Source: Dehalococcoidia bacterium (lineage in GTDB: Bacteria; Chloroflexota; Dehalococcoidia; Plut-88900). Taken from it: 64,000 nucleotides of DNA. The notes under the pieces are model-generated. The model worked only from the letters and a program-made list of their open reading frames with translations. It did no database searches and was not told the origin of the DNA. The stretch is from positions 480,001 to 544,000 of the forward strand of contig CBDBLV010000005.1 of the NCBI GenBank assembly GCA_965207225.1. The letters run 5' to 3'. Positions 1 to 64,000 of the stretch are shown here, one piece after another (position 1 is the first letter of the stretch; each line of letters begins with the position of its first letter). A program made the translations under genes and the position numbers.

Positions 1-673
1 CCGCAGCCAGCACTGCGTCCCCCTCCACCAGCGCAACCTTCGCCCGGGCCAGGTCCCCATTCTCTTCGTCCTCCGGGAGAAATGCGTCCAGGTCGAAGGT
101 CTGGTCTTGGAGTGCATGTACAATTTCATGGGCCAGTGTGTGCTTTGCCGCTGGGTTGGGCCTGTCCCCGTCACTGAGTACAAACATCTCGCCCGTGTCC
201 GTGTCGTAGTACCCCACCACCGACCCTGCGTACAGGTCTGCAAACACCTCCTTAAGGTCCGTATCCGGCTCTATGAAGTCCAGCAGCGCGAACAACTCCG
301 CCTCAATATCTGCCTCCTCCTGTGTATAGTTCTCTTCGATGTTCTGCCTGATGTTCTCCGCCATCTGCTCGGATGAGATAAAGAACGTGGGTGTCTCTTC
401 TACCATCGCCAGCCCCCTCAGCCCCGACACCTGCTCAGTGATCCGCCGCACCACCTCATCGGTTGCCTCTGGCACCGGCGTAGGCGTCGCCGAAGGGACC
501 GGTGTTGGGGATGGCGTGGTAGTCGGTACAGCGGATGCCAGAGTCATGGCAGTCGCCGTTGCCGCAGGCTCGGGGCTTGGCGATGACGGAGTCTCCCGCT
601 CACACGCCCATACCAGTGCACCAAGCGCGAATGCGGCCGCAATGAGTATGGTGACGCTCGGTTTGAACTTCAT
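1..673 (-). CDS. Lipoprotein with HEXXH zinc-metallopeptidase-like domain (runs off window start)
   Basis: Hand translation from ATG at 673: MKFKPSVTILIAAAFALGALVWAC (lipobox-like), Pro/Thr linker, then VVGYYDTDTGEMFV...TLAHEIVHALQDQTFDL...ALVEGDA. Absent from the ORF track because it is truncated. Confidence 0.8.
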   Translation of the reverse strand, partial: MKFKPSVTILIAAAFALGALVWACERETPSSPSPEPAATATAMTLASAVPTTTPSPTPVPSATPTPVPEATDEVVRRITEQVSGLRGLAMVEETPTFFISSEQMAENIRQNIEENYTQEEADIEAELFALLDFIEPDTDLKEVFADLYAGSVVGYYDTDTGEMFVLSDGDRPNPAAKHTLAHEIVHALQDQTFDLDAFLPEDEENGDLARAKVALVEGDAVLAA

Positions 674-737
674 GACAGTGACAAGTCCCGCCGGGGTCTG
701 GGCCTTCAGACATCTAAACGAAATTCCGACAGGTAGG

Positions 738-1340
738 TTAGACTAGCCCAAGCCCCCACATCGCAACCCCCGACACCGGAGGCACAGTCAAATTGTCGTC
801 CACCGGGCTCGGCAGAAGCTCCACCAGCGCCCCCACCCCAGCCCCTCCCAGCGCCACCCAGTAGGGCATGTCCAGGCCGGCTGCAATTAAAGCACACCCC
901 GCCCCCCCGGCCCCGACTGCAAACGCCAACGTCCCCTCCACCGACTTGCTTCCTATCTTCACCCGGCCGTATCGCTTTCCCACCACCCCCGCCAGCGGGT
1001 CCCCGACTGCAATGTACACAAGGGCCAGAATCGCTATCTCTTTGTCGAAAAACAGGAAGACCATGAGACTGGCCGCCGCCATGTAGGTGCTCCCCAGCAC
1101 CCGACTCGACTCCGACTCTTTCAGTAGTACCGACGTCTGGGCCATAAACCACTCGTTCAGCCTTGGAAACCGCCGTCGGGACAGCTCCAGGACAATCGCA
1201 GTCCCGGTGAGCGATGCAGTGATCGCTATCATCACCTCGCGCTCCAGCCCCAATGCCATCAGTGCCACCGCGGCGGTTGTCACGACATGAAATATGCGGC
1301 GGTGAATCCTGGGCCCGGACTTGACGTCTGAAGCTGGCAT
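738..1340 (-). CDS. CTP-dependent polyprenol/phytol/dolichol kinase family membrane protein
   Basis: RRIFH, GDPLAGVVGKRYG, KSVEGT and DDNLTVP motifs; hydrophobic. Confidence 0.85.
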   Translation of the reverse strand: MPASDVKSGPRIHRRIFHVVTTAAVALMALGLEREVMIAITASLTGTAIVLELSRRRFPRLNEWFMAQTSVLLKESESSRVLGSTYMAAASLMVFLFFDKEIAILALVYIAVGDPLAGVVGKRYGRVKIGSKSVEGTLAFAVGAGGAGCALIAAGLDMPYWVALGGAGVGALVELLPSPVDDNLTVPPVSGVAMWGLGLV

Positions 1341-1354
1341 TAATCGTCAGGGAA

Positions 1355-1735
1355 TCAAGTGCCCCGGACCCGGGCCTCAACCCCGTCCAATGCAGACTTC
1401 AGCGCATCTATCGCCAGCACGGCCGAGTGCAGCTTGGCCGGCGGTATCCCGTCCAGCGCCTCGGCTATGTCGTGCCGTGTCAACGCCCGCGCCTCCCCCA
1501 CCGACATCCCCGCCACCAGCTCCGTGGTCACACTGCTCGCCGCAATCGATGCACTGCACCCCAGCGTCTGAAAGCTCGCCTCCTCGATCCTCTCACCCAC
1601 CATCTTAAGGTAAAGTGTCATCGTGTCCCCGCACACCTCGTTCTTCTCTGTCCCAACGCCCTCCGCATCCTCGATCACGCCCACGTTTCGCGGGTTGTTG
1701 AAGTGGTCTAGGAAAGTCTTGCTGTACCGGGGCAC
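1355..1735 (-). CDS. iscU: Fe-S cluster scaffold, IscU/NifU-N family (third Cys replaced by Ser)
   Basis: YSKTFLDHFNNPRNVG, CGD, LGCSASIA, PPAKLHS; directly downstream of the cysteine desulfurase. Confidence 0.88.
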   Translation of the reverse strand: MPRYSKTFLDHFNNPRNVGVIEDAEGVGTEKNEVCGDTMTLYLKMVGERIEEASFQTLGCSASIAASSVTTELVAGMSVGEARALTRHDIAEALDGIPPAKLHSAVLAIDALKSALDGVEARVRGT

Positions 1736-1736
1736 G

Positions 1737-2912
1737 TCACCCCACCCCCGACACCCTTCGAAGCCTCTCCACTATCCCTGGCAGAACCTCCAGCACCCTG
1801 TCGATGTCCCGGTCCTCGTTCCCCTTCCCCACCGTCAGGCGCAGGCTCCCGACCGCCCTCTCTGCCGGCACCCCCATCGCCGTCAGTACGTGCGACGGGT
1901 CCAGAGACCCCGACGTACAAGCGCTCCCGCTCGACGCCGATATCCCCTCCATGTCCAGCCCCACCAGGATCGACTCCCCAGCCACACCGTCGATGCAAAA
2001 GTTGGCGTTGTTCGGGAGACGCTCCGTCGGGTGTCCGTTCAGCGTCGAGTTCGGCACCTTGCTCAAAATGCCCTGGATCAACCTGTCCCTCATGGCCTTG
2101 CAGTGCTCGTTATTCTCCCCCTGCTCCTCCACCGCCAGCCTCAGCGCCTCCGCCGCCCCGACTATCAGCGGGATGTTCTCCGTCCCCGCCCGACGGTTCC
2201 CCTCCTGGCTCCCCCCGTACTGGAAAGGCCTGAACGGCGTCCCGTTGCGCACGTACAGGATCCCGACCCCCTTCGGCCCATAGAACTTGTGCGCCGCCAG
2301 CGTCAGCATGTCCACGCCTAGCCTGTCCACGTTCAGGTCTAGCACACCCCCCGCCTGCGCCGCATCAGTGTGAAGCACCACCCTTCGCCCGAGAACCGCT
2401 GCCCGCTCCTTCACCGCCTCCCCTATCTCCAAAATCGGCTCTATCGTACCCACCTCATTGTTCGCCAGCATGATCGACACCACGTTCGTTCGCTCGGACA
2501 CCGCCTCCGCCACTTGTTCCGGCTCTACCGTCCCGTACTCGTCCACGCCCAGGTACGTCGTCTCGAACCCGAAGTCGTCTAGCGACTCACACGCATGCAA
2601 GACCGCATGGTGCTCTATCGCCGACGTAACTATGTGGTCCCCCGACTCCTTCTGCCCCAAGGCCGCCCCGGCTATCGCCGCGTTGTCCGCCTCCGTGGCC
2701 CCGCCCGTGAATATCACCTCCTCCGGCGAACATCCGAGAATCCCGGCCACCTTCTCCCGGGCCTCTTCCAGCGCCCCTTGGCTCGTCTGCGAGATCGCAT
2801 ACACCCCCGACGCATTCCCAAAATGCTCCGAAAAGTAAGGCAGCATCGCCTCCAGCACCCGGGGGTCGACCGGCGTCGTAGCTGCATGGTCCAGGTATAT
2901 CTGACGCTTCAT
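1737..2912 (-). CDS. iscS: Cysteine desulfurase (group I)
   Basis: IYLDHAATTP, AHKFYGPKG (PLP Lys), SSGSACTSG (catalytic Cys). Confidence 0.95.
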   Translation of the reverse strand: MKRQIYLDHAATTPVDPRVLEAMLPYFSEHFGNASGVYAISQTSQGALEEAREKVAGILGCSPEEVIFTGGATEADNAAIAGAALGQKESGDHIVTSAIEHHAVLHACESLDDFGFETTYLGVDEYGTVEPEQVAEAVSERTNVVSIMLANNEVGTIEPILEIGEAVKERAAVLGRRVVLHTDAAQAGGVLDLNVDRLGVDMLTLAAHKFYGPKGVGILYVRNGTPFRPFQYGGSQEGNRRAGTENIPLIVGAAEALRLAVEEQGENNEHCKAMRDRLIQGILSKVPNSTLNGHPTERLPNNANFCIDGVAGESILVGLDMEGISASSGSACTSGSLDPSHVLTAMGVPAERAVGSLRLTVGKGNEDRDIDRVLEVLPGIVERLRRVSGVG

Positions 2913-2919
2913 TTCTTAC

Positions 2920-3840
2920 CTACGACCGTGATAGCCCCACTTCAATAACCCCAACAATCTGTGAGTCCCGCGTCACGAACGCCCTGTGCACACCGTTCTC
3001 CCGCATGAAGTCCAGTATCGCCAGGGCGTTTACCTCTGCCGGGACCTGCGGCGCGTCGGGAGGCGCAGGGGCCCCAGTGTACGGAGACATCACCTGGTAC
3101 GCCGAGAATCGGCTGATCGCCTCCCTCGTCCTCGCTGCCTTGTAGTTCGCTACCGCCATCTGCAGCATCCAGAACCCTATGAACCCCAGCCACAGCCCGC
3201 TCAGCCATTCCCCCAGGAAGTAGATGAGGCTCACGCCCCCGGTACACACCATCAGCGCCACCCCGACCCCACCCAATGACGCAATGACAGTCCCCTTCTC
3301 CCGGCTATGCGTGACCGCCCACACCCCCGACCTCACAAGCTGGCCCCCGTCCAAAGGCAGACCCGGCATCAGGTTGAAGATGGCCAGTATCGCATTTGCC
3401 CCGAGCAGGTACGCCCCCAGCACTTCCACGTATTCGTTGCTTGGCCCTATCAGGTAGAGGTACACGAACAACCCCGCCCCGATCACCAGGTTTGTCCCAG
3501 GCCCGACTATCGATATCAGCGCCTCCGTCCGCGGCCTGTCCGCCGACTTTGTCAGATGCGCCACCCCCCCGAACAGCCACAATGTGATGCTCTGCACCGG
3601 AATCCCGTGCAGCTTAGCCATCAGGCTGTGCGCAAGCTCGTGCAGCAATATCGATGCGAAGAACAGAAGCGTGTACACCCCAGCCACCGTCCACACCTCC
3701 ACCGCCGACCAGTGAGGGAATCTGTTCGGTAGGTGGTACACCCCGCCCGGGATAAGCAGAATAGCGAAGATTATCAGCCAGGTGATCTCAATCCTGACCG
3801 GAATCCCGAATACCCGCGCAATTGTCAGTGAGCCACTCAT
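2920..3840 (-). CDS. Site-2 protease (M50) with degenerate C-terminal CBS-like region
   Basis: HELAH, FNLMPGLPLDGG; multiple TM segments. Confidence 0.92.
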   Translation of the reverse strand: MSGSLTIARVFGIPVRIEITWLIIFAILLIPGGVYHLPNRFPHWSAVEVWTVAGVYTLLFFASILLHELAHSLMAKLHGIPVQSITLWLFGGVAHLTKSADRPRTEALISIVGPGTNLVIGAGLFVYLYLIGPSNEYVEVLGAYLLGANAILAIFNLMPGLPLDGGQLVRSGVWAVTHSREKGTVIASLGGVGVALMVCTGGVSLIYFLGEWLSGLWLGFIGFWMLQMAVANYKAARTREAISRFSAYQVMSPYTGAPAPPDAPQVPAEVNALAILDFMRENGVHRAFVTRDSQIVGVIEVGLSRS

Positions 3841-3985
3841 CTTATGTAGGGGGTGCTTCCAGTTTCATTATACAACTGGGTAATGGGGATTCAGGTTAAT
3901 TGGCTCCCACCCCCGACCCTCCCACCCCGTATGCTATACTCACCCCTTGAATCCGACCCTTATTCCTTCCTGCTGACCAACCGCC

Positions 3986-5215
3986 ATGCGAGCCGAAATC
4001 GTTTCCATCGGCACCGAGATCCTCCTCGGTGAAATCACCGACCTTAACGCCCCTTACCTCGCTTCCCAGCTTCCCCTCCTCGGCATCGACCTCTACCGCA
4101 TCCATCAGCTCGGCGACAACCGCGACCGCCTCGTCGAGACCTTCCGCGCCATCTGGTCCCGAGCTGACCTGATCCTCACCACCGGAGGACTCGGCCCTAC
4201 CCAGGACGACGTCACCCGCGAAGCCGTCGCCAAACTGGTCGGCGAGGAGATGAAGGTAGACGCCGACCTGGAGGTCCAGCTTCGCGCCTTCTTCCAGAAC
4301 CGCAACTACCCCATGCCCCTCTCCAACCTCAAGCAGGCCACCCTCATACCCTCCGCCCGACCCATCTACAATCCTCGCGGCACGGCGCCCGGCTGGTGGG
4401 TCGAAAGCGGCGACAAACGGGTCGTCTGTATGCCCGGCCCTCCCGGCGAGATGCAGCGCATGTGGAACAAGGAGGTCTCCCCGGAGCTCAAGAAGCTGGT
4501 CGCGGGTGGCGTCCTCGTCTCCCGCACCGTCAAGACCTTCGGCCTCAGCGAAGGTGGCCTCGACGAAATGGTCGCGTCCCTCCTCTCTTCCCGGAACCCG
4601 ACCATCGGCGTCTACGCTAAGGACGATGGTATCCACCTCCGCATAACCGCCAAGGCCGACGACGAACAGACCGCCTCGACACTCCTCAAGGACATGGAAG
4701 CCCGAGTCGACGATATCCTCGGCAAGTACATCTGGGGCAGAGATGAAGAGACCCTCGAAGGCAACGTCGGCAAGCTCCTCGAGTCCAAGGGCCTGACCCT
4801 CGCCGCCATGGAGTCCTGCAGCGGAGGCCTCCTCGCCCACATGGTAACCAATGTTCCCGGTAGCTCCGGGTACTTCAACGGCGGAGTCGTCTCCTACACC
4901 AACCCGGTTAAGATGGCCAACGGCGTCGACGCCGAAATCCTGGGGCGGCACGGCGCCATAAGCCGGGAAACCGCCAAAGCTATGGCCGACGCCTGCCGCA
5001 CCCGCAACAACGCCGACCTCGGCGTCGGCATCACCGGCGCCGCCGGCCCCAACCCCAGCGAAGGCAAAGACCCGGGCACCGTCTTCCTCGGCATATCCAC
5101 GAAGAATGGCACCCGTTCCGTAGATCTCAACCTCCCCGGCATCCGCGTCCTCGTCAAGCAAAGGGCCGCCATCGCAGCCCTTTACGAGCTTCAAAAAGAA
5201 CTTCACTCCCTGTAA
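3986..5215 (+). CDS. cinA: CinA (MoCF-like ADP-ribose pyrophosphatase + NMN deamidase domains)
   Basis: EIVSIGTEILLG, TGGLGPTQDDVT, GTAPG, PGPPGEM, ESCSGG, GITGAAGP. Confidence 0.93.
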   Translation: MRAEIVSIGTEILLGEITDLNAPYLASQLPLLGIDLYRIHQLGDNRDRLVETFRAIWSRADLILTTGGLGPTQDDVTREAVAKLVGEEMKVDADLEVQLRAFFQNRNYPMPLSNLKQATLIPSARPIYNPRGTAPGWWVESGDKRVVCMPGPPGEMQRMWNKEVSPELKKLVAGGVLVSRTVKTFGLSEGGLDEMVASLLSSRNPTIGVYAKDDGIHLRITAKADDEQTASTLLKDMEARVDDILGKYIWGRDEETLEGNVGKLLESKGLTLAAMESCSGGLLAHMVTNVPGSSGYFNGGVVSYTNPVKMANGVDAEILGRHGAISRETAKAMADACRTRNNADLGVGITGAAGPNPSEGKDPGTVFLGISTKNGTRSVDLNLPGIRVLVKQRAAIAALYELQKELHSL

Positions 5216-5248
5216 CCAAAGTCCCATTAGCCCCGAGAGGAGCCCCTC

Positions 5249-6343
5249 ATGAAAGCGGCAGTACTCTACGAACCCAACACCCCACTGGTTATCGAAGAGC
5301 TAGAACTTGACCCCCCAAGGGCCGGCGAAGTCAAGATCAAGGTCGGCGCGGCCGGCATCTGCCGCAGCGACCTCCACTTCATGCACGGCGACGCCAAGTG
5401 CCCGCTCCCCATCGTCCTCGGCCACGAGGCCGCTGGAACCGTTGAAGAGGTTGGCGAGGGCGTCACCTCCGTCGCCCCCGGCGACCGCGTGGTAATCGCC
5501 TTCGTGTCAACGTGTGGCAGGTGCGAAAACTGCGTCATAGGCAGGCCCAACCTCTGCCTCACCAGGGCCAAGTTCGTCATGTCTCAGTTCGATGGCACAA
5601 GCCGGCTCCGCAAGGGAGACACCAGCGTCGCCCAGTTTGACCAGATGTCCTGTTTCGCCTCCCATACCGTCGTCCCCGAGTCCGCCTGCATCCCCGCCCC
5701 CGACAACCTCCCCATGGAAATTGCCGCCTTCATCGGTTGCTGCACCACTACGGGAGTCGGGGCCGTTCTCTACAACGCAAAGGTAGAGGCCGATAGCACC
5801 GTCGCCGTCGTTGGATGTGGAGGCGTGGGCCTCAACGTCATCATGGGCGCCGTCCTCGCCAACGCCCGGCAGATCATCGCTGTCGACATAAACGAAGGCA
5901 AGCTGGAGTTCGCCATGAAGTTCGGCGCCACCCACTCTGTCAACCCGACCCAGCAGGACGCCGTGGAGCGGGTCAAGGAGCTCACTGGCGGCAGGGGCGT
6001 GGACTACGCCTTCGAAGTCTTCGGCTCCCCCGACACCGTTGAAATGTCCTACGAAATGACTAAGAAGGGCGGCACCGCCGTCGTGGTTGGTATCTCCCCC
6101 TGGGGCACCAAGGCCCCCATAGACCCCGTGGCCCTCGTCCGCGACGAAAAGGTCCTGAAGGGCTGCTACTACGGCTCCGCCCGCCTGAGCGCCGATATGC
6201 CCAAGCTCATCGACATGTACCTCGCCGGCAAGCTCCCCCTCGACGACCTCCTCGCCCGTCGCTACTCCCTCGACCAGATTAACGAAGCCTACGATGACCT
6301 GGAACGCGGCGAAATCGGCCGCGGCGTCATCACCCGGTTCTAG
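5249..6343 (+). CDS. Zn-dependent alcohol dehydrogenase (class III-like MDR)
   Basis: GICRSD, GHE, CGRCENC-x7-C structural Zn site, GCGGVG. Confidence 0.93.
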   Translation: MKAAVLYEPNTPLVIEELELDPPRAGEVKIKVGAAGICRSDLHFMHGDAKCPLPIVLGHEAAGTVEEVGEGVTSVAPGDRVVIAFVSTCGRCENCVIGRPNLCLTRAKFVMSQFDGTSRLRKGDTSVAQFDQMSCFASHTVVPESACIPAPDNLPMEIAAFIGCCTTTGVGAVLYNAKVEADSTVAVVGCGGVGLNVIMGAVLANARQIIAVDINEGKLEFAMKFGATHSVNPTQQDAVERVKELTGGRGVDYAFEVFGSPDTVEMSYEMTKKGGTAVVVGISPWGTKAPIDPVALVRDEKVLKGCYYGSARLSADMPKLIDMYLAGKLPLDDLLARRYSLDQINEAYDDLERGEIGRGVITRF

Positions 6344-6522
6344 CCCTCCCCATCAAATCAGCACCCCCGGGAGCCCCCGACCCAACCGGGGCGGCGGCCT
6401 ACGCCCTGCTAGTCGTCACGTCCGCCCACCCCCACCCCTTCCATCCCCTTCGATTCCCATTCTGCATCATCTCGCTCCCCAAGCCGGAATCTACCCCGCG
6501 GGGCGCGGCGGGGTCTTCAGTC

Positions 6523-6559
6523 CCCTCTCCTTCGATGGGAGAGGGCTAGGGTGAGGGTG
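6523..6559 (+). repeat. REP-like palindrome CCCTCTCC..GGGAGAGGG.TAGGGTGAGGG
   Basis: Short hairpin plus GGGTGAGGG tail; related to the right half of repeat A. Confidence 0.6.
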
Positions 6560-6639
6560 ATACGAGTGCCAAGAGATCAATTATTCAAAGCCCTCGAGAG
6601 GGCAGAGGGCTAGATCCTGTCCCAACGCCCCAATTTTCC

Positions 6640-6665
6640 CATCCCGATGCCCCGCGAGGGATCTG
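6640..6665 (+). repeat. Repeat B copy 1 (CATYCCGATKCCCCRCGAKGRATCTG)
   Basis: Near-identical 26-mers at 6640, 7963, 40202 and 56080. Confidence 0.8.
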
Positions 6666-6723
6666 TCGCACCCCTCCCCCAACCCACTCCGTCTCTAGCC
6701 AACCACCTCCCTCCATCTCCTTC

Positions 6724-6843
6724 CCCCCAGTACCAAACTAGAGGCAGGCGCATGTGCTATGCACATGCGCCTGCCTCTGTTTTTTCTCCCCCTCTCCCTT
6801 ACAGGCCCTAAGGGAGAGGGGGACCAAGGGGGTGAGGGTTCCC
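6724..6843 (+). repeat. Repeat A copy 1: ~120-bp double-hairpin element
   Basis: Perfect 18-bp stem 6740-6757/6761-6778 and 15-bp stem 6787-6801/6809-6823; homologous to 40311-40432 and 48912-49032. Confidence 0.92.
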
Positions 6844-6888
6844 CCCCGGGCCCTGGGAGAAACTCCCCCAAAATGCTCCCAAAGCCTC

Positions 6889-6916
6889 TTGACTCCTGCC
6901 ATATACGTTCTATACT
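6889..6916 (+). promoter_or_regulatory. Sigma70-type promoter
   Basis: TTGACT-N16-TATACT, 14 nt before ATG 6931. Confidence 0.6.
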
Positions 6917-6930
6917 AACGTTCAGACCCA

Positions 6931-7989
6931 ATGTCTACATCCAAACTTCACAACAATCCATTGTCAATACATCATCGCCCCTCCAACGGGGCGTCCGCTC
7001 AAGAGGCGGCTGATCCCTCCCCGGGGCCCGACCTGTCCCCGGATGCCCGCGGCCCTGCACCGCGGAAGAACCCCCGAGGCCCGGCGTCCCCCGACGCACT
7101 CCTCCGGGCCCCGGATGCCTGCGGCAACCTACCGCAGAAGAAAACCCGCACCCCCGCCCCTGTACATCAGGAGCGCAGTCGACGCGGAAGACCGTACCCG
7201 CAAAACCGCGACGGGTCCGGTAAAGCCGGCCAAGCCGAAGGCTCGTTGCCGCGTCTGGCCCCCGAGGGCCGGGGCTTCGAGCAGGAGATAATTCTCCTAC
7301 GTTCCATGATCAACCGCCTCTTGAGCAGGCGCCCCCTCAATCACACCTACATATCCCGTTACATGCGGCTCCTCATCCAGGCCCAGTCCGCACAAACCAA
7401 AGCCCCCAAGGAGCTCACCGACGAACAGGAAGTCGACTCCCTGATCAAGAAGCTCTTCTACAAGAGGGTGGAAGACGGCCAACTCTCCTTCTTCGACCTC
7501 CTGCCCATACGCACCGCCCGGCCGGGCGAGAAATGGTGGCCCTGGAGACAGCTGATGTCCGTGGAAGAACGACGCCGGGACGGCCTCATCGGCCCCGAAG
7601 ACCGCTGGCCCCGAGAAGTGGACGAATACCTCGACCGTAAGGCAGCCCATGAAGCTGAAATGGCGGCCTTTGACGCAGAGACGTGGAGAGACATGGAAGC
7701 GGTCCTTGAAGGCATGTTCGCCCGTGACCCCGTCCTCAGCAACCTCCATGACCCGGACGAAGAATCCCCCGACCCCGATGACGACGATGATCCCAATGAC
7801 GACCCCAACCCCGGAAGTGGGGCCGCTCATGCTGAGGCCCTCGAAGTACGAGCGGGGGGAGGCCCGCGTCCCACCCATACATCACCCTATAACGAAGACT
7901 CGCCGCTTGAAATATCCGTCATTCCCGACTCCGATCGGGAATCCATCCCCGCCCCCCCTTCCCATTCCGATGCCCCGCGAGGAATCTGA
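6931..7989 (+). CDS. Hypothetical protein with low-complexity ends; 3' end runs through REP-like repeats
   Basis: 352-aa ORF behind a good promoter, with a protein-like helical core (GFEQEIILLRSMINRLLSRRPLNHTYISRYMRLLIQAQ). Confidence 0.6.
   Translation: MSTSKLHNNPLSIHHRPSNGASAQEAADPSPGPDLSPDARGPAPRKNPRGPASPDALLRAPDACGNLPQKKTRTPAPVHQERSRRGRPYPQNRDGSGKAGQAEGSLPRLAPEGRGFEQEIILLRSMINRLLSRRPLNHTYISRYMRLLIQAQSAQTKAPKELTDEQEVDSLIKKLFYKRVEDGQLSFFDLLPIRTARPGEKWWPWRQLMSVEERRRDGLIGPEDRWPREVDEYLDRKAAHEAEMAAFDAETWRDMEAVLEGMFARDPVLSNLHDPDEESPDPDDDDDPNDDPNPGSGAAHAEALEVRAGGGPRPTHTSPYNEDSPLEISVIPDSDRESIPAPPSHSDAPRGI
7823..7855 (+). repeat. Repeat D copy 1 (CCGCTCATSCTGAGG..CTCGAAG..CGAGCGG)
   Basis: Homologous to 21050-21084. 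Confidence 0.7.
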
Positions 7990-8072
7990 CGCGCCCATAC
8001 CTGGACCAACCCCGTACCTTCCCACCCACACCCTTCCATCCGTCGTTCCTGCGGAGGCAGGAACCCATCCCC
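7918..8072 (+). repeat. Cluster of REP-like repeats: family C (GTCATTCCCG..GGGAATCCATCCCC) x2 and repeat B copy 2
   Basis: C at 7918-7950 and 8042-8072, B at 7963-7988; related C copies at 21000-21044 and ~6468-6513. Confidence 0.75.
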
Positions 8073-8296
8073 CTACCCCAACCCAGACTGGCCTGAACCC
8101 TCCACCCTGTCCACCTCTTAACCTTCCCGACGTAGACCCACCCCCCAACCCCAAACCCCGCATCGCCCGCGGCCGCCCCCCGCCCTGACCCAAATAACCC
8201 GCGCCAGAAACTGAATAACCGGGGTTGCCCTATCCCCTAACCGTCATCCCGCCCCCAGCAGGCCCGACCCACTCCGTGCTATCGTTCACGGTCTAG

Positions 8297-9097
8297 GTGT
8301 ACACCCTCATGCCCGACTTCCTCACCCCCGACACCATAGACCTGAACTGGTGGAAGGCCCTCCTCCTCCTGTTCACGGGCGCCGTCGCTGGCTTCATCAA
8401 CACCTTCAGCGGCGGCGGCGCAATGCTCACCGTACCCACTCTCATCCTCATGGGCATGCCCGCCGACTTCGCCAACGCCACCAACAGGATCGGCACCCTC
8501 CAGCAGTCCCTCACCAGCACCGTCGGCTTCGAAAGGGCCGGCAAGCTGGAGAAAAGGGCTGCATTGCCAATGCTCTTCCCTACGGCTTCCGGTGCGGTAA
8601 TTGGCGCATTCGCTGCTACCTGGATTCCCGGAGACGTTTTCAAGCCCGTCATCCTGGGCGTGATGATCGCCTTTGCCCTCATAATGATCCTCCTCCCCGA
8701 AGTCATCATCCCACCAGAAGGCACCCGACCCTACACCCTCCGGGAGCGCCCCCTCGCCCTTGCCATGCTCTTCGGCGCTGGCGTGTATGCCGGCCTCGTG
8801 CAAGCTGCCGTAGGCTTCATCCTCATAGCCGCTCTCGCCGCCGGCCTCCGCTACGACTTCGTCCGGACCAACGCCCTCAAGGTCGTCTGCACCGCCTTCT
8901 TCAGCGTAGCCGCAATCCCCGTGTTTATCGCCGCTGGTCTCGTGGAATGGCTCCCGGCCATACTCATCGCCCTCGGCATGACCGTTGGCGCAATTCTTAG
9001 CGTCAAATTCGCCCTCACGGTCAGTCAGAAGTCCATGAAATGGATCGTCTTTGCAATGGTCTGCCTAACCGCCGGCCCCGCCCTCATCTTTACCTGA
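8297..9097 (+). CDS. TauE/SafE (TSUP) family transporter
   Basis: GAVAGFINTFSGGGAMLTVP, ANATN, RTNALK; ATG at 8309 is an alternative start. Confidence 0.9.
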   Translation: MYTLMPDFLTPDTIDLNWWKALLLLFTGAVAGFINTFSGGGAMLTVPTLILMGMPADFANATNRIGTLQQSLTSTVGFERAGKLEKRAALPMLFPTASGAVIGAFAATWIPGDVFKPVILGVMIAFALIMILLPEVIIPPEGTRPYTLRERPLALAMLFGAGVYAGLVQAAVGFILIAALAAGLRYDFVRTNALKVVCTAFFSVAAIPVFIAAGLVEWLPAILIALGMTVGAILSVKFALTVSQKSMKWIVFAMVCLTAGPALIFT

Positions 9098-9195
9098 CAT
9101 TGCACTACGAATCCTTGACCTCCCGGAATCTCCCACCCTTTGCCCCGATCTGGCGTTACCAAAAGTTAAAGCTGGAGCACATACATCAATTGAAT

Positions 9196-9249
9196 AGTTT
9201 GAAAGGAATTTCAAACTGTTTTGACGCAAGCCCGTCCAAGTCATAGAAT
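9196..9249 (+). promoter_or_regulatory. Palindromic operator-like site plus sigma70 promoter
   Basis: AGTTTGAAA-GGAA-TTTCAAACT (9196-9217) just upstream of TTGACG-N17-TAGAAT (9221-9249). Confidence 0.6.
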
Positions 9250-9305
9250 TGGTTTACGGAGTCCACTCACTGCATTAAGGCTCCCGTATCTGGAGGACAA
9301 ATAAG

Positions 9306-10136
9306 ATGTCTCGAATCTTCCGACCCAAGAAATCTGGGACGTGGCTGTGGCCCGTGCTTCTCGTTGCCCTCGTGGCCGGGGCCCTCGCCTTTGCCGCCTG
9401 CGGAGGTGAAGATCCCACCCCCACCCCCGAGCCCACCGCCACCCCGGAGCCAACTTCGACTCCCGTCCCCACCCCCACCCCGATGCCCAAGCCCACTGCT
9501 ACCCCCGAACCAGAACCGGAGCCCGAACCCGACTCTTCCATGATGTCCATCACGGACATCGATGAAAACTCCACGGTGGGTGACCTTATAGGCGCCCTCT
9601 CCGAAGAGGAGACCGCCTGCATTACCGCAGCCTTCGGCGAAGTCATCCTCGAGTCTATGAAGGACCAACCCTTGGCCGCAGTCGCCGCCAGCTTCGAGTT
9701 GTTCCCCATCCAATGCCTCTCCGAGGAGAACGCCATCAGCGCCATCGTGACCATGCAGTCCCTCCAGGCCGGCGGCTTCTCCGATGAGAGTATCTCCTGC
9801 CTCGTCGAGACATACGGCGAACACGGCGTCCCCAGCCCGACAGCGGATCAAGTCCAGGCTATGCGCTCCCTCTTTTACGGCCACATGTGCCTCACCGATG
9901 AGGAGGCGTTGGCTCTAACGGGAGACGTTCCGGCAGGCGAAGCCCTCCCCCTCCCATCCCAGCTTCGTTGCGTAGCCGAGCAGACAGATTTGGAGAACCT
10001 CTTCAAGATCCTCGAGGCCTTCGCAATGATGGGCACGGCCACCGAACTCCCCACCCCCGACCCCGAGCTCATGATGGTCACCGCTGAGGTAATGGCCGCC
10101 CAGGAGGCCTGCGGAATCCCGACCTTGGGTCCGTAG
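9306..10136 (+). CDS. Lipoprotein with Pro/Thr linker and Cys-spaced helical domain
   Basis: LAFAAC lipobox, PTPTPEPT linker, six further Cys; GGAGG RBS. Confidence 0.85.
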   Translation: MSRIFRPKKSGTWLWPVLLVALVAGALAFAACGGEDPTPTPEPTATPEPTSTPVPTPTPMPKPTATPEPEPEPEPDSSMMSITDIDENSTVGDLIGALSEEETACITAAFGEVILESMKDQPLAAVAASFELFPIQCLSEENAISAIVTMQSLQAGGFSDESISCLVETYGEHGVPSPTADQVQAMRSLFYGHMCLTDEEALALTGDVPAGEALPLPSQLRCVAEQTDLENLFKILEAFAMMGTATELPTPDPELMMVTAEVMAAQEACGIPTLGP

Positions 10137-10172
10137 CCCGCCGCTCCGCACCCGTAAACAGGACAAAATACT

Positions 10173-10199
10173 TGGGGCCCCGCAATTTGCGGGGCCCCA
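10173..10199. terminator. Intrinsic terminator between convergent genes
   Basis: TGGGGCCCCGCAA-T-TTGCGGGGCCCCA followed by TTCCTTT. Confidence 0.8.
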
Positions 10200-10221
10200 T
10201 TCCTTTCCGAACGCTGCTTGC

Positions 10222-13200
10222 TTATACTGTCAGCCGTCGATACAGGTAAGGCAATCGCTTGGGCAGAGTCTCGATCTCCGGCACCACCTCGTATCCCATG
10301 TCCTGGCACATCGTCTTCAGATAGTCGTGGCCGCCCCGGTCCACGGTCAGGCAGAACGGCACTATCTGCTTCGCCCTGGCCTCCTGCAGCGCCTTCTTCG
10401 TGTCGTGGACTGCGTATTCCTTCTCCACCCCCTCCCGACTGTATCCCCGGTCCTGCGGTCGGCCGTCGCTGATAAGGAACAGCACCTTAGTCCTGGACTC
10501 CTGCACCTCCAGCTTGGAAACGCAGTGCCTGATTGCCGGGCCCATCCGTGTGGCGTGCAATGGGCTGATCTTGTCTATCCGGTTCTTCACCCGCTCGGAG
10601 AAGTTCTCTCCCATGTCCTTGATGATGTAGAACTCCACGTTCTCCCGCCCGTACCCCGAGAACCCGTATATCCCATACTGGTCCCCTATCGTCTCCAGCG
10701 CCCGTATCAGCAGGACCGAGCTCTCCTTCTCCACGTCGATGATCCGCTTGTAGGACTTCCGGCTCCCCTCCTCCCGACGCGCCCTTAGCCACGCCAGGTA
10801 CTCCCGGGGATCGTCAGGCGGGCTCCAGTCATCCACCGCTTTTCTGGCGTCGTCTATCGCCTCCGCTGTGGATGCGCTCATGTCCAGCAGGAACGCCACC
10901 GACACGTCCCGCTGCACCTTGTTCCTGCGCCAGTAGATCTTGTCCGTCGGCGAGTTGCCCGTGGCCTTCTCAACCATCGCCTCCACCACCGCGTCGTACT
11001 CGATGTCATCGCCGTCCGGCAGCCGACGCACCTTGCGGAACATCTCCGGCGCCAGCATCTCGAACTGCCGCTTGATCTGTGCCTGCAGCAGGGCGTGCTC
11101 CTGTAGCGTCTTCTCGTAGAACTCTATGTTCCCCTCCTCCATCACCCGCTCTTTGACGCTGCACCAGTTCGGCTTGTAGTCGTTGGCCCGGAAGTCCCAC
11201 TCGTCGTATAGGAACGTCTTGGCGTCGTCGGCCTGCAGGGGCCCGCCCGCCGGCGGTGAAGTGTCGACGTTGTGACCCTGACCCGGCTCCTGTTGGTCCT
11301 GGCCTATCTGTCCCATCAGGTTGTCCACGAACATGCTCGCCGAATTCGTGATCTCCCCCTCCGACACCTGGTCTATCTCGATCTCGACGCTCTTCTCCAG
11401 CAGTTCTTGCAGCATCTCCGGCGATATCTGCTCCCCGGATGCCTCCGACTGTTCGCCCTGCTGCCCCTGTCTCAGTTTCGCAAGCAGCTGCACCAACTCC
11501 GGTTTGAACTCACCCCTGTACCCGACGTCCTGTGTAGCATCGTAGGGCTGCTCTTCCTCCCCTTCTCCACCCTCGCCCATCGCCGATTCCTCTCCGTCCG
11601 CCCCACCCCCGGCCCCATAGGCCGCAGGCATGGACATGTCCACGTTCGAGTCCTCTTGCTCCATCTCGTCCGTGTTGAAGTCTTCCCACTCGTCCTCGGG
11701 CACTTCCCTGTTCATTAGCTGCCTGATGTAGTCGTACAGCCGGATCGTCGCCTCCGCCGCGTCTTCCACCGCTGCCTCCGGGTCTCGCACCTTCATCAGG
11801 ATTCTCACAAGCTCTTCCACCTGCTCCCGGATCTTGATCGGGACCTTCAGCTCTTCCTTCTGGTCCAGGCTGATCCGCATCAGCAGTTCGACAATCGCCT
11901 CCTGCAACGGCAGGGACTGGATGTCGGGCCTCTGGGACAGAGCATCGGCCTGCGTCAGCCGGTACGACTTCCGGATGCCCTTGTATTCGTGCATCACCCG
12001 GGAGTCGAGCCTCGTGTCCTCCGACAACGTGAACAGGTCGTAGGCCAGCTGTCTCTCGGTGAACAGGTCGAAGTACCGTTGTAGGTCAACAGTCGCATGG
12101 GACGCTCCGTTGGCCTCGGTAACCCATTCCTTTCGCATGTTCGGGAAGAACACGGCTTCCTTGTCGAACTCGAACTTGAAGCTCCCGAACTCCAGGTGTG
12201 CAACCTGATGGGTCCCGACTACCTTGTACCACCCGAAGTTCTCATCCTTGGACGGGTACTTTCTCACGAACGGTGGCAGGTACACTGACCGGCCTTCCGT
12301 GGTCGGGTTGTCCCCCGACACCCACCCGATTCCCTTGTCCCGCAGGTCTTCTCCCGTCTGGATCTGCACGTCGATGCCCGTCAGGGCCACGGCGTACATC
12401 CAGAGGATTTCTCTCACCTTGTCCAGCTCCACCCCCGATGAAAGCTCCTCCAAGACCCCCCGCCCCTTCACCGACTCCAGCTTGAAGTATGCTATCCCAC
12501 CCTCTTCGTTCTCCCGCAGTATCCCCATCCCCTCGTCGAACCAGCGTATCAGGTCCGTTCGAGGGATCTTTTGCAGCACCAGCGGGCTTGTCGTCAGGAA
12601 GTCCACCACCGCATACGGCGATTCAGCCAGCAGTGCGCCGGACAGCTTCAGGAGCTCGCCCTGGGTGTCCCCATCCACCTCCCCAAGGGCCTTTGAGGAC
12701 TCCACAAGGAAGTTCTGAATGTGGCTGGCGTCTTTCTTTGCAAACCGGTCTGCCAGGTCCAGGAACCGACCCCTCTGCTCCCGGTCTATTCGACCCAGGA
12801 TCGCCCCCCCCGACTCAAAGCTTGCCTTGGCATCCCGCCAGTTCAACTCGACCATGTTGGAGACCAGCGAAAGGAACCCGCGCCTGTCCTGCTTCTCCAT
12901 GCTTCGGAATACCGGCTCCGCAGACGCCAGGCACTCGTTGGCTAGGTCATACGAACGGCGGGAAAGGGCGTCGAGAAACGTTACAAATCGACGAAATTCG
13001 CCGAGCGTCATATATCGCAACAGGGAGGGTGAGGTCTCGAAGAAACGTGATGACAACGTCCCCGACTTCCACGTCCCCTTGTACAACCCCTTGCCCAGCG
13101 ACACCCAGTCCCCTATCTGGTGGGGTGTTAGGTGCGCCAGCGCCTCGGGGCTGGAGTGAAAATACGTGGTAGACAGCACCGCCGACTCTTTCGCCAGCAC

Positions 13201-13470
13201 CTTCCCCCATCGTGCCCACTCCATGAAGTTCGGGAACGGCAGCTTGGCCAGCACCTGCGGCGTTACCCTGAAATACTCCGCCCCCGCCTCCCAGGACCTG
13301 AAAGAGTGCTTGGCAATCGATATGCCCTCGGTAGCCCAGGACCTGAAGTCTTCCTCCCGAAGTATCCCTGCCAGCAGCCTCGCCGAGGTCCTGTACTGGC
13401 TCACTACCGCCGGAGGAAAGCTCGTAAGCTCTGTCTCGTACCCGTCCTGGACCTTTTTACTTATCGCCAT
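10222..13470 (-). CDS. Large CbbO/NorD-type von Willebrand A protein
   Basis: C-terminal VWA with MIDAS (LDMSAS, TRMG, ISDGRP), YDEWDF motif, HQVAH; long N-terminal helical extension. Confidence 0.9.
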   Translation of the reverse strand: MAISKKVQDGYETELTSFPPAVVSQYRTSARLLAGILREEDFRSWATEGISIAKHSFRSWEAGAEYFRVTPQVLAKLPFPNFMEWARWGKVLAKESAVLSTTYFHSSPEALAHLTPHQIGDWVSLGKGLYKGTWKSGTLSSRFFETSPSLLRYMTLGEFRRFVTFLDALSRRSYDLANECLASAEPVFRSMEKQDRRGFLSLVSNMVELNWRDAKASFESGGAILGRIDREQRGRFLDLADRFAKKDASHIQNFLVESSKALGEVDGDTQGELLKLSGALLAESPYAVVDFLTTSPLVLQKIPRTDLIRWFDEGMGILRENEEGGIAYFKLESVKGRGVLEELSSGVELDKVREILWMYAVALTGIDVQIQTGEDLRDKGIGWVSGDNPTTEGRSVYLPPFVRKYPSKDENFGWYKVVGTHQVAHLEFGSFKFEFDKEAVFFPNMRKEWVTEANGASHATVDLQRYFDLFTERQLAYDLFTLSEDTRLDSRVMHEYKGIRKSYRLTQADALSQRPDIQSLPLQEAIVELLMRISLDQKEELKVPIKIREQVEELVRILMKVRDPEAAVEDAAEATIRLYDYIRQLMNREVPEDEWEDFNTDEMEQEDSNVDMSMPAAYGAGGGADGEESAMGEGGEGEEEQPYDATQDVGYRGEFKPELVQLLAKLRQGQQGEQSEASGEQISPEMLQELLEKSVEIEIDQVSEGEITNSASMFVDNLMGQIGQDQQEPGQGHNVDTSPPAGGPLQADDAKTFLYDEWDFRANDYKPNWCSVKERVMEEGNIEFYEKTLQEHALLQAQIKRQFEMLAPEMFRKVRRLPDGDDIEYDAVVEAMVEKATGNSPTDKIYWRRNKVQRDVSVAFLLDMSASTAEAIDDARKAVDDWSPPDDPREYLAWLRARREEGSRKSYKRIIDVEKESSVLLIRALETIGDQYGIYGFSGYGRENVEFYIIKDMGENFSERVKNRIDKISPLHATRMGPAIRHCVSKLEVQESRTKVLFLISDGRPQDRGYSREGVEKEYAVHDTKKALQEARAKQIVPFCLTVDRGGHDYLKTMCQDMGYEVVPEIETLPKRLPYLYRRLTV

Positions 13471-13474
13471 GTCG

Positions 13475-14077
13475 TTAGCTTATCAGAGTTAGGAACTGCG
13501 TGAGCATCCGGGCCGTGGCGCCCCATATCACGTGTCCCTCGAATTTATAGGCCCTGTCCTGGTAGACGCCCCCGTCGTGCTCTACCCTGACGGTCGTATG
13601 GTTCTCCGGCGATAGAAGGTGCTCGATGGGAGTCTCAAGCACCTCCGCCACTTCAATCTCGCTGGGATTGTACTCATACGGGTAGGGAAAAACCCCGACA
13701 AACGGCGAGACCACGAAACCGCTGTGAGTCCCGTAGTCGTCCAACTCCCCCAGCACCGTCACATCCTCCTGCCTGATGCCCATCTCCTCCCACGTCTCCC
13801 TCAAGGCCGTCGTCTCTAGGTCCGGGTCGTCCTCATCCATCATCCCGCCCGGAAACGAGATTTCTCCCTTGTGGTGCTCAACCTTGTGAGTCCTTACGTT
13901 GAAGATTGTATGGAACCGCCCGTCCTTCTCCATCAGCAGGATCATAACTGCCGCCGGCGCCCGACCCTCCGCTGCCACCCGCGTCTTCTCCCTGTTTGAA
14001 AGAAGCCGTGCGACCTCTTGGGGAAAAGTGGTGGTACGCGTGTCCAGCATCGTCAGAGGGGTGTCGCCAGTGCTCAA
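13475..14077 (-). CDS. CoA pyrophosphatase-like Nudix hydrolase
   Basis: HKGEISFPGG, Nudix box ALRETWEEMG, IWGATARML; start may be ATG 14050. Confidence 0.9.
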   Translation of the reverse strand: MSTGDTPLTMLDTRTTTFPQEVARLLSNREKTRVAAEGRAPAAVMILLMEKDGRFHTIFNVRTHKVEHHKGEISFPGGMMDEDDPDLETTALRETWEEMGIRQEDVTVLGELDDYGTHSGFVVSPFVGVFPYPYEYNPSEIEVAEVLETPIEHLLSPENHTTVRVEHDGGVYQDRAYKFEGHVIWGATARMLTQFLTLIS

Positions 14078-14980
14078 TTACTCGAATATGCTGAACACCA
14101 CTTCTTCCACGCTGCGCTGGACCTCAGTGTCGTCCGACAGGGCCCAGACCACCGCTACCTGGCAAGCCCGGCGAGCTGGAATCCCCTTCTTGATCAACCT
14201 TCCTGCGTAGATTAGAAGTCGGGTGCTGGCCCCCTCCTGGAGCCCGTGCTCCCGCAGGTTCCTCACCTTCTCCCCCAGCTTCGCCAGGTCCTTTGCCGCC
14301 TCAATCGAGCAGCCGCTTTCGTGCGCTATGACCTCCTGCTCCACGTCCTTCGGCGGGTAGTCGAACTCTATAGCAACGAACCGTTGACGGGTGCTGTGCT
14401 TAAGGTCCTTCAGCGCACTCTGGTACCCCGGGTTGTAGGAAATTACCAGCAGGAAGTTGTCTGCCGCCTCTAGCAGTTCGCCTCGCTTCTCTACGGGCAG
14501 GATTCGCCGGTGGTCGGTCAGCGGGTGAATCAGGACCGTCGTGTCCTTCCGGGCCTCGACCACCTCGTCCAGGTAGCAGATGCCCCCGGCCTTCACCGCC
14601 CGGCTCAGCGGCCCGTCCACCCACACCGTTCTGTCTCCCTCCAGCAGGTACCTGCCGACCAGGTCACTGGCCGTCAGGTCCTCGTGGCAGGCCACCGTGA
14701 CCAGGGGGAGGCTGGTGGTCCCGTTGCTCTGGGCGCCCTGCGTGTCCTTGGACTTGACCACCGTCAACGGCTCCCCGAGCTTGTACGCCATGTACTCCAC
14801 GAAACGGGTCTTCCCGCAGCCCGTCGGCCCTTTGAACAGCAGGGGAATCCTCTCCTCGTAGGCGGCGTGGAAGATTTCGACTTCATCCGCCACGGGCAGG
14901 TAGAACGGCTCCTCCCGGAGCACGTACTCCTCTATCAGGTATCCCCGGTATTCCTCTTTGGTCACGCTGGTGGAGGTCAT
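14078..14980 (-). CDS. CbbQ/NirQ/NorQ-family AAA+ ATPase
   Basis: [49 protein letters not shown]. Confidence 0.95.
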
Positions 14981-14987
14981 TCCAACC

Positions 14988-15590
14988 CTACTTTCTGGTC
15001 CCTACTCTACTGTTCCAGATTTCTTCTATTTGCGCTTTAAGTTCATCCTGCCCCGAGTCATTGTGGATTACAACATCCGCCCGCTTTATCCGCTCCTCAG
15101 CAGACATCTGGGAGTTGATACGGTCCCTTGCCTGCTCTTCCGTCAACCCCCGGGACTCCGCCAATCTCTCAATCATGCTCGATTCAGGGGATACGGTCAC
15201 CCACACCTCGTCAGTCAGGGAGTCCCATTTGGCCTCTAACAGCACCGCCGCCTCCACCACCATCACCCCCGTCCCCTGGGCCTTCTGCTCCTCGATCCTC
15301 TCCGCCACGATGTCTGCCATGCGGGGCCACATGATGTCGGTCAGCTTCTTCATGTTCGCCGGGTCGCTGAACACTATCGCACCCAGCTTTCCCCGGTTGA
15401 TCTGCCTGTCCTCCCCTACAATCTCGCGACCGAACGTCGATACAACCTCGTTGTACGTGGGGGTGTCCGGGAGATAGGCCTCATGCCCGACCCGGTCTGC
15501 GTCCAGCACCTCCGCCCCCAGCTCCTTTAGCATCGCCGATACCGTGGTCTTGCCCGTAGCTATGCCGCCCGTCAGCCCTATCACTAGCAC
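14988..15590 (-). CDS. coaE: Dephospho-CoA kinase
   Basis: [32 protein letters not shown]. Confidence 0.95.
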
Positions 15591-15727
15591 GTCAATTGTC
15601 CTGAGGGCCGGAGGGCGCGTTGCATTGGGATATGGCGCATTCGTTCAATCGCTCACAAAGGGTGGAGGTCATTCTAGCAACCGCCAATTTGGCGGTCAAG
15701 AAAACCGGCCTCTTCCCTCTTCGGGCC

Positions 15728-16027
15728 TTAACCCTCCTCTGACAGGTCGGTGCAGACCCGAACCAGCGACGGGCGACTCAGCAGCGGCGCTATGTTGTCC
15801 TCCAGCATCCGCCTCTCTTCGCTCGACTCCCACCTCTTCCAGTCCTCTATGTCTCTCCAAATGCTGATGACAACCAGTGCCGTGTTGTCTTCTATGTCGA
15901 TCAGGCTCTCACCCGAGATATATCCCGGTTGCCGTATCGCCGCCGCCCGAAGCTCCGTGGCAATTGCCAGGACGTGGTGTGCCTGGTGTGGCGCCGTATG
16001 CCGCTCGATCAAGACTTTCGCTTGCAT
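15728..16027 (-). CDS. Antibiotic biosynthesis monooxygenase (ABM) family protein
   Basis: QPGYISGESL, VISIWRDIEDWKRWESSEER; ATG 16027 follows a GGAG RBS. Confidence 0.82.
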   Translation of the reverse strand: MQAKVLIERHTAPHQAHHVLAIATELRAAAIRQPGYISGESLIDIEDNTALVVISIWRDIEDWKRWESSEERRMLEDNIAPLLSRPSLVRVCTDLSEEG

Positions 16028-16079
16028 TTGCCGCTCCTCCCCTTTTCTTCGTATTTTCCGCCCTTCCACCGACTCCCCG

Positions 16080-17255
16080 CTACTCGAATGGTATCTCTAC
16101 CAGGTCCACCGGCTCCAGGGTCAACTGCTCGGACCCGTCCGCCGTTATCACGTGGACATCCTCCCACAGTAAGTTTAGCCCGACTTCCGGCTCGGTGCTT
16201 ATGATCATACCTTCTTCCAGCACCGTCTGGTCGTCGGGGCTCACCGAGGGCGGTTCCGTCAATTGGATCCCCTGCCCGTGTCCCATCCGCCCCACCGGTG
16301 CCACCTCGAACCCCGACTCCTCGATTACCTCCGCCCCGATTTCGTGCAGCTCGGCGCACGTCAACCCGGGACGCAGGGCCTCCGTCATCCGCCGGTTTGC
16401 TTCCAGCAATACACTGTGCCCTCTTATCTGCTCGGAGCTGGCTGGCCCCAACGTCGCGAATCGGGCATAGTCGATTGTGTAGTTCCTTACGTACGCGCCT
16501 GCGTCAATGTAAAGGAGCCCTCCTCGTTTCAGGGGTCTGTCCAGGTGAAACTGGGTCTGGCTCACCGGCAAGTCTGCCGTCAAATGAACGAAGGAGGTCC
16601 GGTCCCCGCCCTCTTCCAGTATCAGCGCCCTGAGTCTACGAACTACGTCCCGCTCCGTCATCCCCGGCACGACCTCACGGAACAACCTCTGCCTCGCCCG
16701 ACCCGTGATCGCCGCCGCCTGCCTCATGTACTCCACTTCTTCCGGCGTCTTCACCATCCTCAGCTTCACGAAGATGTCTGCCGCATCCTCGAAGCTCACC
16801 TCCGGCACACTCCCGACCAGTTGCAGGTAGTCCCCCACCGGGACCCCCATCCTCTGCTCCATCCCCAGCTCCACCCCGACCCGCTTCACCCTCGGCCCCA
16901 GCCCCCTGATTGCGTCCTCCACCATGTTCACCGGGAAGGAAAGCACGTCTGTATAGCCTCGGCCATCGCTGATATATGTCGACATGTGGATCGTATCCAC
17001 AATCATCGCCCCGACTATCGCTACCGGCTCCCCGACGAGCGGAAACACCAGCACCGCGGGCCTCGTGCTCGAATAGTGCAGCGCGAGCGATCCCGTGGCC
17101 CCCGTGAAATACTGGAAGTTCTCTTCGTTCGTCACCAGCAGGGCATCCAGCCCCTTGGCAGCCATCATCTCCCGCGCCCGGCTGTGCCGCCTCTCGATGT
17201 CCTCTTTCGAAAACGCCGCCCAAACCCCGAGGTCTGCTATTTGTTCGCTAGCCAT
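16080..17255 (-). CDS. M24 (Xaa-Pro peptidase/creatinase-fold) hydrolase
   Basis: LRMVKTPEE, D-x10-D, GHGQG, TEP and WED metal ligands. Confidence 0.9.
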   Translation of the reverse strand: MASEQIADLGVWAAFSKEDIERRHSRAREMMAAKGLDALLVTNEENFQYFTGATGSLALHYSSTRPAVLVFPLVGEPVAIVGAMIVDTIHMSTYISDGRGYTDVLSFPVNMVEDAIRGLGPRVKRVGVELGMEQRMGVPVGDYLQLVGSVPEVSFEDAADIFVKLRMVKTPEEVEYMRQAAAITGRARQRLFREVVPGMTERDVVRRLRALILEEGGDRTSFVHLTADLPVSQTQFHLDRPLKRGGLLYIDAGAYVRNYTIDYARFATLGPASSEQIRGHSVLLEANRRMTEALRPGLTCAELHEIGAEVIEESGFEVAPVGRMGHGQGIQLTEPPSVSPDDQTVLEEGMIISTEPEVGLNLLWEDVHVITADGSEQLTLEPVDLVEIPFE

Positions 17256-17282
17256 TCTTGCTCCTGTTGCTGCGGATCTGCA

Positions 17283-18383
17283 TTAGTTTAAGCCGTACAA
17301 CCTCGCGCAGTTGTCCCACAGGATCGCCTTCCTTGCCTTATCCGAAAGCGGCATCGAAAGGAACCCCTCTATGGCATGGGGGAACTTCGAGTCGTTGTGA
17401 GGATAGTCCGTCGAGAACACCACGTTTTGCGTCAAGTCCCAGTCCTCGATGATCGTCGCCGGTGACTCGTCCGCCTCTATAGAGACATAGCACTGCCGCC
17501 TAAATGCCTCAGAGGGCTTCAGCTTCATCTCTGGGCTCTCGTACTTCCCCGAAAGCTCGTAGTGCTCGTCCAGCCGCCACAACAGCCACGGCGTCCACGC
17601 CGAGTTGCCCTCCAGAAAAGCCACCTGCATCTTCGGAAACCGCTCCAGCACCCCGCTCCCGCACATCGACACCACTCCCAGCATCATCTCCATAGGATGG
17701 CAGCAGGTGTGGTGCATCATGTACGTATCGAAGCCCTTGCCCACCTGGTTCATCGCCGCCGTTGCCCCTTCGTGAAACCCGACCGGCACCCCCAGCCCTT
17801 CCAGCGTCTCCCAAAGCGGGTAATAGTGAGGGTCATACCAGTTCCGACCCTCCACCACGTTCGGCCGCATGAACACCGACCTGAATCCCATCTCCTCCAC
17901 AACCGACTCCGCCTCCCTGCTCGCCGACTCCACGTCAAAGGGACTTACCATCCCCGCTCCTATCATCCGCCCTGGATCCGCGCTGCAGAAGTCCGACAGC
18001 CACAGGTTGTACGCCCGGGCCACGGCCACGCTCAGCTCTGGGTTCATGCTGTCCAGGGCCAGCGCGAACAACCCTCGGCTCGGGAACAGGATCGCCACGT
18101 CGATTCCCTCGGCGTCCATAGCCCGCAGCTGCGACCCTGAGTCGAAGTTGTTGGCGTATCCGTCCGCGTAGACTCCCGCCTGTTCGTCCGCCCTGCTCTT
18201 CCCCCACCCCGAGGGCGGGTCCGGCATGACTCTGCCCTCCACCTCTATCTGCATGTCCCCCGGCCACCTCGATGCCCCCTGGGGCCTCCGCTCACTGAAT
18301 GCCGGGTCGATATACCGGTCCCATAAGTCTGCAGGCTCTATCACATGCATATCCGAGTCCATGACCCGGAATCCGTTTTTCAT
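17283..18383 (-). CDS. Amidohydrolase_2 family protein
   Basis: DSDMHVIEP, AYNLWLSDFC, FSTDYPHND. Confidence 0.9.
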   Translation of the reverse strand: MKNGFRVMDSDMHVIEPADLWDRYIDPAFSERRPQGASRWPGDMQIEVEGRVMPDPPSGWGKSRADEQAGVYADGYANNFDSGSQLRAMDAEGIDVAILFPSRGLFALALDSMNPELSVAVARAYNLWLSDFCSADPGRMIGAGMVSPFDVESASREAESVVEEMGFRSVFMRPNVVEGRNWYDPHYYPLWETLEGLGVPVGFHEGATAAMNQVGKGFDTYMMHHTCCHPMEMMLGVVSMCGSGVLERFPKMQVAFLEGNSAWTPWLLWRLDEHYELSGKYESPEMKLKPSEAFRRQCYVSIEADESPATIIEDWDLTQNVVFSTDYPHNDSKFPHAIEGFLSMPLSDKARKAILWDNCARLYGLN

Positions 18384-18440
18384 GTTCTTGTCCCCCTGGT
18401 AACGGGAAGGGCAGCTTGGACAGCTAGGATAGGACGAAGC

Positions 18441-19337
18441 CTAGTTGTTGCTGAACCGCTCGTCTATATCCAGCAGGAATCGCTCGACCTGCGGAGATAA
18501 GGGCGGCGCATCCTCGTCCTCTTCCTCAGCTTTCTCCTCCTCGGCCCGAGCGTCGTACATCGACTCCAGCCGCTGCACCAGGTTCCGCAGTTCCGGGCTT
18601 CTCGCCACCGTCCGACCCAGCTCCACGTACTGCTGCTCCGCCTTCTCTCTGGCCTGAAGTTCTTGCGGAAGCCCGTAGAGCTCGCTCAGCACCCCCAGCA
18701 CCGCCGCCGCCCCCGATAGGTCCTCTTCCATCTGCACGTATTGCGGCAGATGAACTGTCAGGTTCCCCGTCTCCAACCCCAGCTTCTGGGCTTTCCGGGA
18801 GATCATATAAAGGATGCTCGTCGGGCCTTCGTAGGTGCTCCTCTTGACCTTGAATCGCTCTGCCAGCGTCTCGTCTATCCCCTCCATCCTCAGCGACCCC
18901 GAGATCCGCAGAGGCCGCGTATGCGGCACGACGTCGTACATCCCCCCTACCAGTAGGTACCGAGTCACCCCCAGCTCTTTGAAAAGCTCCAGGACCGAGT
19001 CTATGTACTCTTCCCCCAGCGAGTGCGGCTCCAGCAGGTGTACGAACAGTAAGTCCGGCAACCCCTCCGCCCGAGAGTAGTTGATGAACGTGTTGGGAAT
19101 GGTCACCTCTCGTTCACCATTCACGTACCTCAGCATCGGCCGGTAACGCGTGAAGTCGAAAAATCTGCCGGGCTCTGCCAGCTTGGCCAGTTCGGAGGCG
19201 TTTAGGTACTTCTCCAGCCTGCCCAATACGGTTGTCCCGACACTCCCCACGTCCACCCAGGGCCTCATCATCGCAATCGCGTGGGGCTCTCTTAGTTCGG
19301 GTAGGGGTTCCGTAGTTTCAAATGCCTTAACTCTCAC
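18441..19337 (-). CDS. PAC2 (proteasome assembly chaperone-like) family protein
   Basis: PWVDVGSVG, FFDFTRYRP, VPHTRP, YEGPTSI, LPQYV, VERFL. Confidence 0.88.
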   Translation of the reverse strand: MRVKAFETTEPLPELREPHAIAMMRPWVDVGSVGTTVLGRLEKYLNASELAKLAEPGRFFDFTRYRPMLRYVNGEREVTIPNTFINYSRAEGLPDLLFVHLLEPHSLGEEYIDSVLELFKELGVTRYLLVGGMYDVVPHTRPLRISGSLRMEGIDETLAERFKVKRSTYEGPTSILYMISRKAQKLGLETGNLTVHLPQYVQMEEDLSGAAAVLGVLSELYGLPQELQAREKAEQQYVELGRTVARSPELRNLVQRLESMYDARAEEEKAEEEDEDAPPLSPQVERFLLDIDERFSNN

Positions 19338-19439
19338 TCCTCACCTGCCCCCGCTTGATAGGACTGCCCCGGCGTCCAGTTCGGGCGCCGGGGGACGTGT
19401 CCCAAATTCTTGTTCGGGCCCTTGGCCCCTGGCGGCGCA

Positions 19440-20852
19440 CTAGAGGTGCATCACCACCAGCTTCAGCTCGGTCATCTCTTCCACCGCGTACCGGGGCCCT
19501 TCTTTGCCCATGCCGCTGTACTTCAGCCCGCCGTAGGGCATCAGGTCGGCCCTCCACTGCGGCCCGTAGTTGATGTGCAAACTCCCGGACTCAACTTCCT
19601 TGGCGAACTTCATCGCCCAGTCGATGTTCTGCGTAAAAATGCCTGCCGAGAGCCCGTATTCGCTGTCGTTCGCCAGCGCGATCGCATCGTCGATGTCGTT
19701 CACGGGCGTAACCGCCACAGCCGGCCCGAACAGCTCCTCGCAGGAGATCTTCATCTCGGGCTTCACGTCCGCAACGATCGTCGGCGCGTATATCGCCCCT
19801 TCCCGCTCCCCGCCCGTGACCACGGTAGCGCCCGTGGCCACCGCCGTGTCTATCCATTCCCCAACGCGCACGGCCTCTTCCTCTTTAACCATGGGGCCCA
19901 TCTGTATGCCTTCTTCTATCGGGTTGCCGATCTTTATCGACTCCACGCCTTCCTTCAATCCTTCCAAGTAGTCGGCGTAGATCCTCTTGTCCGCCAGCAC
20001 CCGCTGCGTGGATATGCACACCTGCCCCGCGTTGGAATAGCCGCTCGCCACCGTCGCTTTGATTACCTTGTCCAGGTCGGCGTCCGGCATCACGATCAGC
20101 GGGCTGTTCGACCCGAGCTCCATCGTCACCTTCTTCACCCCGGCCATCTTGCAGATGTGCTCGCCTACTTCCTTGCTTCCCGTGAACGTGATCTTCCTCA
20201 CCCGTCCGTCGGTGCTGATAGAGTCCCCGATGAGCTTCCCGCTCCCCGTGACGCACTGAATCGCCTCGGGCGGCAGTCCCGCATCCAGCAACACCTCAAC
20301 CAGCTTCAGCGCCGACAGCGGCGTGTCCGTGGCCGGCTTGATGAGCACCGAGTTCCCCGCCGCCAACGCAGGCCCGACCTTGTGCATCACCAGGTTCAAC
20401 GGGAAATTGAATGGGCTGATCGCTGCTACAATCCCACATGGCACCCGCATCGTGAACCCGAACTGCCCCGACCAGCTCGGTGCTCCGTCCAGGGGCACCG
20501 TCTCGCCGTGGATCCTCTTGGCCTCCTCCGCGGAACCCGTCAAAGTCTGCACCGCCCGGTCCACCTCCACCCGACCCTCCGCTATTACCTTTCCCTCTTC
20601 CAGCGTGATTATCCGGGCGTGCTCCTCCCGGCGTTCTTCCAGCAGGTCCGCCGCCTTCTTCAGGATTCTGTACCGCTCGTGCGCCGGCATCTTCGCCATC
20701 ACCTTGGCGCCCCGGGCTGCACTCGTTATCGCAGCATCGATGTCGGATTCTTCCGACCTCGGAATAGTGTCTATCTCATTGCCATCGTACGGGTTGACCA
20801 CCGAAATCTTCTTGTCCTTGTCAACCCACTCTCCTGCTACGAACATCTTCAT
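19440..20852 (-). CDS. NAD(P)-dependent aldehyde dehydrogenase
   Basis: PFNFP, FTGS, MELG, GQVCIS, EELFGP. Confidence 0.95.
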   Translation of the reverse strand: MKMFVAGEWVDKDKKISVVNPYDGNEIDTIPRSEESDIDAAITSAARGAKVMAKMPAHERYRILKKAADLLEERREEHARIITLEEGKVIAEGRVEVDRAVQTLTGSAEEAKRIHGETVPLDGAPSWSGQFGFTMRVPCGIVAAISPFNFPLNLVMHKVGPALAAGNSVLIKPATDTPLSALKLVEVLLDAGLPPEAIQCVTGSGKLIGDSISTDGRVRKITFTGSKEVGEHICKMAGVKKVTMELGSNSPLIVMPDADLDKVIKATVASGYSNAGQVCISTQRVLADKRIYADYLEGLKEGVESIKIGNPIEEGIQMGPMVKEEEAVRVGEWIDTAVATGATVVTGGEREGAIYAPTIVADVKPEMKISCEELFGPAVAVTPVNDIDDAIALANDSEYGLSAGIFTQNIDWAMKFAKEVESGSLHINYGPQWRADLMPYGGLKYSGMGKEGPRYAVEEMTELKLVVMHL

Positions 20853-20999
20853 GGACTTTTCCTCCTGGTCGTCGCCGACGAGTTAAATGTTCAAATCCTT
20901 CTTGGGCCCCGAGGCCCTCACGCCTCGCTCCTCTCGGCCCGCCGCCGCCCATTATACCCCATGCTCTCCACGCCCTTTGCATACACCCCCTGCTCAACC

Positions 21000-21088
21000 G
21001 TCATGCCGGCCCCCGAGCCGGAATCCATCCCCTGGGGGCGGGGCAGAATCCGCTCATCCTGAGGTCACTCGAAGGGTCGAGCGGATTC
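21000..21088 (+). repeat. REP-like repeats: family C copy and repeat D copy 2
   Basis: GTCATGCCGGCCCCCGAGCCGGAATCCATCCCC followed by GAATCCGCTC..GAGCGGATTC hairpin. Confidence 0.72.
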
Positions 21089-21171
21089 CGGGAGGGGTTC
21101 CCTTAGAGGGCAGGTTATGTATAAGAAAAGAGTGACTTCGGTATTGAACAAGAGCCCGGACTAGGTGCCCC

Positions 21172-22479
21172 CTATAACCCAACCTCCGTCATCGACCTGT
21201 CCAGTATCTCCACCCCCCGGTCAAGCTCCTCGTAAGTCGCCGTCATCGGCGGCGCGATACGCCACACGTTCGCAATATTCGCATAGGACGCCTGCTGAAG
21301 GATCAGACCGTTCTCCAGACACTTCTTCGTCAGCAGCCGGGTCTCCTCCCCCGCCGGCTCCTTTGTCACCGGATCCTTCACCAGCTCCATCCCCAGCAGC
21401 AACCCCCGACCCCTCACATCCCCGATAATCGGATGGTCTTCCTTCATTCTTATATATGCGTCCTTCAGGTACTGCCCCTTGGCCCGGGCCTCGTCCGCCA
21501 ATCCTTCCTTCACCAGCACCTCGATCACCGCCAGCCCCACCGCCGCCGCAAACGGATCGTTCTGGTGCGACGATATGAACGCCATCCCCTTGTCGTGGCA
21601 CGTCTCCTCGATTTCTGCCGAAGTGATCATCGCCGCCAGCGGCAGCCCCGCCCCCAGCGTCTTGGACAGCGCCAGTATGTCCGGCACGAACCCGTCCTGC
21701 TCGAACGCGAACGTCGCACCCACCCTCCCCATCCCCGTTTGTGCCTCATCCAGGATGAACAGCATCCCCCTCTCCTCGCACATCCGCTTCACCAGCGGGA
21801 AATAGCCGGGCGGCGGCTCAAGGATTCCTGCCGCGCTCATGATTGGCTCTGCAATGAACGCTGCCAGCGACCCCGTGCTCTGAGCATCCACCATGTCAAA
21901 CCCGACCCTCGCACACGCATAGTCGCAGGACGGGAAACTCATTTGAAGGGGGCACCGGTAGCAGTGTGGCGTGGGAATGGCGATGCCACCTGGCACCCAC
22001 GGCCCAAACCCTCCCCGCCTGTTGGAGAACGTCACGCTCATCGCCCCGCCCGTGTGCCCGTGGTATCCCTGGATAAGCCCCACCACCTCGAAGCGGCCCG
22101 TGAACATCTTCGCCACCTTCAGCGCCACCTCCGTCGACTCCCCGCCCGTGCTCAGCAGCAACACTTTCTGCAACTGCTCCGGCAGCAGGTCCGCCAGCGA
22201 TTTCCCAAGCTCTATGACCTCTTCACTCACCAGGTTCGTATTCAGGTGCAGCACCCGCTCGCAGCTGCGTTTCAGCGCTTCCGTGATCGCAGGATGGTTG
22301 TGACCGATGCTCGCCGCCATCTGCCCCGACCCGAAGTCCAGGTACTCCTTTCCATCCACGTCCACCAGCATCGCCCCCCGACCGTATGCCATGACCGGTT
22401 CCCCGTAGTCTTTTGAAGACCGGAACAGGTGGGCCTTCGCCTGGTCCAACAATTCGGCTTTCCGGGCATCTTTCTTCAT
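21172..22479 (-). CDS. Class III PLP aminotransferase, 2,2-dialkylglycine decarboxylase-like
   Basis: DFGSGQM, QSTGSLAAFIAEPI, DEAQTG, LSKTLGAGLPLAA, RIAPP; start reassigned to ATG 22479 (AGGAG RBS). Confidence 0.85.
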   Translation of the reverse strand: MKKDARKAELLDQAKAHLFRSSKDYGEPVMAYGRGAMLVDVDGKEYLDFGSGQMAASIGHNHPAITEALKRSCERVLHLNTNLVSEEVIELGKSLADLLPEQLQKVLLLSTGGESTEVALKVAKMFTGRFEVVGLIQGYHGHTGGAMSVTFSNRRGGFGPWVPGGIAIPTPHCYRCPLQMSFPSCDYACARVGFDMVDAQSTGSLAAFIAEPIMSAAGILEPPPGYFPLVKRMCEERGMLFILDEAQTGMGRVGATFAFEQDGFVPDILALSKTLGAGLPLAAMITSAEIEETCHDKGMAFISSHQNDPFAAAVGLAVIEVLVKEGLADEARAKGQYLKDAYIRMKEDHPIIGDVRGRGLLLGMELVKDPVTKEPAGEETRLLTKKCLENGLILQQASYANIANVWRIAPPMTATYEELDRGVEILDRSMTEVGL

Positions 22480-22571
22480 TTCAAACTCCTTGCAGAGGCT
22501 CCGATACGTGACTCGACTCATTGTATATTGACCTGCAAGCACGGGGCCCGCAATACGCACGAGAAAGAGGG

Positions 22572-22600
22572 TTGACAAGCCAACCGCTGGCCCCTATACT
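22572..22600 (+). promoter_or_regulatory. Near-consensus sigma70 promoter of the ABC operon
   Basis: TTGACA-N17-TATACT. Confidence 0.8.
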
Positions 22601-22781
22601 GACCCAACTTTTAGGGCATTGGGAGCTTGAAGGTTCCCGTGGGGGTGCCCTTTCATTTCTTTGCTGAAAGAGACCGCAGAGTACACGTATACAGCTTGCG
22701 GACAGCCTCAGACCTGACCGGTAAGCGCAAACAAAGTTGAAGCTTCAGCTAGGAGAGTTACAGACAGGGGGACCTTAAGCT

Positions 22782-23873
22782 ATGGCACAAGCGTTAGAGC
22801 AAATCACAGGCGCTAGCATCTCCATCCGGAACCTCACCAAGCTTTACGGCGAGGTGCGGGCCCTGGACAACGCCAACCTGGAAATCGGCGCTGGAGAGTT
22901 CATTACCCTGCTAGGTCCCTCCGGTTCCGGAAAAACAACCTGCCTCATGATGATCGCAGGTTTTGTTATTCCTACCGCCGGAGACATCTTGGTTGACGGC
23001 AATTCCATTGTGGACATCCCCACCTACAAGCGGAACCTGGGGATGGTTTTCCAGAACTACAGCCTGTTCCCCCACATGAACGTAGAGAAGAACATCGCCT
23101 TCCCGCTCCAGATGAGAAAGATGAAGAAGCGGGAGATCGAGCCCCGAGTCCAGGCTGCCCTGGAACTCGTCCGGCTCTCGGGCTTCGAAAAGAGACGGGC
23201 CAGCCAGCTCAGCGGTGGTCAGCAGCAGCGCATCGCCCTCGCCAGAGCCCTCGTCTACGAACCCTCCGTACTCCTCCTCGACGAGCCCCTCGGTGCCCTG
23301 GACCTCAAGTTGCGTCAGGAAATGCAGATCGAACTGAAGCACCTCCACAACAGGCTCGGAGTCACCATTATCTACGTGACGCACGACCAGGGTGAAGCCC
23401 TCACCATGTCCGACAGGATCGTCGTGCTCAACTTCGGCGCCATCCAGCAGGTCGACACCCCGGACGGTATGTACAAGAGGCCCGTCAACCGCTTCGTTGC
23501 TGACTTCATCGGCGAGACCAACTTCCTTGCCGGCAATGGAGAACTGGACGGCACCAGGTACGTACTGGAGACCGAAGACGGCCTGCGCCTCACCGGTGTA
23601 GCCCGTGACGCTGACATCGACATCGAAAATGCTACCGCCGTAGTGAGGCCGGAGAGCATCGTCGAAATCACGGAGTCCAATGGTATGCCCAATGTGTTCG
23701 AAGGCGAAATTGAGGAGATTATCTACCTCGGTGAGCACGTCAAGTACCACATCAGGCTCGGGAACAACACCCGCGTCATGGCCAAATGGCTCCTCAATGC
23801 CGACTCAAACCTCTATAAGCCGGGTGAGCGGGTCCGAATCGGCTGGGAAGCCAACGACATGCTCGCAGTCTAG
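22782..23873 (+). CDS. ABC transporter ATP-binding protein, PotA-like
   Basis: GPSGSGKT, LSGGQQQR, LLLDEP, TOBE-like C-terminus. Confidence 0.93.
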   Translation: MAQALEQITGASISIRNLTKLYGEVRALDNANLEIGAGEFITLLGPSGSGKTTCLMMIAGFVIPTAGDILVDGNSIVDIPTYKRNLGMVFQNYSLFPHMNVEKNIAFPLQMRKMKKREIEPRVQAALELVRLSGFEKRRASQLSGGQQQRIALARALVYEPSVLLLDEPLGALDLKLRQEMQIELKHLHNRLGVTIIYVTHDQGEALTMSDRIVVLNFGAIQQVDTPDGMYKRPVNRFVADFIGETNFLAGNGELDGTRYVLETEDGLRLTGVARDADIDIENATAVVRPESIVEITESNGMPNVFEGEIEEIIYLGEHVKYHIRLGNNTRVMAKWLLNADSNLYKPGERVRIGWEANDMLAV

Positions 23874-24003
23874 GTTCGAGAATATCGAGATCAATTTCGT
23901 AGTCAACGGAGCACTCACACACACGACAGCTAGGCCAAATATCCCGGACATCTCGTGGCCAATGCTGCAGGAATAGGGATGAAGCCGAAGACTGGAGACA
24001 GGT

Positions 24004-25143
24004 ATGGCTCAAGCAACAGGAGCAAGAGAATCAGGCGGTCTGGTTAGAAAGATCCCTTACGTCTCTGGCTCGATCGAAATGGTCGGGGCACTCAAAGATG
24101 TGGGAGATCAGATACAGGATCCTGCCAGGCGGCGGCTCCTCTGGCTCAAAATCAAGGAACAGGGCTTCTTCCTGTCTCTCGTCTTGCCCGCCGTGGCGCT
24201 TGTCACCATCTTCCTCATCTACCCCCTCTGGCGCATGTTCTCCCTCAGCTTCGGCAGCCTGGAGGACGGCGTAGCCTTCAACTACAACTTTGATACGATT
24301 GACCAGTACCAGAGGGCTATCGATGGCCCTGTCTATAGAGAGTTATTCAAGACAACTTTCCAGATCTCATTCCTGACCACCGTCTTTTCCATTTTGCTCG
24401 GGTATCCCGTGGCCTATCTACTGGCCAACGTCGCGGACAAGACCCGGGCCATTTTGCTTCCCCTGGTAGTCGTACCCTTCTGGACCAGCATCCTGGTTCG
24501 CACATTTGCCTGGCGCATAATCCTCGGCCGCAATGGCTTCATCAATGAAACTCTCGACTGGATCGGCCTCCGGGATGGCTTCGGAGAAGCCCTCCAATGG
24601 GTCGGCGAAGTTCTGGAAATGCGTCCCTTCAGATGGATGCTTGACTGGACCGGCCTTCCCGACGCCCTGAGCTTCAGTGGCTGGGAGCCCGCCGCGGGCG
24701 GGACTGGCGGCGAGTTGGAGCTCGTCTTCAATAGGATCGGCACCCTGGTGGGAATGATCCACATCCTTGTTCCATTCATGATTTTCCCCATCTTCGCAGT
24801 CATGCGTGGTATCCCCAACGAATACCTGCGGGCCGCCGAGAACCTTGGCGCCGGCCCCTTCACCGCCTTCCGTCGGGTCTATTTCCCCCTCACCCTACCC
24901 GGCCTCGGCGCAGGCATACTGCTGGTCTTCATCCTCTCCCTTGGCTTCTTCATCACCCCCGCCCTCCTTGGTGGCCCCGGTGACCGGATGATATCCAACA
25001 TGATCGAAATTCAGATTAATGAAGTGAACAACTGGGAGTTTGCGGCTGCCCTTGCCTTCATGCTCCTCGGCGGTACCCTCGTTTTGTACTTCATCTACGC
25101 CCGATTCCTCAGTATGGACAGGCTGTACGGAGAGATGCGTTAG
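24004..25143 (+). CDS. ABC permease, PotB-like, with loop insertion
   Basis: PFWTSILVRTFAW, AAENLGA (EAA loop), GFFITPALLGG. Confidence 0.9.
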   Translation: MAQATGARESGGLVRKIPYVSGSIEMVGALKDVGDQIQDPARRRLLWLKIKEQGFFLSLVLPAVALVTIFLIYPLWRMFSLSFGSLEDGVAFNYNFDTIDQYQRAIDGPVYRELFKTTFQISFLTTVFSILLGYPVAYLLANVADKTRAILLPLVVVPFWTSILVRTFAWRIILGRNGFINETLDWIGLRDGFGEALQWVGEVLEMRPFRWMLDWTGLPDALSFSGWEPAAGGTGGELELVFNRIGTLVGMIHILVPFMIFPIFAVMRGIPNEYLRAAENLGAGPFTAFRRVYFPLTLPGLGAGILLVFILSLGFFITPALLGGPGDRMISNMIEIQINEVNNWEFAAALAFMLLGGTLVLYFIYARFLSMDRLYGEMR

Positions 25144-25198
25144 CGAGCAGACCTAGCCTACCCGCGCCCCGGCAATTGATACAAGGAGTTGAGAGAAC

Positions 25199-26362
25199 AT
25201 GAAAGGTGCAGGCACTAGAGGACTTGGTGTTTGGGAAGGCCGTAGGGCCCCTATCAGAAGGGTGCTCCTGTACCTTTTCGTCTCCCTGATCTTCGCTTTC
25301 CTCATACTCCCCAACTTCATCGTCATACCCCTTTCGGTGACCGACTCCATATTCCTGCAGTTCCCGCCCAGGGGGTTCACCTGGCGCTGGTATCAGGACT
25401 ACTTCGGCGTCGAGGGCGCTAGTCACTTCGGCTCTACCGGCCGCTGGATCCCGGCGACCATCATCAGCGTCGAGCTCGCCATCGCCGTTATGATCGTCGC
25501 CGTGCCCATCGGCGCATTGGCCGCCTACGGGCTCACCCGGGGCCGCTTCTGGGGCAAGAACATCCTTAACGCTGTGATCATATCCCCCCTTATCGTGCCC
25601 ATCCTGATTACCGCTATCGCCCTCTTCTTCTTCTTGTCCAAGGCGCTGCGTTCCTTCTTCAAGTCACCCCAGGGGCTCTCTGTCCCCATATGGGGAGAGT
25701 ACCTGCTCATCTTCATGGCCATCGCCTTGGGAGTGTTCTCCATTGGCCTCCTCATGTTCAGGACCTTCTACAAAAAGCCCATTGAAGATTGGGACCCAAG
25801 GTTGACTGCTTGGTATGAACGCCTAAGGCCCTGGGCTCCAATCGGTCTCCTGCTTACCGCTCCTTATCTCGTCATCCCTTGGCTGTCCGGCTGGACCGAC
25901 AAATTTGACGGCGGCCTCTTTTCCTCTGCCGACCCCTATCCCCAGGTGCCTGTGGTTGGTGCAGGCCTGTTGATAGCCCACGTGATGCTCGCCGTCCCTT
26001 ACGTGACCATCATCCTCAGCGCAACCCTCAGAAACGTCGAACGCAACCAGGACCAGGCGGCTTCCATCCTCGGAGCAGGCCCCATCACTACGCTGGTTAG
26101 GGCCGTGCTGCCACAAATGGTCCCCGGCCTTGCCGCCGGAGCCTTCTTCTCCTTCCTCGTCTCCTTCGACGAACTGCTTATAGCTCTCTTCCTCTCAACC
26201 AGCCAGATAAGCACCCTGCCCAAGGAGATCTGGGACGGCATACGGACCGAGATCAGCCCCACTATCGCTGCAATCTCGACCATGCTCGTGTTGCTCACCG
26301 TTATCCTTCTCGGCTTGGCCTTCTTCGTACAGACCAAGATGCGCCAGCGGGACGCGGTATAG
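25199..26362 (+). CDS. ABC permease, PotC-like, with ~100-aa insertion
   Basis: FPPRGFTWRWY, SPLIVP, AASILGA, SFDE, TLP. Confidence 0.9.
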   Translation: MKGAGTRGLGVWEGRRAPIRRVLLYLFVSLIFAFLILPNFIVIPLSVTDSIFLQFPPRGFTWRWYQDYFGVEGASHFGSTGRWIPATIISVELAIAVMIVAVPIGALAAYGLTRGRFWGKNILNAVIISPLIVPILITAIALFFFLSKALRSFFKSPQGLSVPIWGEYLLIFMAIALGVFSIGLLMFRTFYKKPIEDWDPRLTAWYERLRPWAPIGLLLTAPYLVIPWLSGWTDKFDGGLFSSADPYPQVPVVGAGLLIAHVMLAVPYVTIILSATLRNVERNQDQAASILGAGPITTLVRAVLPQMVPGLAAGAFFSFLVSFDELLIALFLSTSQISTLPKEIWDGIRTEISPTIAAISTMLVLLTVILLGLAFFVQTKMRQRDAV

Positions 26363-26410
26363 ACTTAAGGAAAATCAGCTAGAAATCTCGGCGAGAAAAG
26401 GAAAACGTAG

Positions 26411-27016
26411 ATGCGCACCATTAAGCGTAAATTCATATTACTAGCTCTGGCAGGGCTAATTGCATTGCTTGCCGTCTCCCTTGCCTGCGGTGGCGGCGCC
26501 ACGGACGATGGAGATAGTGGTGGTGATACCACTACTACAGAGGAAACTGACACAGGTTCCGGCGAACAGCCCACCCCCCGCCCCACCAACACCCCGGCTG
26601 CACCCACCCGCATTGAAGGCGTCCCCGAACCCGAGGAGTGGGACGGCAGCGAAGGCATCGCAGCTACCGAGAGCAGTGCCGACATGACCGCAGTTGGCGC
26701 AGACGGTCTCGGTGGATCCCTCCACCTCATCCAGATCGAACGCAAGACCAAGGTCACCCTGACTCTGGACGACGCCGGGCCCGGCCCCTACGCCGCAGCA
26801 GTCCGCCGGGGCGGCTGCCCCGACGAAGGAGCTGAGGCAGGCGGCCAGTTCGACTACCTCCTCTTTGACGTGGAAGACGGCGAGTCTGTCAGCATGGTCA
26901 ACACTCCCGCCCAGTTCTTCCAGTTCAGCCTTGCCTACGTTGTGGTAGTCGGTGGTACGGATCTCATAAACGACCCCGTGATCTCCTGCGGCAACATCCC
27001 CAGCCCCCTCAGGTAG
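26411..27016 (+). CDS. Lipoprotein with small beta-rich C-terminal domain (Cys pair, ends in CGNI)
   Basis: VSLAC lipobox, acidic/Pro linker, RRGGCP...VISCGNIP. Confidence 0.8.
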   Translation: MRTIKRKFILLALAGLIALLAVSLACGGGATDDGDSGGDTTTTEETDTGSGEQPTPRPTNTPAAPTRIEGVPEPEEWDGSEGIAATESSADMTAVGADGLGGSLHLIQIERKTKVTLTLDDAGPGPYAAAVRRGGCPDEGAEAGGQFDYLLFDVEDGESVSMVNTPAQFFQFSLAYVVVVGGTDLINDPVISCGNIPSPLR

Positions 27017-27037
27017 ACACGAGTCCCGACGAAAATA

Positions 27038-27075
27038 ATGGCCGGGGCCCCGATTCAGGGCCCCGGCCATCGTTT
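27038..27075 (+). terminator. Intrinsic terminator
   Basis: ATGGCCGGGGCCC / GGGCCCCGGCCAT 13-bp stem followed by CGTTT. Confidence 0.8.
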
Positions 27076-27114
27076 ATCCCCCACTGGGAGAGTTATTGAC
27101 TAGGCTAAACGCTT

Positions 27115-27927
27115 ATGACTGACTATACGACACTTTCATCCATCAAAGTTGCCGTCCAGGATTCCATAGCCCTCGTCACCCTGGACCGCCCCGACTCCCT
27201 CAACGCCGTCGACCACCGGATGCACCATGAGCTCGAAGAGCTCTTCGCCCTCCTCGCCGAGGACTCAGAGGTCAACGCAGTGGTAATCACTGGCGCCGGC
27301 AAGGCCTTCTCTGCCGGCGGAGACATTCAGGGCATGAAGGACCGGGCCAGCGACCCCGACACCCTCCGTGAATACGTCCATAGCTGGATTCTTCAGGGCC
27401 CCCGAAAGCTGGTCAGAAACCTCCTGGAAGTCCCTCAGCCCATAATCGCCGCGGTCAACGGCCACGCCATAGGCCTCGGCGCCACACTAGCCCTCCTTTG
27501 CGACATAATCATCGCATCGGAGGACGCCCGAATCGGCGACCCCCACGTCAGCGTCGGCATCGTCGCCGGAGATGGCGGCGCCGCCATCTGGCCCCTCCTG
27601 GTCAGCCTGTCCAAGGCCAAGGAGATGCTCCTCACCGGCGACCTGATCACCGCTAAGGAGGCCCGTGACCTGGGAGTCGTAAACCACGCCGTGCCCCGAG
27701 ACCAGGTCCTCCCCGATGCCATGAAGCTCGCTCATAGGCTCGCCTCCGGCCCGACCCTCGCCATCCGCTGGACAAAGATGGCCCTCAACAAGCGCCTTCG
27801 CGATGAGGTTAACCTCGTCCTTGAAGCCTCCCTCGCCACCGAGGGCCTCTCCTTCCTCACCCGTGATCACGCCGAGGCCGTAGACGCCTTCCTCGAAAAA
27901 CGCAAACCCAACTTCCAGGGCCGCTGA
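27115..27927 (+). CDS. Enoyl-CoA hydratase/isomerase family protein
   Basis: FSAGGD, AAVNGHAIGLG, AGDGG, AFLEKRKPNFQG. Confidence 0.93.
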   Translation: MTDYTTLSSIKVAVQDSIALVTLDRPDSLNAVDHRMHHELEELFALLAEDSEVNAVVITGAGKAFSAGGDIQGMKDRASDPDTLREYVHSWILQGPRKLVRNLLEVPQPIIAAVNGHAIGLGATLALLCDIIIASEDARIGDPHVSVGIVAGDGGAAIWPLLVSLSKAKEMLLTGDLITAKEARDLGVVNHAVPRDQVLPDAMKLAHRLASGPTLAIRWTKMALNKRLRDEVNLVLEASLATEGLSFLTRDHAEAVDAFLEKRKPNFQGR

Positions 27928-27994
27928 CCTTGGGCATGATGTTCAGGGCACCGCACCCCTTCCCTGCCTGGTTTGTGGACATGGACAGGCTCTT

Positions 27995-29212
27995 TTGCAA
28001 GGAAAAAGCGTGAATGGTGTAGCCCAAAGAGGACTCGATCTCTTCAAAGGTCCTAGGACGCCCATGAGAAGGGCCCTCCTTTACCCGTTCGCGTCTCTGA
28101 CCCTCGCCTTCCTTTTCCTGCCCAGCTTCATAGTCGTACCTTTATCAGTGACTAATTCCATATTCCTGCATTTCCCCCCGCGAGGATTTACCTGGGCTTG
28201 GTATGTGGAGTACTTACATCCGTTGAAGGAAAGGGGCTATAGTGCTTTCGGGGCGTCGCCGTCTCTGGGGATTTATAAGACCTTCATAAGCTTCGAGTTG
28301 GCTATAATGGTCGCAGCGTTGGCGGTGCCCGTAGGCGCCCTTGCGGCCTACGGCCTTTCTCGTGGCCGCTTCTGGGGACGGAACCTCCTCAGCGCCTTCA
28401 TCCTCTCGCCCTTCATAGTACCGGCAATGATAGCTGCCGTTGCACTGTTCTTCTTCTTGTCGAACAGCCTGCCCTCCTTCCTTGAGTCCCCCGCGGGGGT
28501 TTCGGTCCCCGTGTGGGGAGAATTCTTGCTGATATTCTTGTCCATTGGGCTCGGCGTCGCATCCATAGGACTGCTGCTCTTCAGAACGTTCTACAGGAAG
28601 CCCATGGACGACTGGAACCCTAAGCTGCTCTTATGGTATGAGCGGCTAAGGCCCTGGGCCCCCGTTTTACTGCTGCTGACGGCGGCATACCTCCTGTTTC
28701 CGTGGTTGTCCGCGTCAGCCACTCCGTGGTGGGCGCACCGCGAAGATATATGGCTGTTCAACCCAAGAGACCCGTACCCCCCGGTCCCCGTGGTGAGCCC
28801 CGGGCTGCTACTCGCTCACGTCATGCTCGCCTTGCCCTACGTGACCATCGTATTGAGCGCAGCGCTGAGGAACGTGGAGCGTACCCAGGACCGGGCCGCA
28901 GCCATTTTGGGTGCAGGGCCCATAGCCACGTTGACCCGGGTGGTGTTGCCGCAGGTTAAGCCGGGCTTGGTGCTCGCGGTTGTCTTCGCCGCCCTTGTTT
29001 CGTTTAACGAGGTCCTTATAGCCCTCTTCCTCTCGCCCTCCGACAGCCTAATTCATACGCTCCCGTATCTGATGTGGGACCAAATCAGGACTGCGATCAG
29101 CCCGGAGGTAGCCGCAGCATCAACTATAGTGCTCTTCCTGACCATCGTATTGCTTGGTGTGGCCTTCTTCGTGTCCCGAAGATCGGACGCCGCCAAGCCG
29201 AGACCCGCGTAG
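27995..29212 (+). CDS. Second PotC-like ABC permease (paralogue of 25199-26362)
   Basis: Collinear similarity including the insertion (WYERLRPWAP); start uncertain (GTG 28010 or ATG 28064 possible). Confidence 0.85.
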   Translation: MQGKSVNGVAQRGLDLFKGPRTPMRRALLYPFASLTLAFLFLPSFIVVPLSVTNSIFLHFPPRGFTWAWYVEYLHPLKERGYSAFGASPSLGIYKTFISFELAIMVAALAVPVGALAAYGLSRGRFWGRNLLSAFILSPFIVPAMIAAVALFFFLSNSLPSFLESPAGVSVPVWGEFLLIFLSIGLGVASIGLLLFRTFYRKPMDDWNPKLLLWYERLRPWAPVLLLLTAAYLLFPWLSASATPWWAHREDIWLFNPRDPYPPVPVVSPGLLLAHVMLALPYVTIVLSAALRNVERTQDRAAAILGAGPIATLTRVVLPQVKPGLVLAVVFAALVSFNEVLIALFLSPSDSLIHTLPYLMWDQIRTAISPEVAAASTIVLFLTIVLLGVAFFVSRRSDAAKPRPA

Positions 29213-29417
29213 CCGCTCTCGGGAATAGTCTGTTTTGGGCGCTCTCCTCAAACCCCTGCTCCTCCCCTTCAAGCTCCTGGCCTGGATTGTCACCTTCCCC
29301 ATCAGGGCCGCTACGGGCCCACTCAAGCTCATGATCGTTATACTACTTCTCGCCCTCGTCATCGCCGGAATACAGATAGTACTGTTTCAGTATTTCTTTG
29401 GAGACTGACATCACCTT

Positions 29418-30557
29418 ATGAGCGACACCCGACCCAACCCCATAATCGACGCCGATAGCCACATCCTCGAACCCCCCGACCTCTGGCAGCGCTACCTCGA
29501 GCCCCAATACCGGGATCGTGCCCTCCACTTGCAGAAGGACGGGCAGGGCTGGGACCAGTGGGTTATAGACGGCAAACCCTGGGCATACCGGCACGGCGTT
29601 TTCGGCGATATGGGCGCCATCGGCCGGGACCTCGAACCCCACTTTACACCCGGCGTCATCTCCTACGAAGAAGGCATCGCCTTCGCCCCCGGGGGCTGGG
29701 ACCCGACCGAGCGCCTCTCCGTCCTCGACCAGGAGGGTATCGACCAGGTCCTCCTCTACCCCTCCCTCGGCATCACCTGGGAGGGCGGATGCACCGACCC
29801 CGAACTCGCCGACGCCTACTGCCGCGCCTACAACAACTGGCTCATCGACTGGTGCAGCCAGTCCCCCGACCGCCTCCTCCCCATCGCCCACGTCTGCCTC
29901 CTCGATCCCGCCCTCGCCGCCAAAGAGATGAAACGCGCCGTCGACGCCGGGGCCAGGGGCATCATGCTGCGCGCCTACCCCTCCGGCAACCGCCAGTACG
30001 GAGACCCGGCCAACGACCCATTCTGGGCAGGAGCTCAGGACATCGGGATCCCCTTGGCCCTCCACATCGGCGGCGCCCCGAGAATGATGGGCGAAGAGCT
30101 CTTCGACGTAAGGATGGGTCGCTCCACCTGGTGGATCTACGTGATGTTTATGAGCGAGGTGCAGCTGGGCTTCAGTACCGTCATGAACGGCGCCGTCCTT
30201 GACCGCTTCCCCGGTGTCACCATGGTCCTTCTGGAGTCGGGTTGTGGCTGGCTCCCCTACTGGCTCGACCGTATGGACGACACCTTTGAGCACACCGGCT
30301 TCTCCACCTCCCTCAAGCTCAAACCCTCCGAGTACTTCCGGCGCCAGTGCCTGATCACCATGGACGCTGATGAAGAGCTTGCTGTCGTCACCGTGGACCA
30401 CGTAGGTGCCAACTCCGTCATGTGGGCCGCCGACTATCCTCACTCCGATGGCCACTGGAACGCCGCCAACAGCGTCCGTGAGACCCTCAAAGACATCCCC
30501 AAGGACGACCTGGCCCTCGTCCTCGGCGGTAACGCCCGGCGCGCCTACTCCTTATAA
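29418..30557 (+). CDS. Amidohydrolase_2 family protein
   Basis: DADSHILEP, AYNNWL, LESGCGW, AADYPHSD. Confidence 0.9.
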   Translation: MSDTRPNPIIDADSHILEPPDLWQRYLEPQYRDRALHLQKDGQGWDQWVIDGKPWAYRHGVFGDMGAIGRDLEPHFTPGVISYEEGIAFAPGGWDPTERLSVLDQEGIDQVLLYPSLGITWEGGCTDPELADAYCRAYNNWLIDWCSQSPDRLLPIAHVCLLDPALAAKEMKRAVDAGARGIMLRAYPSGNRQYGDPANDPFWAGAQDIGIPLALHIGGAPRMMGEELFDVRMGRSTWWIYVMFMSEVQLGFSTVMNGAVLDRFPGVTMVLLESGCGWLPYWLDRMDDTFEHTGFSTSLKLKPSEYFRRQCLITMDADEELAVVTVDHVGANSVMWAADYPHSDGHWNAANSVRETLKDIPKDDLALVLGGNARRAYSL

Positions 30558-30558
30558 C

Positions 30559-30996
30559 CTACACCCGGCCCCACACCACCACCCGACGCGGCCTTATAAC
30601 GATCACCGCCCGCCCTTCGAAGTCCAGTTCCCGGTACTGTCGGTATCGCGCCCGTAGCAGCGGAATAGCCGCCTCATGCTCCTCCCCCGACGTCACAATC
30701 GACGCCGTCCCTCGCACCATCACGTACCCCAGTTCCGACCAGTCCTCCGAATACGTGTCCACCGTTAGGCACACCCACGGGTTCGTCCTGATGTTCCGTA
30801 TCCTCTTCAGCTCCCTCCGCGAAACGTCCTTCGGCTTCTCGTCGATCACGCTGAAGATCCGGCCTGCACTTGCCGCATAGCATATCGGCACAACGTATGG
30901 GCGGCCCTCCTCATCCACAGTAGCCAACCGCCCGACAAAATGCGATCCCAGGAACTCCGCCACCCGACTTCCGAATGATGTGAACTCCTCTACCAA
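30559..30996 (-). CDS. PPOX-class, probably F420-dependent oxidoreductase (Rv0121-like)
   Basis: GRLATVDEEGRPYVVPICYA, IDEKPK, LKRIRNIRTNP, YSEDWSELGYVMVRG; TTG start overlaps the hpnD stop. Confidence 0.85.
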   Translation of the reverse strand: MVEEFTSFGSRVAEFLGSHFVGRLATVDEEGRPYVVPICYAASAGRIFSVIDEKPKDVSRRELKRIRNIRTNPWVCLTVDTYSEDWSELGYVMVRGTASIVTSGEEHEAAIPLLRARYRQYRELDFEGRAVIVIRPRRVVVWGRV

Positions 30997-31865
30997 CGCC
31001 CGACCAGGTTCCTTATCGTCGTCGCCGACCAAACCTTCGCCGTAATCGCCAGCTTCTCCTTGGAGCTCAGTGCCACCCGCTCCCCAAATACGTCGTAGTT
31101 CCGAGCCTCTATCCTGTCCAGCACCGCCGAGTAAAGCGCCCGAAGCACCGCCGGACACAGCCGGGACCGTGGCTTCAAGAGTGGAAGCAATGCCGCGCTT
31201 CTCTCGAAATACCCCCTCGCCCGGCCTACCTGCTCCGCCATCATCGCCCGAAACTCCGGCCCCGTTTCCCCGGCCCGCAACGACTCCTCTGTAACCCCGT
31301 GTCGGGCCAGTTCGTCCTGCGGCAGATACACCCTCCCCCGACCACAGTCCTCTTCGATGTCCCGCAGGATGTTCGTAAGCTGCATGGCTATCCCCATGTC
31401 CGTCGCGTACTCCCGTGCCCTTGGGTCCGTGTATTCGAATATCTCGATGCAAACCAGCCCCACCACCGACGCCACTCTGTAGCAGTACTGGTACAGGTCC
31501 TTGAAGTCCGCATATCTGCTTATCTCCAGGTCCATCTCCACACCCTTGATTATCTCGTGGAAATAGTCCTTGGGAATGCCGTACCGCTCGCTGGCATCCA
31601 TCAGGGCAACGAACACCTCCGAGTCAGGCGCCCCACCGAAAGCCTTGTCCACAAGATCGTGCAGCCCCGACAACAACGCCGATTTCTCATCAACCGGGAT
31701 CTCCTCATCGCTGTAGTCGTCTGACAACCGGCAGAATGCGTATGCCGCGTAGATCGCCTTCCTCTTCTCCTTGGGAAGCGTGATGAACGCGTAGTAGAAA
31801 TTCCGCGCCCGACTCCGCGTCAGGTTAGTGCAATAGGCGTAGGACTCTTCCAGGCTCGGAGCCAA
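30990..31865 (-). CDS. hpnD: Squalene/phytoene synthase family, HpnD-like
   Basis: ARNFYYAF, YAFCRLSDDYSD, YCYRVASVVG, QLTNILRDIEED, GRVYLP; start reassigned to TTG 31865. Confidence 0.8.
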   Translation of the reverse strand: MAPSLEESYAYCTNLTRSRARNFYYAFITLPKEKRKAIYAAYAFCRLSDDYSDEEIPVDEKSALLSGLHDLVDKAFGGAPDSEVFVALMDASERYGIPKDYFHEIIKGVEMDLEISRYADFKDLYQYCYRVASVVGLVCIEIFEYTDPRAREYATDMGIAMQLTNILRDIEEDCGRGRVYLPQDELARHGVTEESLRAGETGPEFRAMMAEQVGRARGYFERSAALLPLLKPRSRLCPAVLRALYSAVLDRIEARNYDVFGERVALSSKEKLAITAKVWSATTIRNLVGRW

Positions 31866-31870
31866 CGCCC

Positions 31871-33874
31871 CTAGCCCCCGTTGACCGCCCGACGATACCG
31901 CCCCAGCGCCAGCAGCGGGAAATAGATCCTGTACATGTGGTACTTGATCATAAAGTCTCGGGGGAAACCCGTGCCCGTGAACTCGTCCTCCGGCCACGTC
32001 CCGTCCGCACCCTGTGTCCTCACCAGGTATTCTACCCCTTGCCGCGCCTCTATGCTGTGGCCCTCCCCAGCCGATATCAACCCCAGCAGCGCCCACGCCG
32101 TCTGCGATGCCGTGCTATTCCCCTGCCCCCTCAGTGAAGGGTCGTCGTATGATGCACACGTCTCACCCCACCCCCCGTCCCCGTTCTGGTGCAATTTGAG
32201 CCATTCCACGGCCTTCCTCACGTACGGGCTGTCCATGTCCTCTCCCAGTGCCTCCAGCGCCGGCAGCACCGCCCCGACTCCGTAGATGTAGTTCACACCC
32301 CACCGCCCGAACCACGACCCGTCTTCTTCCTGCTCTTCCTTGATGTACCTCAGCCCCGCCTCTATCCTCTCGTCCGATTCTGCCGTCAGCCCCCGAAGCC
32401 CCAGCAGCTCGAGGATGTGCGCCGTCACGTCCACGCTCGGCGGATCAATCACCTCCCCGAAATCGCAGAACGGGATCTGCGTCACCAGCGTCCGCGTGTT
32501 GTTCTTGTCGAACGCTCCCCACCCCCCGTTCCGGCTCTGCATCCCCATGATCCACTCTATCCCCCGGTTGATCGCCCTTTCGCCTGCAATCGGGTCCAGC
32601 GCCACCTTTGTGAGCGCTATCGCCACCTCCGCCGCATCGTCAATGTCCGGGTACCACTCGTTGTCGAACTCGAACGCCCAGCCCCCGGGCTTGAGCCCCG
32701 GGCTCTTCACCGCCCAGTCCCCTTCCTTCATTATCTGCTCTTCCAGCAGCCACTCGCCTGCTCTCACCAGCGCCGGGTGCTGTCGGCTCATCCCCGACTC
32801 CTCCAGCGCTATCACCACCCACGCCGTGTCCCATACCGGGCTGATGCAGGACTGCGTCCTGAAAGTGTCGCCCTCTTCTATCCCGAACGTTACGAACGCC
32901 TCCAGCCCCTTGGCCATGACGGGATGCTCTACCGAATAACCGAGACAGTCAAGGGCAATCAGCGAATACACCCAGGGCGGCTGGATCCCCGCCCAGGCGC
33001 CATTCGCGTCCTGGTGGTCCAATATCCACTCTTCGGCCTTCTTGATCGCCAGCCTCCGGGTTGGACGAAATGGCCACTTTTCTCCGATCTTGATTACCCT
33101 GTCCAGCCCGATGAACGCCCGCTTCCAGCTAAGCAGCCCCGGTTTGCCCCTCACCGTAAAGCCCGGCTTCCCTGCATCCTCGGGTATCAACTCCTGTATC
33201 CTGGCGTATCCCGGCACGGGACGCACCGGCCTCTTGTTCATGATGATAGTCATCGGCACTATCGTGCCCCGGGCCCACGACGAAAAGTCGTATATATTCA
33301 TCGGTGCCCATGCCGGCAGAAGGAACATCTCCGGCGGCATCGCAGGTATCGCATTCCAGTTCCACTCCCCCAGCATTGCCAGCCAGATCTTCGTGAAGTT
33401 TCGTACCTTCGGAAGACCGCCCTCCGACAAAATGAACTCCCGAGCCCTCTCCATCCGCAGGTCATCAGCCGGGATGCCCGCCAGCTTCAGCGCAAAATAC
33501 GCCTCCACCGTGACATTCAAATCACCCGGCCCGCCGTAATAGACGCTCCACGTTCCGTCCTCTCGCTGGGTGCTCAGCAGGTACCGCGCCACCTGGTCCC
33601 ATCGACGCCTCTCCCCGATGCCCAGGAAATGCGTCAGCATCAGGTACTCTGCCGTTATCGTGGCGTTGGACTCCAGCTCACCCCACCAGTACCCCTCCCT
33701 GTACTGCGTCTCCAACAGGTGCTCCTGGCAGTTCCGGATCACTGCATCCAGAGCACCCCTGTCCGGTTCGCCCTTGCGTGTCGCCACTCCCACCCCGCCC
33801 CCACGGCCATTATCCTGCCCGTTTGTCCGCGGGTTCACCCAGAACCGCCGGATCTCGGAAGCCTTCTGCCTCAT
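31871..33874 (-). CDS. shc: Squalene-hopene cyclase
   Basis: YPDIDD (DXDD), SPVWDT, QW repeats, GTGFP; ATG 33874 overlaps the hpnA stop (ATGA). Confidence 0.96.
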   Translation of the reverse strand: MRQKASEIRRFWVNPRTNGQDNGRGGGVGVATRKGEPDRGALDAVIRNCQEHLLETQYREGYWWGELESNATITAEYLMLTHFLGIGERRRWDQVARYLLSTQREDGTWSVYYGGPGDLNVTVEAYFALKLAGIPADDLRMERAREFILSEGGLPKVRNFTKIWLAMLGEWNWNAIPAMPPEMFLLPAWAPMNIYDFSSWARGTIVPMTIIMNKRPVRPVPGYARIQELIPEDAGKPGFTVRGKPGLLSWKRAFIGLDRVIKIGEKWPFRPTRRLAIKKAEEWILDHQDANGAWAGIQPPWVYSLIALDCLGYSVEHPVMAKGLEAFVTFGIEEGDTFRTQSCISPVWDTAWVVIALEESGMSRQHPALVRAGEWLLEEQIMKEGDWAVKSPGLKPGGWAFEFDNEWYPDIDDAAEVAIALTKVALDPIAGERAINRGIEWIMGMQSRNGGWGAFDKNNTRTLVTQIPFCDFGEVIDPPSVDVTAHILELLGLRGLTAESDERIEAGLRYIKEEQEEDGSWFGRWGVNYIYGVGAVLPALEALGEDMDSPYVRKAVEWLKLHQNGDGGWGETCASYDDPSLRGQGNSTASQTAWALLGLISAGEGHSIEARQGVEYLVRTQGADGTWPEDEFTGTGFPRDFMIKYHMYRIYFPLLALGRYRRAVNGG

Positions 33875-34869
33875 GCCGCCACCCCCATCGCCCCCCGACC
33901 CCTGAACCACGCCACCGCGTCCCGCAGCGCCTCCTCTATCGGCGTCTGAGGCATCCCCAGCTCTCGCATCGCCTTCGAACAGTCGAAGTACATTGGGTGC
34001 CGGGCCATTCTCACCCCCGACACCGGGATCCGGGGTGCCTTGCTCAGCAGCTTCACCGAAAATAGGTGCTCCACATGCGCCAGCGTCATCGCCAGTCCGT
34101 AGGGCAGCTTCACCCGCGGCGCCGACGTTCCTGTCACCCTCGCCAATACCCCGAACAGCTCCTTCAGCGTCACGTTCTGGTTGCCCAGGATGTACCGCTC
34201 TCCTGTCCTTCCCTTCTTGTAGGCCAATATGTGCCCCCGGGCCACGTCCCTCACGTCCACTACGTTGATTCCCGTGTCGATGTACGCCGGCATCCGACCC
34301 CTGATGAAGTCCAGCACTATCCGACCCGTCGGTGTTGGCTTCGGGTCCCAAGGCCCGACCGGCGCCGTTGGGTTCACGATCACCACGTCCAGACCCCGTT
34401 GGCAGTATTCCAGCGCCTTCTCCTCGGCGAGGAACTTGGTCCGGTGGTACCCGTCCACAATTTCGTCCGGCGTGCACCGCGAGTCCTCATTCGGGATCGG
34501 TCCTCCCTTCCAGTGCCCGAACACCGACGCCGTGCTCGTGTACACCACCCTTCCCACCCCCGCCCCCATCGCTGCCTCAAGGATGTTCACCGTCCCCTCG
34601 ACGTTCGTCCTTGCGAAATCGCTGGGGTCCGGGCTCCACAGGCTGTACAGCGCCGCCGCGTGAAACAGCGCTTCCTGACCCTCCATCGCCCGGTCCAACG
34701 ACGCCCGGTCCTGCAGGTCCCCAACCGCGACCTCCACTTCCAGCCCATCAACATTCGTCATATCCGCCCCGGGCCGGCAAAGAACGCGGACTTCGTGGCC
34801 GTCCGCTAGGAGCTCCCTCACCAGGTTCCCCCCTATGAAACCCGTGGCCCCAGTCACCAGCGCCTTCAA
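33871..34869 (-). CDS. hpnA: Hopanoid-associated NAD-dependent sugar epimerase
   Basis: GATGFIG, YHRTK, VNPTAPVGPWDPKPTPTG; adjacent to shc. Confidence 0.9.
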   Translation of the reverse strand: MKALVTGATGFIGGNLVRELLADGHEVRVLCRPGADMTNVDGLEVEVAVGDLQDRASLDRAMEGQEALFHAAALYSLWSPDPSDFARTNVEGTVNILEAAMGAGVGRVVYTSTASVFGHWKGGPIPNEDSRCTPDEIVDGYHRTKFLAEEKALEYCQRGLDVVIVNPTAPVGPWDPKPTPTGRIVLDFIRGRMPAYIDTGINVVDVRDVARGHILAYKKGRTGERYILGNQNVTLKELFGVLARVTGTSAPRVKLPYGLAMTLAHVEHLFSVKLLSKAPRIPVSGVRMARHPMYFDCSKAMRELGMPQTPIEEALRDAVAWFRGRGAMGVAA

Positions 34870-34905
34870 GACGCCATCTCCACCGCGGTCACTTTCCTGT
34901 CTCCT

Positions 34906-35658
34906 CTATTCGACAAACAGGTAGCTCCTGATAAATGCGTTCAACGCCTTGTCCGCCGCCCGGGCTTTAAGCCCCAGCCCCGACAGCCTCCACAACTCCC
35001 CGGGATGGTTCACCACGTACCCCAAACTCCGCGCCACCGACACCCGACCTTCGTCATACAGTGCATCCAGACCCCGCGGCATCTGCATCTCCGCCGTGTC
35101 CACTATCGCCCTCACCGCTAGGAAGGGAAGCCCATATCGTGAGACCGCCTCGGCCACGTGATAGGTTTCCATGTCCACCGCCCGAATCCCGAATCGCTCC
35201 GCCATCTCCCTTTTCACCCTTGGCTCGGTAACTACCCGCTTCACCGTCCCGATCTTCCCCGCCCGGTACGGAATTCCCCACCCGCTTAGCCCCGACTCCG
35301 CCCTCGCCAGCAATTTCGCATCCAGCGCCGCCACCGCATCCCTTTCGTGAATCTCCGACTCTCCCGATTCCTCCACCAGGCAAGTGTCCGTTCCCAGCAC
35401 CAGGTCTCCCGTGTTCAGTGTCGGGTCCGCCGCTCCCGCGTACCCCATGGCCACTATCTCCGTTACCCCGTGCTCCCGCGTCAACTCTGCCACCACCTTC
35501 TCGATCTCCTTGGCCCCTATTCCCACCGCCGACACCAGCACCCCCGTCTCCCCCAGCACACCCCTCAACAGCCCCTCCCCACCATTAACCGGCGTGGCGT
35601 TTATCGCCTTTGCAAAGGAGGCCGCTTCCCTCGGCATGGCCGTAAGCACAGCTAGCAC
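34906..35658 (-). CDS. hpnG: Nucleoside phosphorylase family, HpnG-like
   Basis: GYAGA, AVDMET, VRAIVD; hopanoid operon context. Confidence 0.78.
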   Translation of the reverse strand: MLAVLTAMPREAASFAKAINATPVNGGEGLLRGVLGETGVLVSAVGIGAKEIEKVVAELTREHGVTEIVAMGYAGAADPTLNTGDLVLGTDTCLVEESGESEIHERDAVAALDAKLLARAESGLSGWGIPYRAGKIGTVKRVVTEPRVKREMAERFGIRAVDMETYHVAEAVSRYGLPFLAVRAIVDTAEMQMPRGLDALYDEGRVSVARSLGYVVNHPGELWRLSGLGLKARAADKALNAFIRSYLFVE

Positions 35659-36014
35659 CCCCCACCCCCTTCTCCCTTCGCCCGACCCTCAGCCCGGGCC
35701 TTGGCTTCCGCCTTACGCCGCTGCCACGCCTCCCAGGACTTCCCTGCCGCCGTGTCCTTCCCGCTGAACTCCACGTTCGCTATCTGCGAATAGGCAATCG
35801 TGAATGGCCCCCCACCCGACTTGTCGAAATACTCCAGGAACGGCTCCCGGGCTTCCGCCGCCCTGTTGAAGATGTAACCCTCTACCGCAGACCCGTCCGT
35901 CTTCACGATAGTCGTGTTCCCGCGGTAGTCGTAGGCCATCTCTATGACTTGCTCTACAGTCAAACTGTCGTCGAGGGTCGGCACCCAACCCTCCAGGGAT
36001 TTCTCTTCCGCCAT
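35652..36014 (-). CDS. Small hypothetical protein in the hopanoid operon
   Basis: 120-aa ORF between hpnH and hpnG, overlapping hpnG; AYDYRGNTT and DTAAGKSWEAW segments. Confidence 0.78.
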   Translation of the reverse strand: MAEEKSLEGWVPTLDDSLTVEQVIEMAYDYRGNTTIVKTDGSAVEGYIFNRAAEAREPFLEYFDKSGGGPFTIAYSQIANVEFSGKDTAAGKSWEAWQRRKAEAKARAEGRAKGEGGGGC

Positions 36015-36039
36015 CTGTTAGCGACCCTCTATCTCCGCT

Positions 36040-37062
36040 CTACAGCTTGCCGGAGATCGTGGCTGCCACCGTGTCCTTGAACCCCTTCCAGCTCGTGAAC
36101 GTCTTGTCCACCGCCGTCGCCTCGAACCCCGAGTGCACCATGCAGTCCCGGCACTTCGGGTTCCCGCTCGCCTTTCCGTATTCAGCCCACTTCGTCTCCT
36201 CCATCAGCTCCTTGAAACTGTGGGCGTAACCCTCCTGCAGCAAATAACACGGCCTTTGCCACCCGAACACGTTGAATGTCGGGTTGCCCCAGGGTGTGCA
36301 CTCGTAGTCCTGCTTACCCATCAGGAACTGCAGGAACAGCGGAGACTGGTTGAACCTCCACCCCTTCTTCTTCTCCTTGAAGATCTCCGAAAACAGCTGG
36401 TTGGTGCTCTGCTTCCTAAGGAAATGCTCCTGGTCCGGCGCCTTCGAATAGCTGTATCCCGGCGACAGCATCATCCCCTCCACCCCCAGCTCGGTCATAT
36501 CGTCGAAGAATTGCCTGACCCTCAGGGGCTGAGCCCCATCAAACAGAGTCGTGTTCGTCGTCACCCGGAACCCGAGCCCCAGCGCCGTCCTGATCGCTTC
36601 CACCGCCCTGTCGTACACCCCGTCCTGGCACACCGACTCATCGTGGTCGGCCTGCATTCCGTCCAAATGTATGCTGAACGTCAGGTACTTCGATGGCGTG
36701 AACAGCCCCTCTTCCAGCTTCTTCTTTAACAGGATGGCGTTAGTGCACAGGTACACGTACTTCTTCCGCCTTACCAGCTCCTCAACCAGCTCCCCGATCT
36801 CCGGGTAAAGCAGGGGCTCGCCGCCCGGAATGCTCACTATCGGTGCCCCGCACTCTTCCACCGCCCCCAGGCACTGCTCTACCGTCAACCGCTTCTTCAA
36901 GATCTGGGCCGGGTACTGGATCTTCCCGCATCCCGCACACGCCAGGTTGCACTTGAACAGCACCTCAAGCATCAGCACCAGCGGGTAACGCTTCCGCCGA
37001 AGCAGTTTCTGCTTCAAAACGTGCCCCGACACCGTCATCATCTGCGTTAGTGGTACACCCAT
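36040..37062 (-). CDS. hpnH: Adenosylhopane-forming radical SAM enzyme
   Basis: RYPLVLMLE, CNLACAGCGKI, CTPWGNPT, CRDCMVHSGFE. Confidence 0.95.
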   Translation of the reverse strand: MGVPLTQMMTVSGHVLKQKLLRRKRYPLVLMLEVLFKCNLACAGCGKIQYPAQILKKRLTVEQCLGAVEECGAPIVSIPGGEPLLYPEIGELVEELVRRKKYVYLCTNAILLKKKLEEGLFTPSKYLTFSIHLDGMQADHDESVCQDGVYDRAVEAIRTALGLGFRVTTNTTLFDGAQPLRVRQFFDDMTELGVEGMMLSPGYSYSKAPDQEHFLRKQSTNQLFSEIFKEKKKGWRFNQSPLFLQFLMGKQDYECTPWGNPTFNVFGWQRPCYLLQEGYAHSFKELMEETKWAEYGKASGNPKCRDCMVHSGFEATAVDKTFTSWKGFKDTVAATISGKL

Positions 37063-37064
37063 CC

Positions 37065-38105
37065 CTAGTGCTCCCTCTCTAGGAAAAATCTCGCCAGGCC
37101 CCTGAGCTGCGAGTCCATGTCTTCGTCCAGCTTCAGCCCGTCCAACCGACGCATCGCCGAATCATTGTGCTCGGCCGCCAGGCCCTGGCAGTACTCCCGG
37201 GCCCCGGTCCTTTTCAATATCCCCAGCACGACGTCCACCTCTTCCTCCCCCGCTGGGTCGTCGTTCCCGTATATCGCCTGCATGCTCCTGCGGTCATCAC
37301 CCTGGGCCGACTGCAGAGCGTGCACCACCGGAAGGCACATCTTCTTCCGCCTGATGTCGGACGCTATCGGCTTCCCCAGCCTGTCCTCGTCTCCCCACAC
37401 CCCCAGGTAGTCGTCCCTTATCTGGAATACGGCCCCCATGTCCAGCCCGAACTGCCTCCACGACTCGGACAATGCGGTGTCGCACCCCGCCGCCAGCGCC
37501 CCTAGATAGTACGAACACCCGAACAGCGCCCCCGTCTTCCGCCCGATCATTCCCAGGTACTGGTCCGTCGTGACCTCGGTGTTCCTCTCGTATGTGATGT
37601 CCAGGAACTGTCCCTCGATCATCTCCAGCGACGCCTTCTCCAACCCCTCCACCGCCAGCCGTATCTGTGTTGCCGGATGAGTGTCATCCACGCCCCTCAC
37701 CAGCGTCAGCGCCGCCAGCCCCCTCATCGAGTCCCCCGCATTGATCCCCTGTGCCAGGCCCCACTTGTGCCACACCGTGTCCCGGTGCCGGCGCTGAGTG
37801 TCCCCGTCCTGTATGTCGTCGTGTATAAGGGAAAAGTTGTGGACCAGCTCCAGCGCCGCCGCAAAGGAAAGGGCCTTGTGCCAATCGCCGCCCGCCGCTT
37901 GGCAGGCCAGCAGGCACATCATTGGCCTCAGCCCCTTGCCCTGCCCGTTCGCCGGACGGCCCTCCCCGTCTATCCACCCCAGGTGGTAGCGCTGCATGTC
38001 GTAGATGCCCAACTCCCGACCCTCAAAGGCCGACCTCAGAGTGGCATCCAGCGACTCTTTGTACGTGTCGAAGGCTTTCGGAAGCGTCATCCTTGCTTCG
38101 ATCAC
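37065..38105 (-). CDS. Short-chain trans-prenyl diphosphate synthase (FPP/GGPP)
   Basis: GKGLRP, HNFSLIHDDIQD, GQFLD, KTGAL, FQIRDDYLG. Confidence 0.92.
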   Translation of the reverse strand: MIEARMTLPKAFDTYKESLDATLRSAFEGRELGIYDMQRYHLGWIDGEGRPANGQGKGLRPMMCLLACQAAGGDWHKALSFAAALELVHNFSLIHDDIQDGDTQRRHRDTVWHKWGLAQGINAGDSMRGLAALTLVRGVDDTHPATQIRLAVEGLEKASLEMIEGQFLDITYERNTEVTTDQYLGMIGRKTGALFGCSYYLGALAAGCDTALSESWRQFGLDMGAVFQIRDDYLGVWGDEDRLGKPIASDIRRKKMCLPVVHALQSAQGDDRRSMQAIYGNDDPAGEEEVDVVLGILKRTGAREYCQGLAAEHNDSAMRRLDGLKLDEDMDSQLRGLARFFLEREH

Positions 38106-38119
38106 TCCTGTCCGGGGCC

Positions 38120-40036
38120 CTAGCGCGCCGCCCCGTCCTTCACAGCGGCCTTCTTGTCGGCTCCCTTCCGAAACATTTCAGGAAAGTCTTTTCTGATGGA
38201 GCCCGCGATTCCCTCCGGAGTAAGCCCCAGCATCTCCAGCAGCTCAGACCTCACCCCGTGCTCGACAAACGTGTCGGGCACACCCAGCGTCTTCACCTTC
38301 GCTCCCTTCGGCATGGCGCTTTCTATCAGCGCCAGCACCCGGGACCCGAATCCGCCGCTTATCATGTGCTCTTCCACCGTAACCACCCGACCCGTCTTCG
38401 CCGCGTTGTCGAGGATCAGCTTTTCATCCAGTGGGTTGATGAACCTGGCGTTAAGCACCGTGCACTCCACGCCGTCCGCCGCCAGGGCCTCCGCCGCCTC
38501 TATCGCCGGGTACACCATCGAACCTATCGCTATGATCGTCAGGTCCTTGCCTTCCCTGACTCTTTCGCCCTTCCCAATCTCCATCGAGTGAGGCTCTGAC
38601 GCCATCGGCACCCCGTACCCCGACCCCCTCGGGTATCGCAGAGCTATCGGCCCGTTATGTTGCACCGCCGTGTACAGAAGGTGTTGCAGCTCGTCCTCGT
38701 CCTTTGGTGCCGCCATCACAATGTTCGGCAGCGATCCCGTAAATGCAATGTCGAAGATTCCCTGGTGCGTCCTTCCGTCCTCTCCGACCAGCCCCGCCCT
38801 GTCCACCCCGATGATCACCGGAAGGTTCTGAAGGCACACATCATGAAGGATCTGGTCGTATGACCTCTGCAGGAACGTCGAGTAGATTGCGACCACCGGC
38901 TTCAGACCGCCCCGTGCCATCCCCGCCGCCACCGTCACCGCGTGCTGCTCTGCCACCCCCACGTCGAACACCCGCTTCGGGAACCGTTTCTCGACCTGCT
39001 TCAGACCCGTCCCCTCCAGCATCGCCGCACTGATCCCGACCACCGCCGGGTTCGCTTCCATCAGCTTTTCCATCGTGTCGGCGAACACCTTCGAATACGT
39101 CGGCGCCCCCGACCCCGCCCCGATTGGCGAGCTCGGCTGGTGGAACTTGATCGGGTCCTGCTCCGCGGGCTCGTGCCCCCTGCCCTTGTGGGTCACAACG
39201 TGTACCAGGGGCGGCTTGTCGTAATACTGCATCGCGTCCCGCAGTACGTGCTCCAGCTCCTCGATGTTGTGCCCGTCAATCGGCCCGATGTACCGGAACC
39301 CCATCTCCTCCCAAAGCAGGTTCGGGATTATCATCCCCTCTATGCTCGTCTTGATCCGCCGGGCCAGCCGCCACACCAGTTCCCCCTGTGGTAGCACCTT
39401 CGCCAGCTCCCGACCCCCTTCCACCAGGTGCCGGAAGTCCGGGTGCAGCGTGATCCGGTTCCGCCAGTTCGTCAGCCACCCCACGTTCTCCGAAATCGAC
39501 ATCCCGTTGTCGTTCAGGATGACCATCAGGTTCTCGGGCTTCTCCTGGGCTATGTTGTTCAGCCCTTCGTAGCTCAACCCCGCCGTCAGCGCCCCGTCAC
39601 CCACCACCCCGACCACGTAACCGCCCTGGTGCGTGAGCGTCAGCGCCGCCGCCATCCCCGCCGCCGCCGAGAGCCCTGTCCCCGCGTGCCCCGCCCCGAA
39701 GATGTCGTGCGGGCTTTCGTGTATCTCTGCAAATCCGGAATATCCGCCCTTTGTCCGGATATTTTCAAACCCATCCTTGCGACCCGTCACCAGCTTGTGC
39801 GTATAGCACTGGTTGCTCGTGTCCCAGACAATCTTGTCATTGGGGCTGTCCAGTATCCGGTGCAGGGCCAGGGTCAACTCCACGACACCCAGGTTGGACG
39901 CCATGTGACCCCCGTTCTTGCTTACCACCCGGATTATTACTTCCCGGATCTCCTCCGCTAGGGTGTCCAGCTCCGTATAGGAGAGCGACTTCAGGTCCTT
40001 GGGGCCGCTTACTTTGTCTAATATATTGTTCGCCAC
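38120..40036 (-). CDS. dxs: 1-deoxy-D-xylulose-5-phosphate synthase
   Basis: GGHMASNLGVVELT, GDGALTAG..NDN, VAEQHAV, RYPRG; start reassigned to GTG 40036 (GAGG RBS). Confidence 0.95.
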   Translation of the reverse strand: MANNILDKVSGPKDLKSLSYTELDTLAEEIREVIIRVVSKNGGHMASNLGVVELTLALHRILDSPNDKIVWDTSNQCYTHKLVTGRKDGFENIRTKGGYSGFAEIHESPHDIFGAGHAGTGLSAAAGMAAALTLTHQGGYVVGVVGDGALTAGLSYEGLNNIAQEKPENLMVILNDNGMSISENVGWLTNWRNRITLHPDFRHLVEGGRELAKVLPQGELVWRLARRIKTSIEGMIIPNLLWEEMGFRYIGPIDGHNIEELEHVLRDAMQYYDKPPLVHVVTHKGRGHEPAEQDPIKFHQPSSPIGAGSGAPTYSKVFADTMEKLMEANPAVVGISAAMLEGTGLKQVEKRFPKRVFDVGVAEQHAVTVAAGMARGGLKPVVAIYSTFLQRSYDQILHDVCLQNLPVIIGVDRAGLVGEDGRTHQGIFDIAFTGSLPNIVMAAPKDEDELQHLLYTAVQHNGPIALRYPRGSGYGVPMASEPHSMEIGKGERVREGKDLTIIAIGSMVYPAIEAAEALAADGVECTVLNARFINPLDEKLILDNAAKTGRVVTVEEHMISGGFGSRVLALIESAMPKGAKVKTLGVPDTFVEHGVRSELLEMLGLTPEGIAGSIRKDFPEMFRKGADKKAAVKDGAAR

Positions 40037-40201
40037 GAATATTCCTCGCTGTCTATGACTAATAAGGCCTGCCGAATTTGGTCTCGGCCAAATAAACACC
40101 AAATCGGCAGGCAGGACAACTATATCGACAGCCGAGGTACTAGGCTAACACACCCCCCAAACCCCGTCAAACCACCCCCCGCCCCCTTCCGTATTGCCTG
40201 T

Positions 40202-40227
40202 CATTCCGATTCCCCGCGATGAATCTG
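40202..40227 (+). repeat. Repeat B copy 3
   Basis: CATTCCGATTCCCCGCGATGAATCTG. Confidence 0.75.
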
Positions 40228-40310
40228 AGGTGAGGCACTTCCTCCCCCACTTCCTATAGCAGTAGGGTTAGATATCGTGCCCGCCCTTTCCCTGATTCCG
40301 TTGCCCCTCC

Positions 40311-40432
40311 CCCCAGTACCAAACTAGAGGCATGCACCTGCGCCAAGGCGCAGGTGCATGCCTCTGTTTATTCGTCCCCCTCTCCCTTAAAGGCCCTAAG
40401 GGAGAGGGGGATCAAGGGGGTGAGGGTTCCCC
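40311..40432 (+). repeat. Repeat A copy 2
   Basis: Perfect 18-bp stem 40326-40343/40348-40365, followed by the CCCCCTCTCCCTTA..TAAGGGAGAGGGGG hairpin. Confidence 0.92.
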
Positions 40433-40454
40433 GTCCTACCTGTGGCAGGGTCGC

Positions 40455-41759
40455 TTAAACCCTCCGCCCCCCACCCCAAACCCGCCCCCGAAACACCACG
40501 GCAAACACCAACAATGATGCCCCCATCAGACATGCATTCCCCACATACACCCACGACAACGAAGTAAACCCCAGCACCAGGTACCCCACCAGCGGCCCGA
40601 ACGCCGACCCCAGATCCTGCCACGTAGCGTACCTGCTCATCACCGTAGACCTTCGTTCTCTGGGCGCCAGATCGCCGGCCAGGGCGTCGGATGAAGCCCC
40701 CAACGCCGCCGCACTGATGAATCCGACCGGCAGCCAGAGGAGTGTCAGGGCCAGCGTCCCCGGGAATGCCAGGAGCAGCACCATGGCTATGCTCAATGGG
40801 GCCGCCAGCAGGACTACCCGTTCCCTTCCGATCCGGTCTCCCATGTGCCCCAATATCGGCCCCCCCAGTGCTGCGATCCAGTTTGTCGCCAACAGTATCC
40901 CATTCAGCGTCGCAGTCCCCAGCATCCATCCCCCCACTGACGCCCCATCCTCTCCCAGCACTTCACTGAGGAAGAAACCGAGAGTCGATACAACTATTCC
41001 ACCCAGGGCGAAATAGAAAACGAACGAGTTGAGGAACAGCGCCAGCAACCGGCCAGTCCTGCCGTCTCCTTCCGACGAACTCCTGCCCAGCAGCATCCCC
41101 TGCAGGAAACTGCCATCCTCCTCTGGCTCTGGGGGATTGTTTATGGTCGGGGGAATAGGGCCTTGACGTTCGACACCACCGCCACTGCGACTCCTCCAGA
41201 AATTTATCATCAGCGGCACCCCTAGTACTCCCAACCCCGCAACTATCGCAAAGCTCGCTAGGCGACCCGTCACGTCAAAAAGGATCCCCCCAAGCAGTAC
41301 CCCGACTATGCTCCCTGCCCGCTGCCCACCGCTGAACAGGCCCATCAGGCGCGCCCGGTCTCGTTCCTTGCCCTCCTCCAGTACCGTCACGTAGCCCCCA
41401 AGCCTGAGAATCGAATAGCACAGGCCCCACAACAGACGCGTGATCAGCAAAGCGGCAAAACCGGGGCCCAGGCCGTATGCCAGCGTTGTCCCAATTGACA
41501 GTACGACCGCTACTGCCAGTGGCTTTTCCACCCCAAATCGCCTGAAAAGCCGGTCAGCCAGCGGGTTGGACGCCAGCCTAACGAACCTGTTCGCGCTCAG
41601 CAGCACCCCCACCAGCCCCGCCGACACCCCAAACGCCGATACATTGGACGGCAGCACGGCATATATCATCGAGTCCCCCATGATCACCGCCCCCACAATC
41701 GCCGTGACCACAAACACCCGCCCCGGCGCAAACCCATAGTCCTTTCCCCTGATACCCAT
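40455..41759 (-). CDS. MFS transporter
   Basis: About 12 hydrophobic segments, LLSANRFVR, GDRIGR, DLGSAFGP; start reassigned to ATG 41759. Confidence 0.88.
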   Translation of the reverse strand: MGIRGKDYGFAPGRVFVVTAIVGAVIMGDSMIYAVLPSNVSAFGVSAGLVGVLLSANRFVRLASNPLADRLFRRFGVEKPLAVAVVLSIGTTLAYGLGPGFAALLITRLLWGLCYSILRLGGYVTVLEEGKERDRARLMGLFSGGQRAGSIVGVLLGGILFDVTGRLASFAIVAGLGVLGVPLMINFWRSRSGGGVERQGPIPPTINNPPEPEEDGSFLQGMLLGRSSSEGDGRTGRLLALFLNSFVFYFALGGIVVSTLGFFLSEVLGEDGASVGGWMLGTATLNGILLATNWIAALGGPILGHMGDRIGRERVVLLAAPLSIAMVLLLAFPGTLALTLLWLPVGFISAAALGASSDALAGDLAPRERRSTVMSRYATWQDLGSAFGPLVGYLVLGFTSLSWVYVGNACLMGASLLVFAVVFRGRVWGGGRRV

Positions 41760-41946
41760 GGCCCACAACTCTACCACCCCGTCTCGCCTCCTGCCCCAAC
41801 CCAAATCTAGTATTCTCCTCTCACAGCGAACCACTTGATGTATGACCGTTGGCCAACCTCCCGCCTTGACAACGCCCCCGCGCGGGTGTTCCATTACCTC
41901 GCCCCTCCACCACTACCAACAAACCACCACCCAGGACTTGAACAAC

Positions 41947-43230
41947 ATGCGACTGGACCTCGCCTCATTCAACGCCGACCGCATCACCCTCGCCAACGAG
42001 ACCCGTCTCTCCGACGGCGAACTCCGCGTCGACGCCTCAGCCGTCAAAGCCCTTGTCTTGGAAGAAGACCTCTTTCAGGACGTAGATGTCCACGCCATCC
42101 ACCCTGGAGACCACGTCCGTATCCTCCACGCCCTTGACGTCGTCGAACCCCGACACAAGGTATCGGGCCCCGGCCAGGTGTTTCCGGGAGTCCTCGGCCC
42201 GCCCCTTTCCGTCGGTGAAGGCCGCACCCACGTCCTGCGCGGCGCCACAGTGATAACGGCGGGTGAACCCGTCGAAGGCGAACCCGTCTACTGGCGCGAG
42301 GCCATCATCGATATGTTCGGCCCGGGCGCCGACTACACACCCTTCTCCAGCACCGCCAACCTCGTCCTCGATATCAAAGCCCGCCCCGTTGGCGACGCCG
42401 ATACCAAATACGACAACACCATCATGGGCTCGGGCCACGCCGGAAAGTACAACAGGGCCGTTCGCAAGGCCGGCTTCAAGGTCGCCAGTTGGCTCGCCTC
42501 CATCACTGCGGACATGCCCCCCGACTCCGTCGAAACCTTCGAACTCACACCCGTGGACCCCGCCCTCCCTAAGCTCTTCTACGCCAGCCAGGAGTCCACC
42601 CAGTTCCTCTACGGCGAGACCATGGGCTGGCAGCCCACCCTCATCCACCCCAACGAATACGCAGACGGCGTCATATACCGCGCCTTCAACGGCCCCGCCA
42701 GCATCAGGGAGGCCTCCTACTTCTACCAGAACCACCGCGTCCTCGCCGACATGTATGCCCGGCACGGCAAGGACATCGACTTCGGAGGCGTCCTCCTATA
42801 CCCCTTCGGCCCCGAGCGCCTCGAAGAGAAGGAACGCATAACGGGCTTCGCCGCCAAGCTCCTCGACCTTATGGATGCCGACGGCGTGGTCATCTCCTTC
42901 GTGGGTGGCGGACACCCGGGCATTGACCCCATGCTCCTCTGCCAGAAGTGCGAGCAGTTGGGCATCCGCACCACCCTGATGTACCCCGAGATGGCCGCCG
43001 GCTCCTCCGATCCCGGCTTCGTCCACTTCGTCCCCGAGGCCGACGCCGTTGTCAGCGTCGGCAACTACGAGGAAATCGTCACCCTCCCCCCCGCCCTCAC
43101 CGTCATCGGCGGCACGAAGGTCCACATTTCCGATCTCGACGCCTACGGCGAGCTTCCCGTCACCATCCGACACCTCTACGGCGCCTCCAGCCCCATGGGC
43201 GACTGGAAACTGGCGGGCGTCCAGTATTAG
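41947..43230 (+). CDS. Glycine/sarcosine/betaine reductase component B proprotein-like (GrdE family), paralogue 1
   Basis: MRLDL, DVVEPRHK, FPG, EAIIDMFGPGADYTPFS, PTLIHPNE.DG, EADAVVSVGN; ATG 41947. Confidence 0.85.
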   Translation: MRLDLASFNADRITLANETRLSDGELRVDASAVKALVLEEDLFQDVDVHAIHPGDHVRILHALDVVEPRHKVSGPGQVFPGVLGPPLSVGEGRTHVLRGATVITAGEPVEGEPVYWREAIIDMFGPGADYTPFSSTANLVLDIKARPVGDADTKYDNTIMGSGHAGKYNRAVRKAGFKVASWLASITADMPPDSVETFELTPVDPALPKLFYASQESTQFLYGETMGWQPTLIHPNEYADGVIYRAFNGPASIREASYFYQNHRVLADMYARHGKDIDFGGVLLYPFGPERLEEKERITGFAAKLLDLMDADGVVISFVGGGHPGIDPMLLCQKCEQLGIRTTLMYPEMAAGSSDPGFVHFVPEADAVVSVGNYEEIVTLPPALTVIGGTKVHISDLDAYGELPVTIRHLYGASSPMGDWKLAGVQY

Positions 43231-43244
43231 GTTTTCTCGGCATC

Positions 43245-44543
43245 ATGCGCCTGGAACTCGCCCGACACCCCATACGCGATATCCACCTCTCCGACTCCAC
43301 TCGCCTCTCCGGCGATGTCCTTCACATCTGTACCGACGACATCCGTGACATCGTCACCTCCTCCGGCCCCTTTGTTGAAGTTGATGTCCACGTCGCCCGA
43401 CCCGGCGATAAGACCCGCATAATCAACGTCCTTGACGCCGTGGAGCCCCGGCACAAGGCCTCTGGCCCGGGAACTGTCTTCCCCGGCATGGTTGGCCCCC
43501 CGGTCTCCGTAGGAAAGGGCCTCGATCACGTTCTGGATGGCATGGCCGTCGTCGCCGTCGGTGAACCCGCCCCCGGCGAGTCCGTCCATTGGCGGGACAG
43601 CGTCGTCGATATGTGGGGTGAAGGTGCTCAGTACACCCCCTTCTCCCGTACCCTAAACCTCGTCATCCACATCAAGGGCAAGTCCGACTTCAATCCCGAA
43701 GAGCTCCGCCAGCAGGCCCATCTCGACCAGATCGACGGCTCAGACTACGCTCGCGCCTACAACTTCGCCGCCCGACGCGCCATCTTCAAAGTCGCCGACT
43801 TCCTCGCCTCCTCCGCCCGGGACGCCACTCCAGACTCAACCGAGGTCCTGGAACTCCCGCCCGTCAACCCCGACCTGCCCCGCGTCTACTACGTCTGTCA
43901 GCTTCACCGAGACCGCTGGCTCTACGCCGAGAAGATGGGCTGGCAGCCAACCTTCGTCCACCCCAACGAATTGTTCGACGGAGCCGTATTTAGCAGCTTT
44001 ATGGGCCCCGGCGGCTCCCGAGACTGTTCCTATTTCTATCAGAATAGCCCCGTCACCCGACAGCTTTACCGGCGCCACGGCGTCGACCTCAACTTCGCCG
44101 GCGTCCTCCTCTGGTTCTACGGCCCCATGAGCGTCGAAGAGAAAGACCGCATTGGCAGCTACGCAACCAAGCTCCTGCGCATGGTCAAGGCCGATGGCGC
44201 AGTCCTCACCTGGATAGGCGATGGCCAGTCCGGCGTCGACGTCATGATGATGTGCCAGAAATTCGAGCAGGCCGGCATCCACACCACCGTCCTCAGCCCC
44301 GAGATGGCCCCTGGCCCCAACGACCCCGGCTTCGTCCACTTCGTCTCCGAGGCCGATGCCCTCGTCAGCACCGGCAACTACGAGATGACCGTCCACATGC
44401 AACCCCCGGACCGCCTCCTGGGCGGCACTCACCTCGCCGTCCGCCCCATCGACGCCTCCGGCCCGTTATCCCTTCCCCTCCGCTTCATCTATGGCTCCGT
44501 CAACCCCGCCGGCTTCAACCGCCTGGCAGGAGTCGGATATTAA
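43245..44543 (+). CDS. GrdE-family protein, paralogue 2
   Basis: Same motif series (DAVEPRHK, DMWGEGAQYTPFS, HPNELFDGA, EADALVSTGN); ATG 43245. Confidence 0.85.
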   Translation: MRLELARHPIRDIHLSDSTRLSGDVLHICTDDIRDIVTSSGPFVEVDVHVARPGDKTRIINVLDAVEPRHKASGPGTVFPGMVGPPVSVGKGLDHVLDGMAVVAVGEPAPGESVHWRDSVVDMWGEGAQYTPFSRTLNLVIHIKGKSDFNPEELRQQAHLDQIDGSDYARAYNFAARRAIFKVADFLASSARDATPDSTEVLELPPVNPDLPRVYYVCQLHRDRWLYAEKMGWQPTFVHPNELFDGAVFSSFMGPGGSRDCSYFYQNSPVTRQLYRRHGVDLNFAGVLLWFYGPMSVEEKDRIGSYATKLLRMVKADGAVLTWIGDGQSGVDVMMMCQKFEQAGIHTTVLSPEMAPGPNDPGFVHFVSEADALVSTGNYEMTVHMQPPDRLLGGTHLAVRPIDASGPLSLPLRFIYGSVNPAGFNRLAGVGY

Positions 44544-44630
44544 CACTGCTATTGCTTCCTGATTGGATTAGACGTATTTCTGTATTTGCGTCATAATCTT
44601 TGCGTCAACGAAACAGTTGCAGGACGGCGA

Positions 44631-44936
44631 ATGATGCAAGAAAAAAAGAAAAGACTAACCCTGGACCTTGATGCACCCCTACAGCGACGCCTCAAGGCCG
44701 TCGCCGCCCTTAAGGGCGTCAGCATGAGGCAATACTGCCAGTCAGCCATCGAACAACGACTGGCTCAGGAGAAGTCGGGCGAAAAGCAGAACTCTCCTTC
44801 CTCGGACGAAGCCTTTGAGCGTCTCGTGGCTTTCAGGGAAGAAATCTTTGGTGACAGAGTGCTCCCCGGCAGTTCGGTGGATCTGATTCGGGAGGCACGC
44901 GAAATCCGAGACAAGGAGTTGGAATTCTTACTGTGA
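44631..44936 (+). CDS. Antitoxin with ribbon-helix-helix N-terminus (VapB-like)
   Basis: KKRLTLDLDAPLQRRLKAVAALKGVSMRQY, C-terminal SVDLIREARE; GTGA overlap with the PIN gene. Confidence 0.8.
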   Translation: MMQEKKKRLTLDLDAPLQRRLKAVAALKGVSMRQYCQSAIEQRLAQEKSGEKQNSPSSDEAFERLVAFREEIFGDRVLPGSSVDLIREAREIRDKELEFLL

Positions 44937-45370
44937 ACGGCCAGGTCGTAGTGGATGCGAGTTTGGTCTTCAAATGGCTGGTGAAGGAAGAATTAACTGA
45001 GGAAGCCACTTCTCTCAGGAGATCTTGGGTTGAGCAAGATGTAACCCTCATTGCTCCATACTTCATGCTCGCCGAAGTCACTAATATTCTCCACCGTCGG
45101 GTTGTCAAGGGAGAGATCACTTTGCAGACTGGGACTGACCTGATTGACAAGCTAATCGATATGGACATCCAGCTCGTAGAGACTCACCACCTCCACCACC
45201 GAGCCCTCGAGCTCGCCTCCCAGCTAAATCAGGGCGCCGCCTACGACTCCCACTACCTCGCCCTCGCCGAGACCCTCGGCTGCGATCTCTGGACCGCCGA
45301 CCAGCGACTCCAACGCACCTCCTCCTCCCTTTCCCCGGCAGTCCACTGGCTCGGTGAGCTTATATCTTGA
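44933..45370 (+). CDS. vapC: PIN-domain toxin
   Basis: VVDAS, AEVTN, AYDSHYLALA, WTAD acidic tetrad. Confidence 0.9.
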   Translation: MNGQVVVDASLVFKWLVKEELTEEATSLRRSWVEQDVTLIAPYFMLAEVTNILHRRVVKGEITLQTGTDLIDKLIDMDIQLVETHHLHHRALELASQLNQGAAYDSHYLALAETLGCDLWTADQRLQRTSSSLSPAVHWLGELIS

Positions 45371-46662
45371 AACTCGAAATCCACACTTTCACTGTCGATA
45401 ATGCACAATTCGCCCCCGAGACCCGCCTCTCCGAACACACCCTCCACATAGACCGCCAGTCCGTCATAGACCTGGTCTCCCAGGACGAACACTTCCGGAA
45501 CGTCGAACTCCACCTCGTCCACCCCGGCGAACACATCCGCCTCATCAACGTCCTCGACGTCATCGAACCCCGACACAAACCCTCCGGCCCCGCCAGGATC
45601 TTCCCCGGCCTCCTCGGCCCCCCGACACCCGTGGGCTCCGGCCGCACCGACCGCCTCACTAACCCCCTGGTCGTCGTATGCAGCGAGCCCATGACCGACG
45701 AACCCGTCTACTGGCGAGATTCCATCATGGACATGACCGGCCCCCTGGCCCCGTACAACACATTCCGTAACAACCACCTCCTCGTCCTTGAACTGAACCC
45801 CCGGCTGCTCGAAGAATCCACCGATGAGCGTGCCTCCGCCCTCAACAGCCACGCCTACGGAGCGGGCCACGTCCAGGAATACAATCACGCCGCCCGTATG
45901 GCAGGATTCAGAGTAGCCGAATACCTCTCACGCTCGGCTAACGGACCGGCTACCGACATCGTGGACACCTACCAGCTCACCCAATCCAACTCCCGACTCC
46001 CCAGGGTCGTTTTTGCCTGTCAGCTGGTCCTCCACAAGGTATACGGTGAAATCTTCGGCTGGCAGCCGACTCTTCTCCACCCCAATGAGCTGTTCGACGG
46101 CGCAGTCTACAACCCCTTCAACCCGCCCGCCTGCGGACGGGAGACCACCTACTACCTGCAAAACCACCCGGTTGTCCGCTGCCTGTACGATCTGCACAAC
46201 AGGCAGATTGACTTCGCAGGCGTCCTCCTCCAGCGGGCTCAGGTCCTCAGCCAGGACGACAAAGACCGCACCACCGACTACTCCCTGAAACTCCTCCAAA
46301 TGCTGCGCACCGACGGCCTTGTCCTCACCTGGTCCGGCTCCGGTAACCCCGGCGTCGACACCATGATGCTCGCAGCCAAGGCCGAGAAGGCGGGCATCAA
46401 GACCACCGTCGTCAACTCGGAGATGTCAAAGTACCCCGGCGATACCGGCATCACCTTCTTCCCCCCCGAAGCCGACGCCGTTGTCTGCGCCGGGAACTAC
46501 GAAGAGGAAATCGACCTGCCTCGCATCGACCACGTCATCGGCGGCTCGACCCTCGGCGCCCCTCCCCTCGACCCCCGGGGCCCCATGACCCTCTCCCTCC
46601 GCTATCTCCTCGGCGCCACCAACGTCACCGGCGCCAACACCCTCTCCAGCATCTCCTATTGA
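45367..46662 (+). CDS. GrdE-family protein, paralogue 3
   Basis: DVIEPRHK, DMTGP, HPNELFDGA, GNPGVD, EADAVV; TTG start overlaps the vapC stop. Confidence 0.85.
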   Translation: MKLEIHTFTVDNAQFAPETRLSEHTLHIDRQSVIDLVSQDEHFRNVELHLVHPGEHIRLINVLDVIEPRHKPSGPARIFPGLLGPPTPVGSGRTDRLTNPLVVVCSEPMTDEPVYWRDSIMDMTGPLAPYNTFRNNHLLVLELNPRLLEESTDERASALNSHAYGAGHVQEYNHAARMAGFRVAEYLSRSANGPATDIVDTYQLTQSNSRLPRVVFACQLVLHKVYGEIFGWQPTLLHPNELFDGAVYNPFNPPACGRETTYYLQNHPVVRCLYDLHNRQIDFAGVLLQRAQVLSQDDKDRTTDYSLKLLQMLRTDGLVLTWSGSGNPGVDTMMLAAKAEKAGIKTTVVNSEMSKYPGDTGITFFPPEADAVVCAGNYEEEIDLPRIDHVIGGSTLGAPPLDPRGPMTLSLRYLLGATNVTGANTLSSISY

Positions 46663-46668
46663 CCAGAG

Positions 46669-47376
46669 TTATGTCTGCGATTTGTTAAGAAGTTCGGGGT
46701 CTCGCACAGTCCTGAATGTCAGTGACAAACGACGTTTCCGACCTCTCCGCCCACCAGGAGTAAGCTCGCTCTTACGAGGAGCGATCCCATGCTGCCAAAC
46801 ATGACGCGCATCTTTGGTCAAAAATGTGCACGACCCTTTTGGAAGCAGTGCTGGTGATTTGTCCTTCCAGTTCTCTGAAAAGTCCATCTCCCAGTCGTCC
46901 AATAGGGAAATCATGCATACAGTGCTGCCAAACCCTGGATGGTCAATATGTGTGGCTATCCCCTGCCCCGGCTCGTATTCATTCACAATGACTTGCTCCG
47001 GCACCCGATCAAATAGGCCAGTTTCGTCATACAGCCTTCTCGAGAGCGCGGCAAGCCACGTGGGTAACGGGCCTACACGCATGTCCGAGGTTATGGCTTT
47101 TGCCTTGTAGTCGTATAACCAACCGTAGTGTTGTACCCGACGCCGTAAATCCTCTCGCCACATATCTTCGGCAGCATCCACCTGCTTCACACATACGGCC
47201 TGTTCTTCAGGCGTCAGGAAACCCTCCCAAATTCTGAGTCCCGGGACGAGAGCTACATGCTGTAAACCCGTAAGACCGCTCACCTCACGATTGATGTGGC
47301 GCCCTGCTATAAGGATGTCAGGATCCATCTCTAGTAAGGGCAACTGGTTGCTCATGCCAAAGCCTCCTATTTTCAT
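46669..47376 (-). CDS. AlkB-like 2OG-Fe(II) dioxygenase
   Basis: RRVQHYGWLYDY, VNEYEPGQGIATHID, WQHGI, RLSLTFR. Confidence 0.9.
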   Translation of the reverse strand: MKIGGFGMSNQLPLLEMDPDILIAGRHINREVSGLTGLQHVALVPGLRIWEGFLTPEEQAVCVKQVDAAEDMWREDLRRRVQHYGWLYDYKAKAITSDMRVGPLPTWLAALSRRLYDETGLFDRVPEQVIVNEYEPGQGIATHIDHPGFGSTVCMISLLDDWEMDFSENWKDKSPALLPKGSCTFLTKDARHVWQHGIAPRKSELTPGGRRGRKRRLSLTFRTVRDPELLNKSQT

Positions 47377-48140
47377 CCTAGGTGCATCAAAGCAATTTTA
47401 GCACGCTTAGAGTCGTTTATTGGGGTTGTCGCTACTTCTACGTCTTCCAGTTCTATCTTTGCAATCTGCAAACTCTCTCGCAAAAGATCCCACCCCCTCT
47501 GGAAATCCATTGACCAATTCTTGGCGTCAACTGCCACTACAGTGCAATTGGACTTGATGTCCATCATTTTGCTGGTATGTATGATGATTTGCGTGTAGGC
47601 ACGAATGGCGTCGGAATAGTTGGACTGTGCTAGTACATGGCCAAATGTAACTATGTAATCCGACCCTTCCGGGCGATGTCGTCGAGTTGCACGCCACAGA
47701 GATTGGAGGTCGTAACAATAGTGCAAATCCGGGTAATCGAGTATGACCTTACTCAGGCGCCTCTTGATATCTGTGGCTAGGCGAATCACCTCGGGATTAT
47801 GATCGAATCCGTACATTTCCAAATTGTTAACTCCCGTGCCAGCCTCTTTGGCCCAATCCACTAATGCCCAAGAGAATTCGCCGGCGCCACAGCCAACGTC
47901 AATGTGCACATTGTGTCTGCTGCGTATTTTCAGTTGACGTAAAACCTCAGAATAGCGGCGATAACGGTAGTGTGGATGGCCATCAATACCTTCTCCGACG
48001 AAGGAGTCTGTATACTGCACCACCTCCCTGAAGCAAGCGTCTTTCGGCAATACGTGTGAGCGCATTTGAGAGGAGCGAGATATGCAAAGCTCTTTCATAA
48101 TCTCTCGTATCACGCCTTGATAGTGATCCTTAACTGACAC
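47373..48140 (-). CDS. Divergent class I SAM-dependent methyltransferase-like protein
   Basis: HIDVGCGAG (motif I), MYGFD (motif II); ATGA coupling to the AlkB gene. Confidence 0.65.
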   Translation of the reverse strand: MSVKDHYQGVIREIMKELCISRSSQMRSHVLPKDACFREVVQYTDSFVGEGIDGHPHYRYRRYSEVLRQLKIRSRHNVHIDVGCGAGEFSWALVDWAKEAGTGVNNLEMYGFDHNPEVIRLATDIKRRLSKVILDYPDLHYCYDLQSLWRATRRHRPEGSDYIVTFGHVLAQSNYSDAIRAYTQIIIHTSKMMDIKSNCTVVAVDAKNWSMDFQRGWDLLRESLQIAKIELEDVEVATTPINDSKRAKIALMHLG

Positions 48141-48322
48141 GTTTTCAAAACCTCCGGGTCCCTGTGCCTGACATGAGTAACTGTAGCTCTATAGCTCACT
48201 GGCCAGCAGTCATTTTATCAAGGCTATTCTAGCTCGGATTAAGTGGATGCTCTCTTAATCCGAGGGTGGCCCACCCCCGATACCCGTCACCCAACTCCCC
48301 CAAAACCCGTGCCAAAAACCCC

Positions 48323-48350
48323 TTGACTTCTATTACACCCGTGCTACACT
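48323..48350 (+). promoter_or_regulatory. Sigma70-type promoter with no clear downstream CDS
   Basis: TTGACT-N16-TACACT with extended -10 TG; A-tract upstream. Confidence 0.6.
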
Positions 48351-48356
48351 GTTTCG

Positions 48357-48845
48357 CAGTTCGAACTGATATTCAAAAATCCAAGGAGGAACCAAAAATC
48401 CAGGGAAGCCCTGAGACCCGACCCGAGAACTCAACCCCCCGGCCCACCCCAACGGCCCTCGCGCAGGCCCGAGGCACAAGCTGGGGACGTAATCCCCTCA
48501 ACACGGGTCCCGTGTCCCCTTCCCTGACCATCCAGGCGATGGAAGGTCCACAACATTAACCGGCACGGCCCTCATATAGGAGCCCTGCCGAAAAACCTCG
48601 GGCTATTACGCCCTTGGAAAAATCTCCCCCGTCGTTCCCTTCGGAGATACCCGTTAACCCAGCGACGGCAGCGAGAAAACACCCACCCACCCCTCCGAGT
48701 GGGTCGGGAAAACTGAAAAACTGGTGGCAGAGACGCCCTCAGGCGAGAACCCCTCGCTTGTCTGCCACGTGACACAGGAACACGGGGCTGAACCAGGCTG
48801 GCCTCCCGCCCCCTGAAACTGAGTCCCGGACCTTCCATCGCCGAC
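48357..48845 (+). ncRNA. Candidate large structured non-coding RNA (family not recognised)
   Basis: Perfect 15-bp long-range helix 48535-48549/48828-48842 and 8-bp helix 48401-48408/48519-48526, each enclosing several nested hairpins with A-rich linkers; upstream promoter. Confidence 0.6.
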
Positions 48846-48911
48846 CCCCTCCAAAACCCAACAGAAAAGAATGCAAACCCAAACCCCAAAACCGCATAAC
48901 TCCTCCCTCTT

Positions 48912-49032
48912 CCCTAGTATTGAACTAGAGGCAGAGGCTGGCGCTTCAGCGCCAGCCTCTGCCTCTGTTCTTCTCTCCCCCTCTCCCTTAAGGGCCCTAA
49001 GGGAGAGGGGGATCAAGGGGGAGAGGGTTCCC
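48912..49032 (+). repeat. Repeat A copy 3
   Basis: Perfect 18-bp stem 48927-48944/48949-48966, followed by the conserved second hairpin. Confidence 0.92.
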
Positions 49033-49198
49033 TTCCCGCCCCCGCACCACGCGAAATCTCCAGAAATCCCTTCAGGCGTCATTCAATCAAACCAGCTACG
49101 AGTTCAATCAATGTTCAATCAAATTTATCCCCCCCAAACCTCCCTTCCCGTTGGCATCGCCTCAACCCTTTGCCCGGCGCAGAGCGCCCCATTATTCC

Positions 49199-49373
49199 TT
49201 GACTTTTCCCCCTCCCTCTGGTACCTTTCCAACCGATGTGAATCCCCTGAAAGCGCACCCGTGCTTCAAGGGATTTTTTACTGTAGGCGGCAGTCCAACC
49301 ACATGGCGGACAGGGCCTGCCGCCGACAAAAACCTGACGGTTCACCACTGACGGTGGGGAAGGCTGGCGTAAC
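49199..49373 (+). promoter_or_regulatory. Promoter and structured 5' leader of the fbp operon
   Basis: TTGACT-N17-TACCTT with TG; hairpins 49241-49275 (followed by a T-run) and 49286-49324. Confidence 0.55.
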
Positions 49374-50552
49374 ATGAAACTGACCCTTTCAGTCATAAAG
49401 GCGGACGTGGGCTCCATCGGCGGGCACACTAAGCCCTCGGAGCGCATGATGGAAGCAGTCCGCTCCGACGTCCGACAGGCCAAGAGCAAGGGCCTCATCA
49501 TCGATGGATTCGTCTCCCACACGGGAGACGATATCGCGATACTCATGTCCCACACCCGTGGCCCTGACGACACCGATGTCCACCAGTTCGCCTGGGACAG
49601 CTTTATCGGTGCCACCGGCATCGCCCAGGACACCGGCCTATACGGCGCAGGCCAGGATCTCCTCGTCGACGCCCCATCCAGCAACGTCCGGGGTGCTGGC
49701 CCCGCCGTCGCCGAGCTTGAGTTTGAGCACGACCCCGTCAAGACCAACAAGGTCCGCCCCGCCGAGTCCTTCTGCGTCTTCGCCGCCGACAAGTGCGGCC
49801 CCGGTGCCTACAACCTCCCCATCTTCCTCGCCTTCGCCGACCCCATGTACTGCGCGGGCCTCATGCTCCCCAAGATGATCCAGGGCTTCAGGTTCCGCAT
49901 CATCGACATGGATAACGTCGGCGGTGACAGCATCATCGAGCTCAACGCCCCCGAGGACTACTACAAGATCGCCATCCTCCTCCGTGACAACGAGCGCTTC
50001 GCCATTGAGTCCATATATTCCAGGACCTTCGACGAGCCCGCCGTCGCCATTTCCGCCCAGCGACTCCACAACATCGCCGGAACATACACCGGCAAGGACG
50101 ACCCCGTGGCCATCGTCCGCAACCAGGGCGTATTCCCCGCCCCCGAGGAGATCCTCTCTCCCTTCGGCAAGGCTCACTTTGTCGGCGGCGACGCCCGCGG
50201 CTCCCACGTCATGCCCCTCATGCCCGTCGCCATAAACACCGCCGTCACCGGCATCTACTGTCTCCCCCTCGTCTCCTGCATGGGCTTCTCCATCGACTCC
50301 GACGGCCGCTTCTCCGAGTCCACCATCGACATGTTCGATAACGTTGCTTGGGACTCAGTCCGCTTCCGCGCCCAGGAGAAGGCCGCCGAGATGAGGTCCC
50401 AGGGCTGGTCCGGCGCTGCCATGCTCCCCTACACGGAGCTCGAATACAGCGGCTTCCGCACCGTCGTCGAAGATCTCGTCGGCCGATTCGCCATCCAGAA
50501 CGGCCAGAAGTCCGCCGAAGAGGCCGCGGCAACCATGAAGTCGGTGGGCTAG
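49374..50552 (+). CDS. fbp: Bifunctional fructose-1,6-bisphosphate aldolase/phosphatase (class V FBPase)
   Basis: SVIKADVGSIGGH, GDDI, LYGAGQDLL, YTGKDDPV, RGSH, MRSQG, ELEY. Confidence 0.95.
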   Translation: MKLTLSVIKADVGSIGGHTKPSERMMEAVRSDVRQAKSKGLIIDGFVSHTGDDIAILMSHTRGPDDTDVHQFAWDSFIGATGIAQDTGLYGAGQDLLVDAPSSNVRGAGPAVAELEFEHDPVKTNKVRPAESFCVFAADKCGPGAYNLPIFLAFADPMYCAGLMLPKMIQGFRFRIIDMDNVGGDSIIELNAPEDYYKIAILLRDNERFAIESIYSRTFDEPAVAISAQRLHNIAGTYTGKDDPVAIVRNQGVFPAPEEILSPFGKAHFVGGDARGSHVMPLMPVAINTAVTGIYCLPLVSCMGFSIDSDGRFSESTIDMFDNVAWDSVRFRAQEKAAEMRSQGWSGAAMLPYTELEYSGFRTVVEDLVGRFAIQNGQKSAEEAAATMKSVG

Positions 50553-50562
50553 GTACCCGGCC

Positions 50563-51162
50563 ATCCCTCCCAAGCTCCTGCTGGCCACCTCGAATCCCGG
50601 CAAGGTCCGGGAGTTGTGCCGGTTGCTCGCCGATGCCGACGTCACCGTCGTGACCCCCGCCGACTTGGGCATCTCCCTCGACGTCGATGAGACCGGCGAC
50701 ACTTACGAAGAGAACGCTGCCCTGAAGGCCGTCGCCTTCGCCCAGGCCTCCGGCCTCCCCTCCCTCGCCGATGATTCCGGCCTTGAGGTCGACGCCCTCT
50801 CCGGCGCCCCCGGCGTCCGCTCCGCCCGTTACTCAAGCACCGGCTTAGACAAGGACAACGTTGACCTCCTCCTGCACAACCTTACCGGCGTTCCCCACCG
50901 GAAACGCACCGCCCGTTTCGTCTGCGTCGTGGCCCTTGCCATCCCCTCCGGCGTCATCGAATACGCCCAGGGCAAATGTGAAGGTAAAATAGGCGAGGAA
51001 CGTCGAGGAGATGGGGGCTTCGGCTACGACCCCGTTTTCTTCCCCGAGGACCGACACCTCACCATGGCCCAGCTCCCACCCGAAGAAAAGAACTGCCTCA
51101 GTCACAGGGGAAGGGCTGTACGCAACGCTTTGTCCATCATTGAGCGTCTACTGAAGGATTAG
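50563..51162 (+). CDS. rdgB: RdgB/HAM1 non-canonical purine NTP pyrophosphatase (start codon atypical)
   Basis: [14 protein letters not shown] (upstream of the ORF-track start), [24 protein letters not shown]. Confidence 0.88.
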
Positions 51163-51175
51163 GGAAGGGGCAAAA

Positions 51176-51652
51176 ATGCAAGACCTCAGCCACATAGATG
51201 AGCAGGGCCGGGCCCGGATGGTCGATGTCGGTGCCAAGCCCGACACCCAACGCGAAGCCGTCGCCCGTGGCCTCGTCACCATGAAGCCCGAGACCCTCAA
51301 GCTCGTCGCCGAAGGAGGCATTTCTAAGGGCGAAGTCCTCTCCGTGGCTCGTATCGCCGGCATCATGGCCGCCAAGAACACCCCCCACCTCGTCCCCATG
51401 TGCCACCCCCTCCTCCTCACCCACGTCGAGGTAGATCTCCGACTGGACACCGAGATCAGTGCCATCGAAATTACCGCCACCGTCCGTACCACCGGCAAGA
51501 CCGGTGTTGAAATGGAAGCCCTCACCGCCGTCTCCGGCAGTGCCCTCACCATCTACGACATGTGCAAGGCCGTCGACAAAGCCATGCGCATCGAAAAAGT
51601 CCGGCTTATTCGCAAGACCGGTGGCAAGTCCGGCGACATAGTCCTCGAATAG
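51176..51652 (+). CDS. moaC: Cyclic pyranopterin monophosphate synthase
   Basis: [31 protein letters not shown]. Confidence 0.97.
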
Positions 51653-51760
51653 ACTTCTCCTATCCTTTCCCAGCCCCGAACGATATACTTATTGACACAC
51701 AATATGGTCGCGCCAGATCCATTCTCTCTCATGTCCTCCACCCAGGAGCAGAAATAGCTA

Positions 51761-53359
51761 ATGAAACGTCACTTCTTGAAGACTTCATGGGCTCTTTTCA
51801 TCGTCTTGGCAACTATTGGACTGGTCTTCGCCGTAGCCTGTGGCAGTGAAGAAGCTCCTACGACCGCCCCCGACCCCACCTCCCCACCCGATTCCGACAA
51901 CCGTGACCCCGAGGCCGACTTCTCCTGGCACCCCGGCGTCGTCCCCGAGGGCGATAACTACCAGACCACCTTCCACTTCATGGCCATGGCCTCCGACCCC
52001 GACGGCGATGACCTTGCCTACGAATGGACCTTCGCAGGCGGCCGCCCTCCGACCGCTTCCGGCGAAAACGTCCAGACATATTTCCCCGGTATCGCAGACT
52101 ACGATGTTACCCTGACCGTCACCGATGGCCGCGGCGGCGAGACCGTCGTCGCCCACGTCGTACCCTTGCAGAGGGGCGCTGCCCTCCCCACACCCGTCCC
52201 CGACGCCCCCACTACCGACCCCGACGCCCTGACCAAGTACACCTGGGAATACGTCGAGGTCGGAGAGGGTGCCAAGCCTGCCTTGGCCGTCGACAGTACG
52301 GGCCTTCCCGGCATCGCCTATATCGAAGAAGAGATCCACGGCAGGGTCCGCTACGGCGAATGGTACCCACCCGACGAATGGAACCCCGAATACTTTGGTT
52401 CCGCCGTCGTTGCGGAAGGCTACTTCTACGCCCCCCTGGACCTAGCCTACGGCCCCGACGACAGGGCCCACATCGTCTGGCACGACCACCAGGACCCTGA
52501 CACCTTCGTCCCCGAGCTGGGTGACGCCGCCTATGCTATCGAAGGGGAATTGGATTGGGAGGTGGATTATGCCTACAGTTCCGGCCACGACGGCTGGGAC
52601 GCCGCCATCGCCGTCGACTCCCAGGGCAACGTCCACATGATCGGCATCGACCCCCACAACTTCCTCCGTGAGGAAGGCGTAGAGCACTACTTCTACGATG
52701 GAGAGGAGTGGACCATCGAGTCCATAGGCTCCCCTCCCGTCCCCTATGAATGGGGTACCGGCCTTGTCCTCGACTCTCAGGACCGGCCCCACATCACCTT
52801 CCACGAGCCCTATTCCACAGACCTCTTCTACGCCACCAGGGGTGACGACGGCTGGGACATCTACACCGTGGAAAGCGAGGGTGATGTCGGCAAATACGCC
52901 TCCCTCGCCCTCGACCAAAACGACATGCCCGTTATCTCCTATCTGGAGCTCACCGGCCCCGAGAACGGCCTCAGCCACGGCAACATCAAGGTCGCCACGG
53001 CCACCGGCATGACCGATTCCGGCCCCGAGTGGGACATACAGCAGATCGGCCAGGTCGACGACCTCTTCATGGGCTTCCGGGGCGCGAGGCTCATAACCTC
53101 CATCGTCATCGACTCCGCCAACAAGCCCATCGTCGCCTACTCTGACCAGAGCACCATATACATCGCCTACATGGAAGGTACAACCTGGCAAAATGAGGTT
53201 ATACGCCACCGCGGCGAACTCCCATTTGGACAGCTGGTCAGCCTCGGAATAGACGCAGACGACACCCTCCACCTCGCCTTTACTGAGGTCACCCGCAGGG
53301 AATTCCCCGGTGTCTCAGGCATGGTCATGTACGCCCGGGGCACGGCCCAGGAGTTCTGA
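51761..53359 (+). CDS. Lipoprotein with PKD domain and beta-propeller-like repeats
   Basis: FAVAC lipobox; SDPDGDDLAYEWTF..YDVTLTVTDGRG (PKD); repeated LAVDSxGxPxIAY units. Confidence 0.85.
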   Translation: MKRHFLKTSWALFIVLATIGLVFAVACGSEEAPTTAPDPTSPPDSDNRDPEADFSWHPGVVPEGDNYQTTFHFMAMASDPDGDDLAYEWTFAGGRPPTASGENVQTYFPGIADYDVTLTVTDGRGGETVVAHVVPLQRGAALPTPVPDAPTTDPDALTKYTWEYVEVGEGAKPALAVDSTGLPGIAYIEEEIHGRVRYGEWYPPDEWNPEYFGSAVVAEGYFYAPLDLAYGPDDRAHIVWHDHQDPDTFVPELGDAAYAIEGELDWEVDYAYSSGHDGWDAAIAVDSQGNVHMIGIDPHNFLREEGVEHYFYDGEEWTIESIGSPPVPYEWGTGLVLDSQDRPHITFHEPYSTDLFYATRGDDGWDIYTVESEGDVGKYASLALDQNDMPVISYLELTGPENGLSHGNIKVATATGMTDSGPEWDIQQIGQVDDLFMGFRGARLITSIVIDSANKPIVAYSDQSTIYIAYMEGTTWQNEVIRHRGELPFGQLVSLGIDADDTLHLAFTEVTRREFPGVSGMVMYARGTAQEF

Positions 53360-53380
53360 CCCGCTTCCGGACGGTAGGGC

Positions 53381-53770
53381 CTACGTCCTGCCGGATCTCG
53401 CCAGCAGTTTGCTGACTTCCGACAGGGCGCTGTGTGCGTAGGAGATATACGTCAGGGTTGGTAGGTCCAGCTTCGTTAGCTTCTCCTCCCGCTCCATGTT
53501 CGTCGAAAACCCGAACGGCGAGGGGTTGAACCCTACTTCCAGCTCGTACAGTTCCCCATCCGGACACACCACCACGCAGCCCAGGTCCGATGACTGCCCC
53601 TCCGGTGGCTCCGCCTCTATCGCCCGCACCGTTAGGCTCCCGTAGAAGGTCGGAAAGGGGTCCAGCCGTGAGGCCGCCTCCTGAAGCAGCTCCTTCAGCC
53701 GGGCCGCAGCCTCCCCAAGCGTGGCGTCTGCCCGCTCCATGTAGCCGTCTGTTCGGGAGTTGCTAGCCAT
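53381..53770 (-). CDS. Hypothetical protein
   Basis: ATG 53770 with GAGG RBS; LDPFP and GCVVVCPDGELYEL segments look protein-like. Confidence 0.7.
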   Translation of the reverse strand: MASNSRTDGYMERADATLGEAAARLKELLQEAASRLDPFPTFYGSLTVRAIEAEPPEGQSSDLGCVVVCPDGELYELEVGFNPSPFGFSTNMEREEKLTKLDLPTLTYISYAHSALSEVSKLLARSGRT

Positions 53771-53900
53771 GGTCTCGCCCCTCTTCCGAGGAATTATATG
53801 GAGGCCCTTCAGGCGACACAAGGCGCAGGTGGTTTACCGACCCGACTTCTCGCTATAGAATGGGGGTGGCAGAACTTACAGATAGGACTGAGCGCCTGCT

Positions 53901-54281
53901 ATGGTAATTCGAAGACGAAACGGAGCCCGACCCACCGACTACATCAGCGATCTCCTCAGGGGAAGCACAGACTCCCTCCTCCTTGCCCTGGTCGGCGAGT
54001 CCCCCATGTACGGTTACAGCATCATCAAGGAGATCGAAAAACGCACAGAGGGGGAGCTTCGCTTCAAGGAGGGCACCCTCTACCCTGCCCTCCACCGCCT
54101 CGAAGAGGAAGGTCTTATTAAGGGTGAGTGGGTCTCCGTAAGGGGTATGGAGCGCCGCTACTACGCCCTTACCGAGCGCGGCGCCGAGGTCTTGGAAAAC
54201 CGCCGTAAACAGTGGCAGCAGTTCTCCAGCGCCGTAGACAGGATAATCAGCCCCTCCCCCACCCCTGACCCCACAGCCTGA
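53901..54281 (+). CDS. PadR family transcriptional regulator
   Basis: MYGYSIIKEI, EGTLYPALHRLEEEGLI, RRYYALTERG. Confidence 0.93.
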   Translation: MVIRRRNGARPTDYISDLLRGSTDSLLLALVGESPMYGYSIIKEIEKRTEGELRFKEGTLYPALHRLEEEGLIKGEWVSVRGMERRYYALTERGAEVLENRRKQWQQFSSAVDRIISPSPTPDPTA

Positions 54282-54294
54282 CGGTCTGTTTCTT

Positions 54295-55266
54295 ATGAGT
54301 CCCAATCCACAGCTGGATCAATATCTCGACGAGGTCAGGCGCCACCTCAACCTCGCCCCCGAACGCTCCAACCACATTATCAGGGAGCTCAGGTCCCACC
54401 TGTTGGAGCGCTCCGAGGAGGGAGAGACCTCCGGCCTGTCGCGCCAGGAGTCCATATCTCGCGCCATACACTCCTTCGGCAGGCCCAGGGCCCTCGCCCG
54501 GCTCCTCTACGAGTCCCATCGCAAGACCAGCCTCGCCGAAATGGGTGTAGCCGCCCTCCCCTATCTGTTGATCGCCATCCTCTTCGCCATGGGCGGCTGG
54601 TCCAGCTGGCTCTGGTCCCCTCTCCTTCTTCTGCCCATCGTAATGGTCACCCTCTACGGCTGGTGGCAGGGGAAGCCTAGCTGGCTCTATCCTTGGGCGG
54701 GCTGGTCCCTCGTGCCCCTGGCCCTGGGCGCCTACCTCGCTGCACCCATCTTCCACCAGATGTACCAGGCCCTTGCAGGCACAGGCCCCGCCCCCGATCC
54801 CTTGGCCCTGTCGGGTCTCCTTCTCTATTTAGCCTTCTCTTCCTGGATCCTTGGCTCCACCACATTCAAGGTCGCAAAGCGGAACTGGACCCTCGCTTCC
54901 TTGATGCTGTTGCCTATTCCCGTCATGATTACCTGGCTCGTCGTTCAGGAACGTGCCGGTGGCCTCTTCGGTGGCCGCACCGACTCCCTCCACCACCTCG
55001 ACGGCACCATATCCCTCGTCAATGTCACCCTCGCCTTTGCTACCGTCGGCTTCCTCTATTTGAGAGAGAGCAAACTCAAGATATTCGGCCTCATGGCCGT
55101 GACCTTCTTTGCCGTGACCGTCATCCTCCGGGCTGCCCAGGCCGACATCGAGTTGACCTCCATGGCCGTCCTCGCCGCCGTCGTTTCGGCGTTGCTCCTT
55201 ACCCCCGCCATCATTGAGTCCGCCGCTGACATGATCGAGACCCGCCGCCGCGCCCGCGCCGGTTGA
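54295..55266 (+). CDS. Membrane protein with N-terminal HAAS/permease-prefix domain (PadR partner)
   Basis: YLDEVRRHL..ELRSHL..AIHSFGRPRALA followed by ~8 TM segments. Confidence 0.85.
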   Translation: MSPNPQLDQYLDEVRRHLNLAPERSNHIIRELRSHLLERSEEGETSGLSRQESISRAIHSFGRPRALARLLYESHRKTSLAEMGVAALPYLLIAILFAMGGWSSWLWSPLLLLPIVMVTLYGWWQGKPSWLYPWAGWSLVPLALGAYLAAPIFHQMYQALAGTGPAPDPLALSGLLLYLAFSSWILGSTTFKVAKRNWTLASLMLLPIPVMITWLVVQERAGGLFGGRTDSLHHLDGTISLVNVTLAFATVGFLYLRESKLKIFGLMAVTFFAVTVILRAAQADIELTSMAVLAAVVSALLLTPAIIESAADMIETRRRARAG

Positions 55267-55295
55267 TTCCCCTCTTAACGTAACTCCACTTCCCC

Positions 55296-56045
55296 ATGAC
55301 TCTCGATTTCCACAGCGGCGACCCTGACAACCCTACCGGCCACGCCCTCCTCTTCTTCACCAACACTGAAGACGCCGGTTCCATCTATGCCACCTACCTC
55401 GTCGTGCCTCCCATCAAGATAGAGCTTGCCAAGTACATGCCCCCCATGTTCGCTTCCAACGTCTCCCTCTCCGATATGGATAGCGTATCCGCCATACCCC
55501 TCCCTCCCGTCCCCGAGCGCGTGGAGAGCCTTTCCTACCTGGAAGCCCTCGCCGCCTCCCGCGACGATGATCTGATCAACGGCGGCGCCGTCAACGCCTC
55601 TGAAGTCGAAAGAATGCTCCTCACCACCAGCGAGGCCGCCCAGGACTACCTGCGGCTCTATAACAGCCGTCCCCCCATCCCTGAATCCCTCGCCGAACTC
55701 GAGCCCCCCTCTTCCGAAGGCGACGTGGACGACCTGCTCATCCCTCTCATGTCCGACAAGGACAAGCTCGGAGAGCTTTCCAGGCTGACGGGTTCCATGC
55801 GCTACGCCATCGAAGGCAACGACCAGTCCTCCGCCGACCAGCTCCGTTCCCGCATGGAGGCCCTCGGCCGCCACCTCGACGAAAAGTTCCGCATACAGGA
55901 GCTCATAAAGGCGGCCCTTACGCCCGGCATCCTCGCCGGCCGACTCTCAGCCCTCTACACCGAGCGCTGCTACCGCCTCTGCGAAGAAGACTATTTGGAA
56001 GTCGCCCGCATCGAAGGTGAAATCGACCGCCTCCAACAACCCTGA
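55296..56045 (+). CDS. Hypothetical protein with C-terminal UVR-like helix pair
   Basis: 249-aa ORF with host-like codon use; ends EEDYLEVARIEGEIDRL. Confidence 0.75.
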   Translation: MTLDFHSGDPDNPTGHALLFFTNTEDAGSIYATYLVVPPIKIELAKYMPPMFASNVSLSDMDSVSAIPLPPVPERVESLSYLEALAASRDDDLINGGAVNASEVERMLLTTSEAAQDYLRLYNSRPPIPESLAELEPPSSEGDVDDLLIPLMSDKDKLGELSRLTGSMRYAIEGNDQSSADQLRSRMEALGRHLDEKFRIQELIKAALTPGILAGRLSALYTERCYRLCEEDYLEVARIEGEIDRLQQP

Positions 56046-56079
56046 CCCCATCCCCTCCTTCCATCTCACCCTTCCTTCC

Positions 56080-56105
56080 CATTCCGATGCCCCACGAGGA
56101 ATCTG
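56080..56105 (+). repeat. Repeat B copy 4
   Basis: CATTCCGATGCCCCACGAGGAATCTG. Confidence 0.78.
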
Positions 56106-56233
56106 GGGCGGGGCTCCTGAACGGATAGCTCATCCAACCTGGACCTCCGCCACAACTCAGGAAACCTCGCAAAGTCCTCTGAGGGCGCGCAGACATCCGG
56201 TACCAAATACTCGGGAAAAAGACCCGACCCCGC

Positions 56234-56743
56234 CTACTGCTCTAGCAGATACTCAATAACCGCTTCGAGCTCTTCCGCCGTCAGCGTCTCGCTGAAGTTC
56301 ACCGGCATCAAGCTTTCCGGGAACCCATCGACAATGTACGCATTCGTGTCGATGATCGACTGCCGGATGTACTCTTCCGCACCTATCCCCGCAATCCGGG
56401 TTCCCGCAGTTTCAGCAATACCCCGCAAACTCGGGCCCAGGCCAACCGTCCCGTCCAGTGAATGGCAGGTCGTGCAAGTAATCGGAGACGCCGTATTGAA
56501 CACCCGCTCCCCGTCACTCCCCTCAAACTCATCCTCCGCGACCTCGGCAGGCGCCGAATCATCCGGCTCCTCCGCCAGGGTGCCGCTCTCCATTGCTCGC
56601 AGGACGGGGGTTGCAGTTGCATAAACATCCGGGTCCCCTGCTCCCCTGTCCCGGTTCGCCAGAACGGAAATGGGGACCGCCACCGCCGCTATAACTCCAA
56701 TTATTCCGCCTAGTAACAGTGCTTTCAGCGTCAAGTTAAACAA
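56234..56743 (-). CDS. Membrane-anchored monoheme cytochrome c
   Basis: N-terminal TM helix, CTTCH, LGP, LMP (axial Met). Confidence 0.88.
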   Translation of the reverse strand: MFNLTLKALLLGGIIGVIAAVAVPISVLANRDRGAGDPDVYATATPVLRAMESGTLAEEPDDSAPAEVAEDEFEGSDGERVFNTASPITCTTCHSLDGTVGLGPSLRGIAETAGTRIAGIGAEEYIRQSIIDTNAYIVDGFPESLMPVNFSETLTAEELEAVIEYLLEQ

Positions 56744-56785
56744 GGGCTGTTTCTGTCCTCCAAGTCCTGCGCAAGAACGGCTAAA

Positions 56786-56833
56786 AGCCTAATTCATGGC
56801 CTGGGATAAGTCAATGAGTGAAATATAGCACAA
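56786..56833 (-). promoter_or_regulatory. Rex-like box and promoter of the cytochrome c gene
   Basis: Minus strand TTGTGCTATATTTCACTC (56833-56816) abutting TTGACT-N17-TAGGCT. Confidence 0.55.
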
Positions 56834-56894
56834 ATGCCGAATTCCTCGCACCGCTCCCTCATACATTCTGGAACTTAGGCCCGGGACCGCCCCA

Positions 56895-57650
56895 TCAAAA
56901 TAGTCCGTTGATGTCTTCGATCACCTCGTCCCTGTCCAGGAATACCCCGAGATAGTAGCTCCGTATGTTCCCCTCGCCGTCCACCAGCACGAACACGTTT
57001 TGATGGTCGAAGTCTATTGAGTCGTCGATTTCCAGGAAGTCCCCCACCCCCTCCCCCCCGAGAAAGTCGGATAGCGAAGGGTCCCCCGGGTTCGACTCCA
57101 GGCTCGGCGCCAGATCATCTTCCAGGGCAGACATACCACCCCGCTCTGGCGTGAATGGCCTGTACGACACCCGGAACCCCCGCGTGATTATCCTGTCCAG
57201 TTGCTCCGCCGGCCCCGTCAAGAAGTCCCACTCCCCTCCCCTCGCCCCGAAGAGCCTCGCATACTCCCTCAACCTCTCAACCGTATCCCGTTCCGGGTCG
57301 AATGACATCGATACCAGCACAACCCTCTCCCCCAGCAATCCCTCTTCCTCCAGCCTGTCCCTCAGCAGCGCCATCTGCAGGGACAGCGTAGGGCACGTGT
57401 CCCGACAGTTCGTCCACGTGAAGTTCACCACGTACGCCTTGCCCCTCAGGTCCTCGCTGCTAAGCGACTCCCCGGTATGGCTCTCCAGTTCCCACGTCGG
57501 CGCGGGAATGGAAAGCTCGGGCGTAGCCGTCGGCTCAGGAGACGAACACGCAGTCAGGATAACTAGGAGAAACCCGGCCGCTAGGGCCGCGAATAGCTGG
57601 CCCTTGTACCTCCATAGGTTCTTGGACGACTCTCTCTCCACCCACCCCAT
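56895..57650 (-). CDS. SCO1/SenC copper chaperone (lipoprotein)
   Basis: LTAC lipobox, WTNCRDTCP (CxxxC), SFDPERDT, conserved His (FDHQ); ATG 57650. Confidence 0.9.
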   Translation of the reverse strand: MGWVERESSKNLWRYKGQLFAALAAGFLLVILTACSSPEPTATPELSIPAPTWELESHTGESLSSEDLRGKAYVVNFTWTNCRDTCPTLSLQMALLRDRLEEEGLLGERVVLVSMSFDPERDTVERLREYARLFGARGGEWDFLTGPAEQLDRIITRGFRVSYRPFTPERGGMSALEDDLAPSLESNPGDPSLSDFLGGEGVGDFLEIDDSIDFDHQNVFVLVDGEGNIRSYYLGVFLDRDEVIEDINGLF

Positions 57651-57657
57651 CCCCGAC

Positions 57658-58560
57658 TCAAATCGCAATCGTGCTGTCCAGCATGATCGCCGTGAAAAGC
57701 CCCGCAAGATACAGGAGGGAATACAAGTACGCCGTCTTCGCCCGGCTCGCCTGCTCGTCCCGCCACAGCTTCACCGCTAGGAAGATGAACATCGCCCCTA
57801 GGGGCGCAGCGATGTAGAGATACAGCCAGTCCACGGCCTGCGTTGTGAAGAACACCATCGTCAGGGCTACCGTCAGGAAGCTGTAGAGCAGGATGTTCCA
57901 GGTAGTCTCCTTCACGCCCCGGACTACGGGCAGCATCGGGATATCCGCCCGAGCGTAGTCGTTGCGTATAAGCAGTGCCAGGGCCCAGAAATGGGCCGGT
58001 GTCCAGAAGAATATGATTGCAAAGAGATAAAGCGCCTCCAGGTCCAGCCCACCTGTCACCGCCGCCCACCCGACCATCGGCGGCACCGCCCCCGCAGCCC
58101 CGCCGATAACAATGTTCTGTGGCGTCCGCCTCTTCAGGTACGCCGTGTACACCAGCACGTAGAACACCGTCGCACCCAGCGTCAGGGCTGCACTTAACAG
58201 GTTGGCCCACACGGCCAGCACCGCGAACGCCGCCGCATTGAGCACGACCCCGAACGCCATCGCCTGCCACGCCATGATCCGCTGAGACGCCACAGGCCTC
58301 TTCTGTGTCCTAGTCATCTTCTGGTCGGAGTGCCGTTCCAGGAAGTGGTTCAGTGCGTTCGCCCCTCCCGACGCCAGCGAGCCCCCCGCCAGCACCACCA
58401 GTATCAACCATCCGGCTGGTATCCCCTGCTCCGCAAGAAACATCCCCCCCAGGGCAGTCACCAGCAGCAGTGAGATGATCTTCGGCTTGGTCAGGCTTAT
58501 GTAGTCATGTACCGTCGACACAACCCTGCCCCGCCCCCCGACTTCCTGCTCAACCAGCAT
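57658..58560 (-). CDS. ctaB: Protoheme IX farnesyltransferase (heme O synthase)
   Basis: LTKPKI, DQKMTRTQKRP, LKRRTPQNIVIGG, WTPAHFWAL. Confidence 0.95.
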   Translation of the reverse strand: MLVEQEVGGRGRVVSTVHDYISLTKPKIISLLLVTALGGMFLAEQGIPAGWLILVVLAGGSLASGGANALNHFLERHSDQKMTRTQKRPVASQRIMAWQAMAFGVVLNAAAFAVLAVWANLLSAALTLGATVFYVLVYTAYLKRRTPQNIVIGGAAGAVPPMVGWAAVTGGLDLEALYLFAIIFFWTPAHFWALALLIRNDYARADIPMLPVVRGVKETTWNILLYSFLTVALTMVFFTTQAVDWLYLYIAAPLGAMFIFLAVKLWRDEQASRAKTAYLYSLLYLAGLFTAIMLDSTIAI

Positions 58561-59512
58561 CCCGCACCTCGCTTCCGCCGCTCTTGTTTAGGTAGGCCAC
58601 CGCCACCATTAATACCAGGGCGGCCCACACGAAAGTAGCCACAGCAACGTGCATCACGTTAGTGGCCCGGTGGAACCCGACCATCACGTTGATCCCCCCC
58701 ACAACTATCTGCGCCACGAAAAGCGCTATGAACAGCGTCGCTATCTGGCTCAACACCGGCGCCCGACCCCGAAGGTTGTACGCCTGGTGCGCCGCAGCCA
58801 CCAGCACAGGTACGGCAACTATGGTTAACAGCCTGTGTCCCATGTGCACCCCTGTAAGGAACGTGTCCGGAAAGATCGACCCCGCACACAGAGGCCAAGA
58901 ATCCCCGCAGGCACCCGTGGCCCCTGTCGCCTGCGTATAGGCCCCACTCAGCATAACGCCCAGCATCAACACCAGTGCTCCAATGAACGTGTTGCGCGCC
59001 GTCTTCGACATTTGAGTGGGGCTCTCTTCACGGTCCCCCTTGGACCCCGCCCACCCGACCACCGTTATCAACAGCATCATCGCCAGCAGGGACTCGGCCA
59101 CCGTCAGGTGCGCCATAACCAGCCACTCGTTCAATTCCGTCCTCACCGTCACCCACCCCAGGATCACCTGGATCACCAGCAACATGAACGCCAGCACGAA
59201 GGCCGTCGTCAGCCGCCTGTCCTCTCGATGCGACCGCCAGATCGTCACCCCCGTACCAACCACTATCAACCCGGTTATCGCCGCAACAAAGCGATGGGAA
59301 TACTCGACTATGGCCTTGAATTCCGCCGGAGGAAGGACCTTTCCATAGCAGAATGGCCAGTCCGGACACCCCAGCCCCGAGTCCGTGATCCGCACAACTC
59401 CACCCAGGATGATCAGCCCTAGCAGGAATATGACGGAGGTCAGCGACCAGGCCCTTAGGCCCCGTCCGGCTCGCTTCGGCATCGGTTTCGTGGTGACCGT
59501 CTGTGCGACCAA
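58550..59512 (-). CDS. ctaA: Heme A synthase (type 1)
   Basis: GGVVRITDSGLGCPDWPFC, EYSHR, second Cys pair and HMGHR. Confidence 0.92.
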   Translation of the reverse strand: MVAQTVTTKPMPKRAGRGLRAWSLTSVIFLLGLIILGGVVRITDSGLGCPDWPFCYGKVLPPAEFKAIVEYSHRFVAAITGLIVVGTGVTIWRSHREDRRLTTAFVLAFMLLVIQVILGWVTVRTELNEWLVMAHLTVAESLLAMMLLITVVGWAGSKGDREESPTQMSKTARNTFIGALVLMLGVMLSGAYTQATGATGACGDSWPLCAGSIFPDTFLTGVHMGHRLLTIVAVPVLVAAAHQAYNLRGRAPVLSQIATLFIALFVAQIVVGGINVMVGFHRATNVMHVAVATFVWAALVLMVAVAYLNKSGGSEVRDAG

Positions 59513-59576
59513 CTGGCCTCAGTCTTGGCTGGCCAACCCTCGCCGGGTAGGTCCCGATTTCCGCCTTAAAGTCCGT

Positions 59577-59594
59577 TTGTGCAGGATTGCACAA
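59577..59594. promoter_or_regulatory. Rex-like operator upstream of ctaA
   Basis: Perfect arms TTGTGCA-GGAT-TGCACAA, just downstream of a minus-strand TGcTATAAT (59602-59610). Confidence 0.75.
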
Positions 59595-59767
59595 CTGGCA
59601 AATTATAGCATAGCCCCCGTGCCCCAGAGCATTAGACACTCTCCTCCCAATCCTTCCTCGGCTTGCCGCGGACCCCGCCTGGTGAGCTCCCCCACACCCC
59701 TCCACCCTCTGACCTGCAGCACGTAGAAAGCTCCCTGCCTCATGCCCCCTCCCACCCCAAAAAACTC

Positions 59768-59817
59768 TTGACGCCTTTTTCCATCTCTGCTACCCTCCCT
59801 AGTGAAAATTTTTACAG
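59768..59817 (+). promoter_or_regulatory. Promoter and Rex-like box upstream of ctaC
   Basis: TTGACG-N17-TACCCT with TG, then TAGTGAA-AATT-TTTACAG (59800-59817). Confidence 0.6.
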
Positions 59818-59862
59818 ACAACGCGCCCACCCCCGACACCCGTCTCGCGAAAGGTCCCCATA

Positions 59863-61467
59863 TTGGCTCCAGGCCTAATCAGGAAGACGCTCCTACCCGC
59901 CCTTCTTCTCGCTTTCCTTTTCCTCCTCGCCAGTTGTGGCGACCAGTCCACCTTTGAAGTCAAAGGCGAAGTCGCCCAGCGTCAGTTGGAGCTCTTCTGG
60001 ATTATCTTCGCCCTCGCCGCCCTCGTCTTCGTAGTCGTCGAAGGTGCTCTCATATATAGCGCCTTCCGCTACCGCCGGCGCCCGGGCCAGGCGATTCCAA
60101 AACAGACCCACGGCCACACCAAGCTCGAAATCGCCTGGACCATCGCCCCCACAATCGTACTCATCGGTGTCGCAATCCCGACCCTGTTCGTCATCTTCAA
60201 CACCTCCTCTTCCAGCGACTACGACATCACCCTCAACGTCGTCGATGAAGTCGTTGACCCCTCCAACGAGGTCACCGTCGAACAGGCCCGATTTGTCGTT
60301 CCTGCCGCATCCGTCGGTGACGAAATAACCGTGCCCCGGATGCACATTACCGCTCGTGCACACCAGTGGTGGTGGGAGTTCCGCTATTCCGGTGACGAAA
60401 TAGAGACCGCCAACGAGCTTCACATCCCCGTCAACACCCGGGTAGACGTTGACCTCTTCTCCGACGACGTAATCCACAGCTTCTGGATTCCCAACCTCGC
60501 CGGCAAGCTCGACGTCGTGCCTACCGTTATAAACAAGACTTGGTTCATGGCCAGCGAACCGGGTATTTACGAAGGCCGCTGTGCCGAGTTCTGCGGCCTT
60601 GCCCACGCCGACATGAAGTTCGTCGTCATCGCCCACGAATGGGACGACTACGACCACTGGAAGTTGGCATACAACGCTCCTCCTCAGCAGCCCACCGGCG
60701 ATGCCCTTCTCGGCCAGGCCGTCTTCTTGAGCAAGGGTTGCGTCCTCTGCCACAACAAGGACTCCGCCACCACCCTGGAGGTGCGGGAACAGCAGAGAAA
60801 CCAGTTCATGGAGGGCAACAACGTTGTCCCGGGCCCGAACCTGAAGCACTTCGCCACCCGCACCACCATGGCCGCTGGAATCGCCCCTCTGACTCAATCA
60901 AACCTCGAGTCCTGGCTCAGCAACCCCGAGGAGTTCAAGCCCGGCAACCGTATGTCCGAGCTGGCCGCCGTCTACAACGACCCGACCCAGACCATGACCG
61001 ACGAAGAGGTCAAGCAGCTCACCGCATACCTCCTTACCCTCCGGCCCTCCGTCGAGGCCATGCCAACCCCCACCCCCGACCCCGCCTCCGTTCCCCCAAC
61101 TCCCACCCCGGACCCCTTCGCCCCAACCCCGACGCCCGCGCCCAGCCCCACACCCGTGGTGCTCCCACCGGGTGACGCTGCCCGCGGTGCCGAGGTCTTC
61201 CAGACCTCTACTCCCCTCACCTGCGTCACCTGCCACTCCCTCGACGGTTCCGTGGGACTGGGCCCCACTCAGCAGGGCATCGCAACTTTGGCCGGTACCC
61301 GCATCCCGGGTATGTCTGCCAGGGAGTACATAACCCAGTCCCTGCTCGACACCAACTCCTATATCGTCGAAGGCTTCCCGGCTGATCTCATGCCCCCCAA
61401 CTTCATCGAGACCATCGGCCCGCAGGGAGTAGCGGACGTTATCGAGTACCTTCTGACACTCAACTAG
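59863..61467 (+). CDS. ctaC: Cytochrome c oxidase subunit II with two fused cytochrome c domains
   Basis: LASC lipobox, HQWWWEF, DVIHSFW, CAEFCGLAHADM (CuA), CVLCH and CVTCH. Confidence 0.95.
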   Translation: MAPGLIRKTLLPALLLAFLFLLASCGDQSTFEVKGEVAQRQLELFWIIFALAALVFVVVEGALIYSAFRYRRRPGQAIPKQTHGHTKLEIAWTIAPTIVLIGVAIPTLFVIFNTSSSSDYDITLNVVDEVVDPSNEVTVEQARFVVPAASVGDEITVPRMHITARAHQWWWEFRYSGDEIETANELHIPVNTRVDVDLFSDDVIHSFWIPNLAGKLDVVPTVINKTWFMASEPGIYEGRCAEFCGLAHADMKFVVIAHEWDDYDHWKLAYNAPPQQPTGDALLGQAVFLSKGCVLCHNKDSATTLEVREQQRNQFMEGNNVVPGPNLKHFATRTTMAAGIAPLTQSNLESWLSNPEEFKPGNRMSELAAVYNDPTQTMTDEEVKQLTAYLLTLRPSVEAMPTPTPDPASVPPTPTPDPFAPTPTPAPSPTPVVLPPGDAARGAEVFQTSTPLTCVTCHSLDGSVGLGPTQQGIATLAGTRIPGMSAREYITQSLLDTNSYIVEGFPADLMPPNFIETIGPQGVADVIEYLLTLN

Positions 61468-61530
61468 TTTTCTTGAGAGGCCTGTCGAAAGTTAATATAA
61501 TCTGAGTCCCGACCCACAAGAGGCTTCATT

Positions 61531-63417
61531 TTGGTAACCGTAGACAAGGTAATAGAGGGCGCAACCGCCAGGTCCAGGACACTTGACATTGCCTGGAGTT
61601 GGATCACCACCGTCGACCACAAGCGGATCGGCATCCTTTACCTCATCACCTCCATCATCTTCTTCTTCGGCGCCGGCATCGAAGCCCTCGTCATCCGCAC
61701 CCAGCTCGCCCGCCCCGACAGCACCCTGGTTGATCCCAGCACCTTCAACCAGATGTTCACCATGCACGCTCTCTCCATGATCTTCTTGGGCGTCATGCCC
61801 ATGAGTGTCGCCTTCTTCAACATTGTCGTACCCCTTGCCATCGGCGCCCGGGATGTTGCCTTCCCCAGGCTTAACGCCCTGAGCTACTGGGTCTTCCTCT
61901 TCGGCGGCCTGCTCCTCAACGGCGGCTTCATTTCCGGCCTCGGCTCCCCCGATACCGGGTGGTTCGCCTACGCCAACCTCACTGAGGAACCCTTCACCAA
62001 GGGCCAGGGCATGACCTTCTACGCCCTGGGACTCATCATTCTTGGAGTTTCCTCCCTGGCCGGTGCCTTTAACTTCGCCGTCACCATTATCAATATGCGC
62101 GCCCCCGGCATGTCCCTCATGCGGATGCCACCGTTCGTCTGGATGACCCTGGTAACATCGTTCCTCTTGATAACGGCCATGCCCGTAATAACGGTCGGCC
62201 TGATCCAGATCCTATTCGACAGGACCTTCGGCACCAACTTCTTCGATACCACCGCCGGTGGCAGCCCTGTTCTCTGGCAGCACGTCTTCTGGCTCTTCGG
62301 CCATCCGGAGGTGTACATCCTCATATTGCCTGCCATGGGCATAGTCTCGGAGATAATCCCTACCTTCTCCCGGAAGCCCCTGTTCGGCTACAAGTTCGTA
62401 ATCTTCTCCGGTATCGTCATCGGCTTCATGGGCTGGGGCGTCTGGAGCCACCACATGTTCACCGTTGGTCTTGGCAACGTGGCCAACTCGGTCTTTGCCA
62501 TTACCACCATGCTCATCGCAGTCCCGACCGGCGTGAAGATATTCAACTGGATGGGGACAATGTGGGGAGGCTCTATCCGCTTCTCCACGCCCATGCTGTT
62601 CGCCGTGGGCTTCGTCGCCATGTTCATACTTGGCGGGCTGAGCGGCGTCACCCACGCCTCACCCCCCGCCGACGCCCAGCAGCAGGACACCTACTACATC
62701 GTCGCCCATCTCCACTACGTCCTCTTCGGCGGCAGCATCATGGGCATCCTCGCAGGCATCTACTACTGGTTCCCCAAGATGACTGGCCGCATGCTCAACG
62801 ACAATCTGGGCAAGCTCCACTTCTGGCTCCTCATGCTTGGCGCTAACCTGACCTTCTTCCCCATGCACATCCTCGGCCTAGTGGGAATGCCACGCAGGGT
62901 CTACACCTACTCCGCCGTATCCGGCTTCGAAGCCTACAACCTCCTCCAGACCGTTGGGGCATTCATCCTCGCCGCTTCCTTCCTCATCTTCCTCCACAAC
63001 GTCTTCAGCTCCCTTAAGAAGGGTGAAAGGGCCGGCGCTGACCCGTGGGACGGACGTACCCTCGAATGGACCATCGCCTCCCCGCCCCCCCACTACAACT
63101 TCGTCGAAATTCCTACCGTCCACAGCCGCGAGCCGGCCTGGGATCTCAAGTACGGCCACGACTCCGAGGGCGCAGTCCCCATCGAAAGGTCCGACGCCCC
63201 AGGCGCCCAGCTCTACAACGAAGCTGAAGAGGAAGACCACCCCGAGATCCACATGCCCGACCCCTCGTACTGGCCCCTCGTGGTCGCCGTAGGATTCGGT
63301 ATTGCAGGTGCTCTCTTCGTCGTTGGCCCGTGGTTTAGCGCCATCGGCGTGGTCATAGCCGTCGTGGGCCTCTACGCCTGGGCCGCCGAGCCCGTATCCA
63401 AGGACGACCACCACTAA
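61531..63417 (+). CDS. ctaD: Cytochrome c oxidase subunit I (type A1) with C-terminal two-TM extension
   Basis: DHKRIG, GHPEVYILILP, WSHHMF, AHLHY, GMPRR. Confidence 0.97.
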   Translation: MVTVDKVIEGATARSRTLDIAWSWITTVDHKRIGILYLITSIIFFFGAGIEALVIRTQLARPDSTLVDPSTFNQMFTMHALSMIFLGVMPMSVAFFNIVVPLAIGARDVAFPRLNALSYWVFLFGGLLLNGGFISGLGSPDTGWFAYANLTEEPFTKGQGMTFYALGLIILGVSSLAGAFNFAVTIINMRAPGMSLMRMPPFVWMTLVTSFLLITAMPVITVGLIQILFDRTFGTNFFDTTAGGSPVLWQHVFWLFGHPEVYILILPAMGIVSEIIPTFSRKPLFGYKFVIFSGIVIGFMGWGVWSHHMFTVGLGNVANSVFAITTMLIAVPTGVKIFNWMGTMWGGSIRFSTPMLFAVGFVAMFILGGLSGVTHASPPADAQQQDTYYIVAHLHYVLFGGSIMGILAGIYYWFPKMTGRMLNDNLGKLHFWLLMLGANLTFFPMHILGLVGMPRRVYTYSAVSGFEAYNLLQTVGAFILAASFLIFLHNVFSSLKKGERAGADPWDGRTLEWTIASPPPHYNFVEIPTVHSREPAWDLKYGHDSEGAVPIERSDAPGAQLYNEAEEEDHPEIHMPDPSYWPLVVAVGFGIAGALFVVGPWFSAIGVVIAVVGLYAWAAEPVSKDDHH

Positions 63418-63442
63418 TCAGGAAACCTAACGGAGAACCCTT

Positions 63443-64000
63443 TTGGCCCAGGTAGCTGCAACCCATCATCCCGAAGAGCACCCCACAAACACCGGGCTTG
63501 ACAACCGCAAGCTTGCAATGTGGGCCTTCCTCGGCTCCGAGTGCCTCTTCTTCGGCACCTTCATCTCCACCTACCTGGTCTACCGCAACCAGAGCCTCGT
63601 TGGCCCCTACCCCGCCGACGTAATAGACGTCCCGGTAACCACGGTCAGTACCTTCGTACTGCTCATGAGCAGCTTTATGATGGTGATGACCCTCTACTCC
63701 ATCAGGAGAGGCGACAACAGAGGCTTCCGCGTTTGGGTTCTCGGTACTGCCTTGCTCGGCTCTGTCTTCTTGGGCTTCCAGGTCTTCGAGTTCCGGGAGT
63801 TCTACGTCCACTACGGCCTGTCCCCGACGACCAACCTGTTCGGCACTAGTTTCTTCATATTGACAGGCTTCCACGGTGCCCACGTCACCGGCGGCGTGAT
63901 ATGGCTCGTGTCCCTATTCGGCCAGAACCTCAACGGCTCCCTTACCCAGAAAGACTCCCTCAGAGTCGAGATTGCCGGTCTCTACTGGCACTTTGTAGAC
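63443..64000 (+). CDS. ctaE: Cytochrome c oxidase subunit III (runs off window end)
   Basis: Hand translation from TTG 63443: KLAMWAFLGSECLFF..LTGFHGAHV..GLYWHFVD. Confidence 0.92.
   Translation, partial: MAQVAATHHPEEHPTNTGLDNRKLAMWAFLGSECLFFGTFISTYLVYRNQSLVGPYPADVIDVPVTTVSTFVLLMSSFMMVMTLYSIRRGDNRGFRVWVLGTALLGSVFLGFQVFEFREFYVHYGLSPTTNLFGTSFFILTGFHGAHVTGGVIWLVSLFGQNLNGSLTQKDSLRVEIAGLYWHFVD

Follow-up and report, generated by a model that had tools for sequence, protein, structure and literature searches.

What kind of genetic object occupies positions 48357-48845 of the window, by which we mean the whole 64,000-nt stretch of Dehalococcoidia DNA analysed here? A sequence-only reading had proposed an undescribed large non-coding RNA, ribozyme or non-autonomous RNA element with its own promoter and two helix-closed domains, the second folded like a wheel. 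The helices and the promoter-like site that it listed were all found at their positions in the sequence. Its end point at 48845 has to be moved, since a conserved tail extends to about 48899 and a hairpin follows at 48926-48967 (Table 1). Because the window element is one of about 40 modular copies per genome, it is not a unique RNA gene. Among the identities offered earlier the non-autonomous RNA element comes closest; a singular large RNA or ribozyme gene does not fit the roughly 40 mosaic paralogues, and nothing suggests catalysis.

Table 1. Parts of the window copy, with the repeats and the gene that follow it
Feature	Position	Strand	Remarks
Promoter module and variable leader	48300..48379	+	-35 TTGACT at 48323-28; TG-extended -10 TACACT at 48345-50
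AAGGAGG box	48383..48389	+	Fully complementary over 7 nt to the 16S rRNA 3' end; no start codon after it
Domain 1	48401..48526	+	Closing helix P1, CAGGGAAG (48401-08) / CTTCCCTG (48519-26)
P1-P2 linker ACCATCCA	48527..48534	+	In most copies ...CCA ahead of GGCGATGG
P2, 5' strand GGCGATGGAAGGTCC	48535..48549	+	Pairs with GGACCTTCCATCGCC
Domain 2 interior, type A	48550..48827	+	Multibranch with about six arms and A-rich linkers
P2, 3' strand GGACCTTCCATCGCC	48828..48842	+	
Conserved tail	48843..48899	+	C/A-rich, G-poor, unstructured; terminus ...CCCCA(A/C)AACCG(C/A)ATAA
Terminator-like palindromic hairpin repeat	48926..48967	+	19-bp stem, then TTCTTCTCTC
Second palindromic repeat (CTCTCCCCCTCTCCCTTAAGGGCCCTAAGGGAGAGGGGGA...)	48971..49017	.	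Highly repeated in the genome
fbp, fructose-1,6-bisphosphatase class V (FBPase_3)	49374..50552	+	PF01950, E 1.8e-140; downstream, co-oriented

Architecture of a multicopy family

The genome that contains the window carries 37 complete copies in addition to broken or missed ones, and its relatives carry roughly 10-40 each; 132 distinct copies were gathered from 9 genomes. In all 37 complete copies the order of the parts is constant (promoter, AAGGAGG, P1 with domain 1, P2 with domain 2, tail), and the length from box to tail ranges from 343 to 759 nt. Domain 1 falls into length classes spanning about 70-310 nt, its interior changing by hairpin insertion or loss, and domain 2 exists in at least 20 sequence types of 173-546 nt. 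The type A domain found in the window is present in 14 copies of the same genome, and the wheel-like fold belongs to just this one of the interchangeable types. The GGCGATGGA core of P2 is shared by all copies, while the outer extension of the helix co-varies between types, GGTCC/GGACC versus AGACGC/GCGTCT. This is a new family of large repeats with their own promoter, similar to BOX, Correia and mobile-promoter elements but several times larger.

The earlier claim of a dedicated promoter held. TTGACT-N16-TACACT at 48323-48350 is the sole promoter-like site between 47900 and 49600, a region for which shuffled sequences gave 0.5, and TTGAC[AT]-N16-18-TAnnnT occurs in 37 of 37 copies of this genome, its end lying about 30-35 nt upstream of the AAGGAGG box. 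The promoter modules are of three types, that of the window being found in about 12 copies. The organism's own 16S rRNA ends in ...GGATCACCTCCTTTCT, and AAGGAGG pairs with its ...CCUCCUU. The box is perfect in 129 of the 132 copies, a set that was itself picked by a fuzzy match to that motif, and in none of the 132 is there an ATG, GTG or TTG 4-13 nt after it. Over 55 nt in the 37 copies the tail has a mean composition of C 0.38, G 0.11, A 0.45 and T 0.05, and it is a candidate Rho-loading region; the genome encodes Rho as well as RNase J (TIGR00649, 561.7 bits, cut-off 400). The hairpin that comes after the tail belongs to a separate and far more abundant repeat family with more than 100 BLAST matches genome-wide on both strands, and a hairpin of this type lies within 200 nt 3' of P2 in 11 of 37 copies. 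The intergenic regions of this genome are repeat mosaics.

Folding, covariation and coding potential

The plus strand of 48357-48845 folds with a minimum free energy of -190.5 kcal/mol as against -153.3 +/- 6.5 kcal/mol for 100 dinucleotide shuffles, none of which was as good as the native sequence (z -5.71), and the fold recovers P1, P2 and a multibranch second domain, in agreement with the proposed structured RNA. The minus strand of the same segment gave a z of only -2.31. This strand difference was seen in all three copies compared, which differ in domain 2: sense values were -5.71, -3.86 and -6.97 versus antisense values of -2.31, -0.40 and -2.65. In domain 1 the small hairpins CCTCG/CGAGG, GGGGA/TCCCC and ACACGG/CCGTGT have competitors in the longer-range pairings GGCC/GGCC, CCCCGGC/GCUGGGG and GACCCG/CGGGUC, which are favoured by the minimum free energy, centroid and alignment folds, and in domain 2 the arm GGGGC/GCCCC has a competing pairing in GGGGCU/AGUCCC.

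The alignment of type A copies (A1) comprises 36 distinct sequences, and 93.4% of its cells are paired. Compensatory changes were found in 7 of 92 pairs versus 1-5 with slid partners, and the covariation score was 0.061 versus 0.016-0.031 in slid controls, values to be read with the tested structure having been derived from the first row of the alignment and with the aligned copies being related sequences, which also bears on the shuffle control. Most helices are invariant across the alignments (in helix 4, 12 of 13 pairs) and hence uninformative either way, and the support that covariation, suggested earlier as a check, lends to the structure is modest. GC-to-GU changes on the sense strand are frequent among the changes in this alignment. 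Taken with the excess of sense-strand folding in three of three copies, they point to an RNA or to one DNA strand. For 51 domain-1 sequences RNAalifold returned a poor consensus of 24 pairs, 2 of them compensatory, in which the GGAGG of the box pairs with CUUCC in place of P1; P1 and this pairing may be alternatives. A conceivable sequestration of the box by CUCCUC in domain 1 or by CCUCC in a domain-2 loop would involve only 5-6 bp; 41 of the 132 copies have the loop motif.

The element is confirmed to be non-coding and to conserve no reading frame, as the earlier failure to see a convincing coding sequence had implied. The open reading frames of the region are short and lie dispersed over both strands. 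In the 37 paralogues each of the three frames is interrupted by stops, whose positions differ from copy to copy and whose density is about what composition predicts; indels in domains 1 and 2 are not frame-preserving. With Rfam 15, whose families include RNase P, tmRNA, SRP, 6S, group I and II introns, OLE, GOLLD, ROOL, HEARO, raiA, riboswitches and the T-box, the whole window gave no match at gathering thresholds, which agrees with the earlier statement that no RNase P, tmRNA, SRP or group II signature is visible. At E<=10 a search of 48100-49400 returned only hairpin look-alikes such as miRNA precursors, far under gathering, on the palindromic repeats at 48865-49051 and none in 48357-48845.

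Genomic neighbourhood and distribution within the genus

Co-orientation with the downstream gene was found for 33 of 36 copies, and only 4 face the 3' end of a gene, counts that rest on crude ORF-based gene calling in which some starts are placed too early (E25, E35) and in which the gene called after E14 probably derives from a repeat. This strongly non-random orientation suggests at the least that transcription emanates from the copies. The genes downstream have no relation to one another; among them are fbp, rpoB, nusA, gyrB and leuS. Pfam was applied to 29 of the 33 co-oriented ones, and the four after E14, E34, E35 and E36 were identified by reading their N-termini (rpsO for E34). The gap to the annotated start is often just 37-140 nt. 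A promoter-like site of the gene's own lies between element and start codon in 13 of 33 cases versus 1.4 expected, and by the criteria of the scan there is no separate promoter in the other 20. Inspection of the sequence shows several further promoters within ORFs whose starts were mis-called. In one metatranscriptome (X22) three short contigs of low depth lie on the element, where DNA carry-over is possible, so that the metatranscriptome check advocated earlier yields a hint only, and the evidence for transcription of the element is weak. The X22 contigs are absent over 47300-48298 (the upstream gene) and 48965-49297 (the hairpin repeats), where DNA runs pile up, and the uncovered parts are uninformative.

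The search for homologues that had been called for was productive. BLAST found the element in 8 of 8 other genomes of the genus and in 0 of 32 genomes outside it, and a covariance model had matches in 7 of the 8 and in none of three other genera of the family. The matching database records are all titled as Dehalococcoidia MAGs, and the run labels of matching DNA suggest sponge metagenomes; four runs, X1, X5, X7 and X22, were used for the contig comparison. As far as these searches reach, the family belongs to a single genus of sponge-associated Dehalococcoidia. Neither the plasmids of PLSDB nor the phages of INPHARED yielded a BLASTN match to the element, and an exact pattern for the 5' motif had 0 matches in JGI metagenome contigs, the pattern being so strict that absence is not implied.

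Within the genus, copies are gained and lost and their modules are swapped. Among 9 genomes, 4 have an element upstream of nusA, 4 upstream of gyrB and 8 upstream of ribF, and 2 of 8 have one upstream of fbp. Copies at orthologous positions are often built from other module types, whereas paralogues within the genome share 87-93% identity from end to end. Since positional orthologues hold different types of domain 2, we rejected the idea that this domain is specific to a target. Upstream of fbp, the genomes G008 (100% protein identity) and G007 are homologous to the window only from about 49185 on, and in G005 other genes intervene. These candidate empty sites in G008 and G007 are rearranged to within about 190 nt of fbp, so the boundaries of an insertion are unreadable there. 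Inspection by eye revealed beside P2 no direct repeat of the kind that a target-site duplication leaves. The Y1/RAYT transposase (PF01797) was not found in this genome, which is 92% complete, and none of its four reverse transcriptase ORFs adjoins an element.

Proposed explanation, rivals and significance

Our preferred reading is that the copies form a family, specific to the genus, of structured RNA repeats that are modular and transcribed independently, and for the mechanism as a whole we would give a probability of roughly 0.55. Each copy would be its own transcription unit, in which a near-consensus promoter of the sigma-70 type would give rise to an RNA that carries, in order, the start-less AAGGAGG box about 30-35 nt from the predicted start, domain 1, the P2-clamped domain 2 and the tail. 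The RNA would be not only made but stable. By analogy with STAB-SD the box may bind the 30S subunit or the 3' end of 16S rRNA, so that RNase J is kept from degrading the RNA 5' to 3'. Either the C-rich tail, which is untranslated, or the hairpin repeats that flank the copy would end transcription, in a Rho-dependent or intrinsic manner. The copies would be reshuffled by recombination where their junctions are conserved. As for their effect, an action in cis on the neighbouring gene, for example as a promoter or insulator cassette, is in our estimate slightly ahead of pure parasitism. A bolder version, which we regard as speculative and rather improbable, sees cassette RNAs with a stabilised scaffold, about 40-50 insulated promoters and interchangeable domains that serve in trans for recognition, or as decoy or scaffold, for instance in defence or in interactions with the host sponge, type V (see below) being a translated variant. 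A CsrA sponge was dismissed, since GGA motifs are not obviously enriched by a rough estimate.

Correia (CREE), ERIC and REP/REPIN sequences are small interspersed structured repeats akin to BOX, of about 100-300 nt and as a rule without a promoter of their own. PMC3049150 describes BOX as interspersed, restricted to a narrow taxon, extensively folded, modular with pairing ends and a variable middle, transcribed together with genes or beside them, slow to insert and variably present among relatives. Like BOX of S. pneumoniae, RUP, SPRITE, Correia, ERIC and REPIN, our element is multicopy, intergenic, highly structured and taxon-restricted, with conserved P2 ends around a variable middle and with presence or absence between relatives. 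In contrast to them it is several-fold larger, bears a near-consensus promoter and an AAGGAGG box in each copy, is strongly co-oriented with downstream genes and has no recognised cognate transposase, the RAYT that characterizes REP/REPIN being absent from the genome as searched; moreover, the middle of BOX is a repeated short boxB, whereas here it is a whole domain of many types. The putative mobile promoters of PMC3575422 are highly similar promoters before unrelated genes of one genome. The promoter modules of the element likewise recur upstream of unrelated genes, but they do not drive the gene directly, as 0.35-0.76 kb of structured sequence intervenes, often with a terminator-like hairpin or second promoter in addition. 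STAB-SD, as presented in PMC4113751, is a 5' Shine-Dalgarno-like stabiliser of Bacillus thuringiensis cry3A that is complementary to 16S rRNA and does not initiate. The element resembles it in its 16S-complementary box without initiation codon and in a host that encodes RNase J; in contrast to that leader of a translated mRNA, AAGGAGG here heads a non-coding structured RNA for which 30S binding and stabilisation are putative. With OLE, GOLLD, ROOL, HEARO and raiA the element shares a size of about 0.5 kb, a multibranch fold and no known protein product, and it differs from them in its lack of an Rfam match, interchangeable domain, 40 copies, own promoters and single genus. HEARO is multicopy, with an adjacent ORF, and OLE, GOLLD, ROOL, the HEARO/IscB omega RNA and raiA each have one conserved architecture. 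The contiguity with an ORF, single sensor fold and related genes of riboswitch or T-box leaders were not found.

Among the alternatives, the one that deserves most attention, unlikely as we consider it, is a DNA repeat that is purely selfish, as are those of the MITE, BOX or REPIN type, in which P2 would be the terminal inverted repeats, the arms accreted palindromic mini-repeats, the folding a by-product of DNA palindromes and the RNA without a role. Such a repeat would account for the approximately 50 GGCGATGGA...TCCATCGCC pairs of the genome, 13 of which lie outside the 37 defined elements, 7 of these having a quite different 5' part, as well as for the lodging of at least 20 unrelated types of domain 2 between identical inverted ends of 9-15 bp and for the hairpin modules such as CCCCGAGAAGTCGGGG that domain 1 shares with flanking DNA. 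Module turnover at conserved sites and presence or absence among species, set in intergenic repeat mosaics, are just as compatible with it as with our reading, and the authors of PMC3049150 concluded likewise for BOX, RUP and SPRITE. It needs neither the promoter found in every copy nor a perfect AAGGAGG at fixed distance from it, and the greater folding on the promoter-defined strand, the common GC-to-GU changes, the orientation, the lack by eye of a target-site duplication and the failure to find Y1/RAYT in a genome 92% complete all argue against it. A structured 5' leader, in which the promoter of the element is that of the gene and structure and box stabilise or regulate the mRNA, would explain the co-oriented placement close to annotated starts and the 20 genes without a separate promoter, and STAB-SD works in such leaders according to PMC4113751. 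A simple role as 5'-UTR is unlikely because of the intervening promoter-like site of 13 downstream genes, and it is further disfavoured by the terminator-like hairpin directly after the tail in 11 copies, the window's included, by an untranslated C-rich tail that should attract Rho, by sister-species orthologues that lack the element or have another module type, and by downstream genes with no function in common. We consider this leader clearly the less probable of the two.

Lower still we place a trans-acting family of large RNAs (ribozyme, RNP scaffold or recognition RNA), whose scaffold would display a hypervariable domain. It draws on a scaffold kept across 9 species while domain 2 is swapped wholesale and yet folds strongly, on loops better conserved than their stems, such as CCCUCCGA on at least 9 different stems, and on an insulated layout of hairpin repeat, promoter, RNA and hairpin repeat. 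Neither an Rfam family nor conserved unpaired positions like those of a catalytic core nor an associated protein gene was found, and a range of one genus with presence and absence in close relatives would be unusual for an essential RNA, which makes this explanation improbable. Hardly credible, finally, are missed protein or small-peptide genes with an unusual start or code. They would suit a perfect Shine-Dalgarno sequence at a fixed position behind a promoter and the existence of a sister family, 'type V', with AAGGAG, ATG and long open frames, but no start codon lies 4-13 nt behind the box in any of the 132 copies of the main family, and stops and indels break every frame.

If the family of independently transcribed RNA repeats is transcribed as predicted, about 20-25 kb and about 40 strong promoters per genome would be devoted to half-kilobase RNAs, and the family would be among the largest bacterial families of non-coding RNAs or repeats described. 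What is unusual in its build is the combination of a promoter of its own with a Shine-Dalgarno box that lacks a start codon and with a clamp helix round a swappable domain. The repeats disrupt short-read assemblies, whose contigs end in them, and yield spurious long ORFs in annotation. They also offer a natural system in which to follow how promoters and RNA modules spread and recombine upstream of rpoB, nusA, gyrB and aminoacyl-tRNA synthetase genes, whether 30S binding may serve as a stabiliser of non-coding RNA outside the Firmicutes, and how repeat mosaics shape the intergenic regions of uncultured sponge symbionts.

The window element and its surroundings

The sequence-only reading had described two structured domains behind a promoter of their own, and that observation is borne out in the sequence of 48300-49100, where every helix was found at the position proposed for it. 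The + strand of 48357-48845 folds at -190.5 kcal/mol (100 dinucleotide shuffles: -153.3 +/- 6.5; z -5.71) into two domains closed by helices P1 and P2, with a few small domain-1 hairpins rivalled by longer-range pairings; the - strand reaches a z of only -2.31. The promoter-like sequence is the only one of its kind within 47900-49600 (shuffles: 0.5). The unit is real but longer than first drawn, as a conserved C/A-rich tail follows domain 2. No convincing CDS is present, the ORFs of the region being short and scattered, and no Rfam family is represented: the whole window gave zero matches at gathering thresholds, and a search of 48100-49400 at E<=10 matched only look-alike hairpins in the palindromes that follow the element.

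Those palindromes belong to two GC-rich repeat families that flank elements on both sides (window 48900-49040). Behind the element they have more than 100 BLAST matches in the window's own genome, and they resemble terminators or REP-like repeats, although a search of that genome for a Y1/RAYT transposase found none. They are open in one frame, which produces long spurious ORFs. Short tandem units lie between elements and downstream genes, in the window and likewise downstream of five other copies of the same genome (E04, E16, E23, E31 and E34).

Positions and sequence features of the elements, their flanks and other loci (C1-C5, contigs of the window's own genome)
Feature	Location	Description
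Promoter, window copy	48323-48350	TTGACT-N16-TACACT
Second part of element		AAGGAGGAACCAAAAACCC, between promoter and P1
P1	48401-08/48519-26	AGGGAAG/CTTCCCT; encloses domain 1 of about 70 to about 310 nt
Linker		short, between P1 and P2
P2	48535-49/48828-42	15 bp; GGCGATGGA.../...TCCATCGCC; encloses domain 2
Tail	to near 48899	after P2; ends ...CCCCACAAC(C/T)GAA(C/T)AA
Terminator-like hairpin	48926-48967	after C/A-rich tail; 19-bp stem, then TTCTTCTCTC
Second palindromic repeat	48971-49017	core ...CTCCCTTAAGGGCCCTAAGGGAGAG...
Spurious ORF over palindromes	48871-49377	
Tandem units	about 49075-49100	(C)GTTCAATCAA
Two - strand ORFs	46669-48140	235 and 255 aa, upstream of element
Split element copy (L026)	C1:66973-70074	
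Element copy E25 and downstream genes	C4:508470-512337	
16S rRNA gene	C4:510741-512337	
Type V loci, own genome	C3:167328-167796; C3:255807-256271; C5:1330718-1331186; C5:1737003-1737472; C2:179419-179991; C5:1004964-1005543; C5:1189888-1190467	type V loci listed as L242-L271
Reverse-transcriptase ORFs	C2:158087-158773; C5:1548409-1549095; C5:1553608-1554405; C5:1671488-1672288	
TAG-bearing matches	L220-L223, L231	nusA and gyrB of G002, G003, G004, G006 (other genomes of the genus)

A multicopy mosaic family

What did not stand was the notion of a single RNA gene. The element is one copy of a multicopy mosaic family with a promoter in every copy and no coding frame. In BLAST searches of the own genome (4.03 Mb, five contigs), where the region recurs many times, coverage along the element was stepped: about 12 copies of its promoter module, 14 of its domain-2 interior, and about 32-36 of the outer parts of domain 1, both P2 strands and the tail. 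Chaining of anchors delineated 37 elements as complete (343-759 nt); one further copy escaped the tail anchor, and a motif-based harvest gave 40 distinct own copies and 92 from relatives. The order promoter, AAGGAGGAACCAAAAACCC, P1/domain 1, linker, P2/domain 2, tail is common to all of them, and the tail has a mean composition of C 0.38, G 0.11, A 0.45 and T 0.05. TTGAC[AT]-N16-18-TAnnnT occurs in 37/37 own copies, ending about 30-35 nt 5' of an AAGGAGG box, and the promoter/leader modules, of three distinct types, are freely combined with the domain types. The box is the exact complement of the tail of the own 16S rRNA (...CACCUCCUUUCU), and an ATG, GTG or TTG 4-13 nt after it was found in none of the 132 copies. 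Stops occur in all three frames, at copy-specific positions and at random density. Domain 2 is 173-546 nt long and exists in at least 20 sequence types, each of which folds strongly; some have sub-modules in common. One copy (L026) is split inside domain 1 by a 2.6-kb insertion with an IstA-like (526 aa) and an IstB-like (264 aa) ORF; judged by these, the insertion is probably an IS21-family element.

Folding is strand-specific beyond the window copy. Two further copies with other domain-2 types gave sense z values of -3.86 and -6.97 and antisense values of -0.40 and -2.65, and P1 and P2 were recovered in the folds of both. When domain 2 of the window copy's type (type A) was aligned (36 distinct sequences, 76-100% identical), 93.4% of cells paired, and GC/GU alternation on the sense strand was frequent. 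Compensatory change was seen in 7/92 pairs, against 1-5 with partners slid, and the covariation score was 0.061 against 0.016-0.031. Many helices are invariant, and the structure tested was derived from the first row. On these results the structure is plausible and strand-specific, though its proof is modest.

The P2/domain-2 cassette is shared by a sister family, type V, whose 5' part differs: it consists of a promoter, AAGGAG, ATG and a conserved start of 31 codons (consensus about MSRTSLISSRRTRALRDRPATDTRLLP.PFP). It has seven loci in the own genome and is present in all nine genomes of the genus. Unlike the main family with its random-density stops, the frame from the ATG stays open for 190-536 codons in 26/28 copies, crossing domain 2, P2 and hairpin repeats; in the other two frames a stop comes after 0-197 codons. 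Variable sites number 6/5/11 by codon position within the N-terminus, and beyond it show no third-position excess (41/39/37). Type V may represent a real protein, small or disordered, or a translated leader, or else a repeat purged of stop codons.

Placement and turnover within the genus

In the own genome 33/36 copies are co-oriented with the next downstream gene, 19 lie in divergent and 14 in same-orientation tandem intergenic regions, and only four face the 3' end of a gene, counts that rest on a crude ORF-based gene map. Twenty-nine of the downstream genes are confirmed by Pfam, and their functions are unrelated: they include FBPase, NusA, RibF, GlnRS, LeuRS, RNase HII, MoaA, RpoB, GyrB, Def, Lgt, KatG, several amidohydrolases, M24 and S58 peptidases, a CoA-transferase, a luciferase-like oxidoreductase and an IS481-type transposase. 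A separate promoter-like site lies between tail and gene in 13/33 cases (1.4 expected from shuffles), and a strong hairpin repeat occurs within 200 nt in 11/37 copies, so the elements look like separate upstream units rather than plain 5' UTRs. Copy E25 is upstream of an MmgE/PrpD gene, directly followed by the sole 16S rRNA gene found in this genome.

By BLAST, the family was matched in 8/8 other genomes of the genus and in 0/32 genomes from other genera of the family and class; a minimal domain-1 covariance model matched 7/8 genus genomes and 0/3 other genera of the family. When one genome per species was scanned for the exact 5' motif, the matches listed were all Dehalococcoidia bacterium MAG records, and the public runs best matching by DNA bear sponge-metagenome labels.

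Within the genus, elements are gained and lost and their modules swapped. Relatives' loci chosen by motif, a set that favours presence, often keep the own genome's downstream gene. A survey free of this bias, starting from the genes, placed an element upstream of nusA in 4/9 genomes, of gyrB in 4/9 (with partial motifs in others), of ribF in 8/9 and of fbp, the FBPase gene downstream of the window element, in 2/8. At shared sites the relative's element is often of another domain-1 or domain-2 type, with just 70-300 nt alignable. By contrast, the closest own-genome paralogue aligns along its whole length at 87-93% identity. Such a pattern would result from recombination or gene conversion between copies at conserved junctions. 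The differing types at shared sites also oppose the idea that domain 2 is adapted to the gene next to it.

In-frame TAG codons, one or two per match, occur in the nusA matches of four relatives and in the gyrB match of one. They could mark the true end of the gene, with the match reading on past it, or stem from sequencing error or recoding. Upstream of the window element, the two - strand ORFs are absent from the syntenic region of relative G005, and synteny with relative G008 (FBPase 100% identical) breaks at about 49185, within the repeat-rich spacer. Breakpoints of rearrangement seem to fall where the repeat mosaics lie.

Transcription and possible roles

In X22, a public metatranscriptome kept as contigs, three short contigs (depth 5.6-7.4) lie on the element, one starting a single base before the AAGGAGG box, and others lie on fbp. 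Such contigs reveal neither the ends nor the strand or level of a transcript, and they may stem from DNA carry-over; they give only a hint of transcription. We propose that each copy would be transcribed from its own promoter and that the box could bind the 30S subunit or the 16S tail, shielding the 5' end from RNase J, which the own genome encodes; STAB-SD in cry3A mRNA is described as working by such shielding (PMC4113751). The untranslated C-rich, G-poor tail might then recruit Rho, also present in this genome, or a hairpin repeat might terminate. The orientation bias may reflect selection against antisense transcription into genes, in which case the promoters would fire.

No enzyme moving the elements was identified in the own genome, Y1 transposase included. 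This genome has four reverse-transcriptase ORFs, of 641 aa, 652 aa and, in two identical copies, 586 aa. None adjoins an element, and they probably encode proteins of group II introns or of other retroelements.

The nearest analogues are interspersed repeats that are modular, structured and transcribed, such as pneumococcal BOX (PMC3049150), and reused or 'mobile' promoters (PMC3575422). The present family differs in size, in the promoter and start-less SD box of every copy, in the clamp helix P2 around a large swappable domain and in its co-orientation with downstream genes (33/36). It belongs to none of the large ncRNA families of Rfam. That it forms a truly new class of cassette RNAs acting in trans is a minority possibility. 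The elements may also have a cis effect, as promoter, insulator or supercoiling cassettes ahead of important genes.
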